DNA from: a virus
Taxonomy: Duplodnaviria; Caudoviricetes
DNA length: 64,000 nucleotides
Virus record (IMG/VR): IMGVR_UViG_3300046171_000271
Strand: one strand, 5' to 3'
Positions 1 through 64,000 of the stretch are shown here, piece by piece; within the stretch, counting starts at the first letter, position 1, and each line of letters starts with the position of its first letter. The notes beneath the pieces were generated by a model. The model was not told the origin of the DNA, ran no database searches, and saw only the letters and a program-made list of their open reading frames with translations. The position numbers and the translations under genes are program-made.

Positions 1-3000
1 ACAGGAGATAAAATAATTCTCGATTCTAATCCAGCTCCTACTGGATTGGAGGATCAGAAGATTTACTATGTTTCTAGATTCTCTAAGAGATAAAATTAGA
101 CTTTGTGAATCGAAGTATGAAACTGAAAAATTTCAACCTAATTTCGTATCAATTGATATTGCAAGAAAAGGAAATGTTCTTCCTGTTAACCCAGCTCTAA
201 ACGTATTTTCTGGTAATACTATAGTATTTGATCTAAGTGATTCGTCTTTATCTTCTTTAAATGCATCTACTCTTTATTCTGCATTTGACATGAATCTCTA
301 CAGAGATTCAAATTTCACGGACAGATTTGATGGTACACTTTCAGACAATATCTTTGAAATAACTAAATCTGGAAAAGTTGGAATCGATGCAGATGCCAAA
401 CTTACTTTGGTAGTCAATAATAATGCACCAGAGAATCTCTTTTATAAGTTCTCGGTTATAAATTCAGATTTTGTTGATTCTTTTAAGAAGGAAATTGTTG
501 TAGATAAAGAAGTAAGAGGATTCAATAAGATTGATGTTGTAGGCAGTGCATATCAAGGTGAATTTGTACTTACAGGAACTGGATCTACTTTCTTCAAGTA
601 TGACATACAAGAAATTCCTGAAAGATCTTCATATTCATCTATTGATGGTGGTTTATCTTACACGACAAATTCTTCAAATGCTTATGGCGGCATTTCAAGT
701 ATCGATATTACCTACAAGGGCGCAAATTATAATGAAATAGTTGGCGTATCAACGATTGTTGGGATAACCACAGGAACTGGTGCCATTCTTGAACCGTCAA
801 GTAATACAATTGGTAAGATTCTTTCAACAAAAATTGAAAACATTGGTTTTAATTATCCAACAGATAATACAATTCGTCCTACAACCAATCTTCCAGAAGT
901 TCTTTTACTTGAATCTTTAACCTCATTTGATAAAATCGGCATTTCTTCCGCTGGCAAGAATTATAATATTGCCCCGAATCTTGTTGTTCTTGATGGGGTA
1001 ACTGGAAAAAATATTGATGATGCTGATCTTTTCTACAAACTTGGAGACTCTGAAGTAACTATTAGAAAGAATACTAAAGGAATTTCAAATGTAACTCCTA
1101 CTATCATTCCAATTAACAATTCAAATGGAGTTGCAATTAACAACATTTCTTTTGACATTGTTAGTAAAAATGTAACAGTTGGATTTGACACAGGATTTAG
1201 TGATCAATCTCCATTCGCCTGTTGGCGATAAAGTTCTTATTGAAAATGTAAGCGTTGGTGTTGGATCAACTGGATCTGGTTACAATTCAGTGGATTATGA
1301 TTATCAATTGTTTCACTCTGACAGATGTGAACATTCCTCTCGGCGGTAATGTTGGCGTAGTTACATTCAGCCTTTCAGGAATTATTGAAAGATAATCTAT
1401 ATGCTGGAAATTATGACTCAACCAATTCCGCAGGAAGAATAATTAACCAGAATGCCTTCCCACAATTTAACATTGAACTTAAAAAGAATGATTTCTTACT
1501 AGGAGAAAATGTTTTTCTAATAGTGGAGAGGGTAAAGTCAATAGTTGGAATAATAAAATCGAACTTCTTAAAGTCTCAACCTCTAGAGATTTTAAAGTTG
1601 GAGATCTTGTAACTGGACAATCTTCTGGAACTCAAGGAACTGTTAAGTCAAAACTTGAATATAATTCTGAAATTAAAACTGGATCATCATCCATTGTTGA
1701 AAAGGGATGGAATAAAACCACCGGATTCTTTAATAACAATCAACAAAGAATTCCTGATAACTTCTACTATCAAAACTTCTCTTATGCAATTAAGTCTAAA
1801 ATTCCTCTACAGGATTGGGATGACACAGTAAGTTCACTCAATCATACTGCGGGATTCCTTAAATTTAGTGATCTAATCATTGAATCTACTGATCAAAACC
1901 CTAATCTTGGAGTCTTTACAGACGAGTCTTCCAACGTTTCTTTGACAGTTGATATTCTACCAGTCCCCGTATACGGAGGAGGAGATTTAAGGGGTGAATT
2001 TGGTGGTGGTATAAGTCTTAATTGCTATCCTGCTTTTGATTTAGTTACTGAAAATTCCAAAACTGCTTCAGGAAAGGTTTACTCTGATAGAATTTTCTTA
2101 GAAAATAGAGTTCTTACTGATTATTTTGAATCTGTTGGAAATAGAGTTTTGACAATTGATGATTTTAGCACACAATTTAGCGACGTAGAACGTCCTACAA
2201 GATTCAGTATTGTCAAGAAGTTCTCAGTTGATCAGAGATCTAAAAAGATTCTTACTTTTGTAAAAGATAAAACATATGCCGAAAGACAAACTTCTATAGT
2301 AACTTTAATTCAAGATGGCGTAAATGCGGAGGTTCTTAATTATGGAAGAGTCGAAAATTCATTAGATTTAGGTTCATTTGATTTTAGAATCGAAGGTACA
2401 GAAGGACAACTATTATTCTACCCAACTAAGTATCAAAATAATAACTATAATATTTCATACTGCAGTTTCGATCTTGATAATGGTGTATCTGGAATTGGAA
2501 CGTTTGCTTTGGGTGAGATTTGTGACATTGAATCCACTCAGGTAGAAATTCCTGCTTCAACAAAAACTACTATTGTAGGAATTGCATCCACATATAGATC
2601 ATCTAAAGTCTTAGTAGAATTCAATTCTAATACTGGAGTTTTTGGTTTTAATGAACTTAATATTGTTCATGATGGTACAAATGTTGAACTCTTAGAATAT
2701 GGAGATCTTTCAACTGATATTGGATCAACTGTTCTTGGATTTGGAACATATTCTGCCGAAATGTCCTCTGGAACCATAAATGTAGATTTCACTCCAAATC
2801 CTGGATTCGCTCTTACAGCAAATACCGTTAGAGTTTCAATGTCAAGTACAGAATCTGTTGGAGTAGGAACAACTGTCATTGGAGGTTTTGGTGAGAATAT
2901 TGCAGAATTGCAGTCTTTCTATACATCGATTTCTTCATCTGCTACTCCAGGTATCACCACAATTGCAGAATACACTTGTGGTGGTGTAAATGACTATTCC

Positions 3001-6000
3001 GCAGCATATTATTTTGTTAGTGTAGAAGATACCACAAATAATGAATATCAACTTACTGAGTTGATTGTTTTGAATGATAGTAATGAATCATACATTACTG
3101 AATATGCTAAATTGACAACAGGAAGTGATATTGGAACATTTGACTCTTATGCAGATTCATCTACAACGCAACTAAGATACACACCTCCTGCTAATGTAGA
3201 TGTTGAAACAAGGGTATTCCAGCAAGCTATTCAACTTGTAGAAATTGATGACACTTTGAATCATGAAATTGATTTAAATAATGCATCCGTAACTGCAGGA
3301 TATGGTTTTTATGAGGGAACTTTTGTAGATGTTAAGAGAGCGTTTGAATTAACTCATAATGGACTTCCAATTTTCCAGAGAAACTTTGATGGAAGCAATA
3401 CTGATATTGTAGATACTACTAACAATACAATTAGAATTCCAGATCACTTCTTTACAACAGGAGAACCGGTAACTTACTCAGTTGGAGTATCAACCAATGT
3501 TCGTATTGGTATTGAAACAACATCATTTGCTGGAATTGGCAACACTAATATCCTTCCAACCACTACTTCAGTTTATGTAATTAAAGATAGTGATTCTTCA
3601 ATTAGGTTTGCATCGTCCGCACAGAATGCAAATGCATTGACTCCTGTAGCGATTGGAATCACTGGTGTTGGAATAGGAACTTTCCATACTTTAACATCAA
3701 GTAAGCAGAACACAAAATGTTTAATTGCCCTCGATAACTTTATTCAAAATCCGATTGTTTCAACCGCAGTAACAACTACTGTAGATAGAGAAATTACAAT
3801 TGGCGATGCTGTTGTTAAAACTATTGGAGTAACATCGTTCTTTGCATCTGATTTGATACAAGTTGAATCAGAAATTATGAAAATCAATACTGTTGGTTTT
3901 GGTACAACTAACGGACTTCTAGTTGATCGTGGATGGATGGGAACAGGAATTGCAACTCACCCAGTTGGTGTTGCTGTTACTAAAGTTGATGGAGCATATA
4001 ACATTGTCAATAATACTATTAACTTTTATACAGCACCTCATGGGCCCACGCCTATAAGTTCAACCACCAATCCACCAGATGAAAGAGATTTCACTGGAAT
4101 AACTACTTTCTCAAGGTTCCAAGGAAGAACATTCCTAAGATCGGAAAATGCTGGAAGTGCAAAAGATGCTTATCATTCAAATTATGTATTTGATAGTATT
4201 GCAGATCAATTTGATGCAACTACTAAGACGTTTACCTTGAAATCTCAGAATGAAAATGCAACCGGATTCTCAACTAATAATGCAGTAGTTCTTATTAATG
4301 GTATATTCCAAGGGCCTACTGGACAGTTATCAGTTAATCAAGATTACACATTGAGTGAAGCATCAGGAATTAGTAGTATAACATTTACAGGTACTGCTAC
4401 CTTCCGTTGCATATGATCCTAATAATGCAAATATCCCTGTTGGTGGATATATTGTTTCGGTTGGATCTACAAGTGGATTAGGTTATCAACCACTTGTTTC
4501 TGCTGGTGGAACCGCTGTTGTATCAGTTGCTGGAACTATTACATCAATTAGTATTGGTAATACTGGTTCTGGTTATCGCTCTGGTATTCAAACTGTTAAT
4601 GTTGGTGTTTATACTTCTTCAACAGGTAGAACTGGAATTGAATTCATTGGAACTGCTGCGGTAAGTAACGGACATATCGTTAGTGTTGCTATTACAAATC
4701 CAGGATCTGGATATCTGATTGGATCAGAACCAGTGGTTGTATTTGATGCTCCACTTTCATATTCTAACATTCCTTTAATTTATTCAGAAGATTCTCCAGC
4801 AGGAGTTGGAACACAAGCAACTGTTGATATTGTTGTTGGACAAGGGATCAAGTATAATAGACTTTCAATATTAGAAATTTTGGATATCGTTACTCTCAAA
4901 ATCAAATTTTACTGTTGCAACTGGAGGTTCTACTGGTATTCCTACTGATACAAATCACTCATTCAAAGAATTCCAAATTACAGTAGATAAAGTCGATTCT
5001 GATAAATTCTCAGCATGGCATTTCGGAGAATTAGAGCGTCTTGATAACATTAATGAGGAATTTAATGGAGTTAAGAGAAAATTCACGTTAAAGAGAAATG
5101 GATCTCCAGTTACTGTAAGAGCAGCAGTAGGATCTAATATTGATGTTAAATCTACACTTCTTATTTTTATCAACGATATTCTACAAGTACCTGGAGAAGC
5201 ATATGAATTTAACGGTGGTAGTGTAATTAACTTTGCAGAAGCTCCTAAAGGACGCTCTAGTGATAATTCATATGATGGTGATACTTGTAAAATTCTCTTC
5301 TATAAGGGAACAGGTGATGTTGATGTCACTTTTAACAATGTTCTTCCAACTGTAAAGGATGGTGACGAATTAAGTGTCAGGGGTGATGAATCTTTAGTTT
5401 CTAACTCTGTTGATCAAGAATCAAGATTAATAACTGAGATAATTTCTACTGATGCGGTTGAAACAAATCCATATTACGGAAGAGGAATTGATTCCAACCC
5501 AGATCATACACGCACAGTTACTTGGTGTAAGCAAACTGTTGATAAAGTTGTTAATGGTAAAATTGTAAGTAAAGCAAGAGAATTGAATTCTGCTTTAATT
5601 AATCCAAAAACAAATATTATTCAATCTGTTGGTGTTGGATCTACTCAAATTTTCGTTGAGAGTGTAATTCCATTCTTTAACCCTGATGATGAAAATCAAA
5701 CTACCAAGAATCAGCAAACTATAAGAATTGTATCACAAAACAATCTCGTATCTGCTGCCGCAACTGCAGTTGTTTCTATAGGAAATACTGTTGAATCGAT
5801 CACAATTGGTTACGGCGGAACAGGATATACTTCTGCACCGTCAGTAACTATTGGAACACCAGTGGGACTCGGAACAACCGCAAGAGCAACAGCTATTGCA
5901 ACTCTGACTGGAGACACCGTATCTTCAATTACTGTTTCTACACCAGGAATCGGGTATATGAGAACTTCTGTCCCTCAAGTCCTCATTGAAGCGCCATCAG

Positions 6001-6572
6001 TTACAAAGGAAACAAATATAACGTCTCTTTATGAGGGTGATTTTGGTGAAATTGTTGGATTAACATCTACTTCTGTTGGAGTAGCATCCACTGGATTCAT
6101 TATGAATTTCTTCATTCCTGTTGATTCATTCTTACGTGATACAAAAGTTGTTGGATCTGCAGTTACTATAAGTGACATTTCAGTCGGTGATTATTTCACT
6201 GTCAAAAATAGCAATGTTGGAAGTGGTGTTACATCACTCTATCAAACTGGCGAAACATTAGGTGTTACAACTCAATTCCTCGATTCTGTTTATGAAGTAG
6301 CGGCAGTTTCTGTTGCTACAACTGCAATAGCAGGTGTTGGTATTACATATGTTAAGAAAGTCACTGTGAGTGTTGAAGATCTTGGTGATATAACTGGTAT
6401 TGGACTAACTGAGTTCTATGGTGAGTTCTCATGGGGTAAGATTACACTTGGAGATAGATCAAGTGCTTCTGCATTTGATGCATACCTTTTAAATGGCACT
6501 TCTGGTATTACAACTGGTGGTGTTGTAAATAGAGTTGAACCTCTCAAACTTGTAGGATACTCTACAACATAA
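1..6572 (+). CDS. gp7: C-terminal part of the giant baseplate wedge protein (gp7-like), broken by several single-base indels; starts upstream of the window
   Basis: ORF pieces 68-1231, 1385-1612, 1942-4416, 4733-4948 and 5583-6572 join into one protein after +/-1 shifts (e.g. near 1218 ttc-gc(c)t-gtt-ggc-gat = FAVGD; near 4400 ATSVAYDP). It lies directly upstream of gp8 and has the GxGY/GIGT-rich composition of cyanophage baseplate proteins. Confidence 0.7.
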
Positions 6573-6576
6573 CTGA

Positions 6577-6582
6577 TAAATA
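6577..6582 (+). promoter_or_regulatory. gp55 late promoter (gp8)
   Basis: TAAATA in the short intergenic gap. Confidence 0.75.
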
Positions 6583-6601
6583 AGTAAAAAACTACGCAAA
6601 A

Positions 6602-8161
6602 ATGGCTGCGATTATAACTGATCAACTTCGTATATTAAACGCAAAAGATTTTATTGCTAGTGTTGCATCCACTAGCAACTCTTTCTATTCGTTTGTAGGA
6701 CTTCCTAATCCTACTGATGTTGATGCAAGTTGGGATAGCAGTCCTCCCGATCCAAGGGATAGTTTTGATGAAGAGAATAATTATTGGGACACAATGATTG
6801 CTCTCAAAAAAATTGATACTGATGATGTGAAGCAAGTAATTAAAAAGATTACTTGGAGATCTGGTACAACTTATGACATGTACCGACATGATGTAAAAGC
6901 AGAAAGTCCTTCTAAACCATCAAATGCGATTAGTTTATACGAAGCAAATTATTATGTAATGAACTCTGACTACAGAGTTTACATTTGCTTACAAAATGGA
7001 ACAAGTCCTGAAAATCCAAGTGGTAGAGCATCTCTTGATGAACCCACTTTTACAGATTTAGAACCTAGAGAAGCGGGGACAAGTGGTGATGGTTATGTAT
7101 GGAAATATCTTTATACTATCAAACCTGGAGATATTGTAAAGTTTGAGTCTACAAACTTTATGCCAGTTCCAAAAGATTGGACTACAACAACTGAAGCAAA
7201 TATTTCTGCAGTTAGAAACAACGCTAGCACTAGTGGACAACTAAAAATTGTAACAATTACGAATAGAGGAGTTGGATTAGGCACTGCTAATACAACTTAT
7301 ACTCAAGTTCCTATTAAAGGTGATGGCAATGGGGCAGAGTGTACTATTGCTATTAATAATAATTCAAATGTAGAATCAGTCACAATCTCAAAAGGAGGTT
7401 CTGGTTATACATTTGGAACAATTGATTTAGTTGCAGGGAACGTGCCTACAGGAACGACTGCTCCAGTTTTTGATGTAATTGTGCCACCTCAAGGCGGACA
7501 TGGTGCAGATATTTACAGAGAATTGGGAGCGAGAAACGCATTAATTTATTCAAGAATTGAAAACGATTCTGAGAATCCTGATTTTATAACTGGAAATGAA
7601 ATTGCAAGAATTGGATTAGTGCAAAATCCAAAAGCATATGACACATCATCTAATCTTTCATTAGATAAAGCTGCAGCAACTTACGCACTTAAACTTACAG
7701 GTACAGGATATAGTTCTGCTTCTTTTACTGCTGACTCTTTTATTACTCAAACTGTAGGATTCGGATCCACAGCAGTTGGTAGAGTTGTATCATATGATCA
7801 AGTAACAGGAGTTTTAAAATACTGGCAAGATAGATCCACTGCAGGATTTAATACCGATGGATCTAAGAATACTAATCCAGCATATGGATTCGAGATGAAT
7901 AGATTCACACCTGGTATTGCAGATGGTGGATCTTTTAATATTATCGGAGGATCTACAACTCTTGCAATTCAAACCTCATTTACAGGTATATCTACCGAAA
8001 TAAATAGTCGTACTTATTACCTGGGGCAGTCGTTTAACGAGGGTGTTGCTCAACCTGAGGTTGAAAAATATACGGGTAATATCATTTACGTCGATAATAG
8101 GCCCTCTATTACCAGATCGTCCAGTCAAAAAGAAGATATCAAAATTATCTTGCAGTTCTAA
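6602..8161 (+). CDS. gp8: Baseplate wedge subunit gp8
   Basis: MAAIITDQLRI start; YDMYRHD, YRVYICLQNG and DGYVWKYLYTI motifs typical of T4-like gp8; late promoter upstream. Confidence 0.9.
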   Translation: MAAIITDQLRILNAKDFIASVASTSNSFYSFVGLPNPTDVDASWDSSPPDPRDSFDEENNYWDTMIALKKIDTDDVKQVIKKITWRSGTTYDMYRHDVKAESPSKPSNAISLYEANYYVMNSDYRVYICLQNGTSPENPSGRASLDEPTFTDLEPREAGTSGDGYVWKYLYTIKPGDIVKFESTNFMPVPKDWTTTTEANISAVRNNASTSGQLKIVTITNRGVGLGTANTTYTQVPIKGDGNGAECTIAINNNSNVESVTISKGGSGYTFGTIDLVAGNVPTGTTAPVFDVIVPPQGGHGADIYRELGARNALIYSRIENDSENPDFITGNEIARIGLVQNPKAYDTSSNLSLDKAAATYALKLTGTGYSSASFTADSFITQTVGFGSTAVGRVVSYDQVTGVLKYWQDRSTAGFNTDGSKNTNPAYGFEMNRFTPGIADGGSFNIIGGSTTLAIQTSFTGISTEINSRTYYLGQSFNEGVAQPEVEKYTGNIIYVDNRPSITRSSSQKEDIKIILQF

Positions 8162-8167
8162 GGAATT

Positions 8168-11100
8168 ATGTCACAGGAAACCAATCTTAACGTCGCCCCT
8201 TACTTTGACGACTTTGATCCTAAGAAGGATTATTATAAGGTTTTATTCAAACCAGGTTATCCAGTACAAGCAAGAGAATTAACTTCTCTTCAATCAATCC
8301 TGCAAAATCAGGTTGAAAAATTCGGGCAGCACTTTTTTAAAGAAGGTGCTAAAGGTAATTCCTGGAAATACTACATTTTCTACTAATTATAAATGCGTTC
8401 TTTTAGAGAATTCATACTTAGGAATTCCTCTTCTTGATTATGTTGATCAATTAGTAGGAGCACAAATCACTGGACAAGATTCTGGTGTTACCGCTATTGT
8501 TGATAATTATATTCTTAGTTCTGAGTCAACTAGAGATCAAGTAACTCTTTTTGTAAATTATTCAGGTTCTGGAACGAACAATCAAGAATCTGTTTTTAGA
8601 GATGGTGAATTGCTGTCTGCAAATATCACAATTTCTACAGCAAACATTTTGATTGCTAATGAAGTTCCTTTTGCATCTACTATTCAGCAAGATGCAACCG
8701 CAGTAGGATCCGCTTATTTTATTGGTAATGGTGTTTACTTTGGAAAAGGAACTTTCCTTAAAGTAAATGAACAGATATTGATCTTAGATCAATATACCAA
8801 TACTCCAAGTTATAGAATTGGATTAACTATTGAAGAAACAATCATTAATTCAGATCTTGATCCTCTACTTACTGATAATTCGGCAGGATTTAACAATTTT
8901 GGAGCACCTGGTGCCGATAGACTTAAAATAATTACATCACTTTCTAAGAAAGATTTAACTGACATTGATGATAGTAACTTTGTCGAACTTGGAACAGTTA
9001 TTAATGGTGCTCTTAAAGAAAAACAGACTAGTGATTATTCTAGAATCACCGATGAGTTAGCAAGAAGAACACATGCAGAATCTGGTGATTTTTACGTTAA
9101 GTCATTTGGGATTGATGTGTTAGAATCTTTGGACGATGATGAAGGAAATAAAGGACTTTTTAAAGAAGATCAAACTACATACGGAGGATTAGTCCCTTCA
9201 GATGATTTGGGTGTATATCAGATTTCTGCTGGAAGAGCATTTGTCAATGGATATGATATAGAAACCACAGCGCCAGTATTTCTTGATTTTGAAAAACCTA
9301 GAACCACTAAAACACTTAAATCTCAACAAATTAATTATAAAACAGGAGAAACTGTTAAATTAAACAGAGTTTATGGATCTCCTACTATTGGAATCGGTAA
9401 TACTTATGTTTTAAGTCTTAGAGATTCGAGAGTTGGTTTAAATTCAACAACGGCTGCAGGAAAAGAAATTGGATTAGCTAGAGTTTATGATTTTAGATTA
9501 AATTCTGGAACATATAACTCATCAAATTCAAATATTAATGAATGGGGATTATCTCTATATGATGTTCAAACTACCACTGAAGTTACATTAAACGAACCTA
9601 TCACGTTGAGTGTACCGACATTTATTAAAGGAAAACATAGTGGTGCTACAGCATTTCTTAAGGACGCTGCTAATGATACTGCTTCGTTAGTATTGTACGA
9701 AAAATCTGGTAAGTTTATTAAGAATGAAAACTTTATAATAGACGGAATTGAAAATTCAAGAGTGGCAGTCGCTGTAACTGCACATGGAATCAGCGATGTT
9801 TTGTCAGTATTTGGTAGTGCAAATGGTACTGAGGTTGGAGCAGCAAGAACTTTCTCTGCTGATGTAGTTCTTGCTGACAATTTTAACATTGGAATTTCGT
9901 CGATTACTGCAGCAGATGGAGAGCATTACACATCTGTAATACGATCCACTAATCAATTATTTCCAGGACAAATTAAAGCAGGAAATATACTTTCCTTCAC
10001 TGGTAACTTATCTCAAGATCCAATTTTTGTATCTGTTGTAAGCGTAGCAACATCATCAATAACTGTAACCGGTGTTACTACAGTTAGAGGAGTTGCCAGC
10101 GGTGCAATGCCTGCATCAATTACAACTTTGACTGATCTAAAAGTTATTGGTGGAGATCTTGGAGTTACTGATGATAGCACTCTCTACACAGAGATGCCAA
10201 GAAAAAATATTTCTAATGTAGATTTAAATAATGCATCTTTAACTATTAGAAAAACTCAGCAGGTTAATATCGTAGACAACAAGTTATCTGCTGCAGTTAC
10301 ATCAGAATCAAACGAATCTTTCTTACCATTTACTCCTGAGAGATATACGCTTATTAGAAGCGATGGTACAACAGAAGAACTAACTTCAGACAAGGTTCAA
10401 ATTAATTCTGCATCAAATCAGTTAGAAATTTTTAATCTTGGACTTGATAATGAGGAGGCGACTCTTGTTACAACTCTTACTAAAATAAAACCAAAGGCTA
10501 AAAACAAAATTAAAAATAGAGTAAATTCTATTATTATTAGTAAATCGGTAAATAGTGCTTCTGGAATAGGATCCACAACTCTTAATGATGGGCTTACATA
10601 TGGAAACTATCCTTATGGAACAAGGGTTCAGGATGAAAATATCTCTCTTAATTCTGCTGACTTAATCGAAGTTCATGGAATCTATGAATTAGCGACGGAT
10701 CCTTCAGCAGATAACACAGATCCATCCTCTCCATCAATGATTCTGGCTAATTTGTCAGGGCCCTACAGCAAAAACCTCTGATTTAGTAATTGGCGAGTCT
10801 ATTATTGGAGAGACTTCTGGTGCTCATGCTATTGTTGGTGTAAAACAAACTGATTCAAAGATTGCATTTCTTCCTAAAAAACCAAATTAGTTTCAAAGAA
10901 GGAGAAATCGTTGTTTTTGGCGAATCTCAAATAAGAGCATCAATTGTAACTTTAGATACTCCAAGTAAGGATGTTTCTTTCAAGTTTACTTCTTCAAATG
11001 GACAAAATGGAGAATTTTACAATTTTGGAGTTTTAAACAGAAAAAATAGCGAAAAAGCACCTCAGAGAAAGTTAATTGCATATTTCTCTAATGGTTATTA

Positions 11101-14100
11101 TGAGTCTACTGATGACGGAGATATAACAACTGTAAATTCATACTCTAATTTTGATTATTCAACTGAAGTTCAAAGTGTAAACTTTGTAAGAAATTCTGAT
11201 ATTATTGATATTCGTCCAAAAGTTTCTGACATTGCGTTAGTATCTGAAGGTGACAGATCTCCACTTGAATTTTATGGAAGATCATTTAATGTAACTGGCA
11301 ACTCTGCACCTAATATTCTTGCCTCAAATGAAGGAATATTGACAGATTTCTCATTCTACCTAGGAAGAATTGATAGAATTTACCTGACAAAAGATGGTGT
11401 ATTCCAAGTTAAATATGGAACACCCTCCGAAAATCCACAAAATCCAACTTCAGTTGATGATGCTTTGGAAATTGCCACAGTATCTCTTCCGCCTTTTCTT
11501 TATGATGTAAGTAACGCTTCTAAGAAATTCTTAGAACATAAGCGTTACAGAATGACTGATATCAAGCAACTTGAAAATAGAATCAAGAATCTTGAGTTCT
11601 TCACATCACTCTCTCTTCTTGAGACAAACACTGCTAATTTGTTTGTTCCTGATGCAAACGGACTAAACAGATTTAAGTCAGGATTCTTTGTTGATAATTT
11701 TACGTCATTTCTTGCTCAAGAAGAATCTGTTGATCTAAAAAATAGTGTTGATTTCAATCAAAAAGAGTCTCATCCAAGTCACTATACAACACAAACTGAC
11801 TTATCAATTAGCAAGACTGAATCTGGTGATTTAAGAATTCAATCTCCAGATGGAACAAATATTAAAAAAACTGGCGATATTGTAACACTTGACTATACTG
11901 ATGAAAAGTGGTTAGAACAAAAATTTGGAACAAGAACTGAGAGTGTTACACCATTTATTGTTGGATTCTGGGTTGGTGCTATTGCACTTGTCCCGGAATC
12001 AGATTCTTGGGTTGATCCAGTTAGACTTGAGGCAAATATTGTTCAAACAGAAGGAAATTTTGCTGAAACTCTTGAGAGAGCAACAAGAACTCTTAATGTT
12101 GATCCTCAAACAGGGTTTGCACCAGCTGTTTGGAACACCTGGGTTAATAATTGGACGGGACAGGAAGCGCGTTTAGGATCTGAAAATAGAACAGCAATTT
12201 CTAGAGTAGGAAGAACTACCACTACTACTGTCTTTAGAGACACTACACGTCAAATATTTGAAACTGGAGTAGCGTCTAGAACTGGAACAAGAACTGCAGT
12301 TGTTGAGCAATTTGAAAATGAATCTCTTGGAGATAGAGTAATCAGCAGAGATATTGTATCTTTCGCAAGATCAAGAAACATAGAATTCACAATCAATTCA
12401 CTCAAACCGAATACTCAAGTTTATGCATTCTTTGATGGTGTAGACGTTTCTTCTTATTGTATTCCAAAACTTCTTGAAATCAACATGATTTCAGGCACTT
12501 TCCAAGTTGGAGAAACCGTAAAAGGTTCTATGCGTTCAGTTGGTGATACGTCAACTTCTGAAGGAGATCGCGAAATTTCGTTTAGATTATCTCAAGCAAA
12601 TCACAGATCCGGAACATTTAATTCTGCAAGTGAAGTTTTTACTAAAAATCCTTATAACAAAGATCAAACTCTTCCAAGTGCTTATTCGTCAACCTCTACT
12701 ATTCTCAATATAGATACATTTGCGCTTTGTGAACAACCACAATCCGAATTTATTGGTAGTGTTTCGCCTGAAATGATTTTGGTAGGTGAGACAAGTGGTG
12801 CTCAAGCTACTGTTTCTCAGGTAAGATTAGTATCGGATAATAGTGCTACTTTAATTGGAAGTTTGTTCTTACCTGATCCAAATGTCAGCACTAACCCCAG
12901 ATTTGAAACAGGAACAAAAGTTCTTACTTTTATTGATGATTTAAATAATGACATCAGAAATGCATCTACTCGTGCAACTTCAACATTCTTGATAAGTGGT
13001 ATTATTGAAACTGTTCAAGAAAATATCGTTTCAGTTAGAAATGCTGCAATTCAATCTCAAGATGTTAATGACGAAAGGGATATAGAACGAGTAAATACAA
13101 CTATAGACACGGAAGTAGTATCTTCGGAAGTTATAACCACCAGTAGTGTAACTACTAATCCACCTGATCCCCTCGCTCAAACTTTTGTAGTAGAAGATAC
13201 GACTGGTATTTTCTTTACAAAGTGTGATATTTTCTTCGAGCAAGTTGATAATCTTGATATACCTGTGATTTTTGAATTGAGAACCACAGAAAATGGTGTT
13301 CCAACTACAAAAATTCTTCCATTATCTCAAAAAATACTTCACCCCAAAGATATTCAAGTAAGTGATGATGGATCTATACCCACTACGTTTGTTTTACCTT
13401 CGCCGGTTTATCTTGAACCTGCTATTGAATATGCAATGGTTATCAGATCAGCTTCTGCAAGATATAAAGTCTTTATTTCAAGAGTAGGTGAAAATGATTT
13501 AATTACTCAAACATTTGTCTCTAATCAACCTTACCTTGGATCTCTTTATAAGTCACAAAATGGATCTGTTTGGGAACCAAGTCAGTGGGAAGATCTTAAA
13601 TTTACAATTTATAGAGCAGATTTCGTTACAAACGGATCAATTGAAGTCTATAGTCCTGAATTGAGTAGTGGCAATAATCAAGTCGCCAAACTTCTTCCCA
13701 ACTCAATCAGCCTCGCATCGAGATCTGTACGTATTGGCATTGGATCTACACTTCAGGATGAGGTATTAACATTAGGAAATACTGTATTGCAAAACGGTAA
13801 TAATGCAACTGGTAATTACATCGGAAATGCAGGTATTGCTACAGGAAATTTAAACATTATAAATGCTGGTATAGGATTCACTCCTTCCTCAGGTGATTAT
13901 GGTTTTAATGGAGTTGAACTTGTAAATATTACTAGTAGTGGAAGAAATGCAAAAGCAGATATTTTTATCGAAAATGGAGTTGCTATTGCTGCTACAATTT
14001 CTCAAAATGTTGCTGCAAGTGGAGGACAAGGTTATGTTGTTGGTGATGTCTTAGGAGTTTCTACGATTGGTAATAATAACCTCGGAAGAAATCTTAGACT

Positions 14101-15604
14101 TTCATTAGTTTCAATTGCTAATACTAATGAGATTATCTTAGATAATGTTCAAGGAGACTTCATTACCGGTGTTGGACACTCGCTTCAGTTTGTTAAAAAT
14201 AATGGATTTACAACCTCTCTTAATCATGCTACAGGTGGAAATGTTTTAGTTGACGGTATCAACAATGTCATTTCTGATGGGGTTCACTTTACGGTGAATC
14301 ATAAGAATCATGGTATGTACTTTGCTGATAATAGAGTGGCAATCTCTAATGTTGAGTCGGACATTCTTCCGGTTAAATTAGCAGCAGCATTAGACGCTTC
14401 TTCGACATCAACTATTTCTGTAGATGCAACGACGGGATTTGATACATTTGAGAATGTTGGAGTAGGAACTACTAACGTAGGTTATCTTAGAATTGGAGAA
14501 GAGATCGTTTCATATGAGTCCGCTTCTGGAACCTCTATCACAATTACAGAGAGAGGAATAGACAGCACGACTCCAAAGAACTATCTTGCAGGCACTAAAG
14601 TTCATAAGTACGAACTTGGTGGTGTATCTCTTAGGAGAATTAATAAGACTCATGATCTTAACAATGTAACTGTATCTAATGCACGCACATTTGATACGTA
14701 TAAGGTAAAACTTGATATGGGAACAAGCGGTGTTGGACGTTCAACTGGAGAAAGTTTCCCAATTCTTTATATGAATGAAACTAAATCTACTGGTGGTTCT
14801 AATGTCAAGGCTACTCAAAATATTCCTTTTGAGATCTTAACACCACAAATTCAACATGTAACTGTAAGTGGTACAAATATTGATGCTGAGGTAAGAACTA
14901 TTTCTGGATCTTCTATTAGTGGGAACGACATTCCCTTCATTGATCAAGGATTTGAAGCGATTTCAATTTCAAAATCAAATTATTTCTCCACTCCAAGAAT
15001 TATTGCTTCTAAGGTAAATGAAGATGCAAAACTCACTAATTTGCCTGACAACAAATCAATGACATTGCGACTGAATTTATCAACAATTGATTCTAGAGTT
15101 TCTCCAACCATTGAGACTCAGGGAATGAGTGTGTTTCTTTCTTCAAATCGTGTAAATAGTGAAATTGATAACTACATCACAGATAATAGAGTGAATGGGA
15201 TGAATTCCGATCCCACTGCTTTCCAATATCTTTCCAAAGAAATTTTATTAGAAAATCCAGCAACATCACTCAAAATTATTGTTGACGTATATAAAGATTT
15301 AGATTCTGATATAAGAGGATTCTTTGCAATCTCTGATAATCAAAACTTTAATCCAATCTATCAAGCATTCCCTGGATTTAACAACATTGATCAGAGAGGA
15401 AGAATTATCGATATTGCAGACAATGATGGATCATCTGATGTTTTTGTATCACCCTCTAAAAAGTTTAGAGATTTTAAGGAGCATGTATTTACAATTGATG
15501 AACTTCCTTCTTTCAAATCATATAGAATAAAACTACTTCTCACATCCACTAATCAAGCAAATCCTCCCATAATTAAAAACCTTAGAGCGATAGCACTTGC
15601 ATAA
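8168..15604 (+). CDS. Large virion structural protein (VrlC/DUF4815-like), about 2470 aa, split by indels near 8354, 10770 and 10878
   Basis: MSQETNLNVAPYFDDFD...YYKVLFKPGYPVQARELT start; FGAPGADRLKI, YLGRIDRIYL, HKRYRMTDIKQLENRIKNLE and RFKSGFFVDNF motifs; pieces 8168-8386, 8313-10781 and 10862-15604 rejoin (EGAKVIPGN, LSGPTAKTSDL, FLPKNQISF). Confidence 0.8.
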
Positions 15605-15831
15605 TGAAACATCTTAAAGTTGAGGGACATAATAATCTAATTAGAGACAAAGAAACCGGAGCTATCATTAATAATGACAAATCTGGTTTCTCGTCTTACA
15701 TGATGAGTAAAAACATCAAAGATGAAGAGAGTACTAGGATACAGAATGTTGAAAGAGATCTTGCTAATATTCATAGTGAAATCTCTGAATTAAAATCACT
15801 TATTAAGGAGGCACTTAATGGATCCCGATAA
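15604..15831 (+). CDS. Small hypothetical protein with C-terminal coiled coil
   Basis: 75-aa ORF overlapping the upstream stop (TAATG); typical cyanophage position before gp13. Confidence 0.75.
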   Translation: MKHLKVEGHNNLIRDKETGAIINNDKSGFSSYMMSKNIKDEESTRIQNVERDLANIHSEISELKSLIKEALNGSR

Positions 15832-16006
15832 AATTGAGCTTAAAAACTTATCAAAAAGTTTTGAATATGTAAAAATAGCATCTGATATAGATGGTTGTGA
15901 TGATAGAGATATGTTAAAAGATATTGCTAAATCTTTTGCAAAACTTTATTATAAACAACAAGAAACCTTATCAGTAATAAGCGTTGATACTGCCATAAAT
16001 ACTTAA
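15818..16006 (+). CDS. Small hypothetical protein
   Basis: 62-aa ORF MDPDKIELKNLSKSFEY..., coupled to the previous ORF. Confidence 0.7.
   Translation: MDPDKIELKNLSKSFEYVKIASDIDGCDDRDMLKDIAKSFAKLYYKQQETLSVISVDTAINT
15996..16001 (+). promoter_or_regulatory. Late promoter (gp13)
   Basis: ATAAATA just upstream of the start. Confidence 0.75.
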
Positions 16007-16017
16007 AAAATATAGAT

Positions 16018-16866
16018 ATGGCTCAACCATCAACTAGAGCGGAGTTAATAGACTACTGCAAAAGAAAGTTAGGTGCTCCTGTTCTCGAAATTAACGTTGC
16101 TGATGAGCAAATCGAGGACTTAGTTGATGATGCCATTCAATATTTTCATGAAAGACATTTTGATGGTGTAGGACAAGTATTTTTAAAGTATCAAATCACC
16201 CAAGATGATATAAACAGAGGTAGAGCACCTTCTGGACTTTCTGCTACTGCAGGAATCGCAACAACTTCGGCAACCACATCAATTGTCGGAACTGCTACTA
16301 CCTTTTCCTATAAAGAAAATAGTAATTATCTACAAGTTCCTCCTTCTGTTATAGGGGTTAACAAGATATTTCAATTTTCTGGAGGAAATTCAATCACTAA
16401 CAATATGTTTAGTGTGAAATATCAATTATTCTTGAATGATGTATATTTTTTTGGGAATACTGAATTACTATCATATGCCATGACAAAAACATATCTAGAA
16501 GATCTAGATTTCTTATTGAATACTCATAAGCAGATAAGGTTTAATCAAAGAATGGATAGATTATATCTTGATATTGATTGGAGCACATTAAGTGTGGGTG
16601 AATACATTATCATCGATTGTTTTAGAACAGTTGATCCTAATGATTTTGCTAGAGTTTATAACGATTCATTCATTAAACCCTATCTAACTGCTTTAATCAA
16701 GCGTCAGTGGGGACAAAATCTCATGAAATTCCAAGGAGTTAAACTTCCTGGTGGAGTAGAACTTAATGGACGACAAATTTATGAGGATGGGCAGAATGAT
16801 TTAGATAAAATAATGGAAAAAATGTCTAATACTTACGAACTTCCTCCCCTTGACATGATCGGCTGA
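16018..16866 (+). CDS. gp13: Neck protein gp13
   Basis: LIDYCKRKLGAPVLEINV, YFHERHFDG and LIKRQWGQNLMKFQGVKLPGGVELNG motifs. Confidence 0.95.
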   Translation: MAQPSTRAELIDYCKRKLGAPVLEINVADEQIEDLVDDAIQYFHERHFDGVGQVFLKYQITQDDINRGRAPSGLSATAGIATTSATTSIVGTATTFSYKENSNYLQVPPSVIGVNKIFQFSGGNSITNNMFSVKYQLFLNDVYFFGNTELLSYAMTKTYLEDLDFLLNTHKQIRFNQRMDRLYLDIDWSTLSVGEYIIIDCFRTVDPNDFARVYNDSFIKPYLTALIKRQWGQNLMKFQGVKLPGGVELNGRQIYEDGQNDLDKIMEKMSNTYELPPLDMIG

Positions 16867-18263
16867 TGGCATTAAATCCATTTTTCTTACAAGGTTCTCA
16901 AGGAGAACAAAGTCTTGTACAAGATTTGATCAATGAACAATTGAGAATGTATGGTGTTGAGGTTTTTTATTTACCAAGACAATATGCGGCTAAAAGTTCA
17001 ATAATTCGTGAAGTAATTAAATCGGAATTTAATCAATCATATCCTATCGAAGCATATGTTGATAATTTTGATGGATATGGTGATAATACTGTTCTTTTGT
17101 CCAAATTTGGTGTTCAACAAACATCTGAAATAAAATTAATTATCTCTCAAGAAAGATTTGAAACATATATTACTCCTTTAATTACAAATTTACCTCTTAT
17201 TGAACTTGCAACTCGTCCAAAAGAGGGCGATCTGATCTATTTTCCACTTGGCGATAGACTTTTTGAGATTAAATTTGTTGAACATGAAAAACCTTTTTAT
17301 CAGTTACAAAAAAATTATGTCTATGAATTAAGTTGTGAACTATTCAGAGGAGAAGATGAAATATTGGATACTGGTGTTGCAGAAATCGATGATTCCCTCG
17401 ATGTTGAAGGGAATATCAGATCTCTCACTCTTATCGGATCAGGTTCTACCGCAACCGCTATCTCTGGAAGAGTTGCAAGCGGAGCTGTCAACAAGATCAT
17501 TATTACAAACAGAGGAGAAAAATATAATTATCCACCCAGCGTTTCTATTTCATCTCCAATATCAGGAACCACAGCAACTGGAGTATCTACCTTACGTGAC
17601 GATATTGTTAATTGTGATGGAACAGAAATAGGATCTGTAGTTCAAGGAGCTATGTTAATTGATCCTGGTGCAGGATACACTGTAAATCCTGGTATTGTTT
17701 TTGTTGGCGTTAATACTAATCCAGGTGTTGGTGCTGCTGCAACCACCAGAATTTCAGATAATACTGTTGGAATTGTAACTATTACTAGCGGTGGTGGTGG
17801 ATATGTAACTGCTCCCACAGTTACATTTAGTAGTCCTGGTGCTGGAGGGACAACAGCTCAGGGTTTAGCTGTTGTATCCGCTGCAGGAACGGTTTCTGCA
17901 ATATATCTTACACATGCTGGTGCTGGATATACAACTGCTCCTACAATTACACTTTCTGATCCACCTTCCGCTGGGGTTGGAACTTTTATTCCTACAGAAA
18001 CAATTACAGGATCGACAAGTGGTGTTACAGGTATTGTCAAAACATGGAATACCATAACAAACATTCTTACATATTCAAACACTACAGGAGATTTCTTACC
18101 AGGAGAAACTATCACTGGTGCTGAAAGTAGTGCCTCTTATGTAATTAAAATTGTTGAAGACGACAATACAGTCAATAATTATCCAGATAATGATGCTTTT
18201 GAGACTTTTGCAAATGATGGAATACTTGATTTTTCAGAATCAAATCCTTTTGGGAGTCCTTAA
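16866..18263 (+). CDS. gp14: Neck protein gp14 with an inserted GxGYTxAP repeat region
   Basis: MALNPFFLQGSQGEQSLVQDLINEQLRMYG, RPKEGDLIYFPL and C-terminal DFSESNPFG. Confidence 0.93.
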   Translation: MALNPFFLQGSQGEQSLVQDLINEQLRMYGVEVFYLPRQYAAKSSIIREVIKSEFNQSYPIEAYVDNFDGYGDNTVLLSKFGVQQTSEIKLIISQERFETYITPLITNLPLIELATRPKEGDLIYFPLGDRLFEIKFVEHEKPFYQLQKNYVYELSCELFRGEDEILDTGVAEIDDSLDVEGNIRSLTLIGSGSTATAISGRVASGAVNKIIITNRGEKYNYPPSVSISSPISGTTATGVSTLRDDIVNCDGTEIGSVVQGAMLIDPGAGYTVNPGIVFVGVNTNPGVGAAATTRISDNTVGIVTITSGGGGYVTAPTVTFSSPGAGGTTAQGLAVVSAAGTVSAIYLTHAGAGYTTAPTITLSDPPSAGVGTFIPTETITGSTSGVTGIVKTWNTITNILTYSNTTGDFLPGETITGAESSASYVIKIVEDDNTVNNYPDNDAFETFANDGILDFSESNPFGSP

Positions 18264-18266
18264 CCC

Positions 18267-18272
18267 TAAATA
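18267..18272 (+). promoter_or_regulatory. Late promoter (gp15)
   Basis: CTAAATA, intergenic. Confidence 0.75.
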
Positions 18273-18292
18273 AAGTTAAGTAGGGCACATTT

Positions 18293-19301
18293 ATGTTTGA
18301 ATACTTTTACCATGAAATTTTAAGACGAACGATCATTGCGTTCGGGAGTCTTTTTAATGGGATTGATATCAAACACTTAGATTCCTCAGGTAATGTATTA
18401 GAGGAAATAAAAGTACCATTAGCGTATGGGCCCTACTCAAAAGTTTTTAGCAAGGTTAGAGCAATCACCAGATCTCAACAAACCAACGTCGATTACTCTT
18501 CCAAGAATGTCCTTTGAATTCACAGGACTTCAGTATGATGGTACAAGAAAAGTTACCACTACTCAAACTTTTAAAACGCAGACTGTAGGTATTGCAACGG
18601 CAATTAGAAAAACTTACATGCCCGTTCCATATAACATGTCATTTGAACTATCAATATTTACTAAGTTAAATGATGATATGCTTCAGATTATTGAACAAAT
18701 TTTGCCGTATTTTCAACCAGCGTATACTTTATCAGTAAATTTAATTGATACAATCGGGGAAAAGAGAGATATTCCAATCGTTATCGAAAATATTACAATG
18801 CAAGATGATTATGAAGGAAATTATAGCACAAGACGCTCTCTTCTTTACACTATAAGATTTACTGCTAAAACTTATCTTTTTGGCCCGGTTGGAGATACTT
18901 CAAAAGCATCCAAAGATCTCATCAAAAGAGTACAAATTGGATATGTACAAGACGATTCTTCTACACCAACCAGAGATCTTACATATACTGTTGTTCCAAG
19001 AGCGACACAAAGTTACACAGGAAATGTTGTTACAAGTTTGGCACAAGATATCGGAACAACAACCAATATCATTCAAGTTACTGATGCAACCAACATTTCC
19101 GAAAATGTATACATCAATATCAACAATGAATCCATATACGTTGATAGAAAAGAAGGCAATTCTCTATTCACGAAGAGAGGACAAGACGGAACAATTGTTG
19201 GATCTCATGTTCGCGGAACTGCAGTCAATCTTATTACTGATGCTGATGATGCCCTTATTGAAGTCGGAGATGACTTTGGATTTGATGGAGCAGTATCATG
19301 A
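18293..19301 (+). CDS. gp15: Tail sheath stabiliser/terminator gp15; one +1 indel near 18430
   Basis: MFEYFYHEILRRTIIAFGSLFN, then VPLAYG/PTQKFLARL across the indel; LPRMSFE and QILPYFQP motifs. Confidence 0.92.
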
Positions 19302-19714
19302 GTTTTGATAGTTTAAACGAAGCATTTGATGTATCAAGTGAAATTGTATCAGAAGAACCTAAGGAGTTAAAACCGGTTCAGAAAGAAGTTGATGCAATAA
19401 AATCTGATACTCGAAAGGATTATGAATATACAAGAGGTAATTTGTATTCATTAATTGAAAAGGGACAAGAAGCAGTTAATGGTATTCTTGAACTGGCACA
19501 AGAAACCGAACAAGCAAGAGCATATGAGGTTGCAGGACAGTTAATTAAAAGCGTCGCTGATGCCACTGATAAACTTTTAGATTTACAAAAAAAATTAAAA
19601 GATGTTGAGGAAGAATCTCAATCAAAAGTCCCAACTAACGTAACAAATGCCCTTTTTGTTGGTTCGACTGCAGATCTCGCTAAATTATTGAAGCAAAACA
19701 AAGAAAATAAATAG
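19298..19714 (+). CDS. gp16: Terminase small subunit gp16
   Basis: DYEYTRGNLYSLIEKGQEA...RAYEVAGQLIKSVAD...NALFVGSTADL. Confidence 0.92.
   Translation: MSFDSLNEAFDVSSEIVSEEPKELKPVQKEVDAIKSDTRKDYEYTRGNLYSLIEKGQEAVNGILELAQETEQARAYEVAGQLIKSVADATDKLLDLQKKLKDVEEESQSKVPTNVTNALFVGSTADLAKLLKQNKENK
19708..19713 (+). promoter_or_regulatory. Late promoter (19728 gene)
   Basis: ATAAATA. Confidence 0.7.
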
Positions 19715-19727
19715 TTAAAAAAGTGTC

Positions 19728-20057
19728 ATGGCAGTACCTGCAGTTAACATAGAAATTGAACAAGGTGCAGATTTTACTTCAACCTTTACTATCACAAATG
19801 GTGATGGTTCTATATTCAACATGTCTAATGCGAGTGCAGTAGCAAAAGTAAAAAAGCATCCTACTGCAGGAACAGCATATACTTTTTCCACTTCTATTGA
19901 ATCATCGACAGGAAAAATTACTGTACAGATGACTGATGAAATTACAGCAACAATGGAAGCAGGAAGATATCTTTATGATATTTTGTTAACTTCTGCGGGT
20001 GGTACAAAAACAAGAGTCATTCAAGGAATGGCATTAGTTACTGCAGGCATATCATAA
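19728..20057 (+). CDS. Small virion structural protein (possible Ig-like adaptor)
   Basis: NIEIEQGADF...GRYLYDILLT...TRVIQG pattern common in cyanomyovirus structural genes; has its own late promoter. Confidence 0.7.
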   Translation: MAVPAVNIEIEQGADFTSTFTITNGDGSIFNMSNASAVAKVKKHPTAGTAYTFSTSIESSTGKITVQMTDEITATMEAGRYLYDILLTSAGGTKTRVIQGMALVTAGIS

Positions 20058-20060
20058 ATA
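20055..20060 (+). promoter_or_regulatory. Late promoter (20079 gene)
   Basis: ATAAATA overlapping the upstream stop. Confidence 0.7.
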
Positions 20061-20078
20061 CCATTATAGGGTAACCAA

Positions 20079-20369
20079 ATGCCAGATTACTTAGTAAGAA
20101 GATCAGGAACACAACAATTTACCGTAACTCAGGAGAAAACAGTAGTGGCGGAAAATCTATCAGAACTTGCAGATGTTTCAGTATCCAATCTTCCAGGATC
20201 TGACAAATTTGTATTGACATATAATGCAACGACTGCAAAATTTGAATTAGTACCTGCTGATAATGTTCTTTCTAATGCTGCCGTTGATGCTCAACTTCCA
20301 GATACATTTATTACTCAATTAGAAACTGATCTTGACAACACTATTGATCTTGATGGCGGCTCATTTTAA
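20079..20369 (+). CDS. Small structural/adaptor protein ending in IDLDGGSF
   Basis: 96-aa ORF; LSELADV...VLTYNATTAKF motif; late promoter upstream. Confidence 0.7.
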   Translation: MPDYLVRRSGTQQFTVTQEKTVVAENLSELADVSVSNLPGSDKFVLTYNATTAKFELVPADNVLSNAAVDAQLPDTFITQLETDLDNTIDLDGGSF

Positions 20370-20376
20370 AAATATC

Positions 20377-20382
20377 TAAATA
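20377..20382 (+). promoter_or_regulatory. Late promoter (986-aa gene)
   Basis: CTAAATA, intergenic. Confidence 0.7.
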
Positions 20383-20406
20383 GTAACAAGAAAAATTATA
20401 GGTTAA

Positions 20407-23367
20407 ATGACTTCTCCAGTACTTCAGTTTAAGAGAGGTGCGTTTGCTAATCTACCTGGACTCAGAGTAGGTGAACCTGGCTTTACCACTGACAAATACG
20501 ATCTATATATCGGATTATCGTCAGAAACCTCCACCAACCAGTTTTATGGTTCAGGTAGGTATTGGGGTAGAGAGGATGGCACCAATCCCCTACAGTTCAA
20601 ACTTGTTGATAAGGACGGCTCTAATAGCATTAATTTAAGAGCCCCTGCAACTCTTAGTGGTATAACCACTTATACTTTTCCAGCAACTCCCGGAGCAGGA
20701 AAACTTTTAGTCACAAATGAGTCAGGAGTTCTATCCTGGGCGGATACATTTTCTACTAATTTAAACATCACCGGTATTGTAACTGCCTCCGGTGGATTTA
20801 ATATTGGTATTAATTCTTCTGGAAATGTAATTACAACAGGCCCAGTTCAAAATTTGAACTTCATTGGTGCTGGTAATACATTTGCATATAACGCAGATAC
20901 AGACACAGTAGATATTACTATTGCTGGCGAAGGTTCAGCAATGACATTAGGTTCTCCAACCGATGGAAGTTATAGTGAACCTGGTGCTTTAAATACATTT
21001 ACTAGTTCAACCAAAATTAGTGATAGTATTGATGATTTGAATGAACTCGCTCTGAATATTATAAGAAATACAGTAGTTACTGGATTAGCATTTACTGCGA
21101 ACTCTACTGCTGGCGGTTCTCCCTTTACTGTTACCTTAAATACTTTCCACGAGGGTAATGCAAATAGTTTTGATATTGATTGGGGTGATGGATCTGCACT
21201 AGATACGACATCAGATTCAACTCCATCTCACACATATGATCAAGAAAATGGTGGAGCATTTAGTGTAAGTGTTGTTGCAAAAAATACCTCTGGTGCAGGT
21301 GCAGGACATTCTGTAAGTGCGTCAAGATCTAATTATATTACAGTTTACACTCCTGATCCAGCAGTTTCTTTTAATTTATTCAGAGCATCTTCTGGAGGAA
21401 GCGCACTTACTGGTAATGATTTATATGTAGTTGAAGGACAATCTCTTTACTTAGATAATAATACAACAAATGCAACTCAGGTTGGTTCTGGTGCTACTTA
21501 CACAGTAAATTGGGGAGATGGATCTGCTAACAGTTTCATCTCAAGCAATACAGTTGGAGGTGGTGCAAGCACATCAGCAGATAGATTGCAACACACTTGG
21601 GCGGATGGTACATTAAGTGGTACTGGCAGAGATACTCTGACACTTACGATTAATAAGCACAATCTTGCTAATCCAGGAGTAGTTCCCGTTTCTGGAACTG
21701 TTCAATTAAAGGTTTATGACGATTCCCCTGCAGCACCCGATACTTTAAGTTCCAAAACTCTTAGTAACGTAAGTAGCACTGGTACAAGTCCAAAAGCAGC
21801 TGCTGGATTCACTGACAATACATCCGGAGCATCTGGAATCAGTGCTGGAGATTCTGTTACTCGTGTTACCTCTGGTACTGCAACTGCAGGCCCAATCACA
21901 ACATTTGCATATAATGCTGACTCGGGAACTTTGACAGCAACTGTTAATGGTTCTGCTGATGGACAAAGAGTCTTAACAGGTGGTAACGATAGTGGAACTT
22001 ATACAAGTCTAACTATTGACTCTGAAAGTGATTATAACCTCTTAACTTCTGGAGGTTCATCCACATCATTTGCTAATAGTACCTTCTATCCTGGTTTATA
22101 CAAAGGATTTAAGGCAAGAGTTGAAAAATCAGTAAGTGGACTCTCTGTTGGAACTAATAGTATGCAACTTCAGCATAGCACTGGAGGAAATACTAATACC
22201 GTAGGATTCATGAGAGATGATTTAACATCATCCCCCTCAGTTGATATTTCTAGCGCAACTCTTACGCAAAATAACGCAGGAACATTTAGATATGTTTCGG
22301 GTATTCCATATTATAACTCTGGATCACCAACACTTACTTTATCTGGTGTAGAAATTGATCATCTTGTTGGACAATGTTATACAGATCAAAATGATATTGT
22401 TGAGGTTGATAATGGATCAAATCAAGAAGGAACATCAGCAAGTGCTATAAACAATTCAGGATATACTTACGCACAAATTGATGGATCTACCACTATGCTT
22501 GATAGTGGTATTCCAAAAGTAAATACTGGAACTTCCTCATCATATGCAATTGGAAATCTCACAGTTCCCATCACTTCATCCTCGGTTAGAACCGTTAGAA
22601 GAGTTAAGGTTCGAGCAAAGAATGTAAATGGAACAAGTTCCTATAGTTCTTCTATCGCAACTAACGTTCAAGTTCATACCGCTTCTCAAAGTGGAATTAA
22701 TGAAACTGCTATTGCTGTTTCTGACTCTCTTGGAAATGGAGAATTAACAAACGATGGCGTAAGAATTTTTGATTTTAGCGCACAAACAACTAACACTCCA
22801 GATTATTCTGGTTTTGGAGTTTCTAACTTTTACACAAATAGTCTTTACTCAGAAGCATCTGATCCAGGAGTTTCTGGAACGAAAGAAGCATCGGTTAGAT
22901 TGGGTGTGATTAAGCATGATACCACCGATTATTCAAGTGGATACCTTCCTGCTGGCCCAGATAGAAGTGGTGATACAGGAACTCAATACTTCACATTTGC
23001 TTTCCAAAGAAGAGCAGTCGCTAACTTTGAATTAAGTATCACTAGTTCTGGTGGTATTTCTGGCGGAGTATTCATTGCTGCACCAGGAACAAACATTGAT
23101 AGTGCATCTGGACTCAACGGTTGGTTGAGGGCAGATCAAACTTATGCCGGATCTGGTACACCTGGAAGTGACACTGGAAATGGTGGTAACGGAAGCGATG
23201 GTTGTGCATTTACTTCTGGAGATAGAATACTAACTGGAACTGCGTTAAGTAGCAGTTACACGCTAACTTTAGGTGATCAGAATATGACTGATGCCGATAG
23301 TAATGTCGTCCTCGTAAGAATCGGACTTGCATCTGGCGAGTCCATTACTGCACTCAGCGTATCTTAA
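20407..23367 (+). CDS. 986-aa virion adhesin-like protein with an Mtd-N-like N terminus and two PKD-like domains
   Basis: N-term LQFKRG...LRVGEPGFTTD; IDWGDG...SHTY...FSVSVVAKN and VNWGDG...QHTW motifs; S/T/G-rich. Confidence 0.75.
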   Translation: MTSPVLQFKRGAFANLPGLRVGEPGFTTDKYDLYIGLSSETSTNQFYGSGRYWGREDGTNPLQFKLVDKDGSNSINLRAPATLSGITTYTFPATPGAGKLLVTNESGVLSWADTFSTNLNITGIVTASGGFNIGINSSGNVITTGPVQNLNFIGAGNTFAYNADTDTVDITIAGEGSAMTLGSPTDGSYSEPGALNTFTSSTKISDSIDDLNELALNIIRNTVVTGLAFTANSTAGGSPFTVTLNTFHEGNANSFDIDWGDGSALDTTSDSTPSHTYDQENGGAFSVSVVAKNTSGAGAGHSVSASRSNYITVYTPDPAVSFNLFRASSGGSALTGNDLYVVEGQSLYLDNNTTNATQVGSGATYTVNWGDGSANSFISSNTVGGGASTSADRLQHTWADGTLSGTGRDTLTLTINKHNLANPGVVPVSGTVQLKVYDDSPAAPDTLSSKTLSNVSSTGTSPKAAAGFTDNTSGASGISAGDSVTRVTSGTATAGPITTFAYNADSGTLTATVNGSADGQRVLTGGNDSGTYTSLTIDSESDYNLLTSGGSSTSFANSTFYPGLYKGFKARVEKSVSGLSVGTNSMQLQHSTGGNTNTVGFMRDDLTSSPSVDISSATLTQNNAGTFRYVSGIPYYNSGSPTLTLSGVEIDHLVGQCYTDQNDIVEVDNGSNQEGTSASAINNSGYTYAQIDGSTTMLDSGIPKVNTGTSSSYAIGNLTVPITSSSVRTVRRVKVRAKNVNGTSSYSSSIATNVQVHTASQSGINETAIAVSDSLGNGELTNDGVRIFDFSAQTTNTPDYSGFGVSNFYTNSLYSEASDPGVSGTKEASVRLGVIKHDTTDYSSGYLPAGPDRSGDTGTQYFTFAFQRRAVANFELSITSSGGISGGVFIAAPGTNIDSASGLNGWLRADQTYAGSGTPGSDTGNGGNGSDGCAFTSGDRILTGTALSSSYTLTLGDQNMTDADSNVVLVRIGLASGESITALSVS

Positions 23368-23382
23368 GGGGAGGATAAACAA

Positions 23383-24750
23383 ATGGCAATTTCAGATACC
23401 CAAAAAGTTGATTTTCTCTGGAAGAAAATCGCGTTTGCTAAAGCAAAAACAGATACAAACGCTAATAAAAAAGGCCCCAACGAAGCAAATCCAAGTCCTC
23501 TTCTTCTTAGAGGAGACAAAGTTTGGAGAGAGTCTTCATCAATCAATACAACTATTCCTGCAGTTTCCAATGCATATGTTGGAGTTACAACTTCTGGCGC
23601 TCCAGTTGAATTAACTGCTGATGGTTCATCAACAACTAATAGAACTTGGAAAACTGGTTTAACTGACTGGATTCCTCCAGAACTTGGTTCTACATATCAG
23701 GTAAAAGTTTACATTCATACATCAAGCAATGCAAGCACTGCTGTCGCAAGTGGAACTCAAGTATTTGAAACTGGTTCTGGAAATGATGATGAATGGTATT
23801 TTGACTATTCAGCAGGTATCCTTCACTTTATTGGATCAAATTTACCAAATGGAGTAAACTTTACTGGAAAGAGTGTTTACTTAACTGGTGCAAGATATAT
23901 TGGACAGTTTGGTATTCCCGGTGCTGCTGGTGGATCTGGATCTAATTTAGCTGGTATCAATACCTTTACTGATACTACAAATAATACTTTAGGTGATGAA
24001 AATACAGGTACTATACAGGTTGATGGTGGTGTTGGTATCGCTAAAAACCTCACTGTAAAGGAAAATCTTCATGTTGGTGGATACTCTGAGTTTGTCGGAG
24101 TTGTAACATTTAAAGGAGGAACTGTAAATCTTGGTGATGGAACAACTGATAATATTAATGTTGGTGGTGAGTTTACATCTAATCTTGTTCCAAATAGTGA
24201 TGCTCTCTATAATCTTGGAATTTCTACACAAAGATGGAGAGATGGACTATTCTCCAATGATGTTGTTTCTGCCGCTGTAAAAACTGGTATTATCAGTGCA
24301 ACGGACGGAAAGTCTGCAATCACTATTGCAACAGAAACTGGAAATGTTGGAATTTCTAGTGATCTAACAGTTAATGGAAACCTGTTTATTTCTGGTTCAC
24401 AAACTCAGGTTAATACAAATACGTTAACTGTTGAAGATTCATTAGTTGAATTAGGACTTGTAGATGGTTCAGCTCCTGGTTCTGATCTTAATATTGATCT
24501 AGGACTTATTTTAAATTATTATACAGGATCTGCTAAAAAAGCAGCGATTTATTGGGATGACTCTACATCAAGAATTACTATTGGTTCTGATGTTAGTGAA
24601 ACAAGTAGTGTAATAACTGCTACTACGTATGCTCCTTTAGAAATCGGACAACTTTGGGTTAATGATTGCGCTGGACAATCTCAAGTGATTTCTTGTACTG
24701 GAACTGAAAGGTTCCTTGAAAATATTACAATTGACGGTGGCTCCTTCTAA
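23383..24750 (+). CDS. 455-aa fibre-like structural protein ending in ITIDGGSF
   Basis: MAISDTQKVDFLWKK start; GGVGIAKNL, LVPNSDALYNLG and LTVNGNL...TLTVEDSLVELG fibre motifs. Confidence 0.75.
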   Translation: MAISDTQKVDFLWKKIAFAKAKTDTNANKKGPNEANPSPLLLRGDKVWRESSSINTTIPAVSNAYVGVTTSGAPVELTADGSSTTNRTWKTGLTDWIPPELGSTYQVKVYIHTSSNASTAVASGTQVFETGSGNDDEWYFDYSAGILHFIGSNLPNGVNFTGKSVYLTGARYIGQFGIPGAAGGSGSNLAGINTFTDTTNNTLGDENTGTIQVDGGVGIAKNLTVKENLHVGGYSEFVGVVTFKGGTVNLGDGTTDNINVGGEFTSNLVPNSDALYNLGISTQRWRDGLFSNDVVSAAVKTGIISATDGKSAITIATETGNVGISSDLTVNGNLFISGSQTQVNTNTLTVEDSLVELGLVDGSAPGSDLNIDLGLILNYYTGSAKKAAIYWDDSTSRITIGSDVSETSSVITATTYAPLEIGQLWVNDCAGQSQVISCTGTERFLENITIDGGSF

Positions 24751-24938
24751 TGAATGAAGATGATTATAAAAGTTTGATTGCAACTTATCAAAGAAAATCT
24801 ATGGATTTATTTGCACAATTAGTTGTTGCTGAAACGAAAGTAGAGGTATTGAACACTCAATTAAGGGAAGCGAAATCGCGTATTCAACAACTTGAAGAAG
24901 AAATAAAAAGTATTTCAGCGAACAAAGACTACGCATAA
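24750..24938 (+). CDS. Small coiled-coil protein (possible fibre assembly helper)
   Basis: 62 aa with heptad pattern (VEVLNTQLREAKSRIQQLEEEIK); overlaps the upstream stop. Confidence 0.65.
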   Translation: MNEDDYKSLIATYQRKSMDLFAQLVVAETKVEVLNTQLREAKSRIQQLEEEIKSISANKDYA

Positions 24939-24941
24939 ATA
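24936..24941 (+). promoter_or_regulatory. Late promoter (436-aa gene)
   Basis: ATAAATA overlapping the upstream stop. Confidence 0.7.
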
Positions 24942-24998
24942 TACTTAATGCCTGTTATATAACAGGATTTTTAGGTTTATACCATATGCGAGGGATGA

Positions 24999-26309
24999 AT
25001 GGCTGATCCTAATATTAGGATAAAACGTTCAGCTGTTCCTGGAAAAAAACCAACGGTTGAACAACTCCCGTTGGGGGAACTTGGACTTAATACTTACGAC
25101 GCTCAGTTATTCGCGCAAGTGAATACTAGTGGCGTTGGAATAGGCACTACGATCATATCTCTGACTCCTTGGAAAGAGACTTTTGGTGCGGAGTCAATAT
25201 TCTACAATAATTCTGTTGGTATTGGCACAGATAATGCCACAGAAAATCTTACTGTTTTAGGAAATGCATCTGTAAGTGCAGGAGTAACAGTAGGGGGAAA
25301 TCTTTCAGCAGAAAGTGATTTATATGTAGATAATATTCGTCGATTTACTGATAATAGCACTAATACAAAGATCTCTCTAGAAAGTGGCAGAGTAAAGATC
25401 TTTGCTGGTAATGGAACTGTTCCAAAAATTAATGTAAATGGCGGAGTTGGTATCAATACTAGTATTAACATTACTGGTATTGCAACATTTAAACAAACTG
25501 TTAACATTGAAGGTGATCTCAATGTTACTGGTGATATTGTTTATGATGAAATTAGTGGTAGAAATTTAAATATAGCGGGAATATCCACATTTGATGGAAT
25601 TATAAATTTCGGCGCATCAAGTGCAATTAGTATCGGGGGAACAACAGGAACTAATGGGCAGTATTTACAGTCTACAGGTACTGGAGTTACTTGGGCATCA
25701 GCTTCATCAATAAGAAGTGATAATACTTATACTGCTACCACAGGGCAGACAACAATCACTCAAGCATATACTGCTGGACTGATTGATGTTTTTGTAAATG
25801 GAGTAAGACTTCATTCTTCAGAATATGTTGCTTCAAATGGAACATCTATTGTCCTTAATGAAGCATTATTTGGTGGCGAATCAATAGATGTTATTTCATA
25901 TACTGCATCTGGTTCTGTAAGTAGTGTTCCAGAAAATGACACATTGGACGCAGTTACGGATAGAGGTAATGACACAACAAATGATATAAACGTAGGAATA
26001 TTAACTTCTAAATCAGGTGTCTATGTAGATGCAATAAGAAGATATACTGATAATAGTACGAATACAAAAATAACTCTTGAGTCTGGCAGACTCAAATTAT
26101 TTGCCGGAAATGGAACAACGCCAAAAATTAATATAAATGGTGGTGTTGGTATTAATACCAGTTTGAACGTAGTTGGTATTTCTACTTTTAATCAAGATGT
26201 TAATGTTGGATCTGATCAATCTACAGGTATAGTTTTAACATCACCAAACGGAACCAAGTATAGACTAATCGTCGATAATTTGGGCAATTTATCGACAACA
26301 GCAGTGTAG
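24999..26309 (+). CDS. 436-aa tail-fibre/adaptor protein
   Basis: N-term IRIKRS...LPLGELGLNTYD; duplicated ~54-aa segment; YTATTGQTT...DVFVNGVRL domain; C-term LTSPNGTKYRLIVDNLGNLSTT. Confidence 0.8.
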   Translation: MADPNIRIKRSAVPGKKPTVEQLPLGELGLNTYDAQLFAQVNTSGVGIGTTIISLTPWKETFGAESIFYNNSVGIGTDNATENLTVLGNASVSAGVTVGGNLSAESDLYVDNIRRFTDNSTNTKISLESGRVKIFAGNGTVPKINVNGGVGINTSINITGIATFKQTVNIEGDLNVTGDIVYDEISGRNLNIAGISTFDGIINFGASSAISIGGTTGTNGQYLQSTGTGVTWASASSIRSDNTYTATTGQTTITQAYTAGLIDVFVNGVRLHSSEYVASNGTSIVLNEALFGGESIDVISYTASGSVSSVPENDTLDAVTDRGNDTTNDINVGILTSKSGVYVDAIRRYTDNSTNTKITLESGRLKLFAGNGTTPKININGGVGINTSLNVVGISTFNQDVNVGSDQSTGIVLTSPNGTKYRLIVDNLGNLSTTAV

Positions 26310-26315
26310 TATTTC

Positions 26316-26321
26316 TAAATA
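26316..26321 (+). promoter_or_regulatory. Late promoter (giant fibre)
   Basis: CTAAATA, intergenic. Confidence 0.72.
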
Positions 26322-26386
26322 TTAACATACAATCCTAGTAGTAACGAAAATGGATTGTAGAACGTTCTACGCATAAAAAAGCAAAA

Positions 26387-29300
26387 ATGGCATTTAATAG
26401 AGAACTTTCGCAATTTGCGAATTATCTCGCCTTAGATGCTTCTGCTAGGTATATTGGCATTACAACTGCCGTTGACGCTAATGTAGGTATTGGTTCCGTT
26501 ACACCAAAATCTAAATTAGACGTTACGGGAGATGCTATTGTTTCTGGTGTCACAACCTCCACTGGAGGATTTGTTGGCAACTTAACAGGTACAGCATCTA
26601 ATGCCACACAAGCAGAAGGATTAACAGGCACTCCAAACGTGACTGTAAATACAGTCACCGCTGCTCATATTAATAATACAGGTGTTATTACTGCATCTGG
26701 TGGATTTGTTGGCGACATTGCAGGAGACGTAACAGCCGGAACTGTTACTGCTTCTACTTCACTGTCAGCAAGCACAATTAATGAGAGTTCAACAAACGCT
26801 GGTATCACTTTTGGACATGAAGTTTTAGGTGGTAATGCTACTTTCTCTGGTACAAGTACCCTTGGAACTGTTGACATTAACGGTGGTGCAATTGATGGTA
26901 CGGCGATTGGTGGAGCAACTCCATCTACTGGTGCATTTACAACAATCAATTCCTCGCACATTAACAGCACTGGTGTTGTTACCGCTGTCAGTTTCAGTGG
27001 TGATGGTTCTGGACTGACTGGTGTTGCGTCCACTGACAATATTCAAACTACAACTCCCGCTAGATTCTTAAATAATGTTCTTATTACAGGAATCGCTACA
27101 GTTGGTGTTGTAACAGGCGGCACATCAGTTTCTGCAACAAACATCTATGGAACTCATAATGGTTCTGTAATTGGTAATGTAACTGGTAATGTAACTGGCA
27201 ACGCTGATACAGCAACTGCTCTTCAGAACGCTAGGACTATCGGTGGAGTTTCCTTTGATGGTTCAGCAAACATCAACTTACCTGGCGTTAACGCAACAGG
27301 TAATCAAGATACCTCAGGTAATGCTGCCACAGCAACTACTCTTGAAACCGCTAGAACAATCGGTGGTGTTTCTTTTGATGGTTCTGCAGATATCAATCTG
27401 CCTGGTGTAAACCAAGCTGGTAATCAGAATACAAGTGGAACTGCTGCTGGACTCAGTGGTACTCCCAACATTACAGTTAATGCTGTAACTTCATCACATA
27501 TTAACAGTTCTGGCATTATTACCGCTGTTAGTTTTACTGGTGATGGTTCCGGACTGACTGGTGTTGCCTCTACTGATAATATTCAGACTGCGACTCCAGC
27601 ACGTTTCTTAAATGATGTCCTGATCACTGGAATTACTACAGTTGGTGTTGTAACAGGCGGTACATCTTTGTCTGCTACAAACATTTATGGAACTCACAAT
27701 GGTAATGTAATCGGCAATGTAGTTGGTAACGTAACTGGTGATGTAACTGGTAACGCTGATACAGCAACTACTTTACAAACTGCCAGAAATATTGGTGGTG
27801 TAAGTTTTGATGGTTCTTCTAATATTAACTTACCAGGTGTTAACATTTCTGGTAATCAAGATACCTCTGGTAACGCTGCTACAGCAACTACTCTTGAAAC
27901 TGCACGTACTATTGGTGGTGTAAGTTTTGATGGTGGTGCTGATATTAACCTTCCTGGCGTAAACCAAACAGGTAATCAAGATACCTCAGGTAATGCTGCT
28001 ACCGCAACTACTCTTGAAACTGCACGTACTATTGGTGGAGTTTCTTTCAATGGTTCAGCAAATATTGATCTACCTGGTGTAAACACTGCAGGTAATCAGA
28101 ATACAAGTGGAACTGCTGCTGGACTCAGTGGTACTCCAGATGTAACTGTAAATGCAGTAACATCAGCACATATTAATAATTCTGGTGTAACTACCTCAAC
28201 AGGTGGATTTGTTGGAGATCTTACTGGTAATGCTGCTACAGCAACTACTCTTGAAACTGCACGTACTATTGGTGGTGTAAGTTTTGATGGTTCTGCAAAT
28301 ATTAACCTTCCTGGTGTAAACCAAGCAGGTAATCAAGATACCTCCGGTAATGCTGCTACAGCAACTACACTGGAAACATCTAGAACTTTAGCTCTTTCTG
28401 GAGATGCTACAGGTTCTGCTTCGTTTGATGGTTCTGCCAATGCCACTATCGCGGCAACTCTCGCTAATAGCGGTGTTTCTGCTGGATCATATGGTGGAGC
28501 TGCAGCAATTCCTGTACTTACCGTTGATGCCAAAGGACGTGTTACATCTGCAACTACAACTGCTGTTGGAAGTGGATTAACCGTAACTGGTGATACTGGT
28601 TCAGAAGACATTGATCTTCTTACTGAAGGTTTGGCTATTACTGGTAATGGCAATAATGTCATCACCACTGCTTCAGGAAATGCGGTTGATATTACTCTGA
28701 ATCCAAACGTTGCAATTACAGATCTTAGTGCATCTGGTGTTGTAACCGCCACTTCATTCAAAACTGGTGCTACTGGATCTGCAATCCAAGTAAATACTGC
28801 AACCATTACTGGCCCTTCATCAATCACAATTGATCCTGCCGCTATTGGTGACGCAACTGGAACAGTTCACATCCTCGGTAATCTTCAAGTTGAAGGTACT
28901 CAGACTGTTATTGACAGCACAACTGTCAATATTGCTGACAAAAATATTCAAGTAGCGACTGGTGCTGCTAATAATGCAGCTGCAGATGGTGCTGGTTTCA
29001 CTATCGACTCTGGAGAAGGAGATAAGACATTCCAGTATCAAGACACTGGAAGTAACTTTGCTTCTTCTGAAAACATGAATCTTGCCGATGGCAAGGTTTA
29101 TAAGATTGATAATACTGAAGTTCTGAGTGAAACTACTCTGGGATCAGGTGTTGTTAATTCTTCACTGACATCTGTTGGAACTCTTGATTCTCTTAACGTT
29201 GCTGGCGCACTGACTGCCGCCCATGTAAATGTTTCAGGTATTGTAACTGCAAGCAACTTCGTTGCAACGCAAGGTACAATGAATATTACCGGTGATGTTA

Positions 29301-32300
29301 CCGGTACAGCAACTACAGCAACTAATGCTCAAGGACTGACTGGAACTCCTAGTATTACAGTTAAAGATATTACAGGAACTGGCAATATTAATATTGCTGG
29401 AATTGTAACGGCATCTTCTTTTGTTGGAGATCTGACTGGAAATGTAACAGGTAATGCTGATAGTGCAACCTTAGCAACTGATGCTCAAGGACTGACTGGT
29501 ACACCTAGCATCACTGTTAATGCAGTTACATCTGCACATATCAATAATTCGGGTATTATCACTGCTGCTTCCTTCAGTGGTTCTGGTTCAGGATTGTCTG
29601 CAGGTACAACTCCTCTGACAACTTTGGATATTGATGGTGCCACAGATATTGGTGCTGATTTAGTAGATGGTGATCTGATCGTCGTCGATGATGGTGCTGG
29701 TGGCACTAATCGTAAGTCGGCAATGTCTCGCGTCAAGGAATATGTCCTTGGTGGTGGTTCTGGAGGAAACTTCTCACAAATCCGAGTAACTGGTATTTCC
29801 ACACTTGGACAAGCAACAGCAACTGGACTCGTAGTTTCTGGTGTTACTACCGCAACTGGTGGTATCGAAGGCAACTTAACAGGTGACGTAACTGGTAATG
29901 CTGATACTGCTACAACCCTTGAAACCGCTAGAACAATCGGTGGTGTTTCCTTTGATGGATCCGCTAACATCAACCTCCCTGGCGTAAACCAAGCAGGTAA
30001 TCAGAATACTTCTGGCAACGCTGCAACTGCTACAACACTTGAGACTGCTAGAACAATTGGTGGAGTTTCCTTCGATGGTTCTTCTAATATTAATCTTCCT
30101 GGTGTAAACCAAGCAGGTAATCAAGATACTTCCGGAAACGCTGCTACAGCAACTGCACTTCAAACCGGACGTAACTTCAGCGCATCTGGAGATGCTACCG
30201 CATCTAACGTTTCGTTTGATGGTACTGGTAACGTCGATCTTGCCCTTACTTTAGCAAATACTGGAGTTTCTGCAGGAACATTTGGTTCTGGATCTCAGGT
30301 ATCACAGATTACTGTTGATTCCAAAGGCAGAATTACTTCTGCTACTAACGTTGCTATTAGTACATCGCTTCAGGTTTCTGGCGGTTCAGGATCTGGTAGT
30401 GTTAACCTCTTGGTTGATGGACTGACATTCGTTGACGGAACATATGTTAACACCTCTGTTGCAGGTACATCCGTTACAATTGCACTTGATGCTGATTCAA
30501 ACAACACAGCTAGTCATCTGGTAGCAAGAGACAGTTCTGGTAACTTCTCTGCTGGTACTATTAGTGCTGCTTTAACTGGTAATGTAACCGGTAACGTAGT
30601 TGGTAATGTAACTGGAAATGTCGTCGGTGACTTAACCGGTGATGTAACTGGTAATGCTGATACAGCAACTGCACTTCAAACAGGAAGATCCTTTACTGTA
30701 ACTGGAGACGCCACAACTGATTCTGCTCAATCATTTGATGGAACAGGAAACGTTGCACTTCCAATCACTCTTGCTAACAGTGGTGTCACTGCAGCAACTT
30801 ATGGTGGTGCGGCTGCAGTTCCCATAATCACAGTTGATTCTAAAGGACGTATTACTTCCGCAACTACTACTGCCGTTGGTAGTGGATTAACAGTTGTTGG
30901 TGATAGTGGTTCCGAAGATATTGATCTTCTGACAGAGTCCTTAACAATCACAGGTGGAACTAACCTTACTTCATCTGCTGCAAGTAATGGCGTAACCTTA
31001 AATCTTGATAATGACATCTCAATCACAACTGCTGCTGTCTCTGGTGTCGTAACCGCTGGTGGTGGATTTGTTGGAGATCTTACTGGTAATGCTGCTACAG
31101 CAACTTTAGCAACTAATGCACAAGGATTAACTGGTACTCCTAGCGTAACTGTTAATGCAGTTACATCTGCACAGATTAACAATACTGGTGTTGTCACTGC
31201 ATCCGGTGGTTTTGTTGGAGATTTAACTGGCAATTCTTCCACAGCAACACAACTTGCAACAGCAAGAGACTTTACTCTTACTGGTGATGTTACAACTGAT
31301 TCTGCTCAATCATTTAATGGCACAGGAAACGTTGCTCTCCCAGTAACTCTTGCCAATAGTGGTGTTTCCGCAGCAACTTATGGTTCTGCTAGTGCAATTC
31401 CTGTACTTACCGTTGATTCCAAAGGACGTGTTACATCTGCAACTACTACCGCAGTTGGTAGTGGATTAACAGTTGTTGGTGACAGTGGTTCTGAAGATAT
31501 CAATCTTCTGTCAGAATCATTAACCATTTCTGGTGGTTCTAACCTCAATTCAAATGCTGCAAGTAATGGTGTCACTGTCAATCTGAATGATGACATTTCT
31601 ATCGCAACTGCTGCAGTTTCAGGTGTTGTAACTGCTTCTGGTGGATTTGTAGGTAACTTAACTGGTAATGTAACTGGCGATGCAAGTGGAAATGCTGGTA
31701 CAGCAACGGCACTGCAGACTGCTAGAACAATTGGTGGAGTTTCCTTCGATGGTACAGCAAACATTAACCTGCCTGGTGTAAACCAATCTGGTAATCAGGA
31801 TACCTCTGGTAATGCTGCTACCGCAACCTTAGCAACTAATGCTCAAGGATTAACTGGCACACCTAATGTAACTGTCAATTCAGTAACATCTACACATATC
31901 AATAATTCCGGTATTACTACCTCAACAGGTGGTTTTGTTGGAGAATTAACTGGAAATGTAGTTGGTAACGTAACAGGTGACGTAACTGGTAATGCTGACA
32001 CTGCATCTACTCTTGAAACCGCTAGAACAATCGGTGGTGTTTCTTTTGATGGTTCTGCAGATATCAATCTGCCTGGTGTAAACCAAGCTGGTAATCAGAA
32101 TACTTCTGGTAATGCTGCTACAGCAACTGCACTTCAAACTGCTAGAAATATCGGTGGTGTCAGTTTCGACGGTACATCAAATATTGATTTACCTGGTGTA
32201 AACACTGCTGGTAATCAGAATACTTCTGGTAACGCTGCAAGCGCAACTACATTGCAAAATGCAAGAACAATCGGTGGAGTTTCCTTCGATGGTTCAGCAA

Positions 32301-35300
32301 ATATTGATCTGCCTGGTGTTAATGCAACAGGTAACCAAGATACTTCTGGTAATGCTGCTACAGCAACTGCTTTAGCAACAGCTAGAAATATTGGTGGTGT
32401 AAGTTTTGATGGTACGGGTGATATCAATCTGCCTGGTGTTAATGCAACAGGTAACCAAGATACTTCTGGTAATGCTGCTACAGCAACTACACTGGAAACA
32501 TCTAGAACTTTAGCTCTTTCTGGAGATGCTACAGGTTCTGCTTCGTTCGATGGTTCTGCTAACGCAACAATTGCGGCAACTCTTGCTAATAGTGGAGTTT
32601 CTGCTGGATCATATGGTGGAGCTGCAGCAATTCCTGTACTTACCGTTGATGCCAAAGGACGTATCACTTCCGCAACTACTACCGCAGTTGGTAGCGGATT
32701 AACCGTAACTGGTGATACTGGTTCAGAAGACATTGATCTTCTTACTGAAGGTTTGGCTATTACCGGTGGAACTAACCTTACTTCATCTGCTGCAAGTAAT
32801 GGTGTTGAAGTCTCACTGAATCCTGATGTTTCTCTTACCAACTTAAATGCATCTGGTGTCGTAACCGCCACTTCATTCAAGACTGGTACTGAAGGTTCAT
32901 CGATTCACATCAATAGTGCAACGATTACTGGCCCTTCATCAATTACTCTTGATCCTGCTGGTATTGGTGATAACACTGGCGTTGTTCACATTCTTGGTGA
33001 TCTTCAAGTTGAAGGTACAACCACAACAATTGACAGCACAACTGTTAATATTGTTGATAAGAATATTCAGATTGCAACTGGTGCTGCTAACGATGCTGCC
33101 GCTGATGGTGGTGGTATTACAGTTGACTCCGGTGAAGGAGATAAGACATTCCAGTTTGAAGCAACTGGAGATAACTTCGGTTCTTCCGAAAACATGAATC
33201 TTGCCTCTGGTAAGGTATATAAGATTAATAACACAGAAGTTCTTAGTGCTACAACACTTGGATCTGCAGTTGTTAACTCTTCACTGACATCTGTCGGTAC
33301 ACTTGGTTCTCTGAATGTTTCTGGTGCGCTGACTGGTTCTCACATTAGTGCTTCTGGAATCGTTACTGCTGCTTCCTTCAGTGGTTCTGGTTCAGGATTG
33401 TCTGCAGGTACAACTCCTCTTACAACTCTGGATATTGATGGTGCAACTGACATTGGTGCAGATCTTTCTGATGGCGATTTAATCGTAGTCGATGATGGTG
33501 CTGGTGGCACTAATCGTAAGTCTGCGATGTCCCGCGTTAAGGAATATGTCCTTGGTGGTGGTTCTGGAGGTAACTTCGAGCAACTTAATGTAACTGGCAT
33601 TTCTACGCTTGGACAAGCAACAGCAACTGGACTTGTAGTTTCTGGTGTTACCACTGCAACTGGTGGTATCGAAGGCAACTTAACCGGTAACGTAACTGGT
33701 AATGCTGATAGCGCAACTGCTCTTCAGACAGCACGTAATATTGGTGGTGTTTCCTTTGATGGTACTGCTGATATCAACCTGCCTGGTGTAAACCAATCTG
33801 GTAATCAAGATACTTCAGGTAACTCTGCAACTGCTACAACACTTGAGACTGCTAGAACAATTGGTGGAGTTTCCTTCAATGGTTCAGCAAATATTGATTT
33901 ACCTGGTGTAAATACCGCTGGTAACCAAGATACCTCAGGTAATGCAGCTACAGCAACTGCTCTGGCAACCGCTAGAAACATCGGTGGTGTTTCTTTTGAT
34001 GGTACTGCTGATATCAACTTACCTGGTGTTAACGCAACTGGTAATCAAGATACCTCAGGTAACGCTGCAACTGCTACAACACTTGAGACTGCTAGAACAA
34101 TTGGTGGAGTTTCCTTCGATGGTTCTGCAAATATCAACTTACCTGGTGTTAACGCAACTGGTAACCAAGATACCTCTGGTAATGCAGCTACAGCAACTGC
34201 TCTGGCAACCTCTAGAACATTAGCAATTTCTGGTGATGCTACAGGTTCTGCCACGTTTGATGGTTCTGCTAATGCTACTATCGCAGCAACTCTTGCTAAC
34301 AGTGGTGTCGCTGCAGCAACATATGGTTCTACAACTGCAGTACCTGTACTTACAGTTGATGCTAAGGGACGTATCACTTCAGCGACTACAGCTTCTGTTG
34401 GAACTGCCTTAACAGTAACTGGTGATAGTGGTTCTGAAGATATCAATCTTCTTACTGAAGGTTTAGCGATCACAGGTGGAACGAATCTCACCTCTTCTGC
34501 TGCATCTAATGGTGTTGCTATTTCTCTTGATAATGACATCTCAATCACAACTGCTGCTGTCTCTGGTGTCGTAACCGCTGGTGGTGGATTTGTTGGAGAT
34601 GTTGCAGGAGATCTGACTGGTGATGTAACTTCTACAGGACTTATCAGTGCTGCCCACATCAACGCTTCTGGTGTTACTACCTCTACAGGTGGTTTCGTAG
34701 GAAATGTTCAAGGTAACATCAACTCCACAGGACTTTCTACAGTCACTAATCTGGAAGTTGGTGGTTATGTCTCCATCGGAGATACTCATGGACAGATGAA
34801 CCAAGTTATGGCATCTGTTGGTGCTGGTGTAACTTGGAGAGATATTGTTGATGTTCTGCCTCAAACCAGAACTACTCAGACATTTACAGCAACTGCTGGA
34901 CAAACTACGTTCTCATTTAATTACAATGTGAACTACCTTGACGTATTCGTCAATGGTGTAAAACTGTCTAGCACTGAACTGACTGCTACTAATGGAACCT
35001 CAGTTGTTATCAGTGAAGCTCTCTTCGCTGGCGACATTGTCGAATTCCATTCTTACAATACTGCTGGTACTGGATCTGGTAGTGTTTCTAGTGCTAATGA
35101 TCTGACTGATATCACTTTATCAAGTGCATCAAATAACGATATTCTCGTTTATAACGGATCGGCATTCGTTAATCAACAGTCTCTGAACCTTTCTGGTAAT
35201 ATTGCTGCTGCAGATCTTACTCTGTCTGGCAACTTAACAGTTAACGGAACACAGACAGTTCTTAACACTGCTACTCTTAATGTTGAAGATCTGAACATCA

Positions 35301-37624
35301 CTCTTGCGAATGGTGCTGCTGATTCTTCTGCTGCTGATGGTGCTGGTATCACTATTGATGGTGCTGATGCAACCTTCAATTACTCACACAGCGGAACCAA
35401 GTGGGTTGCCAATAAGTCTATTGAAGCAACTTCTTTCCTTGGTAACGTAACTGGTAATGTAACCGGTAATGCTGATACAGCAACTGCTCTCCAGAACGCT
35501 AGAACAATCGGTGGAGTTTCCTTCGATGGTTCTGCAAATATCAACTTACCTGGCGTTAACGCAACAGGTAATCAAGATACCTCTGGTAACGCTGCTACAG
35601 CAACTGCTTTAGCAACCGCTAGATCAATCGGTGGAGTCAACTTTGATGGTACTGCTGGTATTAACCTTCCTGGTGTAAACCAAGCAGGTAACCAAGATAC
35701 CACTGGTAATGCTGCAACAGCAACTGCACTTGAGACTGCTAGAACAATCGGTGGAGTTTCCTTCAACGGATCCGCGAACATCGATCTCCCTGGTGTTAAC
35801 GCAACAGGTAACCAAGATACCACTGGTAATGCAGCTACAGCAACTGCTCTAGCAACCGCTAGAAACATTGGTGGAGTTTCCTTCGATGGTACAGGTAACA
35901 TCAACCTTCCTGGTGTTAACGCAGCAGGTAACCAAGATACAACTGGAACCGCTGCTCTTGCAGAGGGACTGACTGGTACACCTAGCATCGCTGTTAATGC
36001 AGTAACTTCATCACACATCAATAGTTCCGGTATTATTACTGCCACTTCATTCGTTGGTGATGGTTCTGGACTGACTGGTGTTGCGTCTACTGACAACATT
36101 CAGACTGCTACTGAAGCAGTATTCTTGAGTGGAGTCAAAATTACTGGTGTTACCACTGCAACTGGTGGTGTCGTCGGTGACTTAACCGGTGATGTAACTG
36201 GTAATGCTGATACAGCAACTGCACTTCAGACTGCTAGAAACATTGGTGGAGTTTCCTTTGATGGTTCTGCAAATATCAACCTTCCTGGTGTAAACCAAGC
36301 TGGTAATCAGGATACCTCAGGTAACGCTGCAACTGCTACAACACTTGAGACTGCTAGAAACATTGGTGGTGTCTCCTTTGATGGTTCTGCAAATATCAAC
36401 TTACCTGGTGTTAACGCAACTGGTAACCAAGATACCTCTGGCAACGCTGCAACTGCAACTCTTGCCACTAATGCTTCTGGACTGACAGGAACACCCAACG
36501 TAACTGTTGGAGTTGTTACTGCTACAGATCTGACACTTTCTGGTAACTTAACAGTTAACGGTACAACCACAACTCTGAATACAGCAACTTTAACTGTAGA
36601 AGATAAAAACATCGTTGTCGCTAGCGGTGCTGCTGATTCTTCTGCTGCTGATGGTGCTGGATTAACAGTTGATGGTGCGGATGCTACGTTCAACTATTCC
36701 CATAGTGGAACTAAGTGGGTTGCTAACAAGTCTATCGAAGCAACTTCATTCATCGGCGATGTAACAGGTGATGTAACAGGTAACACATCTGGTTCTTCCG
36801 GATCTTGTACTGGAAATGCTGCAACCGCAACGGCATTGCAGACTGCTAGAACAATCGGCGGAGTTTCCTTCGATGGTACAGGTAACATCAACTTACCTGG
36901 CGTTAATGCAGCAGGTAACCAAGATACCACTGGTAATGCTGCAACAGCAACTGCTTTGGCAACCGCCAGAACTATTGCTGGAGTCTCCTTCGACGGTTCC
37001 GCAGACATCTCTCTGAATAACAATGCCATTACTAATGGTGCTGGATATATTACAAGTTCTGGAACTGCTGCTCTTGCTCAAGGGATTACAGGGACACCTA
37101 GTGTCACTGTTAATACAGTAACAGCGTCACATATTAATAGTTCTGGTATTGTTACCGCTACCTCTTTCAGAGGTGATGGTTCTCAACTGACTGGAATCAG
37201 TGTTGATTCAACTTCACTGTTAGATTCTAACGGCGATACAAGAGTTGCTGCTACAACTTCTGGTGCTACTTTAACTGGAACCTTAACAGTAACTGGAGAT
37301 GTCGCTGCGACTAACTTTAACTCCACATCTGATATTACACTCAAGGATAATGTATCGATTATCGACAATGCGCTCGATATGATCAATAACCTTCAGGGTA
37401 TCAGTTGGAACTGGAAGCATGACGGAAAAGCATCTCTGGGTGTATCTGCTCAGAATGTTGAAATTGTTGCTCCTGAACTGGTTTCTAATGGAGATCATAA
37501 GGCTGTTAACTATAACGGACTTATTGGTATTCTGATTGAGGCAGTTAAGGAACAAAGCAACCAGATTAGCGAACTTCGCGTTGAACTTGCTAAAAAAGCA
37601 AATTCAAGAAGAAAACGCTCTTGA
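26387..37624 (+). CDS. Giant repeat-rich tail fibre (3745 aa) with a C-terminal peptidase S74-like intramolecular chaperone
   Basis: Uninterrupted 11.2 kb ORF with its own late promoter; 40-aa ARTIGGVSFDG repeats; TVDAKGRVT repeats; C-term SDITLK...GVSAQNV...VNYNGLIGILIEAVKE. Confidence 0.88.
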   Translation: MAFNRELSQFANYLALDASARYIGITTAVDANVGIGSVTPKSKLDVTGDAIVSGVTTSTGGFVGNLTGTASNATQAEGLTGTPNVTVNTVTAAHINNTGVITASGGFVGDIAGDVTAGTVTASTSLSASTINESSTNAGITFGHEVLGGNATFSGTSTLGTVDINGGAIDGTAIGGATPSTGAFTTINSSHINSTGVVTAVSFSGDGSGLTGVASTDNIQTTTPARFLNNVLITGIATVGVVTGGTSVSATNIYGTHNGSVIGNVTGNVTGNADTATALQNARTIGGVSFDGSANINLPGVNATGNQDTSGNAATATTLETARTIGGVSFDGSADINLPGVNQAGNQNTSGTAAGLSGTPNITVNAVTSSHINSSGIITAVSFTGDGSGLTGVASTDNIQTATPARFLNDVLITGITTVGVVTGGTSLSATNIYGTHNGNVIGNVVGNVTGDVTGNADTATTLQTARNIGGVSFDGSSNINLPGVNISGNQDTSGNAATATTLETARTIGGVSFDGGADINLPGVNQTGNQDTSGNAATATTLETARTIGGVSFNGSANIDLPGVNTAGNQNTSGTAAGLSGTPDVTVNAVTSAHINNSGVTTSTGGFVGDLTGNAATATTLETARTIGGVSFDGSANINLPGVNQAGNQDTSGNAATATTLETSRTLALSGDATGSASFDGSANATIAATLANSGVSAGSYGGAAAIPVLTVDAKGRVTSATTTAVGSGLTVTGDTGSEDIDLLTEGLAITGNGNNVITTASGNAVDITLNPNVAITDLSASGVVTATSFKTGATGSAIQVNTATITGPSSITIDPAAIGDATGTVHILGNLQVEGTQTVIDSTTVNIADKNIQVATGAANNAAADGAGFTIDSGEGDKTFQYQDTGSNFASSENMNLADGKVYKIDNTEVLSETTLGSGVVNSSLTSVGTLDSLNVAGALTAAHVNVSGIVTASNFVATQGTMNITGDVTGTATTATNAQGLTGTPSITVKDITGTGNINIAGIVTASSFVGDLTGNVTGNADSATLATDAQGLTGTPSITVNAVTSAHINNSGIITAASFSGSGSGLSAGTTPLTTLDIDGATDIGADLVDGDLIVVDDGAGGTNRKSAMSRVKEYVLGGGSGGNFSQIRVTGISTLGQATATGLVVSGVTTATGGIEGNLTGDVTGNADTATTLETARTIGGVSFDGSANINLPGVNQAGNQNTSGNAATATTLETARTIGGVSFDGSSNINLPGVNQAGNQDTSGNAATATALQTGRNFSASGDATASNVSFDGTGNVDLALTLANTGVSAGTFGSGSQVSQITVDSKGRITSATNVAISTSLQVSGGSGSGSVNLLVDGLTFVDGTYVNTSVAGTSVTIALDADSNNTASHLVARDSSGNFSAGTISAALTGNVTGNVVGNVTGNVVGDLTGDVTGNADTATALQTGRSFTVTGDATTDSAQSFDGTGNVALPITLANSGVTAATYGGAAAVPIITVDSKGRITSATTTAVGSGLTVVGDSGSEDIDLLTESLTITGGTNLTSSAASNGVTLNLDNDISITTAAVSGVVTAGGGFVGDLTGNAATATLATNAQGLTGTPSVTVNAVTSAQINNTGVVTASGGFVGDLTGNSSTATQLATARDFTLTGDVTTDSAQSFNGTGNVALPVTLANSGVSAATYGSASAIPVLTVDSKGRVTSATTTAVGSGLTVVGDSGSEDINLLSESLTISGGSNLNSNAASNGVTVNLNDDISIATAAVSGVVTASGGFVGNLTGNVTGDASGNAGTATALQTARTIGGVSFDGTANINLPGVNQSGNQDTSGNAATATLATNAQGLTGTPNVTVNSVTSTHINNSGITTSTGGFVGELTGNVVGNVTGDVTGNADTASTLETARTIGGVSFDGSADINLPGVNQAGNQNTSGNAATATALQTARNIGGVSFDGTSNIDLPGVNTAGNQNTSGNAASATTLQNARTIGGVSFDGSANIDLPGVNATGNQDTSGNAATATALATARNIGGVSFDGTGDINLPGVNATGNQDTSGNAATATTLETSRTLALSGDATGSASFDGSANATIAATLANSGVSAGSYGGAAAIPVLTVDAKGRITSATTTAVGSGLTVTGDTGSEDIDLLTEGLAITGGTNLTSSAASNGVEVSLNPDVSLTNLNASGVVTATSFKTGTEGSSIHINSATITGPSSITLDPAGIGDNTGVVHILGDLQVEGTTTTIDSTTVNIVDKNIQIATGAANDAAADGGGITVDSGEGDKTFQFEATGDNFGSSENMNLASGKVYKINNTEVLSATTLGSAVVNSSLTSVGTLGSLNVSGALTGSHISASGIVTAASFSGSGSGLSAGTTPLTTLDIDGATDIGADLSDGDLIVVDDGAGGTNRKSAMSRVKEYVLGGGSGGNFEQLNVTGISTLGQATATGLVVSGVTTATGGIEGNLTGNVTGNADSATALQTARNIGGVSFDGTADINLPGVNQSGNQDTSGNSATATTLETARTIGGVSFNGSANIDLPGVNTAGNQDTSGNAATATALATARNIGGVSFDGTADINLPGVNATGNQDTSGNAATATTLETARTIGGVSFDGSANINLPGVNATGNQDTSGNAATATALATSRTLAISGDATGSATFDGSANATIAATLANSGVAAATYGSTTAVPVLTVDAKGRITSATTASVGTALTVTGDSGSEDINLLTEGLAITGGTNLTSSAASNGVAISLDNDISITTAAVSGVVTAGGGFVGDVAGDLTGDVTSTGLISAAHINASGVTTSTGGFVGNVQGNINSTGLSTVTNLEVGGYVSIGDTHGQMNQVMASVGAGVTWRDIVDVLPQTRTTQTFTATAGQTTFSFNYNVNYLDVFVNGVKLSSTELTATNGTSVVISEALFAGDIVEFHSYNTAGTGSGSVSSANDLTDITLSSASNNDILVYNGSAFVNQQSLNLSGNIAAADLTLSGNLTVNGTQTVLNTATLNVEDLNITLANGAADSSAADGAGITIDGADATFNYSHSGTKWVANKSIEATSFLGNVTGNVTGNADTATALQNARTIGGVSFDGSANINLPGVNATGNQDTSGNAATATALATARSIGGVNFDGTAGINLPGVNQAGNQDTTGNAATATALETARTIGGVSFNGSANIDLPGVNATGNQDTTGNAATATALATARNIGGVSFDGTGNINLPGVNAAGNQDTTGTAALAEGLTGTPSIAVNAVTSSHINSSGIITATSFVGDGSGLTGVASTDNIQTATEAVFLSGVKITGVTTATGGVVGDLTGDVTGNADTATALQTARNIGGVSFDGSANINLPGVNQAGNQDTSGNAATATTLETARNIGGVSFDGSANINLPGVNATGNQDTSGNAATATLATNASGLTGTPNVTVGVVTATDLTLSGNLTVNGTTTTLNTATLTVEDKNIVVASGAADSSAADGAGLTVDGADATFNYSHSGTKWVANKSIEATSFIGDVTGDVTGNTSGSSGSCTGNAATATALQTARTIGGVSFDGTGNINLPGVNAAGNQDTTGNAATATALATARTIAGVSFDGSADISLNNNAITNGAGYITSSGTAALAQGITGTPSVTVNTVTASHINSSGIVTATSFRGDGSQLTGISVDSTSLLDSNGDTRVAATTSGATLTGTLTVTGDVAATNFNSTSDITLKDNVSIIDNALDMINNLQGISWNWKHDGKASLGVSAQNVEIVAPELVSNGDHKAVNYNGLIGILIEAVKEQSNQISELRVELAKKANSRRKRS
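28346..29900 (+). repeat. Copy 1 of a ~1.25-1.5 kb internal duplication in the giant fibre
   Basis: SRTLALSGDATG...KSAMSRVKEYVLGGGSGG recurs at about 32468-33710; 29561-29616 is identical to 33365-33420. Confidence 0.88.
32468..33710 (+). repeat. Copy 2 of the internal duplication
   Basis: Matches 28346-29900 but lacks a ~0.3 kb segment present in copy 1. Confidence 0.88.
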
Positions 37625-37640
37625 GGGTTAAGTTCTCTAC

Positions 37641-37646
37641 TAAATA
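37641..37646 (+). promoter_or_regulatory. Late promoter (580-aa fibre)
   Basis: CTAAATA, intergenic. Confidence 0.72.
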
Positions 37647-37662
37647 GTGAAAAACCTTATTC

Positions 37663-39405
37663 ATGGCACGCGGTAGGGAACTATCTCAGTTAGGATCTTT
37701 AATCGAGATTGAAGATTCTACTAAAAATATGGGGGTGGGTATTGCCACCCCTTCCCAAAAAATTGGTATAGGAACTCTATCCCCAACCTCCAAAGTAGAG
37801 GTGGTTGGGGATGTTTTTATATCTGGAATTATAACTGCAACTACTTTATCTGGAGATGGTTCTGGATTAAGTAATGTTCCTGGAAGTGCATTTTCTAACC
37901 TTTCAGAAGATACCACTCCTCAGTTAGGTGGAAATTTAGATGTAAATGGAAAAGATATAACTGGTACTGGAAATTTAAATATTTCTGGAGTAATAACTGC
38001 AACTTCATTCTCTGGTAATGGTTCTGCACTTATAGGTGTCGCATCAACCGATAACATTCAAACTGCTACTGAAGCAGTATTTTTGAGTGGAGTAAAAATT
38101 ACTGGTGTTACCACTGCAACTGGTGGTGTCGTTGGAAACTTAACTGGTAATGTAACTGGAAATACATCTGGAAGTTCGGGAAGCTGCACAGGAAATGCTG
38201 CTACAGCAACTATTCTGCAGACTTCTAGAACAATTGCTGGAGTGTCATTTGACGGTAGTGCGAATATAAGTCTCAATAATAATGCAATTACTAATGGTGC
38301 AGGATATATTACAACATCTCATGGATTTACTAACACCAATCAATTAACAAATGGTGCTGGATTTATCACCTCAAGTGATGATATTTCAGGAAATGCTGCT
38401 ACAGCAACTATTCTGCAGACTTCTAGAACAATTGCTGGAGTATCATTTGATGGAAGCTCAAATATAAGTTTGAACAATAATGCTATAACGAATGGTGCCG
38501 GATATATTACAAGTTCTGGAACTGCTTCTCTCTCTGAGGGACTAACAGGAACACCCAACGTAACTGTTGGAGTTGTCACTGCATCGGATTTAACTTTATC
38601 TGGTAACTTAACAGTAAACGGAACTACTACAACTCTCAATACAGCAACTTTAACTGTAGAAGATAAAAATATTACCTTAGCTAGTGGTGCTGCTTCATCT
38701 TCAGATGCGGATGGTTCTGGACTGACAGTTTCTGGGGCAAATGCCACCTTTAACTATTCACATAGTGGAACTAAGTGGGTTGCTAACAAGTCTATCGAAG
38801 CAACTTCATTTATCGGTAATGTAACAGGTAACACATCTGGTTCATCAGGATCCTGTACTGGTAACTCTGCTACTGCAACTGCTCTTGCAACCGCCAGAAC
38901 AATTGCTGGAGTATCATTTGATGGAAGCTCAAATATAAGTTTGAACAATAATGCTATAACGAATGGTGCCGGATATATTACGACATCACATGCATTTACT
39001 AATACCAATCAATTAACAAATGGTGCCGGATATATTACAAGTTCTGGAACTGCTGCACTTGCACAAGGATTAACTGGAACACCCAGTATTTCAGTTACAA
39101 ATATTAATGCTTCCGGAGATGTTTCCGCTGCTAATTTCAACTCTACATCCGATATTACTTTAAAGCAAGATGTTTCTGTAATTGATAACGCACTTGAAAT
39201 GATTAGCCAACTTGAAGGTGTCAGTTGGAAATGGAAAGAGTCTCTTGAACCATCACTTGGTGTGACTGCACAGAATGTAGAAGAGGTTGCCCCAGAGTTA
39301 GTTTCAAATGGAGATCATAAGTCAGTCAACTACAATGGACTCATTGGTATCTTAATTGAAGCAGTCAAAGAACTAAAATATGAAGTTGACAAATTAAAGA
39401 GATAA
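37663..39405 (+). CDS. 580-aa tail fibre paralogous to the distal end of the giant fibre, with an S74-like chaperone
   Basis: MARGRELSQL start; shared ASTDNIQTATEAVFLSG, YSHSGTKWVANKSIEATSF and SDITLK...VNYNGLIGILIEAVKE segments. Confidence 0.87.
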   Translation: MARGRELSQLGSLIEIEDSTKNMGVGIATPSQKIGIGTLSPTSKVEVVGDVFISGIITATTLSGDGSGLSNVPGSAFSNLSEDTTPQLGGNLDVNGKDITGTGNLNISGVITATSFSGNGSALIGVASTDNIQTATEAVFLSGVKITGVTTATGGVVGNLTGNVTGNTSGSSGSCTGNAATATILQTSRTIAGVSFDGSANISLNNNAITNGAGYITTSHGFTNTNQLTNGAGFITSSDDISGNAATATILQTSRTIAGVSFDGSSNISLNNNAITNGAGYITSSGTASLSEGLTGTPNVTVGVVTASDLTLSGNLTVNGTTTTLNTATLTVEDKNITLASGAASSSDADGSGLTVSGANATFNYSHSGTKWVANKSIEATSFIGNVTGNTSGSSGSCTGNSATATALATARTIAGVSFDGSSNISLNNNAITNGAGYITTSHAFTNTNQLTNGAGYITSSGTAALAQGLTGTPSISVTNINASGDVSAANFNSTSDITLKQDVSVIDNALEMISQLEGVSWKWKESLEPSLGVTAQNVEEVAPELVSNGDHKSVNYNGLIGILIEAVKELKYEVDKLKR

Positions 39406-39408
39406 ATA
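39403..39408 (+). promoter_or_regulatory. Late promoter (polyprotein gene)
   Basis: ATAAATA overlapping the upstream stop. Confidence 0.7.
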
Positions 39409-39430
39409 TAAAAGAGACTTCTTGTTTCTT

Positions 39431-41182
39431 ATGAAAAAATGTCCTGCAGGACAGTATTACTGTTTTACCGATAAAAAATGTAAGAAGATACCCATGGGAT
39501 ATCATGTGGGTGGAAGAGGTATGCTTGAGAAAGATACCGAAGAAAGTGAAGCAAAGAAAAATGGTAATGGCGATGGAAACGGTAATGGAAATAGTAATGG
39601 AAACGGTAATGGTGCTAACAGCGGTAACGGCGGTGGTAATGGTGGTGGCATGGGGGAACAAGTAGTCTATGAAGGTGGAACTCTCCATAAATGGTTTAAA
39701 GGTTCTAAATCTAAAGATGGTAAAGGTGGATGGGTGAATGTTGTTACTGGCGGAACGTGCGCTAGTGATAAACCAGGTGAAGGAACTCCAAAATGTGTTT
39801 CTTCTGCAAAGAGAGCAAGCATGACTAAAGCAGAAAGACTTTCTGCTGCCAGAAGAAAGAAAAAAGCAGATCCTGGACAACAACAAAAAACAGGAGCTGC
39901 AAAACCAACATATGTTAAAACTGATAGTCCTAGGGAAGAGATGAACAACGACAATCTTAAACTCATCCAAGAAAAGGACAAAAAAGGAAAGGGTAGCGGT
40001 ACAAAAGATGCCTGTTACCATAAAGTTAAATCTCGCTACAGTGTTTGGCCAAGTGCATATGCGTCAGGAGCACTTGTCAAATGTCGTAAAGTAGGTGCAG
40101 CAAACTGGGGTAATAAGTCGGAGGGACTTTCCTGGGAAGAATTAACTGAGAGGTTTAGAACACAATACCGCGATAAAACTAAACTCTCACAATCATCAGA
40201 ACGAAAACTACTTGGTAGAAGATCATCTACCAAAGATGGTTCCAAACCAACAGGTTATGAATCTCCCAAAGAGTTTCGCGATAAATCAATGCCATTAAGA
40301 AAGCATCGCGAAAGATTTGGTGATCTCGCTAAAGAAGAGACATCACTCGATGAGAAATGCTGGCCTGGTTATGAAAAGAAAGGTATGAAGACTATGTTTG
40401 GAAAAAGATATCCAAACTGCGTCAAAAAGAAAGCAACCAGAAAGGAGCAGGTTGAGGAAGCTACGAGACTCCCCGCTACTACTGGAAATATTATTGATGT
40501 AAATATTGTCTTTAGAGGAAGATCTTACATGCTCAAGATGTTCTTCCCTAAGGTTGGCATCCCCAGCAGATCCGATGTTATTGATCAAATAGAAAAAGTA
40601 TATCCTGGCGCAAAATTAACGTTTTTCAGAGTCTCAGACTATGAACCAGGACAACCAATCATCAAAGTCACAGAACATAGAGAACGAGAAGAAGAAGTCG
40701 GAGCAATTGTTGAAACTGCTTCAAATGACTCAGCAGCAACAGGAAAATTCACTGAGGAAACCGAAGGGACATTAAATGAAATGGAGAAACCCCTTTCTTC
40801 TCAAGAGATTGCCCTTCAAAGAAAAAAATCACAAATTGATATGATGATTTTAAAAAAAAGAAATCAAGCAATGAAAAAAGATGCTCAACAAATGAAAAAA
40901 GATGAAGTGGCAAAAGAGGAAGCAATTCTAGAAAAGACTGCTGCTTGGACAAGAAAAGCAGGTAAGAACAAAGAAGGTGGACTTAACGAAAAAGGACGCA
41001 AGTCTTATGAAAGAGAGAACCCAGGTTCTGATCTGAAAGCACCTTCTAAAAAAGTTGGTAACAAAAGAAGAGCATCATTCTGTGCCCGTATGCGTGGGAT
41101 GAAGAAGAAACTTACTTCTGCCAAAACTGCTAACGATCCAGATAGCAGAATCAATAAGTCCCTCCGCGCTTGGAATTGCTGA
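39431..41182 (+). CDS. Basic multi-module protein, putative capsid-internal polyprotein (ATG at 39431 preferred to TTG at 39422)
   Basis: Lys-rich Cys-paired modules (KWFK..., DACYHKVK..., KCWPGY...PNCV, SFCARM...AWNC); late promoter at 39403. Confidence 0.75.
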   Translation: MKKCPAGQYYCFTDKKCKKIPMGYHVGGRGMLEKDTEESEAKKNGNGDGNGNGNSNGNGNGANSGNGGGNGGGMGEQVVYEGGTLHKWFKGSKSKDGKGGWVNVVTGGTCASDKPGEGTPKCVSSAKRASMTKAERLSAARRKKKADPGQQQKTGAAKPTYVKTDSPREEMNNDNLKLIQEKDKKGKGSGTKDACYHKVKSRYSVWPSAYASGALVKCRKVGAANWGNKSEGLSWEELTERFRTQYRDKTKLSQSSERKLLGRRSSTKDGSKPTGYESPKEFRDKSMPLRKHRERFGDLAKEETSLDEKCWPGYEKKGMKTMFGKRYPNCVKKKATRKEQVEEATRLPATTGNIIDVNIVFRGRSYMLKMFFPKVGIPSRSDVIDQIEKVYPGAKLTFFRVSDYEPGQPIIKVTEHREREEEVGAIVETASNDSAATGKFTEETEGTLNEMEKPLSSQEIALQRKKSQIDMMILKKRNQAMKKDAQQMKKDEVAKEEAILEKTAAWTRKAGKNKEGGLNEKGRKSYERENPGSDLKAPSKKVGNKRRASFCARMRGMKKKLTSAKTANDPDSRINKSLRAWNC

Positions 41183-41183
41183 T

Positions 41184-41489
41184 ATGAAAAGTTTTCAACA
41201 ATTTTTATCTGAAAGTATCACCATCAATGGAGACTTCAACGGAACTCTCAATGTAGGAAGTTCTCAACCTGAACAGCAAGAAGAATCATTTTTTGCAGAT
41301 GTTGTTTGGGAAGGTAAAATTTATCGCCTTGAATTAGAAGGAAAGATAATGAATAAAAATGAAATTACAGAACAAATTCAGGATGAATACCCAGGTGCGA
41401 TTGTCCACAATGTGTATCCTGGAGAAGCATCATCAAAAATTAAAAGCGTAAAAAGATATCAACCAGAAAGATTAAATTGGAGTGACTAA
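41184..41489 (+). CDS. Small protein with a capsid-targeting-like N terminus
   Basis: Starts MKSFQQFLSE, resembling the T4 internal-protein signal MKTYQEFIAE. Confidence 0.7.
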   Translation: MKSFQQFLSESITINGDFNGTLNVGSSQPEQQEESFFADVVWEGKIYRLELEGKIMNKNEITEQIQDEYPGAIVHNVYPGEASSKIKSVKRYQPERLNWSD

Positions 41490-41491
41490 TT

Positions 41492-42409
41492 ATGGCTCAG
41501 TGGAATTCCGGTATCGGAACTTATTTAAAAGACAATAAGACTTTATTTGAAGTAATTGGTGTTGCTTCAAGCGATGGACAATACATATCAACAGATAATA
41601 GATTTCCAGTAGATGCAACATTTGCTGAGGGTGTTGAAGTTTCTATTGGTAATAGCATAACAGTAAATCAAGGAACTTCACCTTGGGTGATATCACCCAT
41701 ACCTCAAGTTTCTTTACCTCTAGGATACGGACAAATCCACAAGTTTGGTGCTGTTCCTGAAATGAGTCAGAACACTAACGGCACTATTTGGGATGAGAAC
41801 GATACCATTTATCCGTGGGATACAGTAGGAGCAGGAAGTACAATAGAAGTAAGAGTTGTAGAACCAAATAATGAAAATAGTACCAGTACAGATCTTGATG
41901 GAGATACTGTAGAGATTCAAGGACTTGATGTTAACTATAATGTTATCACAGAAACTGTAAATATATCTGGATTCTCGGGAATTACTACTAATACATTTTA
42001 TAGAGTGTATAGAGCAATCTATCAAAACACTACAGATGTTGCAAATAGTAAAAGAATCTTACTTAGAATGTCAACAACTACGGTGGGAAAAATATTAGAG
42101 AATGTGGGACAGACATTGATGGCTGTGTATACAATACCTGCAGGCAAAACCGGACATATAATGAGATTAGATGTAACTGCACAGGGAACAGCAACAGGCA
42201 GTTTTAAACTGTATGTTCGTGAAGGTGGTACAGGTAATTTTGGAGTGAAGCATATTGCAGAAGTAAATGGTGTTGGTGGGCCATATCAACTTACTTATCC
42301 AATCCCCCAATCATTCCCAGAAAAAACAGATATTGATGCAAGAATGCATACATTTTCAAATAATGGTAGATATACCTGCACTTTTGATATTTTACTTACG
42401 GATAATTAA
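41492..42409 (+). CDS. Hypothetical protein (probably virion-associated)
   Basis: 305-aa ORF in the late operon; MAQWN...TLFEV start; beta-rich composition. Confidence 0.75.
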   Translation: MAQWNSGIGTYLKDNKTLFEVIGVASSDGQYISTDNRFPVDATFAEGVEVSIGNSITVNQGTSPWVISPIPQVSLPLGYGQIHKFGAVPEMSQNTNGTIWDENDTIYPWDTVGAGSTIEVRVVEPNNENSTSTDLDGDTVEIQGLDVNYNVITETVNISGFSGITTNTFYRVYRAIYQNTTDVANSKRILLRMSTTTVGKILENVGQTLMAVYTIPAGKTGHIMRLDVTAQGTATGSFKLYVREGGTGNFGVKHIAEVNGVGGPYQLTYPIPQSFPEKTDIDARMHTFSNNGRYTCTFDILLTDN

Positions 42410-42414
42410 TTATT

Positions 42415-44076
42415 ATGCCTGATAATGTATATCTTGGTAATCCTAATTTAAAAAAAGCGAATACGCCGATTGAGTTTACTGAAGAACAAATCATTGAGTT
42501 TGTTCAATGTCAACGCGATCCGGTTTATTTTGCTAATAAGTATGTAAAGATTGTTAGTTTGGATGAAGGACTTGTATCATTCAAACCATATCGCTTTCAA
42601 GAAAAGTTAATCAACAACTTTCATGAGAATAGATTTAACATCTGCAAAATGCCGCGACAGACTGGCAAAAGTACTACAGTTGTCTCTTATCTTCTTCATT
42701 ATGCGATTTTCAATGACAGCGTTAACATTGGCATACTTGCTAACAAAGCAGCAACAGCTAGGGAACTTTTAGGCAGATTACAAACTGCATATGAGAATCT
42801 ACCTAAATGGATGCAGCAGGGTATAATGGTATGGAACAAAGGTTCTTTGGAGTTAGAGAATGGCAGTAAAATACTGGCAGCTTCTACGTCTGCAAGTGCT
42901 GTCCGAGGTATGTCGTTTAACATCCTCTTTCTCGACGAGTTCGCGTTTGTCCCAAATCACATTGCTGACTCGTTCTTTGCCTCTGTGTATCCTACTATTA
43001 CTTCTGGTAAAAACACCAAAGTAATTATTGTATCCACCCCTCATGGTATGAATCACTTCTACCGAATGTGGAGTGATGCTGAAAAAGGAAAGAATGAATA
43101 TATTCCAACTGATGTTCACTGGAGTGAAGTTCCAGGCAGAGATGATGCATGGAAAGAACAAACTATCGCAAACACATCAGAACAACAATTTAAGATTGAG
43201 TTTGAGTGTGAGTTCTTAGGATCGATTGATACACTGATTGCTGCAAGTAAATTAAAATCTTTAGTGTATGATAATCCTTTAAAATCAAATGCAGGATTGG
43301 ATGTATATGAAGAACCACAAAAAAATCATGATTATTTAATTACAGTTGATGTAGCAAGAGGTGTGGGTGAAGATTATTCTGCATTTATTTGTGCTGATAT
43401 TACATCTTTCCCACATAAAATTGTTGCAAAGTATAAAAATAATGATATCAAACCGATGTTATTCCCTAACATCATATATGAAGTAGCAAAGAATTATAAT
43501 AGTGCATATATTCTTTGTGAAGTAAATGATGTAGGTGATCAAGTAGCATCACTTCTTCATTATGATTTAGAATATCAAAATGTTCTTATGTGCTCCATGA
43601 GAGGTAGAGCAGGACAAGTCGTCGGACAAGGTTTTTCTGGTAAGAAGACTCAATTAGGCGTAAAAATGTCCAAGACTGTTAAGAAGGTTGGGGCACTGAA
43701 CCTTAAGACAATGATTGAAGAAAATAAACTTCTTTTCAATGATTTAGATATTATATCAGAACTTACAACATTTATTTCAAAAAATAATTCATTTGAAGCA
43801 GAAGATGGTTGTCATGATGACTTAGGCAATGTGTCTTGTCATCTATGCTTGGTTAGTCGCTCAGGATTATTTTAAAGAACTAACCGATCAAGATATTAGA
43901 AAGAGACTTTACGAGGAGCAAAAAAATCAAATTGAGCAAGACATGGCACCCTTTCGGATTCATGGATGATGGACTTGGTGAAGGATAGTTTTACAGATGA
44001 TGATGGCGAAAGATGGTTTAATACATCAGAGTATGGTGAAACCGCTGGCGGTATGGATTATATGTGGAAATATTAA
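42415..44076 (+). CDS. gp17: Terminase large subunit gp17; indels near 43825, 43950 and 43982
   Basis: MPDNVYLGNPNLK, Walker A PRQTGKST, LFLDEFAFVP, IIVSTPHG, DVARG nuclease motif; HDDL/AMCLVIYAWL resumes after the shift and ends MDYMWKY at 44076. Confidence 0.95.
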
Positions 44077-44306
44077 TGGATTTAGATAAGCAGATAAAAT
44101 TAGGGCATCTGCTTCTAAATGATAGAAGATGTAGAGTATGTGGCGAAACTAAAAATCTAATTGAAGGTTTTTATAGGACAAGAAAAGATAGAGGTGCAGT
44201 TGCATCATCATATTCTTATGAATGTAAAGATTGTACTATCAAGAGGATACTTGATAAAAAGAAAAAACAAACACCATTCGTTGATTGGAATTATCCAGAT
44301 TGGTAA
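44076..44306 (+). CDS. Small Zn-ribbon protein (CxxC...CxxC)
   Basis: RRCRVCGETKNLIEGFYRTRKDR...SYECKDC; ATG overlaps the gp17 stop. Confidence 0.75.
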   Translation: MDLDKQIKLGHLLLNDRRCRVCGETKNLIEGFYRTRKDRGAVASSYSYECKDCTIKRILDKKKKQTPFVDWNYPDW

Positions 44307-44345
44307 TTTCACGTCTTGTTTCCCCGCTGAAAATAGTTAAAATTC

Positions 44346-44351
44346 TAAATA
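44346..44351 (+). promoter_or_regulatory. Late promoter (gp18)
   Basis: CTAAATA, intergenic. Confidence 0.75.
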
Positions 44352-44383
44352 TTCTTAGATAAACTGAGACAACGGAGAAAAAC

Positions 44384-46585
44384 ATGGCGACTCCTCAATT
44401 ATCTCCTGGGATACTTGTAAGGGAGGTTGATGTAACTGTAGGAAGAGCTGATAATGTTCTTCAGAATAGCGGCGCAATTGCCGGGCCCTTTAGTCTAGGC
44501 CCTGTTTCTGAAGCGATTGATATTACTACAGAAGCAGAACTAATCGAAGTATTTGGACAACCTATCTCAACAGATAGACATTATGAATACTGGATGAGTG
44601 CTTCATCTTTCCTCTCATATGGCGGAGTATTAAAAGTAGTTAGAGTTGATGGTTCTAACCTCAACAATGCAAACGCTGGAGTAGGAATTGCTTCCACGTC
44701 TCTGAAGATTAAAAACTTCGATGACTATAATTTAAATTACGAATCAGCAACTAATTACTACTACGCAGCTAAGAATCCTGGAACCTACTTAAATGGATTA
44801 AAAGTTGCTACGATTGATGATTTTGGTGATCAAGTTATTGGCATTTCAACTATCAACCCCGGATTATCAAACATTAAAGTTGGATTCGGTGTTACAATGG
44901 CACTTTCGGGTACAGAAGCAGGATTAGGAACTACTAAATCTGTTGACGGATTCCTGAAGGGAATTATTACTGGTGTTACAACAGATTCAGTCAATGGATC
45001 TAGTAGCATTGTTGTGAAGGTTGTATCTAGAGTATCTGGAGCAGGAACCGAAACTGCTATTGATTATGTACAGTCAGATCCTCTGAAATCTTTCCAAAGT
45101 GGTGCAACAATTATTCCTGTAAACAACGCAGGTATTAACACCGGTAAGGGAATTAACGTATTTGCAGGTGCTGCAGGAACTGTCACAGACTGGTATGATG
45201 GACAGACATTAGGACTTTCTAATTCAACTATTTTCTGGAAAGAAATTGCTCCCAAACCTGTTTCCAGCAAATTCGTCACCGATAGAAATGGTAAGGGTGA
45301 TGGAATGCACGTTGTTGTTATAGACGATACAGGTTCTGTAACTGGCATTAAAGGAAATATTCTTGAAAAGAATACTTTCTTATCTAAAGCATCTGATACA
45401 GTTTCTGCTCTTGCATCACCTGAGAGGACTTATTACAAAGATTACTTAGCATTAGGATCTAAGTACATCTATGGTGGTGGCAATGTTTCCGCTGCTACTG
45501 ATGGGTTCCACGGAACAACTCCAGTTGCAGTTGGTTTCTCAACAACGTTTACTCCTTTTACAACCGGACAAGGATTGTTTGGACAAGAAGCTCAGGATGT
45601 AACCTTTAGTGCTATTGGTAACAAGACATATACTCTTTCCAACGGTAAGGACTACGGTGGAGTAGATGATAAAGGAATGTCCGCATCACTAGGTGATGTT
45701 GTTAGTGGTTATGATCTTTTCTCTAATAAAGACGAGATTGATGTTGACTTCCTCCTCATGGGCCCTGGATGTACAACCGAAGCAGAATCTCAAGCAAAGG
45801 CAAATAAATTAATTGCTGTTGCAAATGAAAGAAAAGATTGTATTGCTTGTATTTCTCCACACAGAAACAACGTAGTTGATGTTGCTTCTACAACTGATCA
45901 GACTAATAACGTTGTTAAATTCTTCAGCGCACTTAGTTCTTCTTCATTCGCCGTATTTGATAGTGGATATAAGTACACTTATGATAGATTTAACAATTCA
46001 TTCCGTTACATCCCAACTAATGCCGATGTTGCAGGATTGATGGTAAGAACTGAAATTGAACAATTCCCATGGTATTCACCAGCAGGACAAGTAAGAGGTG
46101 TTCTTAATAATGCAATTAAACTTGCATATAATCCAAATAAATCACAAAGAGATTCTTTGTATGAAGCAAGAGTAAACTCTATTATTACATTATCTGGTGC
46201 TGGAACTGTACTTTATGGTGATAGAACTGGACAAGGTTTTGCATCTGCATTTGATAGAATTAATGTTCGTCGCCTTTTCCTCACAGTAGAAAAAGCATTA
46301 GAGGGACTTGCTAATGATACACTCTTTGAATTCAATGATGAGATCACTAGATCTACATTTGTAAATGCCGTAGAACCTTATCTTCGCGATGTTCAAGCAA
46401 AGAGAGGATTGTATGACTTCCGTGTTATCTGCGATTCATCTAACAACACTCCAGACATTGTTGATAATAATGAATTTAGAGCAGATATCTTCCTAAAACC
46501 CTCAAAAGTTATTAACTATGTTACTTTGACGTTCGTTGCAACACGAACTGGGGTTGCTTTTGAAGAAGTTACTGGCAGAGTTTAA
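44384..46585 (+). CDS. gp18: Tail sheath protein gp18
   Basis: LSPGILVREVD, FLSYGG, AAKNPG, WYSPAG, RINVRRLF and FVATRTGVAFEEV motifs. Confidence 0.96.
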   Translation: MATPQLSPGILVREVDVTVGRADNVLQNSGAIAGPFSLGPVSEAIDITTEAELIEVFGQPISTDRHYEYWMSASSFLSYGGVLKVVRVDGSNLNNANAGVGIASTSLKIKNFDDYNLNYESATNYYYAAKNPGTYLNGLKVATIDDFGDQVIGISTINPGLSNIKVGFGVTMALSGTEAGLGTTKSVDGFLKGIITGVTTDSVNGSSSIVVKVVSRVSGAGTETAIDYVQSDPLKSFQSGATIIPVNNAGINTGKGINVFAGAAGTVTDWYDGQTLGLSNSTIFWKEIAPKPVSSKFVTDRNGKGDGMHVVVIDDTGSVTGIKGNILEKNTFLSKASDTVSALASPERTYYKDYLALGSKYIYGGGNVSAATDGFHGTTPVAVGFSTTFTPFTTGQGLFGQEAQDVTFSAIGNKTYTLSNGKDYGGVDDKGMSASLGDVVSGYDLFSNKDEIDVDFLLMGPGCTTEAESQAKANKLIAVANERKDCIACISPHRNNVVDVASTTDQTNNVVKFFSALSSSSFAVFDSGYKYTYDRFNNSFRYIPTNADVAGLMVRTEIEQFPWYSPAGQVRGVLNNAIKLAYNPNKSQRDSLYEARVNSIITLSGAGTVLYGDRTGQGFASAFDRINVRRLFLTVEKALEGLANDTLFEFNDEITRSTFVNAVEPYLRDVQAKRGLYDFRVICDSSNNTPDIVDNNEFRADIFLKPSKVINYVTLTFVATRTGVAFEEVTGRV

Positions 46586-46618
46586 TTTTATAAACAATAA
46601 TCACGGAGGAACCAACTA

Positions 46619-47284
46619 ATGGCAAACTTAAGAACAATCACTACGTTTAAATCCGCCCTCAAAGGGGGCGGTGCTCGTCCTAATTTATTTGAAGTCAACA
46701 TGAATTGGCCATCTGGCCAAAACATGGGTGCATGGCAAGACGCTGTAGAAGAGGAATTTCAATTCCTTTGTAAGGCAGCTGCATTACCTTCTTCAAATAT
46801 AACACCCATTGAAATTCCTTTTAGAGGAAGAACTCTCAAAGTTGCTGGAGACAGAACATTTGATACGTGGACAATTACTGTTATCAATGACGAAAACTTT
46901 AGAATTAGAACAAGGTTTGAAGCATGGATGAACGGTATTAGTAAATTGACTGATGCGTCTGGTGCCACCTCACCAAATTCCTACATGGCTAATGCTATAG
47001 TGAATCAACTAGGAAGAGGATACGATAAAGGAAGACATGCAACAAGTTCTTCCGGTAAAAAAGCTGAAAGTGGATCTGAGGGCAAAGACAGTATAACTCC
47101 ATTGAGAACGTATAAGTTTCATGATATCTTCCCAACTGAAGTATCTGAAATTGCACTTTCTTATGATTCTACAGATACTATTGAAGAATATACTGTAACC
47201 TTCCAGGTTCAATATTTTACAATAGGTAGTTCTAATGATACTGGTGCAAGAACAGATCAAGCTGACAAGGATGTTCTTAGATAA
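46619..47284 (+). CDS. gp19: Tail tube protein gp19
   Basis: GGGARPNLFEV, FRGRTLKVAGDRTFDTWTITVIND, IEEYTVTFQVQY. Confidence 0.95.
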   Translation: MANLRTITTFKSALKGGGARPNLFEVNMNWPSGQNMGAWQDAVEEEFQFLCKAAALPSSNITPIEIPFRGRTLKVAGDRTFDTWTITVINDENFRIRTRFEAWMNGISKLTDASGATSPNSYMANAIVNQLGRGYDKGRHATSSSGKKAESGSEGKDSITPLRTYKFHDIFPTEVSEIALSYDSTDTIEEYTVTFQVQYFTIGSSNDTGARTDQADKDVLR

Positions 47285-47287
47285 ATA
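47282..47287 (+). promoter_or_regulatory. Late promoter (gp20)
   Basis: ATAAATA. Confidence 0.72.
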
Positions 47288-47313
47288 GTCGAATAAAGGA
47301 CTATTAATAAATC

Positions 47314-48993
47314 ATGTCAAAGTTATTTGGGTTCTCAATTGAGGACACCGAAAAAACTCCACCTAGTGTGGTTTCCCCCGTCCCTCCTAATAACGAGGAC
47401 GGGGTAGATCACTATTTAACTAGTGGATTTTTTGGGCAATATGTCGATATTGAAGGAGTATATAAGACAGAGTTTGATTTAATCAAGCGTTATCGTGAAA
47501 TGGCACTTCATCCTGAATGTGATAGTGCCATTGAAGATGTTGTTAATGAAGCAATTGTTGCTGATACGAATGATTCTCCTGTTGAAATTGAACTTTCTAA
47601 TTTAAATGCCAGTGATGGTATTAAGAAAAAGATTAGAGATGAGTTTAAATATATACTTGGTTTATTAGATTTTGATAAAAAAGCACACGAAATCTATAGG
47701 AATTGGTATATTGACGGACGACTTTACTACCATAAAGTCATTGATATGAAGAACCCTCATGAGGGTATTCAAGAATTACGTTATATTGACGCAATGAAAA
47801 TGCGTTATGTGCGTCAACAAAAGAAAAAAGATGCCAATAATATTCGTTTAGCAGGTATCAATAAAGGTTCTGACAATCCGATGGAATATGAATTTCCAGA
47901 GATTGAAGAGTATTTCGTATATAATCCGAAAAGTACATATCCTTCTGCAAGTCCTGGATCTGCACAAGGTGGACAATCTGGAATTAAATTTTCAAAAGAT
48001 TCAATCACATATTGTTCATCAGGACTTGTAGATCGTAACAAAGGATCAACTCTTTCGTACCTCCACAAAGCAATCAAATCTCTCAATCAATTAAGAATGA
48101 TTGAGGACTCTTTAGTAATTTACAGATTATCTCGTGCCCCAGAGCGTAGAATTTTCTATATTGATGTAGGAAATCTTCCTAAAGTAAAAGCAGAACAATA
48201 TCTGCGCGATGTCATGAATAGATATCGCAATAAACTTGTATATAATGCACAAACAGGTGAGATTCGTGATGACAAAAAATTCATGTCAATGCTTGAAGAT
48301 TTCTGGCTTCCCAGGCGTGAGGGCGGAAGAGGAACCGAAATCTCCACTTTGCCTGGCGGACAAAACTTGGGCGAAATCACTGATATTGAATATTTTAAAA
48401 AGAAACTCTACCGTTCACTTAACGTCCCTCCATCACGAATGGATGGCGAAGGTGGGTTTAACTTGGGGAGATCTTCTGAGATCCTGAGAGATGAACTGAA
48501 GTTTACTAAGTTTGTTAGCAGATTGAGAAAGAGATTCTCAAATATGTTCAATGATATGCTTGAAGACTCAACTTATTCTGAAGAATATCATTACTCCAGA
48601 AGACTGGGATAGAATGAGTGAGCATATTCAATATGATTTTCTTTATGATAATCATTTCTCAGAACTGAAAGATGCAGAACTGATGAATGAGAGATTGGCT
48701 CTTGCTCAAGTTGCAGAACCATATGTTGGCAAGTACTACTCTCAGGATTATGTTCGCCGCAAGATTCTTCGTCAGACTGATGAAGAAATTCTTGAGCAGA
48801 TAGACTAATTGAGAAAGAAATTGCTGATGGAACTATTCTCGATCCTAGCATTCCTGTAGATCCAGAAACGGGTCAACCATTAGATCAGTCAGGTGCTGGA
48901 ATGGATCTCGGAGCTCCAGTGATGGAACCAGATTTAGAAAAAGATTCAAATGCTACCAAGGCTCCAGAAATGCCTCAAGGTGGTGAAATATAA
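47314..48993 (+). CDS. gp20: Portal protein gp20; indels near 48561 and 48800
   Basis: YREMALHPECD, WYIDGR, IYRLSRAPERRIFYIDVGNLPK, EDFWLPRREGGRGTEI; continues KTQLILKNII and ends PQGGEI at 48993. Confidence 0.95.
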
Positions 48994-48996
48994 ATA
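48991..48996 (+). promoter_or_regulatory. Late promoter (49021 gene)
   Basis: TATAAATA overlapping the gp20 stop. Confidence 0.72.
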
Positions 48997-49020
48997 TATT
49001 CGATAAACACTTAAATTATC

Positions 49021-49197
49021 ATGGAAGAACTTTTAGATTTAATTGCATCTGATGAATCACCATCAGAAGTTAGCGACAAGATTAAAGAAATTTTATACGC
49101 AAAATCGGCAGAAAAAGTAGATGCTTTTAGACCAAAAGCAGCACAATCTACTTTTTTTGGCCAAGAAACCCCAGAAACAGAAGGTTCTGAGGATTGA
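49021..49197 (+). CDS. Small acidic prohead-core-associated protein
   Basis: 58-aa ORF read manually (MEELLDLIASDESPSEVSDKIKEILYAKSAEKV...), with a late promoter at 48991, between gp20 and gp21. Confidence 0.7.
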   Translation: MEELLDLIASDESPSEVSDKIKEILYAKSAEKVDAFRPKAAQSTFFGQETPETEGSED

Positions 49198-49201
49198 TTA
49201 G

Positions 49202-49209
49202 TATAAATA
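49202..49209 (+). promoter_or_regulatory. Late promoter (49234 gene and gp21)
   Basis: Full T4 consensus TATAAATA. Confidence 0.8.
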
Positions 49210-49233
49210 ATTGATAAAGTAATTTACTTAATT

Positions 49234-49503
49234 ATGGCTGCTACACGTATCTTGCCATTGGCAGAAAAAGTATCACTAACTGCAGGTTCTAGTAATGCCA
49301 CAACTGTTTCTAACGCAACAGTTGTAAGAGTATTAGCTTCTTCTGGACCTGTTGTTGTTGTCAGAACAGATTCTAGCAATTCTATAATCGGTTCTTTTAC
49401 GATGTTGGCTAATACTTCAGAGTTGGTTGAAAAATATCCAACCGATAAATTATATGTTACTGGTGGTAACGCAGAAGTCGCAAAAGTAGGTTTTACAGGA
49501 TAA
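49234..49503 (+). CDS. Hypothetical protein
   Basis: 89-aa ORF after a TATAAATA promoter, just upstream of gp21. Confidence 0.75.
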   Translation: MAATRILPLAEKVSLTAGSSNATTVSNATVVRVLASSGPVVVVRTDSSNSIIGSFTMLANTSELVEKYPTDKLYVTGGNAEVAKVGFTG

Positions 49504-49507
49504 AAAC

Positions 49508-50158
49508 ATGAAACTAATCAGAGAAGAAGTAGAATCAGTTAAGTTTCTTGTCGAACAAAAGAACGGCAAGAAGTCTTTGTATATTGAAGGAGTTTTTCTC
49601 CAAGGAGACATCAAAAACCGCAATGGTCGTATGTACCCTATGGAGACTCTTCGTAAAGAAGTTGCTCGTTATAATGAGTCAAACATTCAATCTGGTAGAG
49701 CACTTGGTGAACTGGGACATCCTGATGGTCCAACAGTAAACCTCGATCGTGTTTCTCATAAGATTGTTTCTTTGAGGGAAAGTGGATCTAATTTCATCGG
49801 AAAGGCTAAGATTCTTAGCACACCCATGGGTAAGATTGCATCTTCTTTAATTGACGAAGGAGTAAAACTCGGCGTTTCTTCTCGTGGCATTGGATCTCTC
49901 CAAATGAATAAAGAGGGATGCAATATCGTAGGTAACGATTTCATGCTAGCAACAGCTGCTGATATCGTTGCTGATCCTTCTGCCCCAGATGCTTTTGTTG
50001 AAGGGATTATGGAAGGAAAAGAGTGGATCTGGGATGGAGGAATTCTTCGCGAAAAACTCGCTGAACAGACCCAAAGAAAGATTAATACTCTAGTCGATCA
50101 AAAACGACTGGAGGAACACAAGTTAAGTCTGTTTAACGACTTCTTGTCAAATCTTTAA
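49508..50158 (+). CDS. gp21: Prohead protease gp21
   Basis: YIEGVFLQ...NRNGRMY, ALGELGHP, LGVSSRGIGS, DIVADPSAPDAFV. Confidence 0.96.
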   Translation: MKLIREEVESVKFLVEQKNGKKSLYIEGVFLQGDIKNRNGRMYPMETLRKEVARYNESNIQSGRALGELGHPDGPTVNLDRVSHKIVSLRESGSNFIGKAKILSTPMGKIASSLIDEGVKLGVSSRGIGSLQMNKEGCNIVGNDFMLATAADIVADPSAPDAFVEGIMEGKEWIWDGGILREKLAEQTQRKINTLVDQKRLEEHKLSLFNDFLSNL

Positions 50159-50163
50159 AATAC

Positions 50164-50169
50164 TAAATA
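50164..50169 (+). promoter_or_regulatory. Late promoter (gp22-gp23)
   Basis: CTAAATAAATA. Confidence 0.78.
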
Positions 50170-50216
50170 AATACATATAGTACCTATTATTACTAAGTAA
50201 AATCGGAGAGTCTCAA

Positions 50217-51324
50217 ATGTCTAGTGACAATAACTTACAGGAAATGGAAGCGGGCACAACTCAATCCAAAACTGCTGTAAATGCTGGAGCGAAACCTGCT
50301 GATCCTATGCCAACAATGGCAGATCCAGGAACTCAGTTGGGTTCTGTAGAAGATCTTGGCGGTCCTACACCCCAAAATTACAAGCCCGATGACGATTCTG
50401 CAAAGTTAAAAGAGCCTTCACTGAAGACTGTTTCTAACGTTGTAAACGCTAAAGCAGGTAAAGCCTGATCCTATGCCAAAGGGCATGAAGGAAGAGGAAG
50501 AAGTGGAAGCAGAAGAAGTTGTCGCAGAAGCAGAAGGATCAACCGAAGAGGTTGTTTCCGAAGAAGAAAAAACAACTACTGAAGAAGTAGTTGACGAGTA
50601 TAATATGGAAGAAGATGTCAATGCTCTTCTTGCCGGTGAAGAACTCTCCGAAGAATTCCAAGAGAAGGCAAGAACAATCTTTGAGGCAGCAATCAATTCT
50701 AAGGTTGCTGGCATCAAAGAAGAACTGGAGCAGCAGTATGCTGTTGCGTTCGAAGAAGAAATGAAGGAAGTCAAAGAGTCACTCGCAGAGCGAGTTGATT
50801 CTTACCTTGAGTACGTTGCTGATGAGTGGTTCAATGAAAACGCTCTCACAATCGAAAAAGGACTTCAATCCGAAATGACTGAGAGCTTCCTCTCAGGCAT
50901 GAAGGAACTTTTTGAAGCACATTATGTAACCATCCCTGAAGATAAATATGATGCTTTCGTCGGTATGACAAACAAACTTGATGAAATGGAGACAAAACTC
51001 AACGAGCAACTTGAGAAAAATATTTCACTGAACAAGCGTCTCTCCGAGGCCAATGCTAGTGGTATCTTAGATCAAATCTCTGAAGGTCTTGCACAGACCC
51101 AGAAAGAGAAGCTCGCCTCACTTGCCGAAAGTGTAGAGTTTGAAAGTGAAGCACAATATCGTGAAAAACTGGAAACACTCAAGGAGTCATATTTCAGCTC
51201 CAAGAAAGAGTCTTCCGTTGCTAAGACTGAATCAATCTCAGAGGGTGTAGATTCATCACCAGCGTCAATCACTGGTTCAATGGATCAATATCTGAAGATG
51301 ATGAATTCATTCAAGCATTCCTGA
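50217..51324 (+). CDS. gp22: Prohead core scaffold gp22; +1 indel near 50464
   Basis: AKAGK/ADPMPKG across the indel; FQEKARTIFEAA and RVDSYLEYVADEW; acidic coiled coil. Confidence 0.93.
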
Positions 51325-51367
51325 ATTTAACATTAAATCAAACGTAAACTATTTAAAGGTAAACCAA

Positions 51368-52780
51368 ATGTTCCAATCAGAGCATCTGGTAGAAAAGTGG
51401 GCCCCTCTTCTTGAGCATGAGGGATGCGAGTCAATCAAAGACAACCATCGTAAGGCTGTAACCGCTGTTCTGCTGGAAAACCAAGAGAAATTTTTAAAAG
51501 AGCAAAATGCTTTTTCTCAGTCAGGTGCATTCCTGAGTGAGCAACCCACCAATGCTGTAGGTAATGGTGGTTATACAGGCGGCGCTGCTGACGGCGGTCC
51601 TGTTGCAGGTTTCGACCCCGTTCTGATCTCCCTGATCAGACGCTCTATGCCTAACCTGGTCGCTTATGACCTGGCCGGCGTTCAGCCAATGTCTGGTCCT
51701 ACTGGACTCATCTTCGCGATGCGTTCTAAGTACACAGAGCAGAGTGGACCTGAAACCTTCTTCGATGAAGTAGATACAGCATTCTCCGGCCAAGATGCCG
51801 CTAGAGATGCAACCAACGGCATGACAGGTGCTGCAGTTGGTATGGGTACTACAGGACAATCTGGTGATAATCCTGGTCTCCTGAACCCAACTGGAACCGC
51901 AACTGAGTCTGACTACAGCGTTGGACAAGGTATGCGTACCGATGGCGCTGAGTCACTTGGCACCACTGGTAATGAGTTCAACGAAATGGCATTCTCAATC
52001 GAGAAGGTCACCGTAACTGCTAAGAGCAGAGCTCTCAAAGCTGAGTATTCCCTGGAACTGGCACAGGATCTGAAAGCAATCCACGGTTTAAACGCCGAGG
52101 CTGAACTCGCCAACATTCTCTCCACTGAGATTCTGGCTGAGATCAACCGCGAAGTTATCCGTACTATCTACAAGGTTGCTGAGCAAGGTGCTGTTCAGAA
52201 CACCGCTACCGCTGGTGAGTTCGATCTCGACATCGACTCCAACGGACGCTGGAGTGTTGAGAAGTTCAAGGGACTGCTGTTCCAGATCGAAAGAGACGCC
52301 AACGCGATTGCACAAAGAACTCGTAGAGGAAAGGGCAACACAATCCTTTGCTCCGCTGACGTTGCTTCTGCTCTCACCATGGCTGGTGTACTTGATTACA
52401 CCCCTGCTCTGAACGCTAACCTGAATGTTGATGACACAGGTAACACCTTCGCTGGTGTTCTGCAAGGTAAGTATCGCGTATACATCGATCCTTATTCTGC
52501 TAACCTGACTTCATCTAACGGAACCCCCGGTAACCAGTATTACGTTGTCGGTTATAAGGGTACTTCTCCTTATGACGCTGGACTGTTCTACTGCCCATAC
52601 GTTCCCCTTCAAATGGTTCGTGCCGTTGGACAGGATACCTTCCAACCCAAGATTGGCTTCAAGACTCGTTACGGTATGGTTGCCAACCCATTCGCTGAAG
52701 GAACACAGGCACAACTGGGTGCTCTTAACATCAATGCAAACCGCTACTACAGACGTGTTGCAGTCAAGAATTTGATGTGA
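51368..52780 (+). CDS. gp23: Major capsid protein gp23
   Basis: EKWAPLL, FDPVLISLIRRSMPNL, VQPMSGPTGLIFAMR, AKSRALKAEYS, FQPKIGFKTRYG. Confidence 0.98.
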   Translation: MFQSEHLVEKWAPLLEHEGCESIKDNHRKAVTAVLLENQEKFLKEQNAFSQSGAFLSEQPTNAVGNGGYTGGAADGGPVAGFDPVLISLIRRSMPNLVAYDLAGVQPMSGPTGLIFAMRSKYTEQSGPETFFDEVDTAFSGQDAARDATNGMTGAAVGMGTTGQSGDNPGLLNPTGTATESDYSVGQGMRTDGAESLGTTGNEFNEMAFSIEKVTVTAKSRALKAEYSLELAQDLKAIHGLNAEAELANILSTEILAEINREVIRTIYKVAEQGAVQNTATAGEFDLDIDSNGRWSVEKFKGLLFQIERDANAIAQRTRRGKGNTILCSADVASALTMAGVLDYTPALNANLNVDDTGNTFAGVLQGKYRVYIDPYSANLTSSNGTPGNQYYVVGYKGTSPYDAGLFYCPYVPLQMVRAVGQDTFQPKIGFKTRYGMVANPFAEGTQAQLGALNINANRYYRRVAVKNLM

Positions 52781-52810
52781 TATAATTTCCTTACGTGTGA
52801 AGGAAGTGCG

Positions 52811-52838
52811 AGAGGGATCTTCGGATCCCTCTTTTTTT
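52811..52838 (+). terminator. Rho-independent terminator with a C(UUCG)G tetraloop after gp23
   Basis: AGAGGGATC-TTCG-GATCCCTCT followed by a T run. Confidence 0.92.
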
Positions 52839-52841
52839 ATC

Positions 52842-52847
52842 TAAATA
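52842..52847 (+). promoter_or_regulatory. Late promoter (gp3)
   Basis: CTAAATA right after the gp23 terminator. Confidence 0.75.
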
Positions 52848-52858
52848 CTTAGAAAACG

Positions 52859-53422
52859 ATGTCTTACGGCAATCCCTTTGAAAATCAGATAAGTAATAGG
52901 AATTTCTTATCTCCTACCGGGTTTAAATTTATACTTAAGAGAGCACCTAAAGTTTCTTTCTTTGGTAACTCTGCAAATTTACCTGCAATTTCAATGGGAA
53001 CTGCAATCCAACCCACTTATCTAAAAGATATCGATCGTCCAGGTGATAAAGTTCAATTTGAAGATTTTAATTTCAGATTTCTTGTAGATGAAAATTTAGA
53101 GAACTATCTTGAAATATACAATTGGATTAGAGGATTAGGATACCCAGAAAGTTTACAAGAAATATATGATTGGCAAGAATCAGATAAAAATTTTATTCAA
53201 CCTAGACATTCAGAATTAAATTTATTTTCTGATGCCACCCTACAAATTTTAACAAGTAGCGAAAATCCAAATTTTAAAATTGTATTTCAAGACATGTTTC
53301 CTGTAGGACTGTCTACACTAAATTTTGATGCTACAGGTGAGGATGTTTCATACTTTACAGCAGAGGCAACTTTCAAGTATACTATCTACAATATAACTGA
53401 TATGTCTGGCAAAAAATTATGA
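52859..53422 (+). CDS. gp3: Tail completion protein gp3
   Basis: NRNFLSPTGFKF, FRFLVDENLENY, FTAEATFKYT; located after gp23. Confidence 0.88.
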   Translation: MSYGNPFENQISNRNFLSPTGFKFILKRAPKVSFFGNSANLPAISMGTAIQPTYLKDIDRPGDKVQFEDFNFRFLVDENLENYLEIYNWIRGLGYPESLQEIYDWQESDKNFIQPRHSELNLFSDATLQILTSSENPNFKIVFQDMFPVGLSTLNFDATGEDVSYFTAEATFKYTIYNITDMSGKKL

Positions 53423-53856
53423 GTCTTGATCTTGATTCAATTCAAGAGATGTGGAAAAAAGATTCTGATATTGACAGAGACAACTTACATGAAGAGTCTT
53501 TGAAAATTCCATCTCTACATGCAAAATACTTTGAACTATATAATACCATATTTCTTCTAAGGAAGAAAGCAGAACAACAAAGAAAAAACATTAGGCACGA
53601 AAGATATGAGTACTTTAGCGGAAAAGCAGATCCTGATGTTTATGTGGAGAATCCATTCCCTAAAAAAATTAGGGATAAAGAAACTATGCAGAAATATTTG
53701 GATGCAGATGACAAACTCTCATCAGTCTCTTTAAAAATTGACTATTATGATACAATGCTTGTTTATATTGAGAGTATACTTAAACAAGTAAGTAATAGAA
53801 CTTACCATATAAAAAATGCAATAGAGTTCATGAGATTCAATGCGGGGTTAGGTTAA
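53419..53856 (+). CDS. uvsY: Recombination mediator UvsY
   Basis: ESLKIPSLHAKY, YLDADDKL, RTYHIKNAIEFMRF. Confidence 0.9.
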   Translation: MSLDLDSIQEMWKKDSDIDRDNLHEESLKIPSLHAKYFELYNTIFLLRKKAEQQRKNIRHERYEYFSGKADPDVYVENPFPKKIRDKETMQKYLDADDKLSSVSLKIDYYDTMLVYIESILKQVSNRTYHIKNAIEFMRFNAGLG

Positions 53857-54074
53857 TGTCAGAAGAATGGACATATCAAGATGAAGAATTTGATGAAGAT
53901 CTTCCATATGTAGAATTACAGTTTGGGATAGATGATTTACGTTTATTATATAAGTCCGTTTCAGTTCACGCAGACAAATGGCCCGGCGGTGATGCAGAAG
54001 AACAAGAGAGACTATATTACTTAAAAAATTTTTTATATAGAATAGTTCTGGAATACAAGTTTAGTCACGAGTGA
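53856..54074 (+). CDS. Small hypothetical protein
   Basis: 72-aa ORF coupled to uvsY (TAATG). Confidence 0.7.
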   Translation: MSEEWTYQDEEFDEDLPYVELQFGIDDLRLLYKSVSVHADKWPGGDAEEQERLYYLKNFLYRIVLEYKFSHE

Positions 54075-54080
54075 TAAATA
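54075..54080 (+). promoter_or_regulatory. Late-type promoter upstream of uvsW
   Basis: ATAAATA, intergenic. Confidence 0.6.
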
Positions 54081-54100
54081 TCCACAGGTGATAAATCCTT

Positions 54101-55573
54101 GTGAATACAACAGATCTTGTAATCTCCAAATCTAACGAAGTTTTTTTAAAAATCAATACTGAACCTCATATTGAATATGAGTTAAGAGATCATTTTAAAT
54201 TTGAAGTCCCAAATGCTAAGTTCATGCCACAGTATCGTGGTAGAAATTGGAATGGAGAAATTCATTTATACGACATGCGTTCCAAGCAGATCTATGTTGG
54301 ACTGCTGGATAAGATTGTAAGTTTTTGTGAAAACTACGGATATACTTTTTCTTTTCAAAATAATAAATTCTACGGACAACCCTTTGAAGTAAATGATGAA
54401 ATATCATATGAGGGTGTCAAAGGATTCATGCGATCTATTTGTACTCATACTCCACGTCGATATCAAATTGAGGGAGTATACGATGCTTTAAAGCATAATA
54501 GAAAGCTATTGATAAGCCCCACTGGGAGCGGCAAATCTCTAATGATTTATTCATTAGTGAGATATTATGTAGACAAGAAACAAAAAATTCTTCTTGTCGT
54601 TCCAACGACATCTCTTGTAGAGCAGATGTACAAGGATTTTGAGGATTATGGTTGGAACGCTGAGACATTTTGTCATAAGATTTATAGTGGCAAAGAAAAG
54701 AACACAAATTGTCCTGTAACTATTACCACCTGGCAATCTATCTATAAGTTAGAGAGAAGTTGGTTTGAGGAGTATAACGTTGTGATTGGTGATGAAGCAC
54801 ACCTGTTTAAGAGTAAATCTCTTATTTCAATCATGACTAAATTACATCATGCTAAGTATAGATTTGGGTTCACAGGTACTTTAGACGGCACACAGACGCA
54901 TAAATGGGTGCTTGAGGGAGTCTTTGGCCCTTCATATAAAGTGACAAGAACTGATGAATTAATGAAGCAAGGACACTTATCTGAGTTAGATATACAGTGT
55001 CTTGTTTTGAAACATGAACCACAAAAGTTTGAAACATACAATGATGAAATTGAGTATCTAATCTCTCATGAACAAAGAAATAAATTTATTACTAACCTAA
55101 CACTTGATCTTAAAGGAAATACACTTGTCCTTTTTGCAAGAGTCGAAGCACATGGAGAGGTACTCTACAATCAGATAAATAATAATAAGCGTGATAACCG
55201 TAAGGTATTTTTTGTACATGGTGGTGTAGACGCTGAAGAAAGGGAGGTAGTTAGAGAAATCACAGAAAGAGAAAACAACGCAATCATTGTCGCCTCTTAT
55301 GGAACTTTTTCTACTGGTATCAACATTAAAAACCTCCATAATGTTATCTTTGCCTCTCCAAGTAAGTCCAGAGTCAGAAATCTTCAGAGTATTGGACGAG
55401 TTCTTAGAAAAGGAAAAAACAAAGTAAAAGCAACTCTGTATGACATTGCAGATGATTGTTCAACAAAGACAAGAAGAAACTATACGTTAAATCACCTCAT
55501 TGAAAGAATTAAAATCTATAATGAAGAGAACTTTAACTATGATATCATAACCATACACTTAAAGAAAACATGA
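54101..55573 (+). CDS. uvsW: SF2 helicase UvsW (GTG start)
   Basis: SPTGSGKS, VIGDEAH, RFGFTGT, FSTGINI, LQSIGRVLRK. Confidence 0.95.
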   Translation: MNTTDLVISKSNEVFLKINTEPHIEYELRDHFKFEVPNAKFMPQYRGRNWNGEIHLYDMRSKQIYVGLLDKIVSFCENYGYTFSFQNNKFYGQPFEVNDEISYEGVKGFMRSICTHTPRRYQIEGVYDALKHNRKLLISPTGSGKSLMIYSLVRYYVDKKQKILLVVPTTSLVEQMYKDFEDYGWNAETFCHKIYSGKEKNTNCPVTITTWQSIYKLERSWFEEYNVVIGDEAHLFKSKSLISIMTKLHHAKYRFGFTGTLDGTQTHKWVLEGVFGPSYKVTRTDELMKQGHLSELDIQCLVLKHEPQKFETYNDEIEYLISHEQRNKFITNLTLDLKGNTLVLFARVEAHGEVLYNQINNNKRDNRKVFFVHGGVDAEEREVVREITERENNAIIVASYGTFSTGINIKNLHNVIFASPSKSRVRNLQSIGRVLRKGKNKVKATLYDIADDCSTKTRRNYTLNHLIERIKIYNEENFNYDIITIHLKKT

Positions 55574-55995
55574 TAGAAGATGATTTTTATGCAACAATAA
55601 AACTTAAATCTGGCGAAGAGATCTTTGCTAAAGTAGCTGCTGAAGAAGAACTTGATAGAACTATTTTAATAGTTTCTAATCCAGTTACTATAAATGAAGT
55701 AAAAAGTAGAATAGGAACAATCGGTTATAAAGTAGAACCTTGGTTAAAAACTTCTTCTGATAATATGTTCTTTATTAATTTAAATGATGTATTAACAATG
55801 TCTGAATCAAGTGATATTGAAATGATTCACATACATCAAGAATATGTAAGAAGAACAGACGATAATCCTACTTCTGGATCAAGTAATCATAAACTAGATA
55901 AAAAGATGGGATATCTTGCTAATGTAAATGATGCAAGAGAAATACTTGAGAAACTCTATAGAAGTCCTTCTAATAAAGATATAAGTAATAACTAA
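55570..55995 (+). CDS. Conserved hypothetical protein (possible Sm-like fold)
   Basis: FYATIKLKSGEEIFAKV...KVEPWLK; usual cyanomyovirus position between uvsW and gp55. Confidence 0.75.
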   Translation: MIEDDFYATIKLKSGEEIFAKVAAEEELDRTILIVSNPVTINEVKSRIGTIGYKVEPWLKTSSDNMFFINLNDVLTMSESSDIEMIHIHQEYVRRTDDNPTSGSSNHKLDKKMGYLANVNDAREILEKLYRSPSNKDISNN

Positions 55996-56023
55996 AGCTA
56001 TTCTTATCAACCTCGACAAAGGT

Positions 56024-56074
56024 ATTCTACACAAGGTCTTAAGACTTGTCAAGTATATGTCTTAATGGTATACT
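56024..56074. promoter_or_regulatory. Divergent sigma70-type promoters sharing one -35 element
   Basis: Plus strand: TTGTCA(56046-51)-17 nt-TATACT(56069-74) with extended TG. Minus strand: TTGACA(56052-47)-17 nt-TAGAAT(56029-24). Confidence 0.75.
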
Positions 56075-56099
56075 TTATACATAATGATGAGATATAGTT

Positions 56100-56594
56100 A
56101 TGATACAACCAGGCATGACTAAGAGAAAAAGATCAGAACACTATGTAAACAATAAAGAGTTCTTAGCTGCTCTGATTGCGTATCGCGAAGAAAGAGAAAT
56201 TGCAGAAGCAAAAGGACTTCCAAGGCCTGTAATTCCTAGGTATATTGGAGAATGTTTTCTTAAGATTGCAACCCATTTGTCATTTAAACCAAATTTTGTG
56301 AACTACATGTTCAAGGATGATATGGTTTCAGATGGTATTGAAAATTGTGTGCAGTATATTCATAATTTCAATCCTGAGAAGTCTCAGAATCCCTTTGCAT
56401 ATTTCACACAAATTATTCACTACGCTTTCTTGAGACGGATTCAAAGAGAGAAGCGTCAGTTGGAAATTAAGAACAAGATTCTGGAGAAGTCTGGGTATAG
56501 TGAGGTGTTTGACGACAACAACACCCTTGACGGATCGAACTATAGTGACTATAATTCCATTAAGGATGCAGTCCACTCAAAACTTCGTTATTAA
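56100..56594 (+). CDS. gp55: Late-transcription sigma factor gp55
   Basis: HYVNNKEFL, YIGECFLKIATHLS.KPNF, NPFAYFTQIIHYAFLRRIQREK. Confidence 0.95.
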   Translation: MIQPGMTKRKRSEHYVNNKEFLAALIAYREEREIAEAKGLPRPVIPRYIGECFLKIATHLSFKPNFVNYMFKDDMVSDGIENCVQYIHNFNPEKSQNPFAYFTQIIHYAFLRRIQREKRQLEIKNKILEKSGYSEVFDDNNTLDGSNYSDYNSIKDAVHSKLRY

Positions 56595-57634
56595 TGAAGA
56601 TTGCAATAATCACAGATCAACATTTTGGTGCTCGTAAGAACTCCAAGTTGTTTCATAATTATTTTCTTAAATTTTATAATGATATCTTTTTTCCATATCT
56701 AGAGAAGCACGGTATTACTACTGTGATAGACATGGGCGATACTTTTGATAATCGCACTGGTATCAACTTTGGATCTCTTGCGTGGGCCAAAAATAATTAT
56801 TACGATAGACTTGAACAGATGGGTATTACTGTTCATACTATTGTAGGAAATCATACTGCTTTTTATAAAAATACTAACGAAGTTAATGCTGTAGATTTGC
56901 TTCTTCGTGAGTATGGCAATGTTTATGTTTACTCTTCGCCTGAAGAAGTAAAATTAGATAAATTAAACGTACTTTTTATTCCTTGGATCAATGAAGACAA
57001 CTCTCAAAGCACTTTCACTGCTATTGAAAATACAGATAGCAAATGCGCGATGGGGCACCTTGAACTGCGCGGATTTAGAGCTCATCGCGGATGCGTCATG
57101 GAGCATGGTTTTGAGAGCGACTTATTTAAGAAGTTCACCAAAGTCTTTTCGGGACACTACCACACTCGATCAGATGATCAGAAGATCTTCTATCTAGGAA
57201 ATCCTTATGAGATTTTCTGGAATGATGTTAACGATACGAGAGGATTTACAATCTTTGACACAGAAACTTTAGAGCATACTTATGTTGATAATCCATATCG
57301 AATGTTTTATAATATCTACTATGAAGATACTGATTACCAAACATTTGATGTAAGAGAATATGAGAATAAAATTGTAAAAGTTATTGTTCGTAAGAAATCT
57401 AATACTAAGAAATTTGAGAAGTTTATTGATAAACTGTATTCTGTTGGAGTTGCAGATTTAAAAATCGTAGAAAACTTTGAAGTTGGAAATACTGAAGAGT
57501 TTGAAGCATTTGAATCTGAAGATACACTTTCTATCTTGAATAGATATATTCAAGAAGCAGAAATCAGTCTTGATAAATCTGTTTTACAAGATATTATGCG
57601 AACAACATATCAGGAGGCTTGTGAGTTAATTTAA
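56594..57634 (+). CDS. gp47: Recombination endonuclease subunit gp47 (Mre11/SbcD-like)
   Basis: ITDQHFG, DMGDTFD, IVGNH, GHL and FSGHYH phosphoesterase motifs. Confidence 0.95.
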   Translation: MKIAIITDQHFGARKNSKLFHNYFLKFYNDIFFPYLEKHGITTVIDMGDTFDNRTGINFGSLAWAKNNYYDRLEQMGITVHTIVGNHTAFYKNTNEVNAVDLLLREYGNVYVYSSPEEVKLDKLNVLFIPWINEDNSQSTFTAIENTDSKCAMGHLELRGFRAHRGCVMEHGFESDLFKKFTKVFSGHYHTRSDDQKIFYLGNPYEIFWNDVNDTRGFTIFDTETLEHTYVDNPYRMFYNIYYEDTDYQTFDVREYENKIVKVIVRKKSNTKKFEKFIDKLYSVGVADLKIVENFEVGNTEEFEAFESEDTLSILNRYIQEAEISLDKSVLQDIMRTTYQEACELI

Positions 57635-57912
57635 TGTTTATCTTAACTATCGATGGTAAAGAAGATCGAGGAGCATATTCAGTAGAAAACGAATCAGGAG
57701 ATAAGATACTTTATCTCTTTGAAGAAGAAGATGATGCCACTCGATTTGCCATACAGTTAGAAGATGAGCATGGATACCCGGAGATGCATATAATTGAAGT
57801 AGAAGATGAAATAATGCTTAAGACATGCCACATTCATGAGTGTGAGTATGCTATAATTTCAAAGAACGACATCGTGGTGCCGCCAGAAACCGAAACATAT
57901 GATTTTATTTGA
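57634..57912 (+). CDS. Small acidic hypothetical protein
   Basis: 92-aa ORF between gp47 and gp46, overlapping both; LFEEEDDA motif. Confidence 0.75.
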   Translation: MFILTIDGKEDRGAYSVENESGDKILYLFEEEDDATRFAIQLEDEHGYPEMHIIEVEDEIMLKTCHIHECEYAIISKNDIVVPPETETYDFI

Positions 57913-59611
57913 AAAGATAAAGTGGCGTAATTTTTTAAGCACTGGTAATCATTATACTGAAGTTAAATTAAATGAGAATGGTAACACGATGATTATTGGC
58001 ACTAATGGTGCTGGTAAGTCTACTATTCTTGATGCTCTTACATTTTCACTTTTTGGCAAGGCATTTCGTAAAATCAATAAACCACAACTGCTTAATACGA
58101 CAAATGAGAAAGATTGTTGTGTTGAAGTGGAGTTTGCTATTGGTAATATTTCTTGGAAAGTAATTAGGGGCATCAAACCTAACATTTTTAAGATTTATCG
58201 CAATGGTGAAGAACTGAATCAAGATGCTGCAGCACTCGATCAGCAAAAGTGGTTAGAGCAGAATGTTCTGAAGATGAACTATAAGTCATTTACTCAGATT
58301 GTCATTCTTGGAAGTAGCACATTTGTGCCTTTCATGCAACTTTCTGCAGCAAATCGACGTGAAGTTATTGAAGATTTGCTTGATATCAAGATCTTTTCGT
58401 CTATGAATACTGTCATTAAGAGTAAAATCAGTGCTCTGAAGGATGAAGTGAAGACACTGACACTTAAAAAAGAGTCATTGAGTGATAAAGTTGACATGCA
58501 AACTCGTTTTATAGATAAGTTGGAGACTCAAGGCAAGGAAAATATTGCTGAGAAAAAAGAAAAAGTCTCTGAACTTAAGAAACTTATTAATCTTTACAAT
58601 AAAGAAGTTAATATTGCTGAAGAAAAAGTATTTTCTTTTATAAAAGAGCAAGAAAGTGTGATCGGAGCTACAGAAAAACTACGTAAACTGAGTGGACTGA
58701 AGGGTAAAATCAGTCAAAAGGCGTCAACTCTTAGAAAAGAACATAAATTTTTTACTGAAAATACGGTTTGTCCTACCTGTACACAGTCAATTGAAGAGGA
58801 TTTCAGAATAAATAAGATTAACGACGCTCAAAATGTAGCGAACGAGTTGCAATCTGGTTTAAAAGAACTGGATGAGGCAATTAATGAAGAACAGGAGCGA
58901 GAGCGTCAATTTCTTGCCCTATCGAAGGAGATCTCTAAACTACAGAATGACATTTCTAAGGACAATGTTCGGATTTCTGAATGTCAACGACAAATCGGAA
59001 ATCTGGAATCGGAAGTTCAAGAGCTTACCGAGCAAATTGCAAACCGAAATACTGAACATGAGAAGTTAGAAACCTTCAAAAACAACTTAACAACTACATT
59101 TGGCGAATTAGCGTCAAGAAAGGACACTATTAACTATTACGATTTTTCGTATAGTCTACTTAAAGACGGTGGAGTTAAAACAAAAATCATCAAGAAGTAC
59201 TTGCCTCTGATTAATCAGCAAGTCAATCGTTATCTTCAGTTGATGGACTTCTATATTAACTTTACTCTTGATGAAGAGTTCAACGAAACCGTTCAGTCCC
59301 CGATACATGAGGACTTTTCATACTCTTCTTTCAGCGAGGGAGAGAAGATGAGAATCGATTTAGCACTCTTGTTTACCTGGAGAGAGGTGGCAAGGATGAA
59401 GAACTCTGTCAACACGAATCTGCTTATTATGGATGAGGTATTTGACAGTTCTCTTGATGGATTTGGTACAGATGAGTTCTTAAAAATTATTCGATTTGTA
59501 ATTAAAGATGCAAATGTTTTTGTCATCTCTCATAAGGAATCTTTATTTGATAAGTTTGAGAACGTGATAAAATTTGAGAAAGTAAAAGGGTTTTCTAGTA
59601 TAGTATCCTAG
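57899..59611 (+). CDS. gp46: Recombination ATPase gp46 (Rad50/SbcC-like)
   Basis: GTNGAGKST, CPTC hook, FSEGE signature, IMDEVFD, VISH. Confidence 0.96.
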   Translation: MILFEKIKWRNFLSTGNHYTEVKLNENGNTMIIGTNGAGKSTILDALTFSLFGKAFRKINKPQLLNTTNEKDCCVEVEFAIGNISWKVIRGIKPNIFKIYRNGEELNQDAAALDQQKWLEQNVLKMNYKSFTQIVILGSSTFVPFMQLSAANRREVIEDLLDIKIFSSMNTVIKSKISALKDEVKTLTLKKESLSDKVDMQTRFIDKLETQGKENIAEKKEKVSELKKLINLYNKEVNIAEEKVFSFIKEQESVIGATEKLRKLSGLKGKISQKASTLRKEHKFFTENTVCPTCTQSIEEDFRINKINDAQNVANELQSGLKELDEAINEEQERERQFLALSKEISKLQNDISKDNVRISECQRQIGNLESEVQELTEQIANRNTEHEKLETFKNNLTTTFGELASRKDTINYYDFSYSLLKDGGVKTKIIKKYLPLINQQVNRYLQLMDFYINFTLDEEFNETVQSPIHEDFSYSSFSEGEKMRIDLALLFTWREVARMKNSVNTNLLIMDEVFDSSLDGFGTDEFLKIIRFVIKDANVFVISHKESLFDKFENVIKFEKVKGFSSIVS

Positions 59612-59624
59612 AACGAACAGTAAA

Positions 59625-59762
59625 ATGAACACTCCAAACTGGCAACACCACTCAAAAAAAGAACAAAAGTGTAAATTGAAACCACAAGCGTTGCGTCAGC
59701 GTAAAGAAGCATTGAGATTTTTGAAGAAAAAGTTAAATGTAACAGTAAGTACATTAAGTTAG
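59625..59762 (+). CDS. Small basic hypothetical protein (45 aa)
   Basis: Read manually: MNTPNWQHHSKKEQKCKLKPQALRQRKEALRFLKKKLNVTVSTLS. Confidence 0.6.
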   Translation: MNTPNWQHHSKKEQKCKLKPQALRQRKEALRFLKKKLNVTVSTLS

Positions 59763-59781
59763 GAAACGCTGACTATATAAT
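59736..59781 (+). promoter_or_regulatory. Candidate NtcA-activated promoter
   Basis: AATGTA-ACAGTAAG-TACATT (GTA-N8-TAC at 59739-59752) followed 23 nt later by TATAAT (59776-81). Confidence 0.6.
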
Positions 59782-59851
59782 ACAGAATTGGAGAAAAGGT
59801 TATGAAGTGAAATTAAATTCTTCATTATCTGATGTTTATAATTAAAAAATT

Positions 59852-60034
59852 ATGCACAATTTAATTTCACATAATCAGTTAGCGGGTTGGAAACAAAGTA
59901 TTGAACGATTGAATCATACTTTAGATAGAACACTTAATGAATCTGATCAAATTAATGATTATTATGATTGTCTAATTGAATGTGATGATGATCAGGCGAC
60001 TTGTAAACGTATCTGTAGGAGTATTCTTTCATAA
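59852..60034 (+). CDS. 60-aa protein with twin CxxxC motifs
   Basis: MHNLISHNQLAGW...DCLIECDDDQATCKRIC. Confidence 0.75.
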   Translation: MHNLISHNQLAGWKQSIERLNHTLDRTLNESDQINDYYDCLIECDDDQATCKRICRSILS

Positions 60035-60069
60035 CCAACCATAGACACTTTAGAAACTGTCACTGAGGG

Positions 60070-60089
60070 CCTCCACCGAAAGGTGGGGG
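60070..60089 (+). terminator. GC hairpin with a GAAA tetraloop, overlapping the promoter region of the next gene
   Basis: CCTCCACC-GAAA-GGTGGGGG followed by TTT. Confidence 0.55.
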
Positions 60090-60121
60090 TTTAGTATTAT
60101 AGGGATATCAAAAGGAGTTCA

Positions 60122-62209
60122 ATGCCAGTCTTACAAGAGATCAAGTCACAACTCGCTAAACTTCTTGCCACTGAGGACTTGGTGGTTGAGCATCGTAAGG
60201 TTTCCACAGCTCAGTTCAATGTTCATAGTCGTATACTAACTCTTCCGATGTGGGAGAGTGCAAGCAATGTTGTTTATGATTTACTTGTAGGACACGAAGT
60301 TGGACATGCTCTCTATACTCCTGATGAAGATCTCCCGAAAGGTATTCCTCATTCTTTCGTTAATATTGTTGAAGATGCTCGTATTGAGAAGTTGATGAAG
60401 CGCAAATATCCTGGAATGAGTAAAACATTCTTTAAAGGATATAACCAGATGAGTGATGATGACTTCTTCAAAATCGCTGATGAAGATCTTAATGAATTCA
60501 ACCTTGCTGATCGTGCAAATTTATATTTTAAGATTGGCAATTTTGTAGATATTCAATTCTCTGATGAAGAGATGTCAATTGTTCGTATGATCGGAGATTG
60601 TGAGAATTTTGAAGATGTTATTAAGGTAGCAGAAGTGCTTTATAAGTATTGTAAGAAAGAAGTTAATAATGAAAAAGAAGATATTGAAGTACCTAAGTCT
60701 CAGGAGCAATCTTCTCAGGATCAGGTGGAACAAGAAAGCGAGGAGTCAAAACCTCAAGGAATTATTGAAGATGAATCTGAGAATAGTGAGGACGATGGTG
60801 AACCGGAGAATGAACCGGAGATTGAAACTGTAGATTCCCTTTCTGACAGTATTGAGCAACTAGCGCAAACTGATGGTATTGAAACTGTTTACGTGGAAGT
60901 TCCTAAAGTTAATCTTGATACAATTATTGTATCTAATCAACTTGTTCATGAATATATTGATGCTAAGTTTAATCATCAACAGAACATTTCTGATGAAATG
61001 AATTACAAAATTTTTGATCAACCTGACAAAGATTTTATTCAGTTCAAGCGTTCTGCACAGAAAGAAGTTAATTATCTTGTAAAAGAGTTTGAGTGTAAAA
61101 AAGCTGCAGACTCTTATGCCCGTGCCACCACTGCTCGTACTGGTGTTCTTGATTGTGCCAAACTTCATACCTACAAGTATAATGATGATTTATTCCGCAA
61201 AGTAACAACTCTTGCTGATGGTAAAAGTCATGGATTAGTGTTTATGCTTGATTGGAGTGGTTCTATGCAGTACACCCTGATGGACACTTGTAAGCAGATG
61301 TTCAATTTATTGTGGTTCTGTAAGAAAGTTGGCATTCCTTTTGATGTATACGCTTTTACTAGTGAGTGGGGCACTCATCGTGATGATGATTTTCCTCATC
61401 AACTGGTAGATCATTATGAGAGGAAGGAGAATATTCTTGCAATTGATAATGAATTCAATCTTCTCAATATCCTTTCTAGTAAAACATCAACTAAAGAATT
61501 GGAAAGGCAGATGATTAACGTCTGGAGACATGCTTATGCTTTCTGTAGAATTTATAATTGTTCATACTCTTGGGGTAGAAAAATGTCTCTTTCAGGCACT
61601 CCTCTGAATGAATCTCTGGTTTGCTTACATCAGATTCTTCCTAAGTTTCAACGAGAAAACAAACTTCAAAAAGTTCAGTGTATTGTTCTAACTGATGGCG
61701 AAGCTTGTCCACTAAATCATCATAAACTGATCAAGAGATATTGGGAAAATAATACAGAGTTTCTTGGAACCGCACGTCATGATCAGTGGAAGACTATCCT
61801 TCGTGATAGGAAAACAGGTAATATGTACAAATTTGAATCTGCAAATTATAATGGATTCACTGATGTCATGCTAAAGAATCTAAAAGATAATTTTCCTGAA
61901 GTAAACTTTATGGGTATTCGTTTACTTGCTCCTCGCGACTCTACTAATTTTCTTAGACTTTACTATGATCATGGTGCCGAACTTACTAAACTTCAGAATG
62001 AGTGGAAGAAAGAAAAGAGTTTTGTGATTCGTGAGTCAGGATATGATGCATACTTTGGACTCTCATGTTCTGCTCTCGCTCAAGATGTTGAGTTCGATGT
62101 TGATGAAGGTGCATCAAAGGCAAAAATTAAGTCAGCATTTGCTAAGAGTTTGAAGACTAAAAAACTAAATAAGAAAGTTCTTGGAGAATTTATTTCTTTG
62201 GTGGCATGA
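60122..62209 (+). CDS. HEXXH metallopeptidase-like plus VWA (MIDAS) protein, CobT-like partner of CobS
   Basis: HEVGH...IVEDARIE; DWSGS and VLTDGE MIDAS motifs; SD AGGAG upstream. Confidence 0.85.
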   Translation: MPVLQEIKSQLAKLLATEDLVVEHRKVSTAQFNVHSRILTLPMWESASNVVYDLLVGHEVGHALYTPDEDLPKGIPHSFVNIVEDARIEKLMKRKYPGMSKTFFKGYNQMSDDDFFKIADEDLNEFNLADRANLYFKIGNFVDIQFSDEEMSIVRMIGDCENFEDVIKVAEVLYKYCKKEVNNEKEDIEVPKSQEQSSQDQVEQESEESKPQGIIEDESENSEDDGEPENEPEIETVDSLSDSIEQLAQTDGIETVYVEVPKVNLDTIIVSNQLVHEYIDAKFNHQQNISDEMNYKIFDQPDKDFIQFKRSAQKEVNYLVKEFECKKAADSYARATTARTGVLDCAKLHTYKYNDDLFRKVTTLADGKSHGLVFMLDWSGSMQYTLMDTCKQMFNLLWFCKKVGIPFDVYAFTSEWGTHRDDDFPHQLVDHYERKENILAIDNEFNLLNILSSKTSTKELERQMINVWRHAYAFCRIYNCSYSWGRKMSLSGTPLNESLVCLHQILPKFQRENKLQKVQCIVLTDGEACPLNHHKLIKRYWENNTEFLGTARHDQWKTILRDRKTGNMYKFESANYNGFTDVMLKNLKDNFPEVNFMGIRLLAPRDSTNFLRLYYDHGAELTKLQNEWKKEKSFVIRESGYDAYFGLSCSALAQDVEFDVDEGASKAKIKSAFAKSLKTKKLNKKVLGEFISLVA

Positions 62210-62385
62210 AATTATTCCCTCTATTATTTTTATTAGCAACTCCTGTATTTGCTTTATCAGAGGGTGGTTTTCATCCAGAACCATGCCCCACACAATTGAA
62301 TTCTCAAGTCGTTGTTCCAATTACAATCAAATCAAATGAGCACCAGTATGAATTGGAAAGAAATAGCACTTCAGATGGAAACTAA
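62206..62385 (+). CDS. 59-aa protein with a signal-peptide-like N terminus
   Basis: Read manually: MKLFPLLFLLATPVFA...; ATGA overlap with the upstream stop. Confidence 0.5.
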   Translation: MKLFPLLFLLATPVFALSEGGFHPEPCPTQLNSQVVVPITIKSNEHQYELERNSTSDGN

Positions 62386-62485
62386 TTCAAAGGTTCGTAA
62401 GGTTCTTCTAGAAGGCCCAAAGAGTCTCTCAGAATCTTGGATTTTAATGGCAATGCAGTTCAAGTATAGACGATTTGAAAAGTGA
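62348..62485 (+). CDS. 45-aa hypothetical protein
   Basis: Read manually: MNWKEIALQMETNSKVRKVLLEGPKSLSESW... Confidence 0.6.
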   Translation: MNWKEIALQMETNSKVRKVLLEGPKSLSESWILMAMQFKYRRFEK

Positions 62486-62490
62486 ACACT

Positions 62491-62513
62491 GGGGGGTTAC
62501 ACCCCCCTTTTTT
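62491..62513 (+). terminator. Rho-independent terminator immediately upstream of a TATAAT box
   Basis: GGGGGG-TTACA-CCCCCC followed by a T run; TATAAT at 62519-24. Confidence 0.75.
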
Positions 62514-62547
62514 GTTTGTATAATAAGCAGGTAAACGACAAAAGCAC

Positions 62548-63648
62548 ATGGCACTGTCCCCTGAGTACATCCGCACCTCACTTCAAGAACTGTATGGCAC
62601 AGAGCTCACTGCTGCCGATATTCGCGCCTGGTGTGCTATGAACGGTGTAAACTATCAAACTGTTACCAATAAACTGACTGATTATAAAGTGGGACGTGGC
62701 AAGTGGAATCTGGAAGTAACTAAAGAGACTGTAGAGGATCTAGAAGTAACATATAATTCTCCTGCAGCTATGCCTGCAGTTGAACAAAATCTTATTCCTT
62801 TGAAAGATGATTCCTTCGTCCAGTTTGGTAACTTTGGTGATATTAAAAAAATTATTAAGTCCGGTATTTTTTATCCGACGTTCATTACAGGACTCTCCGG
62901 TAATGGAAAGACTTTTTCGGTTGAGCAAGCGTGTGCCCAACTCGGCCGAGAACTTATCAGAGTAAACATCACAATCGAAACAGATGAAGATGATCTTATC
63001 GGCGGTTTTCGCCTTGTTGATGGTAACACCGTCTGGCACAATGGCCCAGTCATCGAAGCACTCGAAAGAGGTGCTGTATTGCTCCTTGACGAACTCGATC
63101 TCGCTTCTAACAAAATTCTCTGTCTCCAAAGTATCCTTGAAGGGAAAGGAGTTTTCCTTAAGAAAATCGGACGGCGAGTTGATCCTGCAAGTGGATTCAA
63201 CGTCATCGCCACAGCCAACACTAAGGGTAAAGGTTCAGACGACGGACGATTCATTGGAACTAATGTGCTCAACGAAGCATTCCTAGAGCGTTTCCCTGTT
63301 ACTTTAGAGCAGGAATATCCTACTGCTGCTACTGAGACAAAGATTCTCACTAAACTTTGCTCTGATGAAACCTTCTGTAAGCGTCTTGCTGACTGGGCAG
63401 ATATCATTCGCAAGACATTCTATGATGGGGGTATTGAAGAGATCATTAGCACTCGCCGTCTGGTTCACATCGTTCATGCATTTAATATCTTTAGCGATAA
63501 GGCAAAAGCAATTGAGGTTTGTGTAAATCGTTTTGATGATGAAACTAAGCAGGCCTTCCTAGAACTGTATGATAAGGTTGATGCTGATTTCCAGATGCCT
63601 GGGGATGAGGATCAAAAGCAAGCACTTGACTCGCACAACTTCTCTTGA
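62548..63648 (+). CDS. cobS: CobS-like (MoxR-family) AAA+ ATPase
   Basis: Walker A GLSGNGKT, ETDEDDLIGGFRL, Walker B LLLDELD, ATANTKG, NEAFLERF. Confidence 0.92.
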   Translation: MALSPEYIRTSLQELYGTELTAADIRAWCAMNGVNYQTVTNKLTDYKVGRGKWNLEVTKETVEDLEVTYNSPAAMPAVEQNLIPLKDDSFVQFGNFGDIKKIIKSGIFYPTFITGLSGNGKTFSVEQACAQLGRELIRVNITIETDEDDLIGGFRLVDGNTVWHNGPVIEALERGAVLLLDELDLASNKILCLQSILEGKGVFLKKIGRRVDPASGFNVIATANTKGKGSDDGRFIGTNVLNEAFLERFPVTLEQEYPTAATETKILTKLCSDETFCKRLADWADIIRKTFYDGGIEEIISTRRLVHIVHAFNIFSDKAKAIEVCVNRFDDETKQAFLELYDKVDADFQMPGDEDQKQALDSHNFS

Positions 63649-63654
63649 TAAAAT
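63626..63654 (+). promoter_or_regulatory. sigma70-type promoter in the 3' end of cobS
   Basis: TTGACT-17 nt-TAAAAT with extended TG; implies the next gene starts at a downstream ATG (63686 or 63692). Confidence 0.6.
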
Positions 63655-64000
63655 GACTAATGCTTGGAGTTTACTTTACGATGTTATGTCTATGAGAGCA
63701 GATGATTACTCTACAAATGAAGATAGAATTATTGGTACAGAAGATGAAGATGAAATCAATCTAGGGATTCATTCAATATCTGAATGGAACTCCATTGATG
63801 ATTCATCAATGGAGTTCAGTATCAATGTCCCCGATCTTCCAGAAACTCCAGATAATAATAATGGACGCTGGAAGTATAATGAAGATGTTATCTTGAAGGA
63901 CATCCACGAGTATGTTAGTGGCACCTATCGTAGTCACTACACAGGAAAATCTAGCGGATTTAAAGATATTCAGACTATTGATTTGATGGCAGCTAAAGGA
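63653..64000 (+). CDS. Partial hypothetical protein (DUF3310-like), runs off the window
   Basis: Open frame to the window end; WKYNEDVILKDIHEYVSGTYRSHY...IQTIDLM. Confidence 0.65.
   Translation, partial: MTNAWSLLYDVMSMRADDYSTNEDRIIGTEDEDEINLGIHSISEWNSIDDSSMEFSINVPDLPETPDNNNGRWKYNEDVILKDIHEYVSGTYRSHYTGKSSGFKDIQTIDLMAAKG

What the first reader, a model, noticed from the sequence alone, without database searches (positions are those of the whole stretch)
20079..25150. Plug-and-socket pattern II: C-terminal DGGSF tails precede genes with Mtd-N-like KR...GE N termini
Seen: two unrelated proteins end in the same tail (96 aa ...TIDLDGGSF; 455 aa ...NITIDGGSF). The next large gene in each case opens with a related domain (MTSPVLQFKRG...LRVGEPGFTTD; MADPNIRIKRS...LPLGELGLNTYD). 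Established: such N termini resemble the capping/attachment domain of Bordetella phage Mtd. Inference: DGGSF is a C-terminal anchor for this domain. Together with pattern I, this would chain most genes of the gp16-gp17 hyperplastic region into one assembly line whose gene order mirrors structural order, and would let modules be swapped freely.
Basis: partly seen in the sequence, partly recalled or inferred. Interest (0 to 1): 0.7.

Follow-up and report, generated by a model that had tools for sequence, protein, structure and literature searches.

The report
Phage fibre plug-and-socket joint (gp36–gp37 type)
[quoted passage not shown] This is the same kind of joint that links gp36 to gp37 in the long tail fibre of phage T4, and many uncultured phages reuse it to chain fibres.

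Summary
The 96-aa and 455-aa proteins share nothing but a C-terminal ...DGGSF. The next fibre genes (986 aa and 436 aa) are the only two in the window that open with a KR...GE N-terminal domain.

**Homology.** The 986-aa protein passes Pfam Mtd_N. The 436-aa type is homologous to it (hhalign 97%) and to the N-terminus of T4 gp37, the region that gp36's C-terminal end binds. gp36 proteins end in the same kind of tail (DFGYY, IDFGTF, LDYGEF).

**Co-fold.** A 3+3 model put residues 87-96 of the 96-aa protein against residues 3-17 of the 986-aa protein. The score was 0.86; the best control scored 0.52.

**Survey.** DNA encoding IDGGxF-stop ends an open frame in 112 of 123 viral-contig matches, against 10 of 59 for a reversed-peptide control. 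The socket domain starts within 200 nt downstream in 68 of 108 cases and is absent from all control loci. Tail proteins fall into 31 body clusters, and some 84-134-aa proteins are little more than socket plus plug.

**Context.** An LtfC-like collar gene sits upstream.

**Verdict.** It is a known joint type on new proteins, now with a readable sequence signature. No solved structure turned up, and binding is untested.

The parts
19728..20057 (+). 109-aa LtfC-like beta-sandwich protein. It is the probable collar or anchor on which the fibre chain starts.
   Evidence: Pfam LtfC scores E 1.5e-3, below the curated cut-off. PHROG 3304 'L-shaped tail fiber protein assembly' scores E 7.6e-24. For the AF2 model (pLDDT 61.5), the top Foldseek hits are chains in T5 tail tip 7qg9 and DT57C baseplate 8hqz, at E 4e-4 to 6.5e-4. 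A gene of this type lies directly upstream of small plug-bearing adaptors in 17 of 42 viral loci.
20079..20369 (+). 96-aa adaptor protein
   Evidence: It is conserved in 31 viral contigs, always between the LtfC-like gene and the Mtd_N fibre. Invariant C-terminal residues are D90, D92, G94 and F96. It has no Pfam family.
20337..20366 (+). Plug 1: the last 10 residues (NTIDLDGGSF) of the 96-aa adaptor
   Evidence: Residues 87-96 are the only part of the adaptor at the predicted interface with the 986-aa N-domain. They are disordered in the monomer model.
20407..23367 (+). 986-aa fibre protein. Its C-terminus carries no plug.
   Evidence: ORF. PHROG 8578 covers residues 440-985. In relatives the same N-module sits on 427-654-aa proteins that do end in a plug.
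20407..20541 (+). Socket 1: the Mtd_N-type N-terminal domain (about residues 1-45) of the 986-aa fibre
   Evidence: Pfam PF18454 matches residues 7-36 at E 1.7e-6, 28.3 bits against a cut-off of 26.3. Residues 3-12 and 15-17 contact the plug in the co-fold.
23383..24750 (+). 455-aa fibre protein that carries plug 2
   Evidence: Its C-terminal 150 aa are 57-60% identical to the C-termini of the Mtd_N fibres of phages S-B05 and DSL-LC02. Its N-terminal part matches PHROG 9417.
24721..24747 (+). Plug 2: the last 9 residues (NITIDGGSF) of the 455-aa protein
   Evidence: The tail is conserved as NITID[GAC]G[ST]F in all relatives. It is the same motif class as the gp36 C-termini of T4, JSE and Acj133.
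24750..24938 (+). 62-aa coiled-coil protein lying between plug 2 and socket 2. Its role is unknown; it may be an assembly helper or part of the joint.
   Evidence: A gene of this kind sits at this position in all relatives and recurs between plug and socket genes in unrelated viral loci. It has no informative family.
24999..26309 (+). 436-aa fibre protein
   Evidence: ORF. Only the first ~45 residues are shared with the 524-528-aa proteins at this position in relatives.
24999..25133 (+). Socket 2: the gp37-N-type (class B) N-terminal domain of the 436-aa fibre
   Evidence: The N-domain HMM scores E 1.6e-11 here, against 1.5e-15 for T4 gp37. Class B against class A (Mtd_N type) gives hhalign probability 97.1%, E 6.7e-11. 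tblastn finds gp37 'long tail fiber distal subunit' genes of T4-like coliphages.

Best explanation
The two DGGSF tails are C-terminal plugs, and the KR...GE N-terminal domains of the next fibre proteins are trimeric sockets.

**Proposed mechanism (inferred).** The last ~10 residues of each chain of the upstream trimer lie as an added, parallel beta-strand against the first strand (residues ~3-12) of the downstream protein's N-domain. The conserved Lys-Arg contacts the Gly-Gly-x-Phe end. I infer that the free C-terminal carboxylate is involved.

**Proposed wiring in this phage (inferred from gene order).**
- An LtfC-like collar protein (109 aa) holds the 96-aa adaptor.
- The adaptor's plug holds the 986-aa fibre.
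- The 455-aa protein's plug holds the 436-aa fibre.
- According to an earlier, untested note, the 436-aa fibre carries the 'pattern I' socket for the giant fibres.

**Relation to known biology.** The joint is homologous to the gp36 C-terminus / gp37 N-terminus junction of the T4 long tail fibre. Probably it is also homologous to the Bbp9-Mtd junction of Bordetella phage BPP-1.

**Status of each step.**
- Shown here: the motifs, their conservation, the homology of the sockets, and the genomic association.
- Predicted only: physical binding and the strand geometry.
- Inferred: the wiring order.
For: **Co-fold.** Three copies of the 986-aa N-terminus (1-120) were folded with three copies of the 96-aa protein.
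- ipSAE was 0.86 (runs 0.78, 0.86, 0.86). The best of three controls scored 0.52.
- The tool reports that 58 of 80 solved complexes and 2 of 110 mismatched pairs reach this mark.
- The runs agreed in at least 100% of contacts, and partner pLDDT was at least 76.
- The interface is residues 87-96 against residues 3-12 and 15-17.
- I found no like complex in the PDB by sequence, so a pass from memory is unlikely.

**Synteny.** The order LtfC-like / adaptor with D-x-D-[GA]-G-x-F-COOH / Mtd_N fibre ending NITID[GAC]G[ST]F / small coiled-coil gene / class-B socket fibre recurs across the 31 IMG/VR relatives wherever the contig reaches that far, and in S-B05; DSL-LC02 has it only as far as the coiled-coil gene.

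**Survey selected only on DNA encoding I-D-G-G-x-F-stop.**
- 112 of 123 matches end an open frame of at least 50 codons, against 10 of 59 for the reversed-peptide control (Fisher p 1e-23).
- The socket HMM starts within 200 nt downstream in 68 of 108 cases. It has no hit in the 59 control loci.
- Binomial p is 4e-37 per gene and 2e-7 per cluster.
- There are 31 tail-body clusters, 16 downstream-body clusters and 27 distinct combinations.

**Joints not selected by the pattern.** Of 59 socket genes, about 40 are preceded by a [DNS][GAC]G.[FYW] or DLG[GSA][IVLF] end.

**Chains.**
- 52 of 103 socket proteins also end in a plug.
- Ten proteins of 84-134 aa are little more than socket plus plug.
- Chains of up to five links occur, for example in L140.

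**T4 precedent.**
- gp37 of T4 and of JSE match the socket HMM at 1.5e-15 and 6e-16.
- gp36 ends in ..QDFGYY (T4)..IDFGTF (JSE) and ..LDYGEF (Acj133).
- The literature says that trimeric gp36 binds the N-terminal region of gp37 (PMC3004832) and that the C-terminal end of gp36 binds the N-terminal end of gp37 (PMC9603124).

**Position of the elements.** The socket sits at the N-terminus in 184 of 185 hits and in 148 of the best 150 of 27,231 representative proteins.
Against: - No experiment or solved structure shows the contact. The co-fold is a model, and its calibration does not cover 3+3 jobs run with user alignments.
- Only the first joint was co-folded. The second joint (455 aa to 436 aa) rests on analogy, and a 62-aa gene lies between the two genes.
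- The two plugs in this phage are nearly identical, so nothing tested here explains how each would choose its own socket.
- 25 of 108 tail genes have no socket gene within 3 kb downstream. Some are followed by the gp13 neck gene or by a 'PFKWD' protein.
- Some socket genes have no plug-bearing neighbour: S-SKS1, RsoM2USA, the class-B socket protein of DSL-LC02, and the Bacillus SPO1-like phages.
- Many surveyed loci are related, so per-gene counts overstate independence.
Confidence: 0.75

Rival explanations
1. Plug and socket do bind, but the plug is generic and the wiring does not follow gene order. Either DGGSF tail could occupy either socket. Which fibre sits where would then be set by other contacts, by assembly order, or by helpers such as the 62-aa coiled-coil protein.
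For: - The two plugs of the window share the last five residues.
- In the survey, the same IDGGTF tail precedes class-A, class-B and Mtd-like sockets.
- In DSL-LC02 the plug-bearing fibre and the class-B socket protein are about 115 kb apart, so pairing in trans must occur.
Against: - The residues before the plug differ consistently between the two joints: LDN.ID[LVM]D against NITID.
- A DLG[GSA][IVLF] tail subtype precedes only the Mtd-like QFRRGT socket subtype, in 4 of 4 loci plus BPP-1. That points to some specificity.
- Immediate adjacency holds in about two thirds of joints.
Confidence: 0.15
2. The tail is not a plug for the next fibre. It serves its own protein, as a trimerisation cap or a handle for a chaperone, or it binds a common hub such as the LtfC-like collar. 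Adjacency to socket genes would then only reflect clustering of fibre genes.
For: - LtfC-like genes lie next to many tail-bearing proteins (38 hits in test loci against 1 in control loci).
- In MQM1 the 71-aa tail protein is directly next to the LtfC-like gene and not next to the Mtd_N gene.
- A small coiled-coil gene often follows the tail gene.
Against: - The tail is disordered in the monomer model and ordered only at the interface with the socket.
- It occurs on 31 unrelated bodies, including links far from any LtfC-like gene and proteins that are little more than socket plus plug.
- In DT57C, LtfC binds N-terminal strands of LtfA, not a C-terminus (PMC10713586).
- Clustering of fibre genes alone does not predict that the very next start codon opens a socket in 63% of cases.
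Confidence: 0.08
3. Chance resemblance of two short C-termini and two short N-termini.
For: The shared elements are short: 5-9 residues for the tails and about 40 residues for the N-termini.
Against: - The tail residues are invariant across relatives at 56-88% identity.
- The socket HMM has no hit in the control loci.
Confidence: 0.01

Closest known systems
T4 long tail fibre distal half: junction of the gp36 C-terminus with the gp37 N-terminus
   Same: - The socket is the same domain. The HMM scores E 1.5e-15 on T4 gp37 and 1.6e-11 on the 436-aa protein.
- gp36 ends in the same hydrophobic-D-x-G-x-aromatic-COOH tail.
- Both partners are trimers encoded by neighbouring genes in assembly order.
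- gp36C-gp37N binding is established (PMC3004832, PMC9603124).
   Different: - The plug-bearing proteins here are not gp36 homologues. They have no PF03903 hit, hhalign probability is 0.2%, and BLAST finds nothing.
- T4 has one such joint, and gp35 and gp34 precede it. Here there are two joints in series, an LtfC-like gene at the head of the module, and no gp35-like gene nearby.
- T-even tails have F or Y where the cyanophage tails have the first G.
Bordetella phage BPP-1: tail fibre Bbp9 followed by Mtd (Pfam Mtd_N, PDB 1yu0)
   Same: - The 986-aa protein passes Pfam Mtd_N.
- Bbp9, encoded directly upstream of mtd, ends ..ADLGGIA. Tails of this DLG[GSA][IVLF] type precede Mtd-like QFRRGT sockets in 4 of 4 viral loci.
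- The Mtd beta-prism is presumed to attach to the tail fibre (PMC10743442).
   Different: - BPP-1 is a podovirus with a DGR-diversified lectin tip.
- Its tail lacks the terminal aromatic residue.
- My socket HMM does not score Mtd itself.
- The Bbp9-Mtd contact has not been shown structurally in anything I could find.
T5 / DT57C LtfC collar with the LtfA fibre anchor
   Same: - The 109-aa protein resembles LtfC/p132.
- In DT57C the fibre is held by donating short beta-strands to its partner (PMC10713586). The co-fold suggests the same principle for the plug.
   Different: - In DT57C it is the N-terminus of the fibre that inserts into the collar.
- Whether the 96-aa adaptor binds the 109-aa protein was not tested here.
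- The Pfam score is below the curated cut-off.
KP32-type branching of receptor-binding proteins (T4gp10-like domain plus N-terminal peptide), which is 'pattern I' of this window
   Different: The polarity is opposite. There the peptide is N-terminal on the downstream protein and the domain is on the upstream protein. Here the peptide is C-terminal on the upstream protein and the domain is N-terminal on the downstream protein. The domain families are unrelated.

Membership tests
Pfam Mtd_N (PF18454) | Match to the family HMM above the curated cut-off, at the N-terminus | tested here: met
   986-aa protein: residues 7-36, E 1.7e-6, 28.3 bits against a cut-off of 26.3.
Pfam Mtd_N (PF18454) | The same match for the 436-aa protein | tested here: not met
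   Pfam gives no hit at E up to 10. However, class B against class A scores hhalign 97.1%, E 6.7e-11. 16 of 47 mixed N-domains hit Mtd_N and no other family. It is homologous but lies outside the current Pfam model.
T4 gp37 N-terminal attachment domain | Sequence homology to the first ~45 residues of gp37, at the extreme N-terminus of a fibre protein | tested here: met
   One HMM scores T4 gp37 at 1.5e-15, JSE gp37 at 6e-16, the 436-aa protein at 1.6e-11 and the 986-aa protein at 5.6e-7. tblastn of the 436-aa N-terminus finds gp37 genes of many Straboviridae.
T4 gp37 N-terminal attachment domain | Binds the C-terminal end of the trimer encoded upstream | tested here: inconclusive
   The co-fold supports this for the 96-aa / 986-aa pair (score 0.86 against best control 0.52). 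The 455-aa / 436-aa pair was not tested, and there is no experiment.
T4 gp36 family (Pfam PF03903) | Homology of the plug-bearing protein to gp36 | tested here: not met
   The 96-aa and 455-aa proteins have no PF03903 hit. hhalign of A1 against T4 gp36 gives probability 0.2%. BLASTP of the 455-aa protein against JSE gp36 finds nothing. Only the terminal motif is shared.
LtfC / p132 collar proteins (Pfam PF23926) | Match to the family HMM above the cut-off | tested here: not met
   The 109-aa protein scores E 1.5e-3, 19.5 bits against a cut-off of 27.
LtfC / p132 collar proteins (Pfam PF23926) | LtfC-like fold and annotation by other libraries | tested here: met
   PHROG 3304 scores E 7.6e-24. 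The Foldseek top hits are chains in 7qg9 (T5 tail tip) and 8hqz (DT57C baseplate), TMq 0.53-0.59, from a model of only moderate confidence.
LtfC / p132 collar proteins (Pfam PF23926) | Forms a ring on the tail that holds the fibre's N-terminal strands | not testable with these tools

The most novel reading that the evidence does not exclude
Phage fibres carry a sequence-readable connector code. A strictly C-terminal plug (hydrophobic-D-x-G-x-aromatic-COOH, with a DLGG-type variant) pairs with one strictly N-terminal socket superfamily. That superfamily unites T4 gp37-N, BPP-1 Mtd_N and tens of thousands of metagenomic proteins. With this code the wiring of multi-fibre host-recognition machines, including socket-plus-plug extension links and five-link chains, could be read from the genome. 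It would also explain how receptor-binding modules move between otherwise unrelated phages without losing their attachment.
Probability: 0.45. Interest if true: 0.75.

Novelty: new variant of a known kind. Interest (0 to 1): 0.55.

Why it matters
**Gap in current knowledge.** Fibre-to-fibre attachment is the least resolved part of phage host-recognition machines. In the PDB copy available here I found no entry for gp36 or for the gp37 N-terminus. A 2022 review states that no atomic structure of a whole long tail fibre exists (PMC9603124).

**What a confirmed signature would give.**
- Connectivity of fibre genes could be annotated in uncultured phages.
- BPP-1 Mtd, T4 gp37 and cyanophage fibres would share one attachment mechanism.
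- The hyperplastic fibre region of cyanophages, which can swap long receptor-binding bodies while keeping roughly 10-45-residue connectors, would have an explanation.
- The boundaries to respect when fibre modules are exchanged between laboratory phages would be defined.

**Scale.** The socket family has 27,231 representative clusters at 50% identity.

Tried and rejected
- A near-DNA search of the phage collection found nothing, so the window is a new cyanophage.
- My first literature search was swamped by 'mtDNA' matches. Searches for Bbp9/Mtd and for gp36/gp37 found no paper that describes the plug motif or an atomic model of the joint.
- The window has no whole-genome handle.
- PDB sequence searches found no solved relative of the joint. 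I used the socket profiles A2, A3, A4 and A5, T4 gp36, and gp37 residues 1-200.
I therefore fixed the codons GAT, TTT and TAA, which biases the sample towards AT-rich phages and towards I-D-G-G.
- The AF2 monomer of the 96-aa protein is of low confidence (pLDDT 49.7). I used it only to show that the tail is not packed.
- I considered that the plug proteins might be gp36 homologues. I rejected this.
- I considered that the 62-aa protein might be an annotated chaperone. No family or annotated relative turned up.
- The Staphylococcus hits to the Mtd_N query (E 0.4) proved spurious.
- Earlier notes of this scan hold nothing on this motif.
- The second joint and the crossed pairs could not be co-folded, because only one complex job was available.
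Full report
**What is there.**
The window is a T4-like cyanomyovirus with no close DNA relative among deposited phages. Between gp16 (19298-19714) and gp17 (42415-43875) lie these genes, all on the + strand:
- a 109-aa gene (19728-20057);
- a 96-aa gene (20079-20369) ending ...TIDLDGGSF;
- a 986-aa gene (20407-23367);
- a 455-aa gene (23383-24750) ending ...NITIDGGSF;
- a 62-aa coiled-coil gene (24750-24938);
- a 436-aa gene (24999-26309);
- the giant fibre genes.

The two tail-bearing proteins are alike only in their last 19 residues. Pfam places Mtd_N on residues 7-36 of the 986-aa protein, above the curated cut-off. It finds nothing on the 436-aa N-terminus. The exception is that a small gene separates the 455-aa gene from the 436-aa gene.

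**Conservation.**
The closest named relatives are the Kyanoviridae phages S-B05, S-B43 and DSL-LC02. I also retrieved 31 IMG/VR contigs. Wherever a contig reaches far enough they keep the same order:
- an LtfC-like protein;
- an adaptor ending D-x-D-[GA]-G-x-F;
- an Mtd_N fibre;
- a small coiled-coil protein;
- a second fibre opening KIKRS...GEL.LN..D.

DSL-LC02 keeps the order only as far as the coiled-coil gene, which gp13 then follows. Its class-B fibre lies about 115 kb away.

In the adaptor family D90, D92, G94 and F96 are invariant at 56-88% identity.

In most relatives the Mtd_N domain and the NITID[GAC]G[ST]F tail sit on one protein of 427-654 aa. In the window, and in some relatives, this protein is replaced by two: about 985 aa with the socket, plus about 455-532 aa with the tail.

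The 436-aa protein shares only its first ~45 residues with the 524-528-aa proteins at the same position in relatives. Most of those match Pfam DUF1565 and one matches a Pel9A-like beta-helix model. Both ends therefore behave as portable modules.

**Are the two N-termini one family?**
With shallow profiles the match was weak (hhalign 55%). With diverse profiles from viral contigs it is strong. Class A (the Mtd_N type, KRG...GEPgf.TD) against class B (KRS...GELA.N..D) gives 97.1%, E 6.7e-11. Of 47 mixed N-domains, 16 hit Pfam Mtd_N and none hits another family.

An HMM built only from viral-contig sequences finds exactly the two N-termini in this window. It finds none in 59 control loci. The family is large: 27,231 representative clusters at E up to 0.001. 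In 148 of the best 150 the domain starts at residue 1.

**The known precedent.**
tblastn of the 436-aa N-terminus finds the 'long tail fiber distal subunit' (gp37) of many T4-like coliphages. T4 gp37 and JSE gp37 score 1.5e-15 and 6e-16 with the HMM. The gp36 proteins encoded just upstream end in ..QDFGYY (T4)..IDFGTF (JSE) and ..LDYGEF (Acinetobacter phage 133).

It is established that trimeric gp36 binds the N-terminal region of gp37 (PMC3004832). It is also established that it is the C-terminal end of gp36 that does so (PMC9603124).

The bodies of the window's plug proteins are not gp36 homologues.

I found no PDB entry for gp36, for the gp37 N-terminus, or for any relative of the socket profiles. 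A 2026 T4 preprint models the distal rod only at low resolution.

In BPP-1, Bbp9 is encoded directly upstream of mtd and ends ..ADLGGIA. The Mtd beta-prism is only 'presumed' to attach to the fibre (PMC10743442).

**Direct test of the contact.**
A 3+3 co-fold of residues 1-120 of the 986-aa protein with the whole 96-aa protein gave ipSAE 0.86 (runs 0.78, 0.86, 0.86). The best of three controls scored 0.52. The tool reports that 58 of 80 solved complexes and 2 of 110 mismatched pairs reach this mark. The runs agreed in at least 100% of contacts, and partner pLDDT was at least 76.

The tool warns that its calibration covers neither user alignments nor multi-copy jobs.

The confident interface is exactly the plug (residues 87-96) against residues 3-12 and 15-17 of the socket. 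The residue pairs run in register (5-7 with 90-92, 9-11 with 93-96), which implies a parallel added strand.

Alone, the 96-aa protein folds poorly (pLDDT 49.7) and its last five residues are unstructured. The tail is therefore not buried in its own fold.

**Is the association general, or only inherited synteny?**
I scanned IMG/VR for DNA encoding I-D-G-G-x-F-stop and, as a control, for the reversed peptide F-x-G-G-D-I-stop.
- The test pattern hit the 120-locus limit. The control gave 59 loci in all.
- 112 of 123 test matches end an open frame of at least 50 codons, against 10 of 59 control matches.
- The socket HMM begins within 200 nt downstream of the tail's stop in 68 of 108 evaluable cases. 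It begins within 700 nt in 6 more and within 3 kb in 9 more. The binomial p against the within-locus frequency is 4e-37.
- Tail-protein bodies form 31 clusters, and 15 of the 30 evaluable clusters show adjacency (p 2e-7). Downstream bodies form 16 clusters. Together they make 27 distinct combinations.
- Among 59 socket genes in these loci that were not selected by the pattern, about 40 follow a gene ending [DNS][GAC]G.[FYW] or DLG[GSA][IVLF]. About six more follow a small charged or coiled-coil gene, as at the window's second joint.
- All four DLG-type tails precede Mtd-like QFRRGT sockets, as in BPP-1.
- Half of the complete socket proteins (52 of 103) themselves end in a plug.
- Ten proteins of 84-134 aa are little more than socket plus plug.
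- Loci such as L140 string an LtfC-like gene and five plug-to-socket links in a row before gp13.

The motif is overwhelmingly C-terminal: 159 terminal against 41 internal occurrences in test loci, and 0 against 9 in control loci. The socket is N-terminal in 184 of 185 hits.

**The head of the chain.**
The 109-aa protein resembles LtfC/p132 in three ways:
- Pfam scores it below the cut-off.
- PHROG scores it at E 7.6e-24.
- The Foldseek top hits are chains in the T5 tail tip (7qg9) and the DT57C baseplate (8hqz), from a moderate-confidence model.

In DT57C, LtfC is a dodecameric collar that holds fibre LtfA by beta-strand donation (PMC10713586).

LtfC-like genes occur 38 times in the test loci and once in the control loci. 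They lie directly upstream of small plug-bearing adaptors in 17 of 42 evaluable cases. The Aeromonas podophage MQM1 has a 71-aa ..NIDGGTF protein, an LtfC-like protein and an Mtd_N protein within 2.5 kb.

That the 96-aa adaptor binds the 109-aa protein is an inference. I did not test it.

**Limits.**
- Binding is predicted, not shown.
- The second joint was not co-folded.
- The two plugs are almost identical, so specificity is unexplained.
- The 986-aa to 455-aa link is unexplained.
- Adjacency fails in a sizeable minority of cases. Tail genes can be followed by gp13 or by 'PFKWD' proteins. Socket genes can lack a plug neighbour, as in S-SKS1, RsoM2USA, DSL-LC02 and the Bacillus SPO1-like phages.
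- The survey pattern fixes codons and the I-D-G-G core, and many loci are related to one another.

**Verdict.**
It is not a new kind of device. It is the T4 gp36-gp37 type of joint carried on unrelated proteins, doubled in this phage, and probably rooted on an LtfC-like collar.

As far as I could search, four things are undescribed:
- the explicit plug motif;
- the homology of gp37-N with Mtd_N;
- the proteins that are little more than socket plus plug;
- the breadth of reuse.

Noticed in passing
window 18293-19301: The gp15 gene is split into a 74-aa ORF and a 291-aa ORF. The cause is a single extra T at 18434 (GGGCCCTACTC against GGGCCC-ACTC), relative to the related IMG/VR contig L003, whose 96-aa adaptor is identical and where gp15 is one 335-aa ORF. 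This is either a sequencing error or a real frameshift.
   Followed up: partly
window 24750-24938: A 62-aa coiled-coil gene overlaps the stop of the 455-aa gene by one base. A small gene of this kind recurs between plug and socket genes in relatives and in unrelated viral loci (L052, L087, L103, L109, L112, L115). In S-B05 it ends ..DGGTFE. It has no family or annotation. It could be a fibre-assembly helper or part of the joint.
   Followed up: partly
window 20407-24750; L018, L023, L026: The 986-aa and 455-aa proteins together occupy the place of a single 427-654-aa fibre (socket plus plug) in most relatives. How the 986-aa C-terminus (..ITALSVS) and the 455-aa N-terminus (MAISDTQKVDFLWKK..) relate to each other is unknown. 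In L008 the 455-like and 62-like ORFs read as one 517-aa ORF, which may be an assembly error.
   Followed up: no
window 24999-26309 vs L004:7657-9237: The 436-aa protein shares only ~45 N-terminal residues with the 524-528-aa proteins at the same position in relatives. Most of those match Pfam DUF1565 and one matches a Pel9A-like beta-helix model. This looks like a clean swap of the body behind a constant socket.
   Followed up: partly
L140:3048-3631; L109 and L112 (same arrangement); L034 (BPP-1 bbp9/mtd): A second plug flavour, ..EDLG[GS][IV]x, always precedes the Mtd-like QFRRGT..F.G..GE socket subtype (4 of 4 loci). BPP-1 Bbp9 ends ..ADLGGIA just before Mtd. This hints at plug-socket subtypes.
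   Followed up: partly
L041, L089, L110, L121, L149, L159: In six loci the IDGGxF tail gene is followed not by a socket gene but by a ~94-112-aa protein with PFKWD/W-rich repeats, and then by a 'MYKLFTDK...LEGASL' protein. This may be an alternative partner.
   Followed up: no
L074, L077, L108, L142, L150; L001 (DSL-LC02): Some plug-ending fibres lie directly upstream of the gp13 neck gene, the position of wac (fibritin) in T4. Their socket partner, if any, is encoded elsewhere.
   Followed up: no
P0002, P0003, P0008: Some proteins carry a second, internal copy of the socket domain. It is immediately preceded by a plug-like TID[GA]/TISG segment, which may be a natural fusion of plug and socket.
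   Followed up: no
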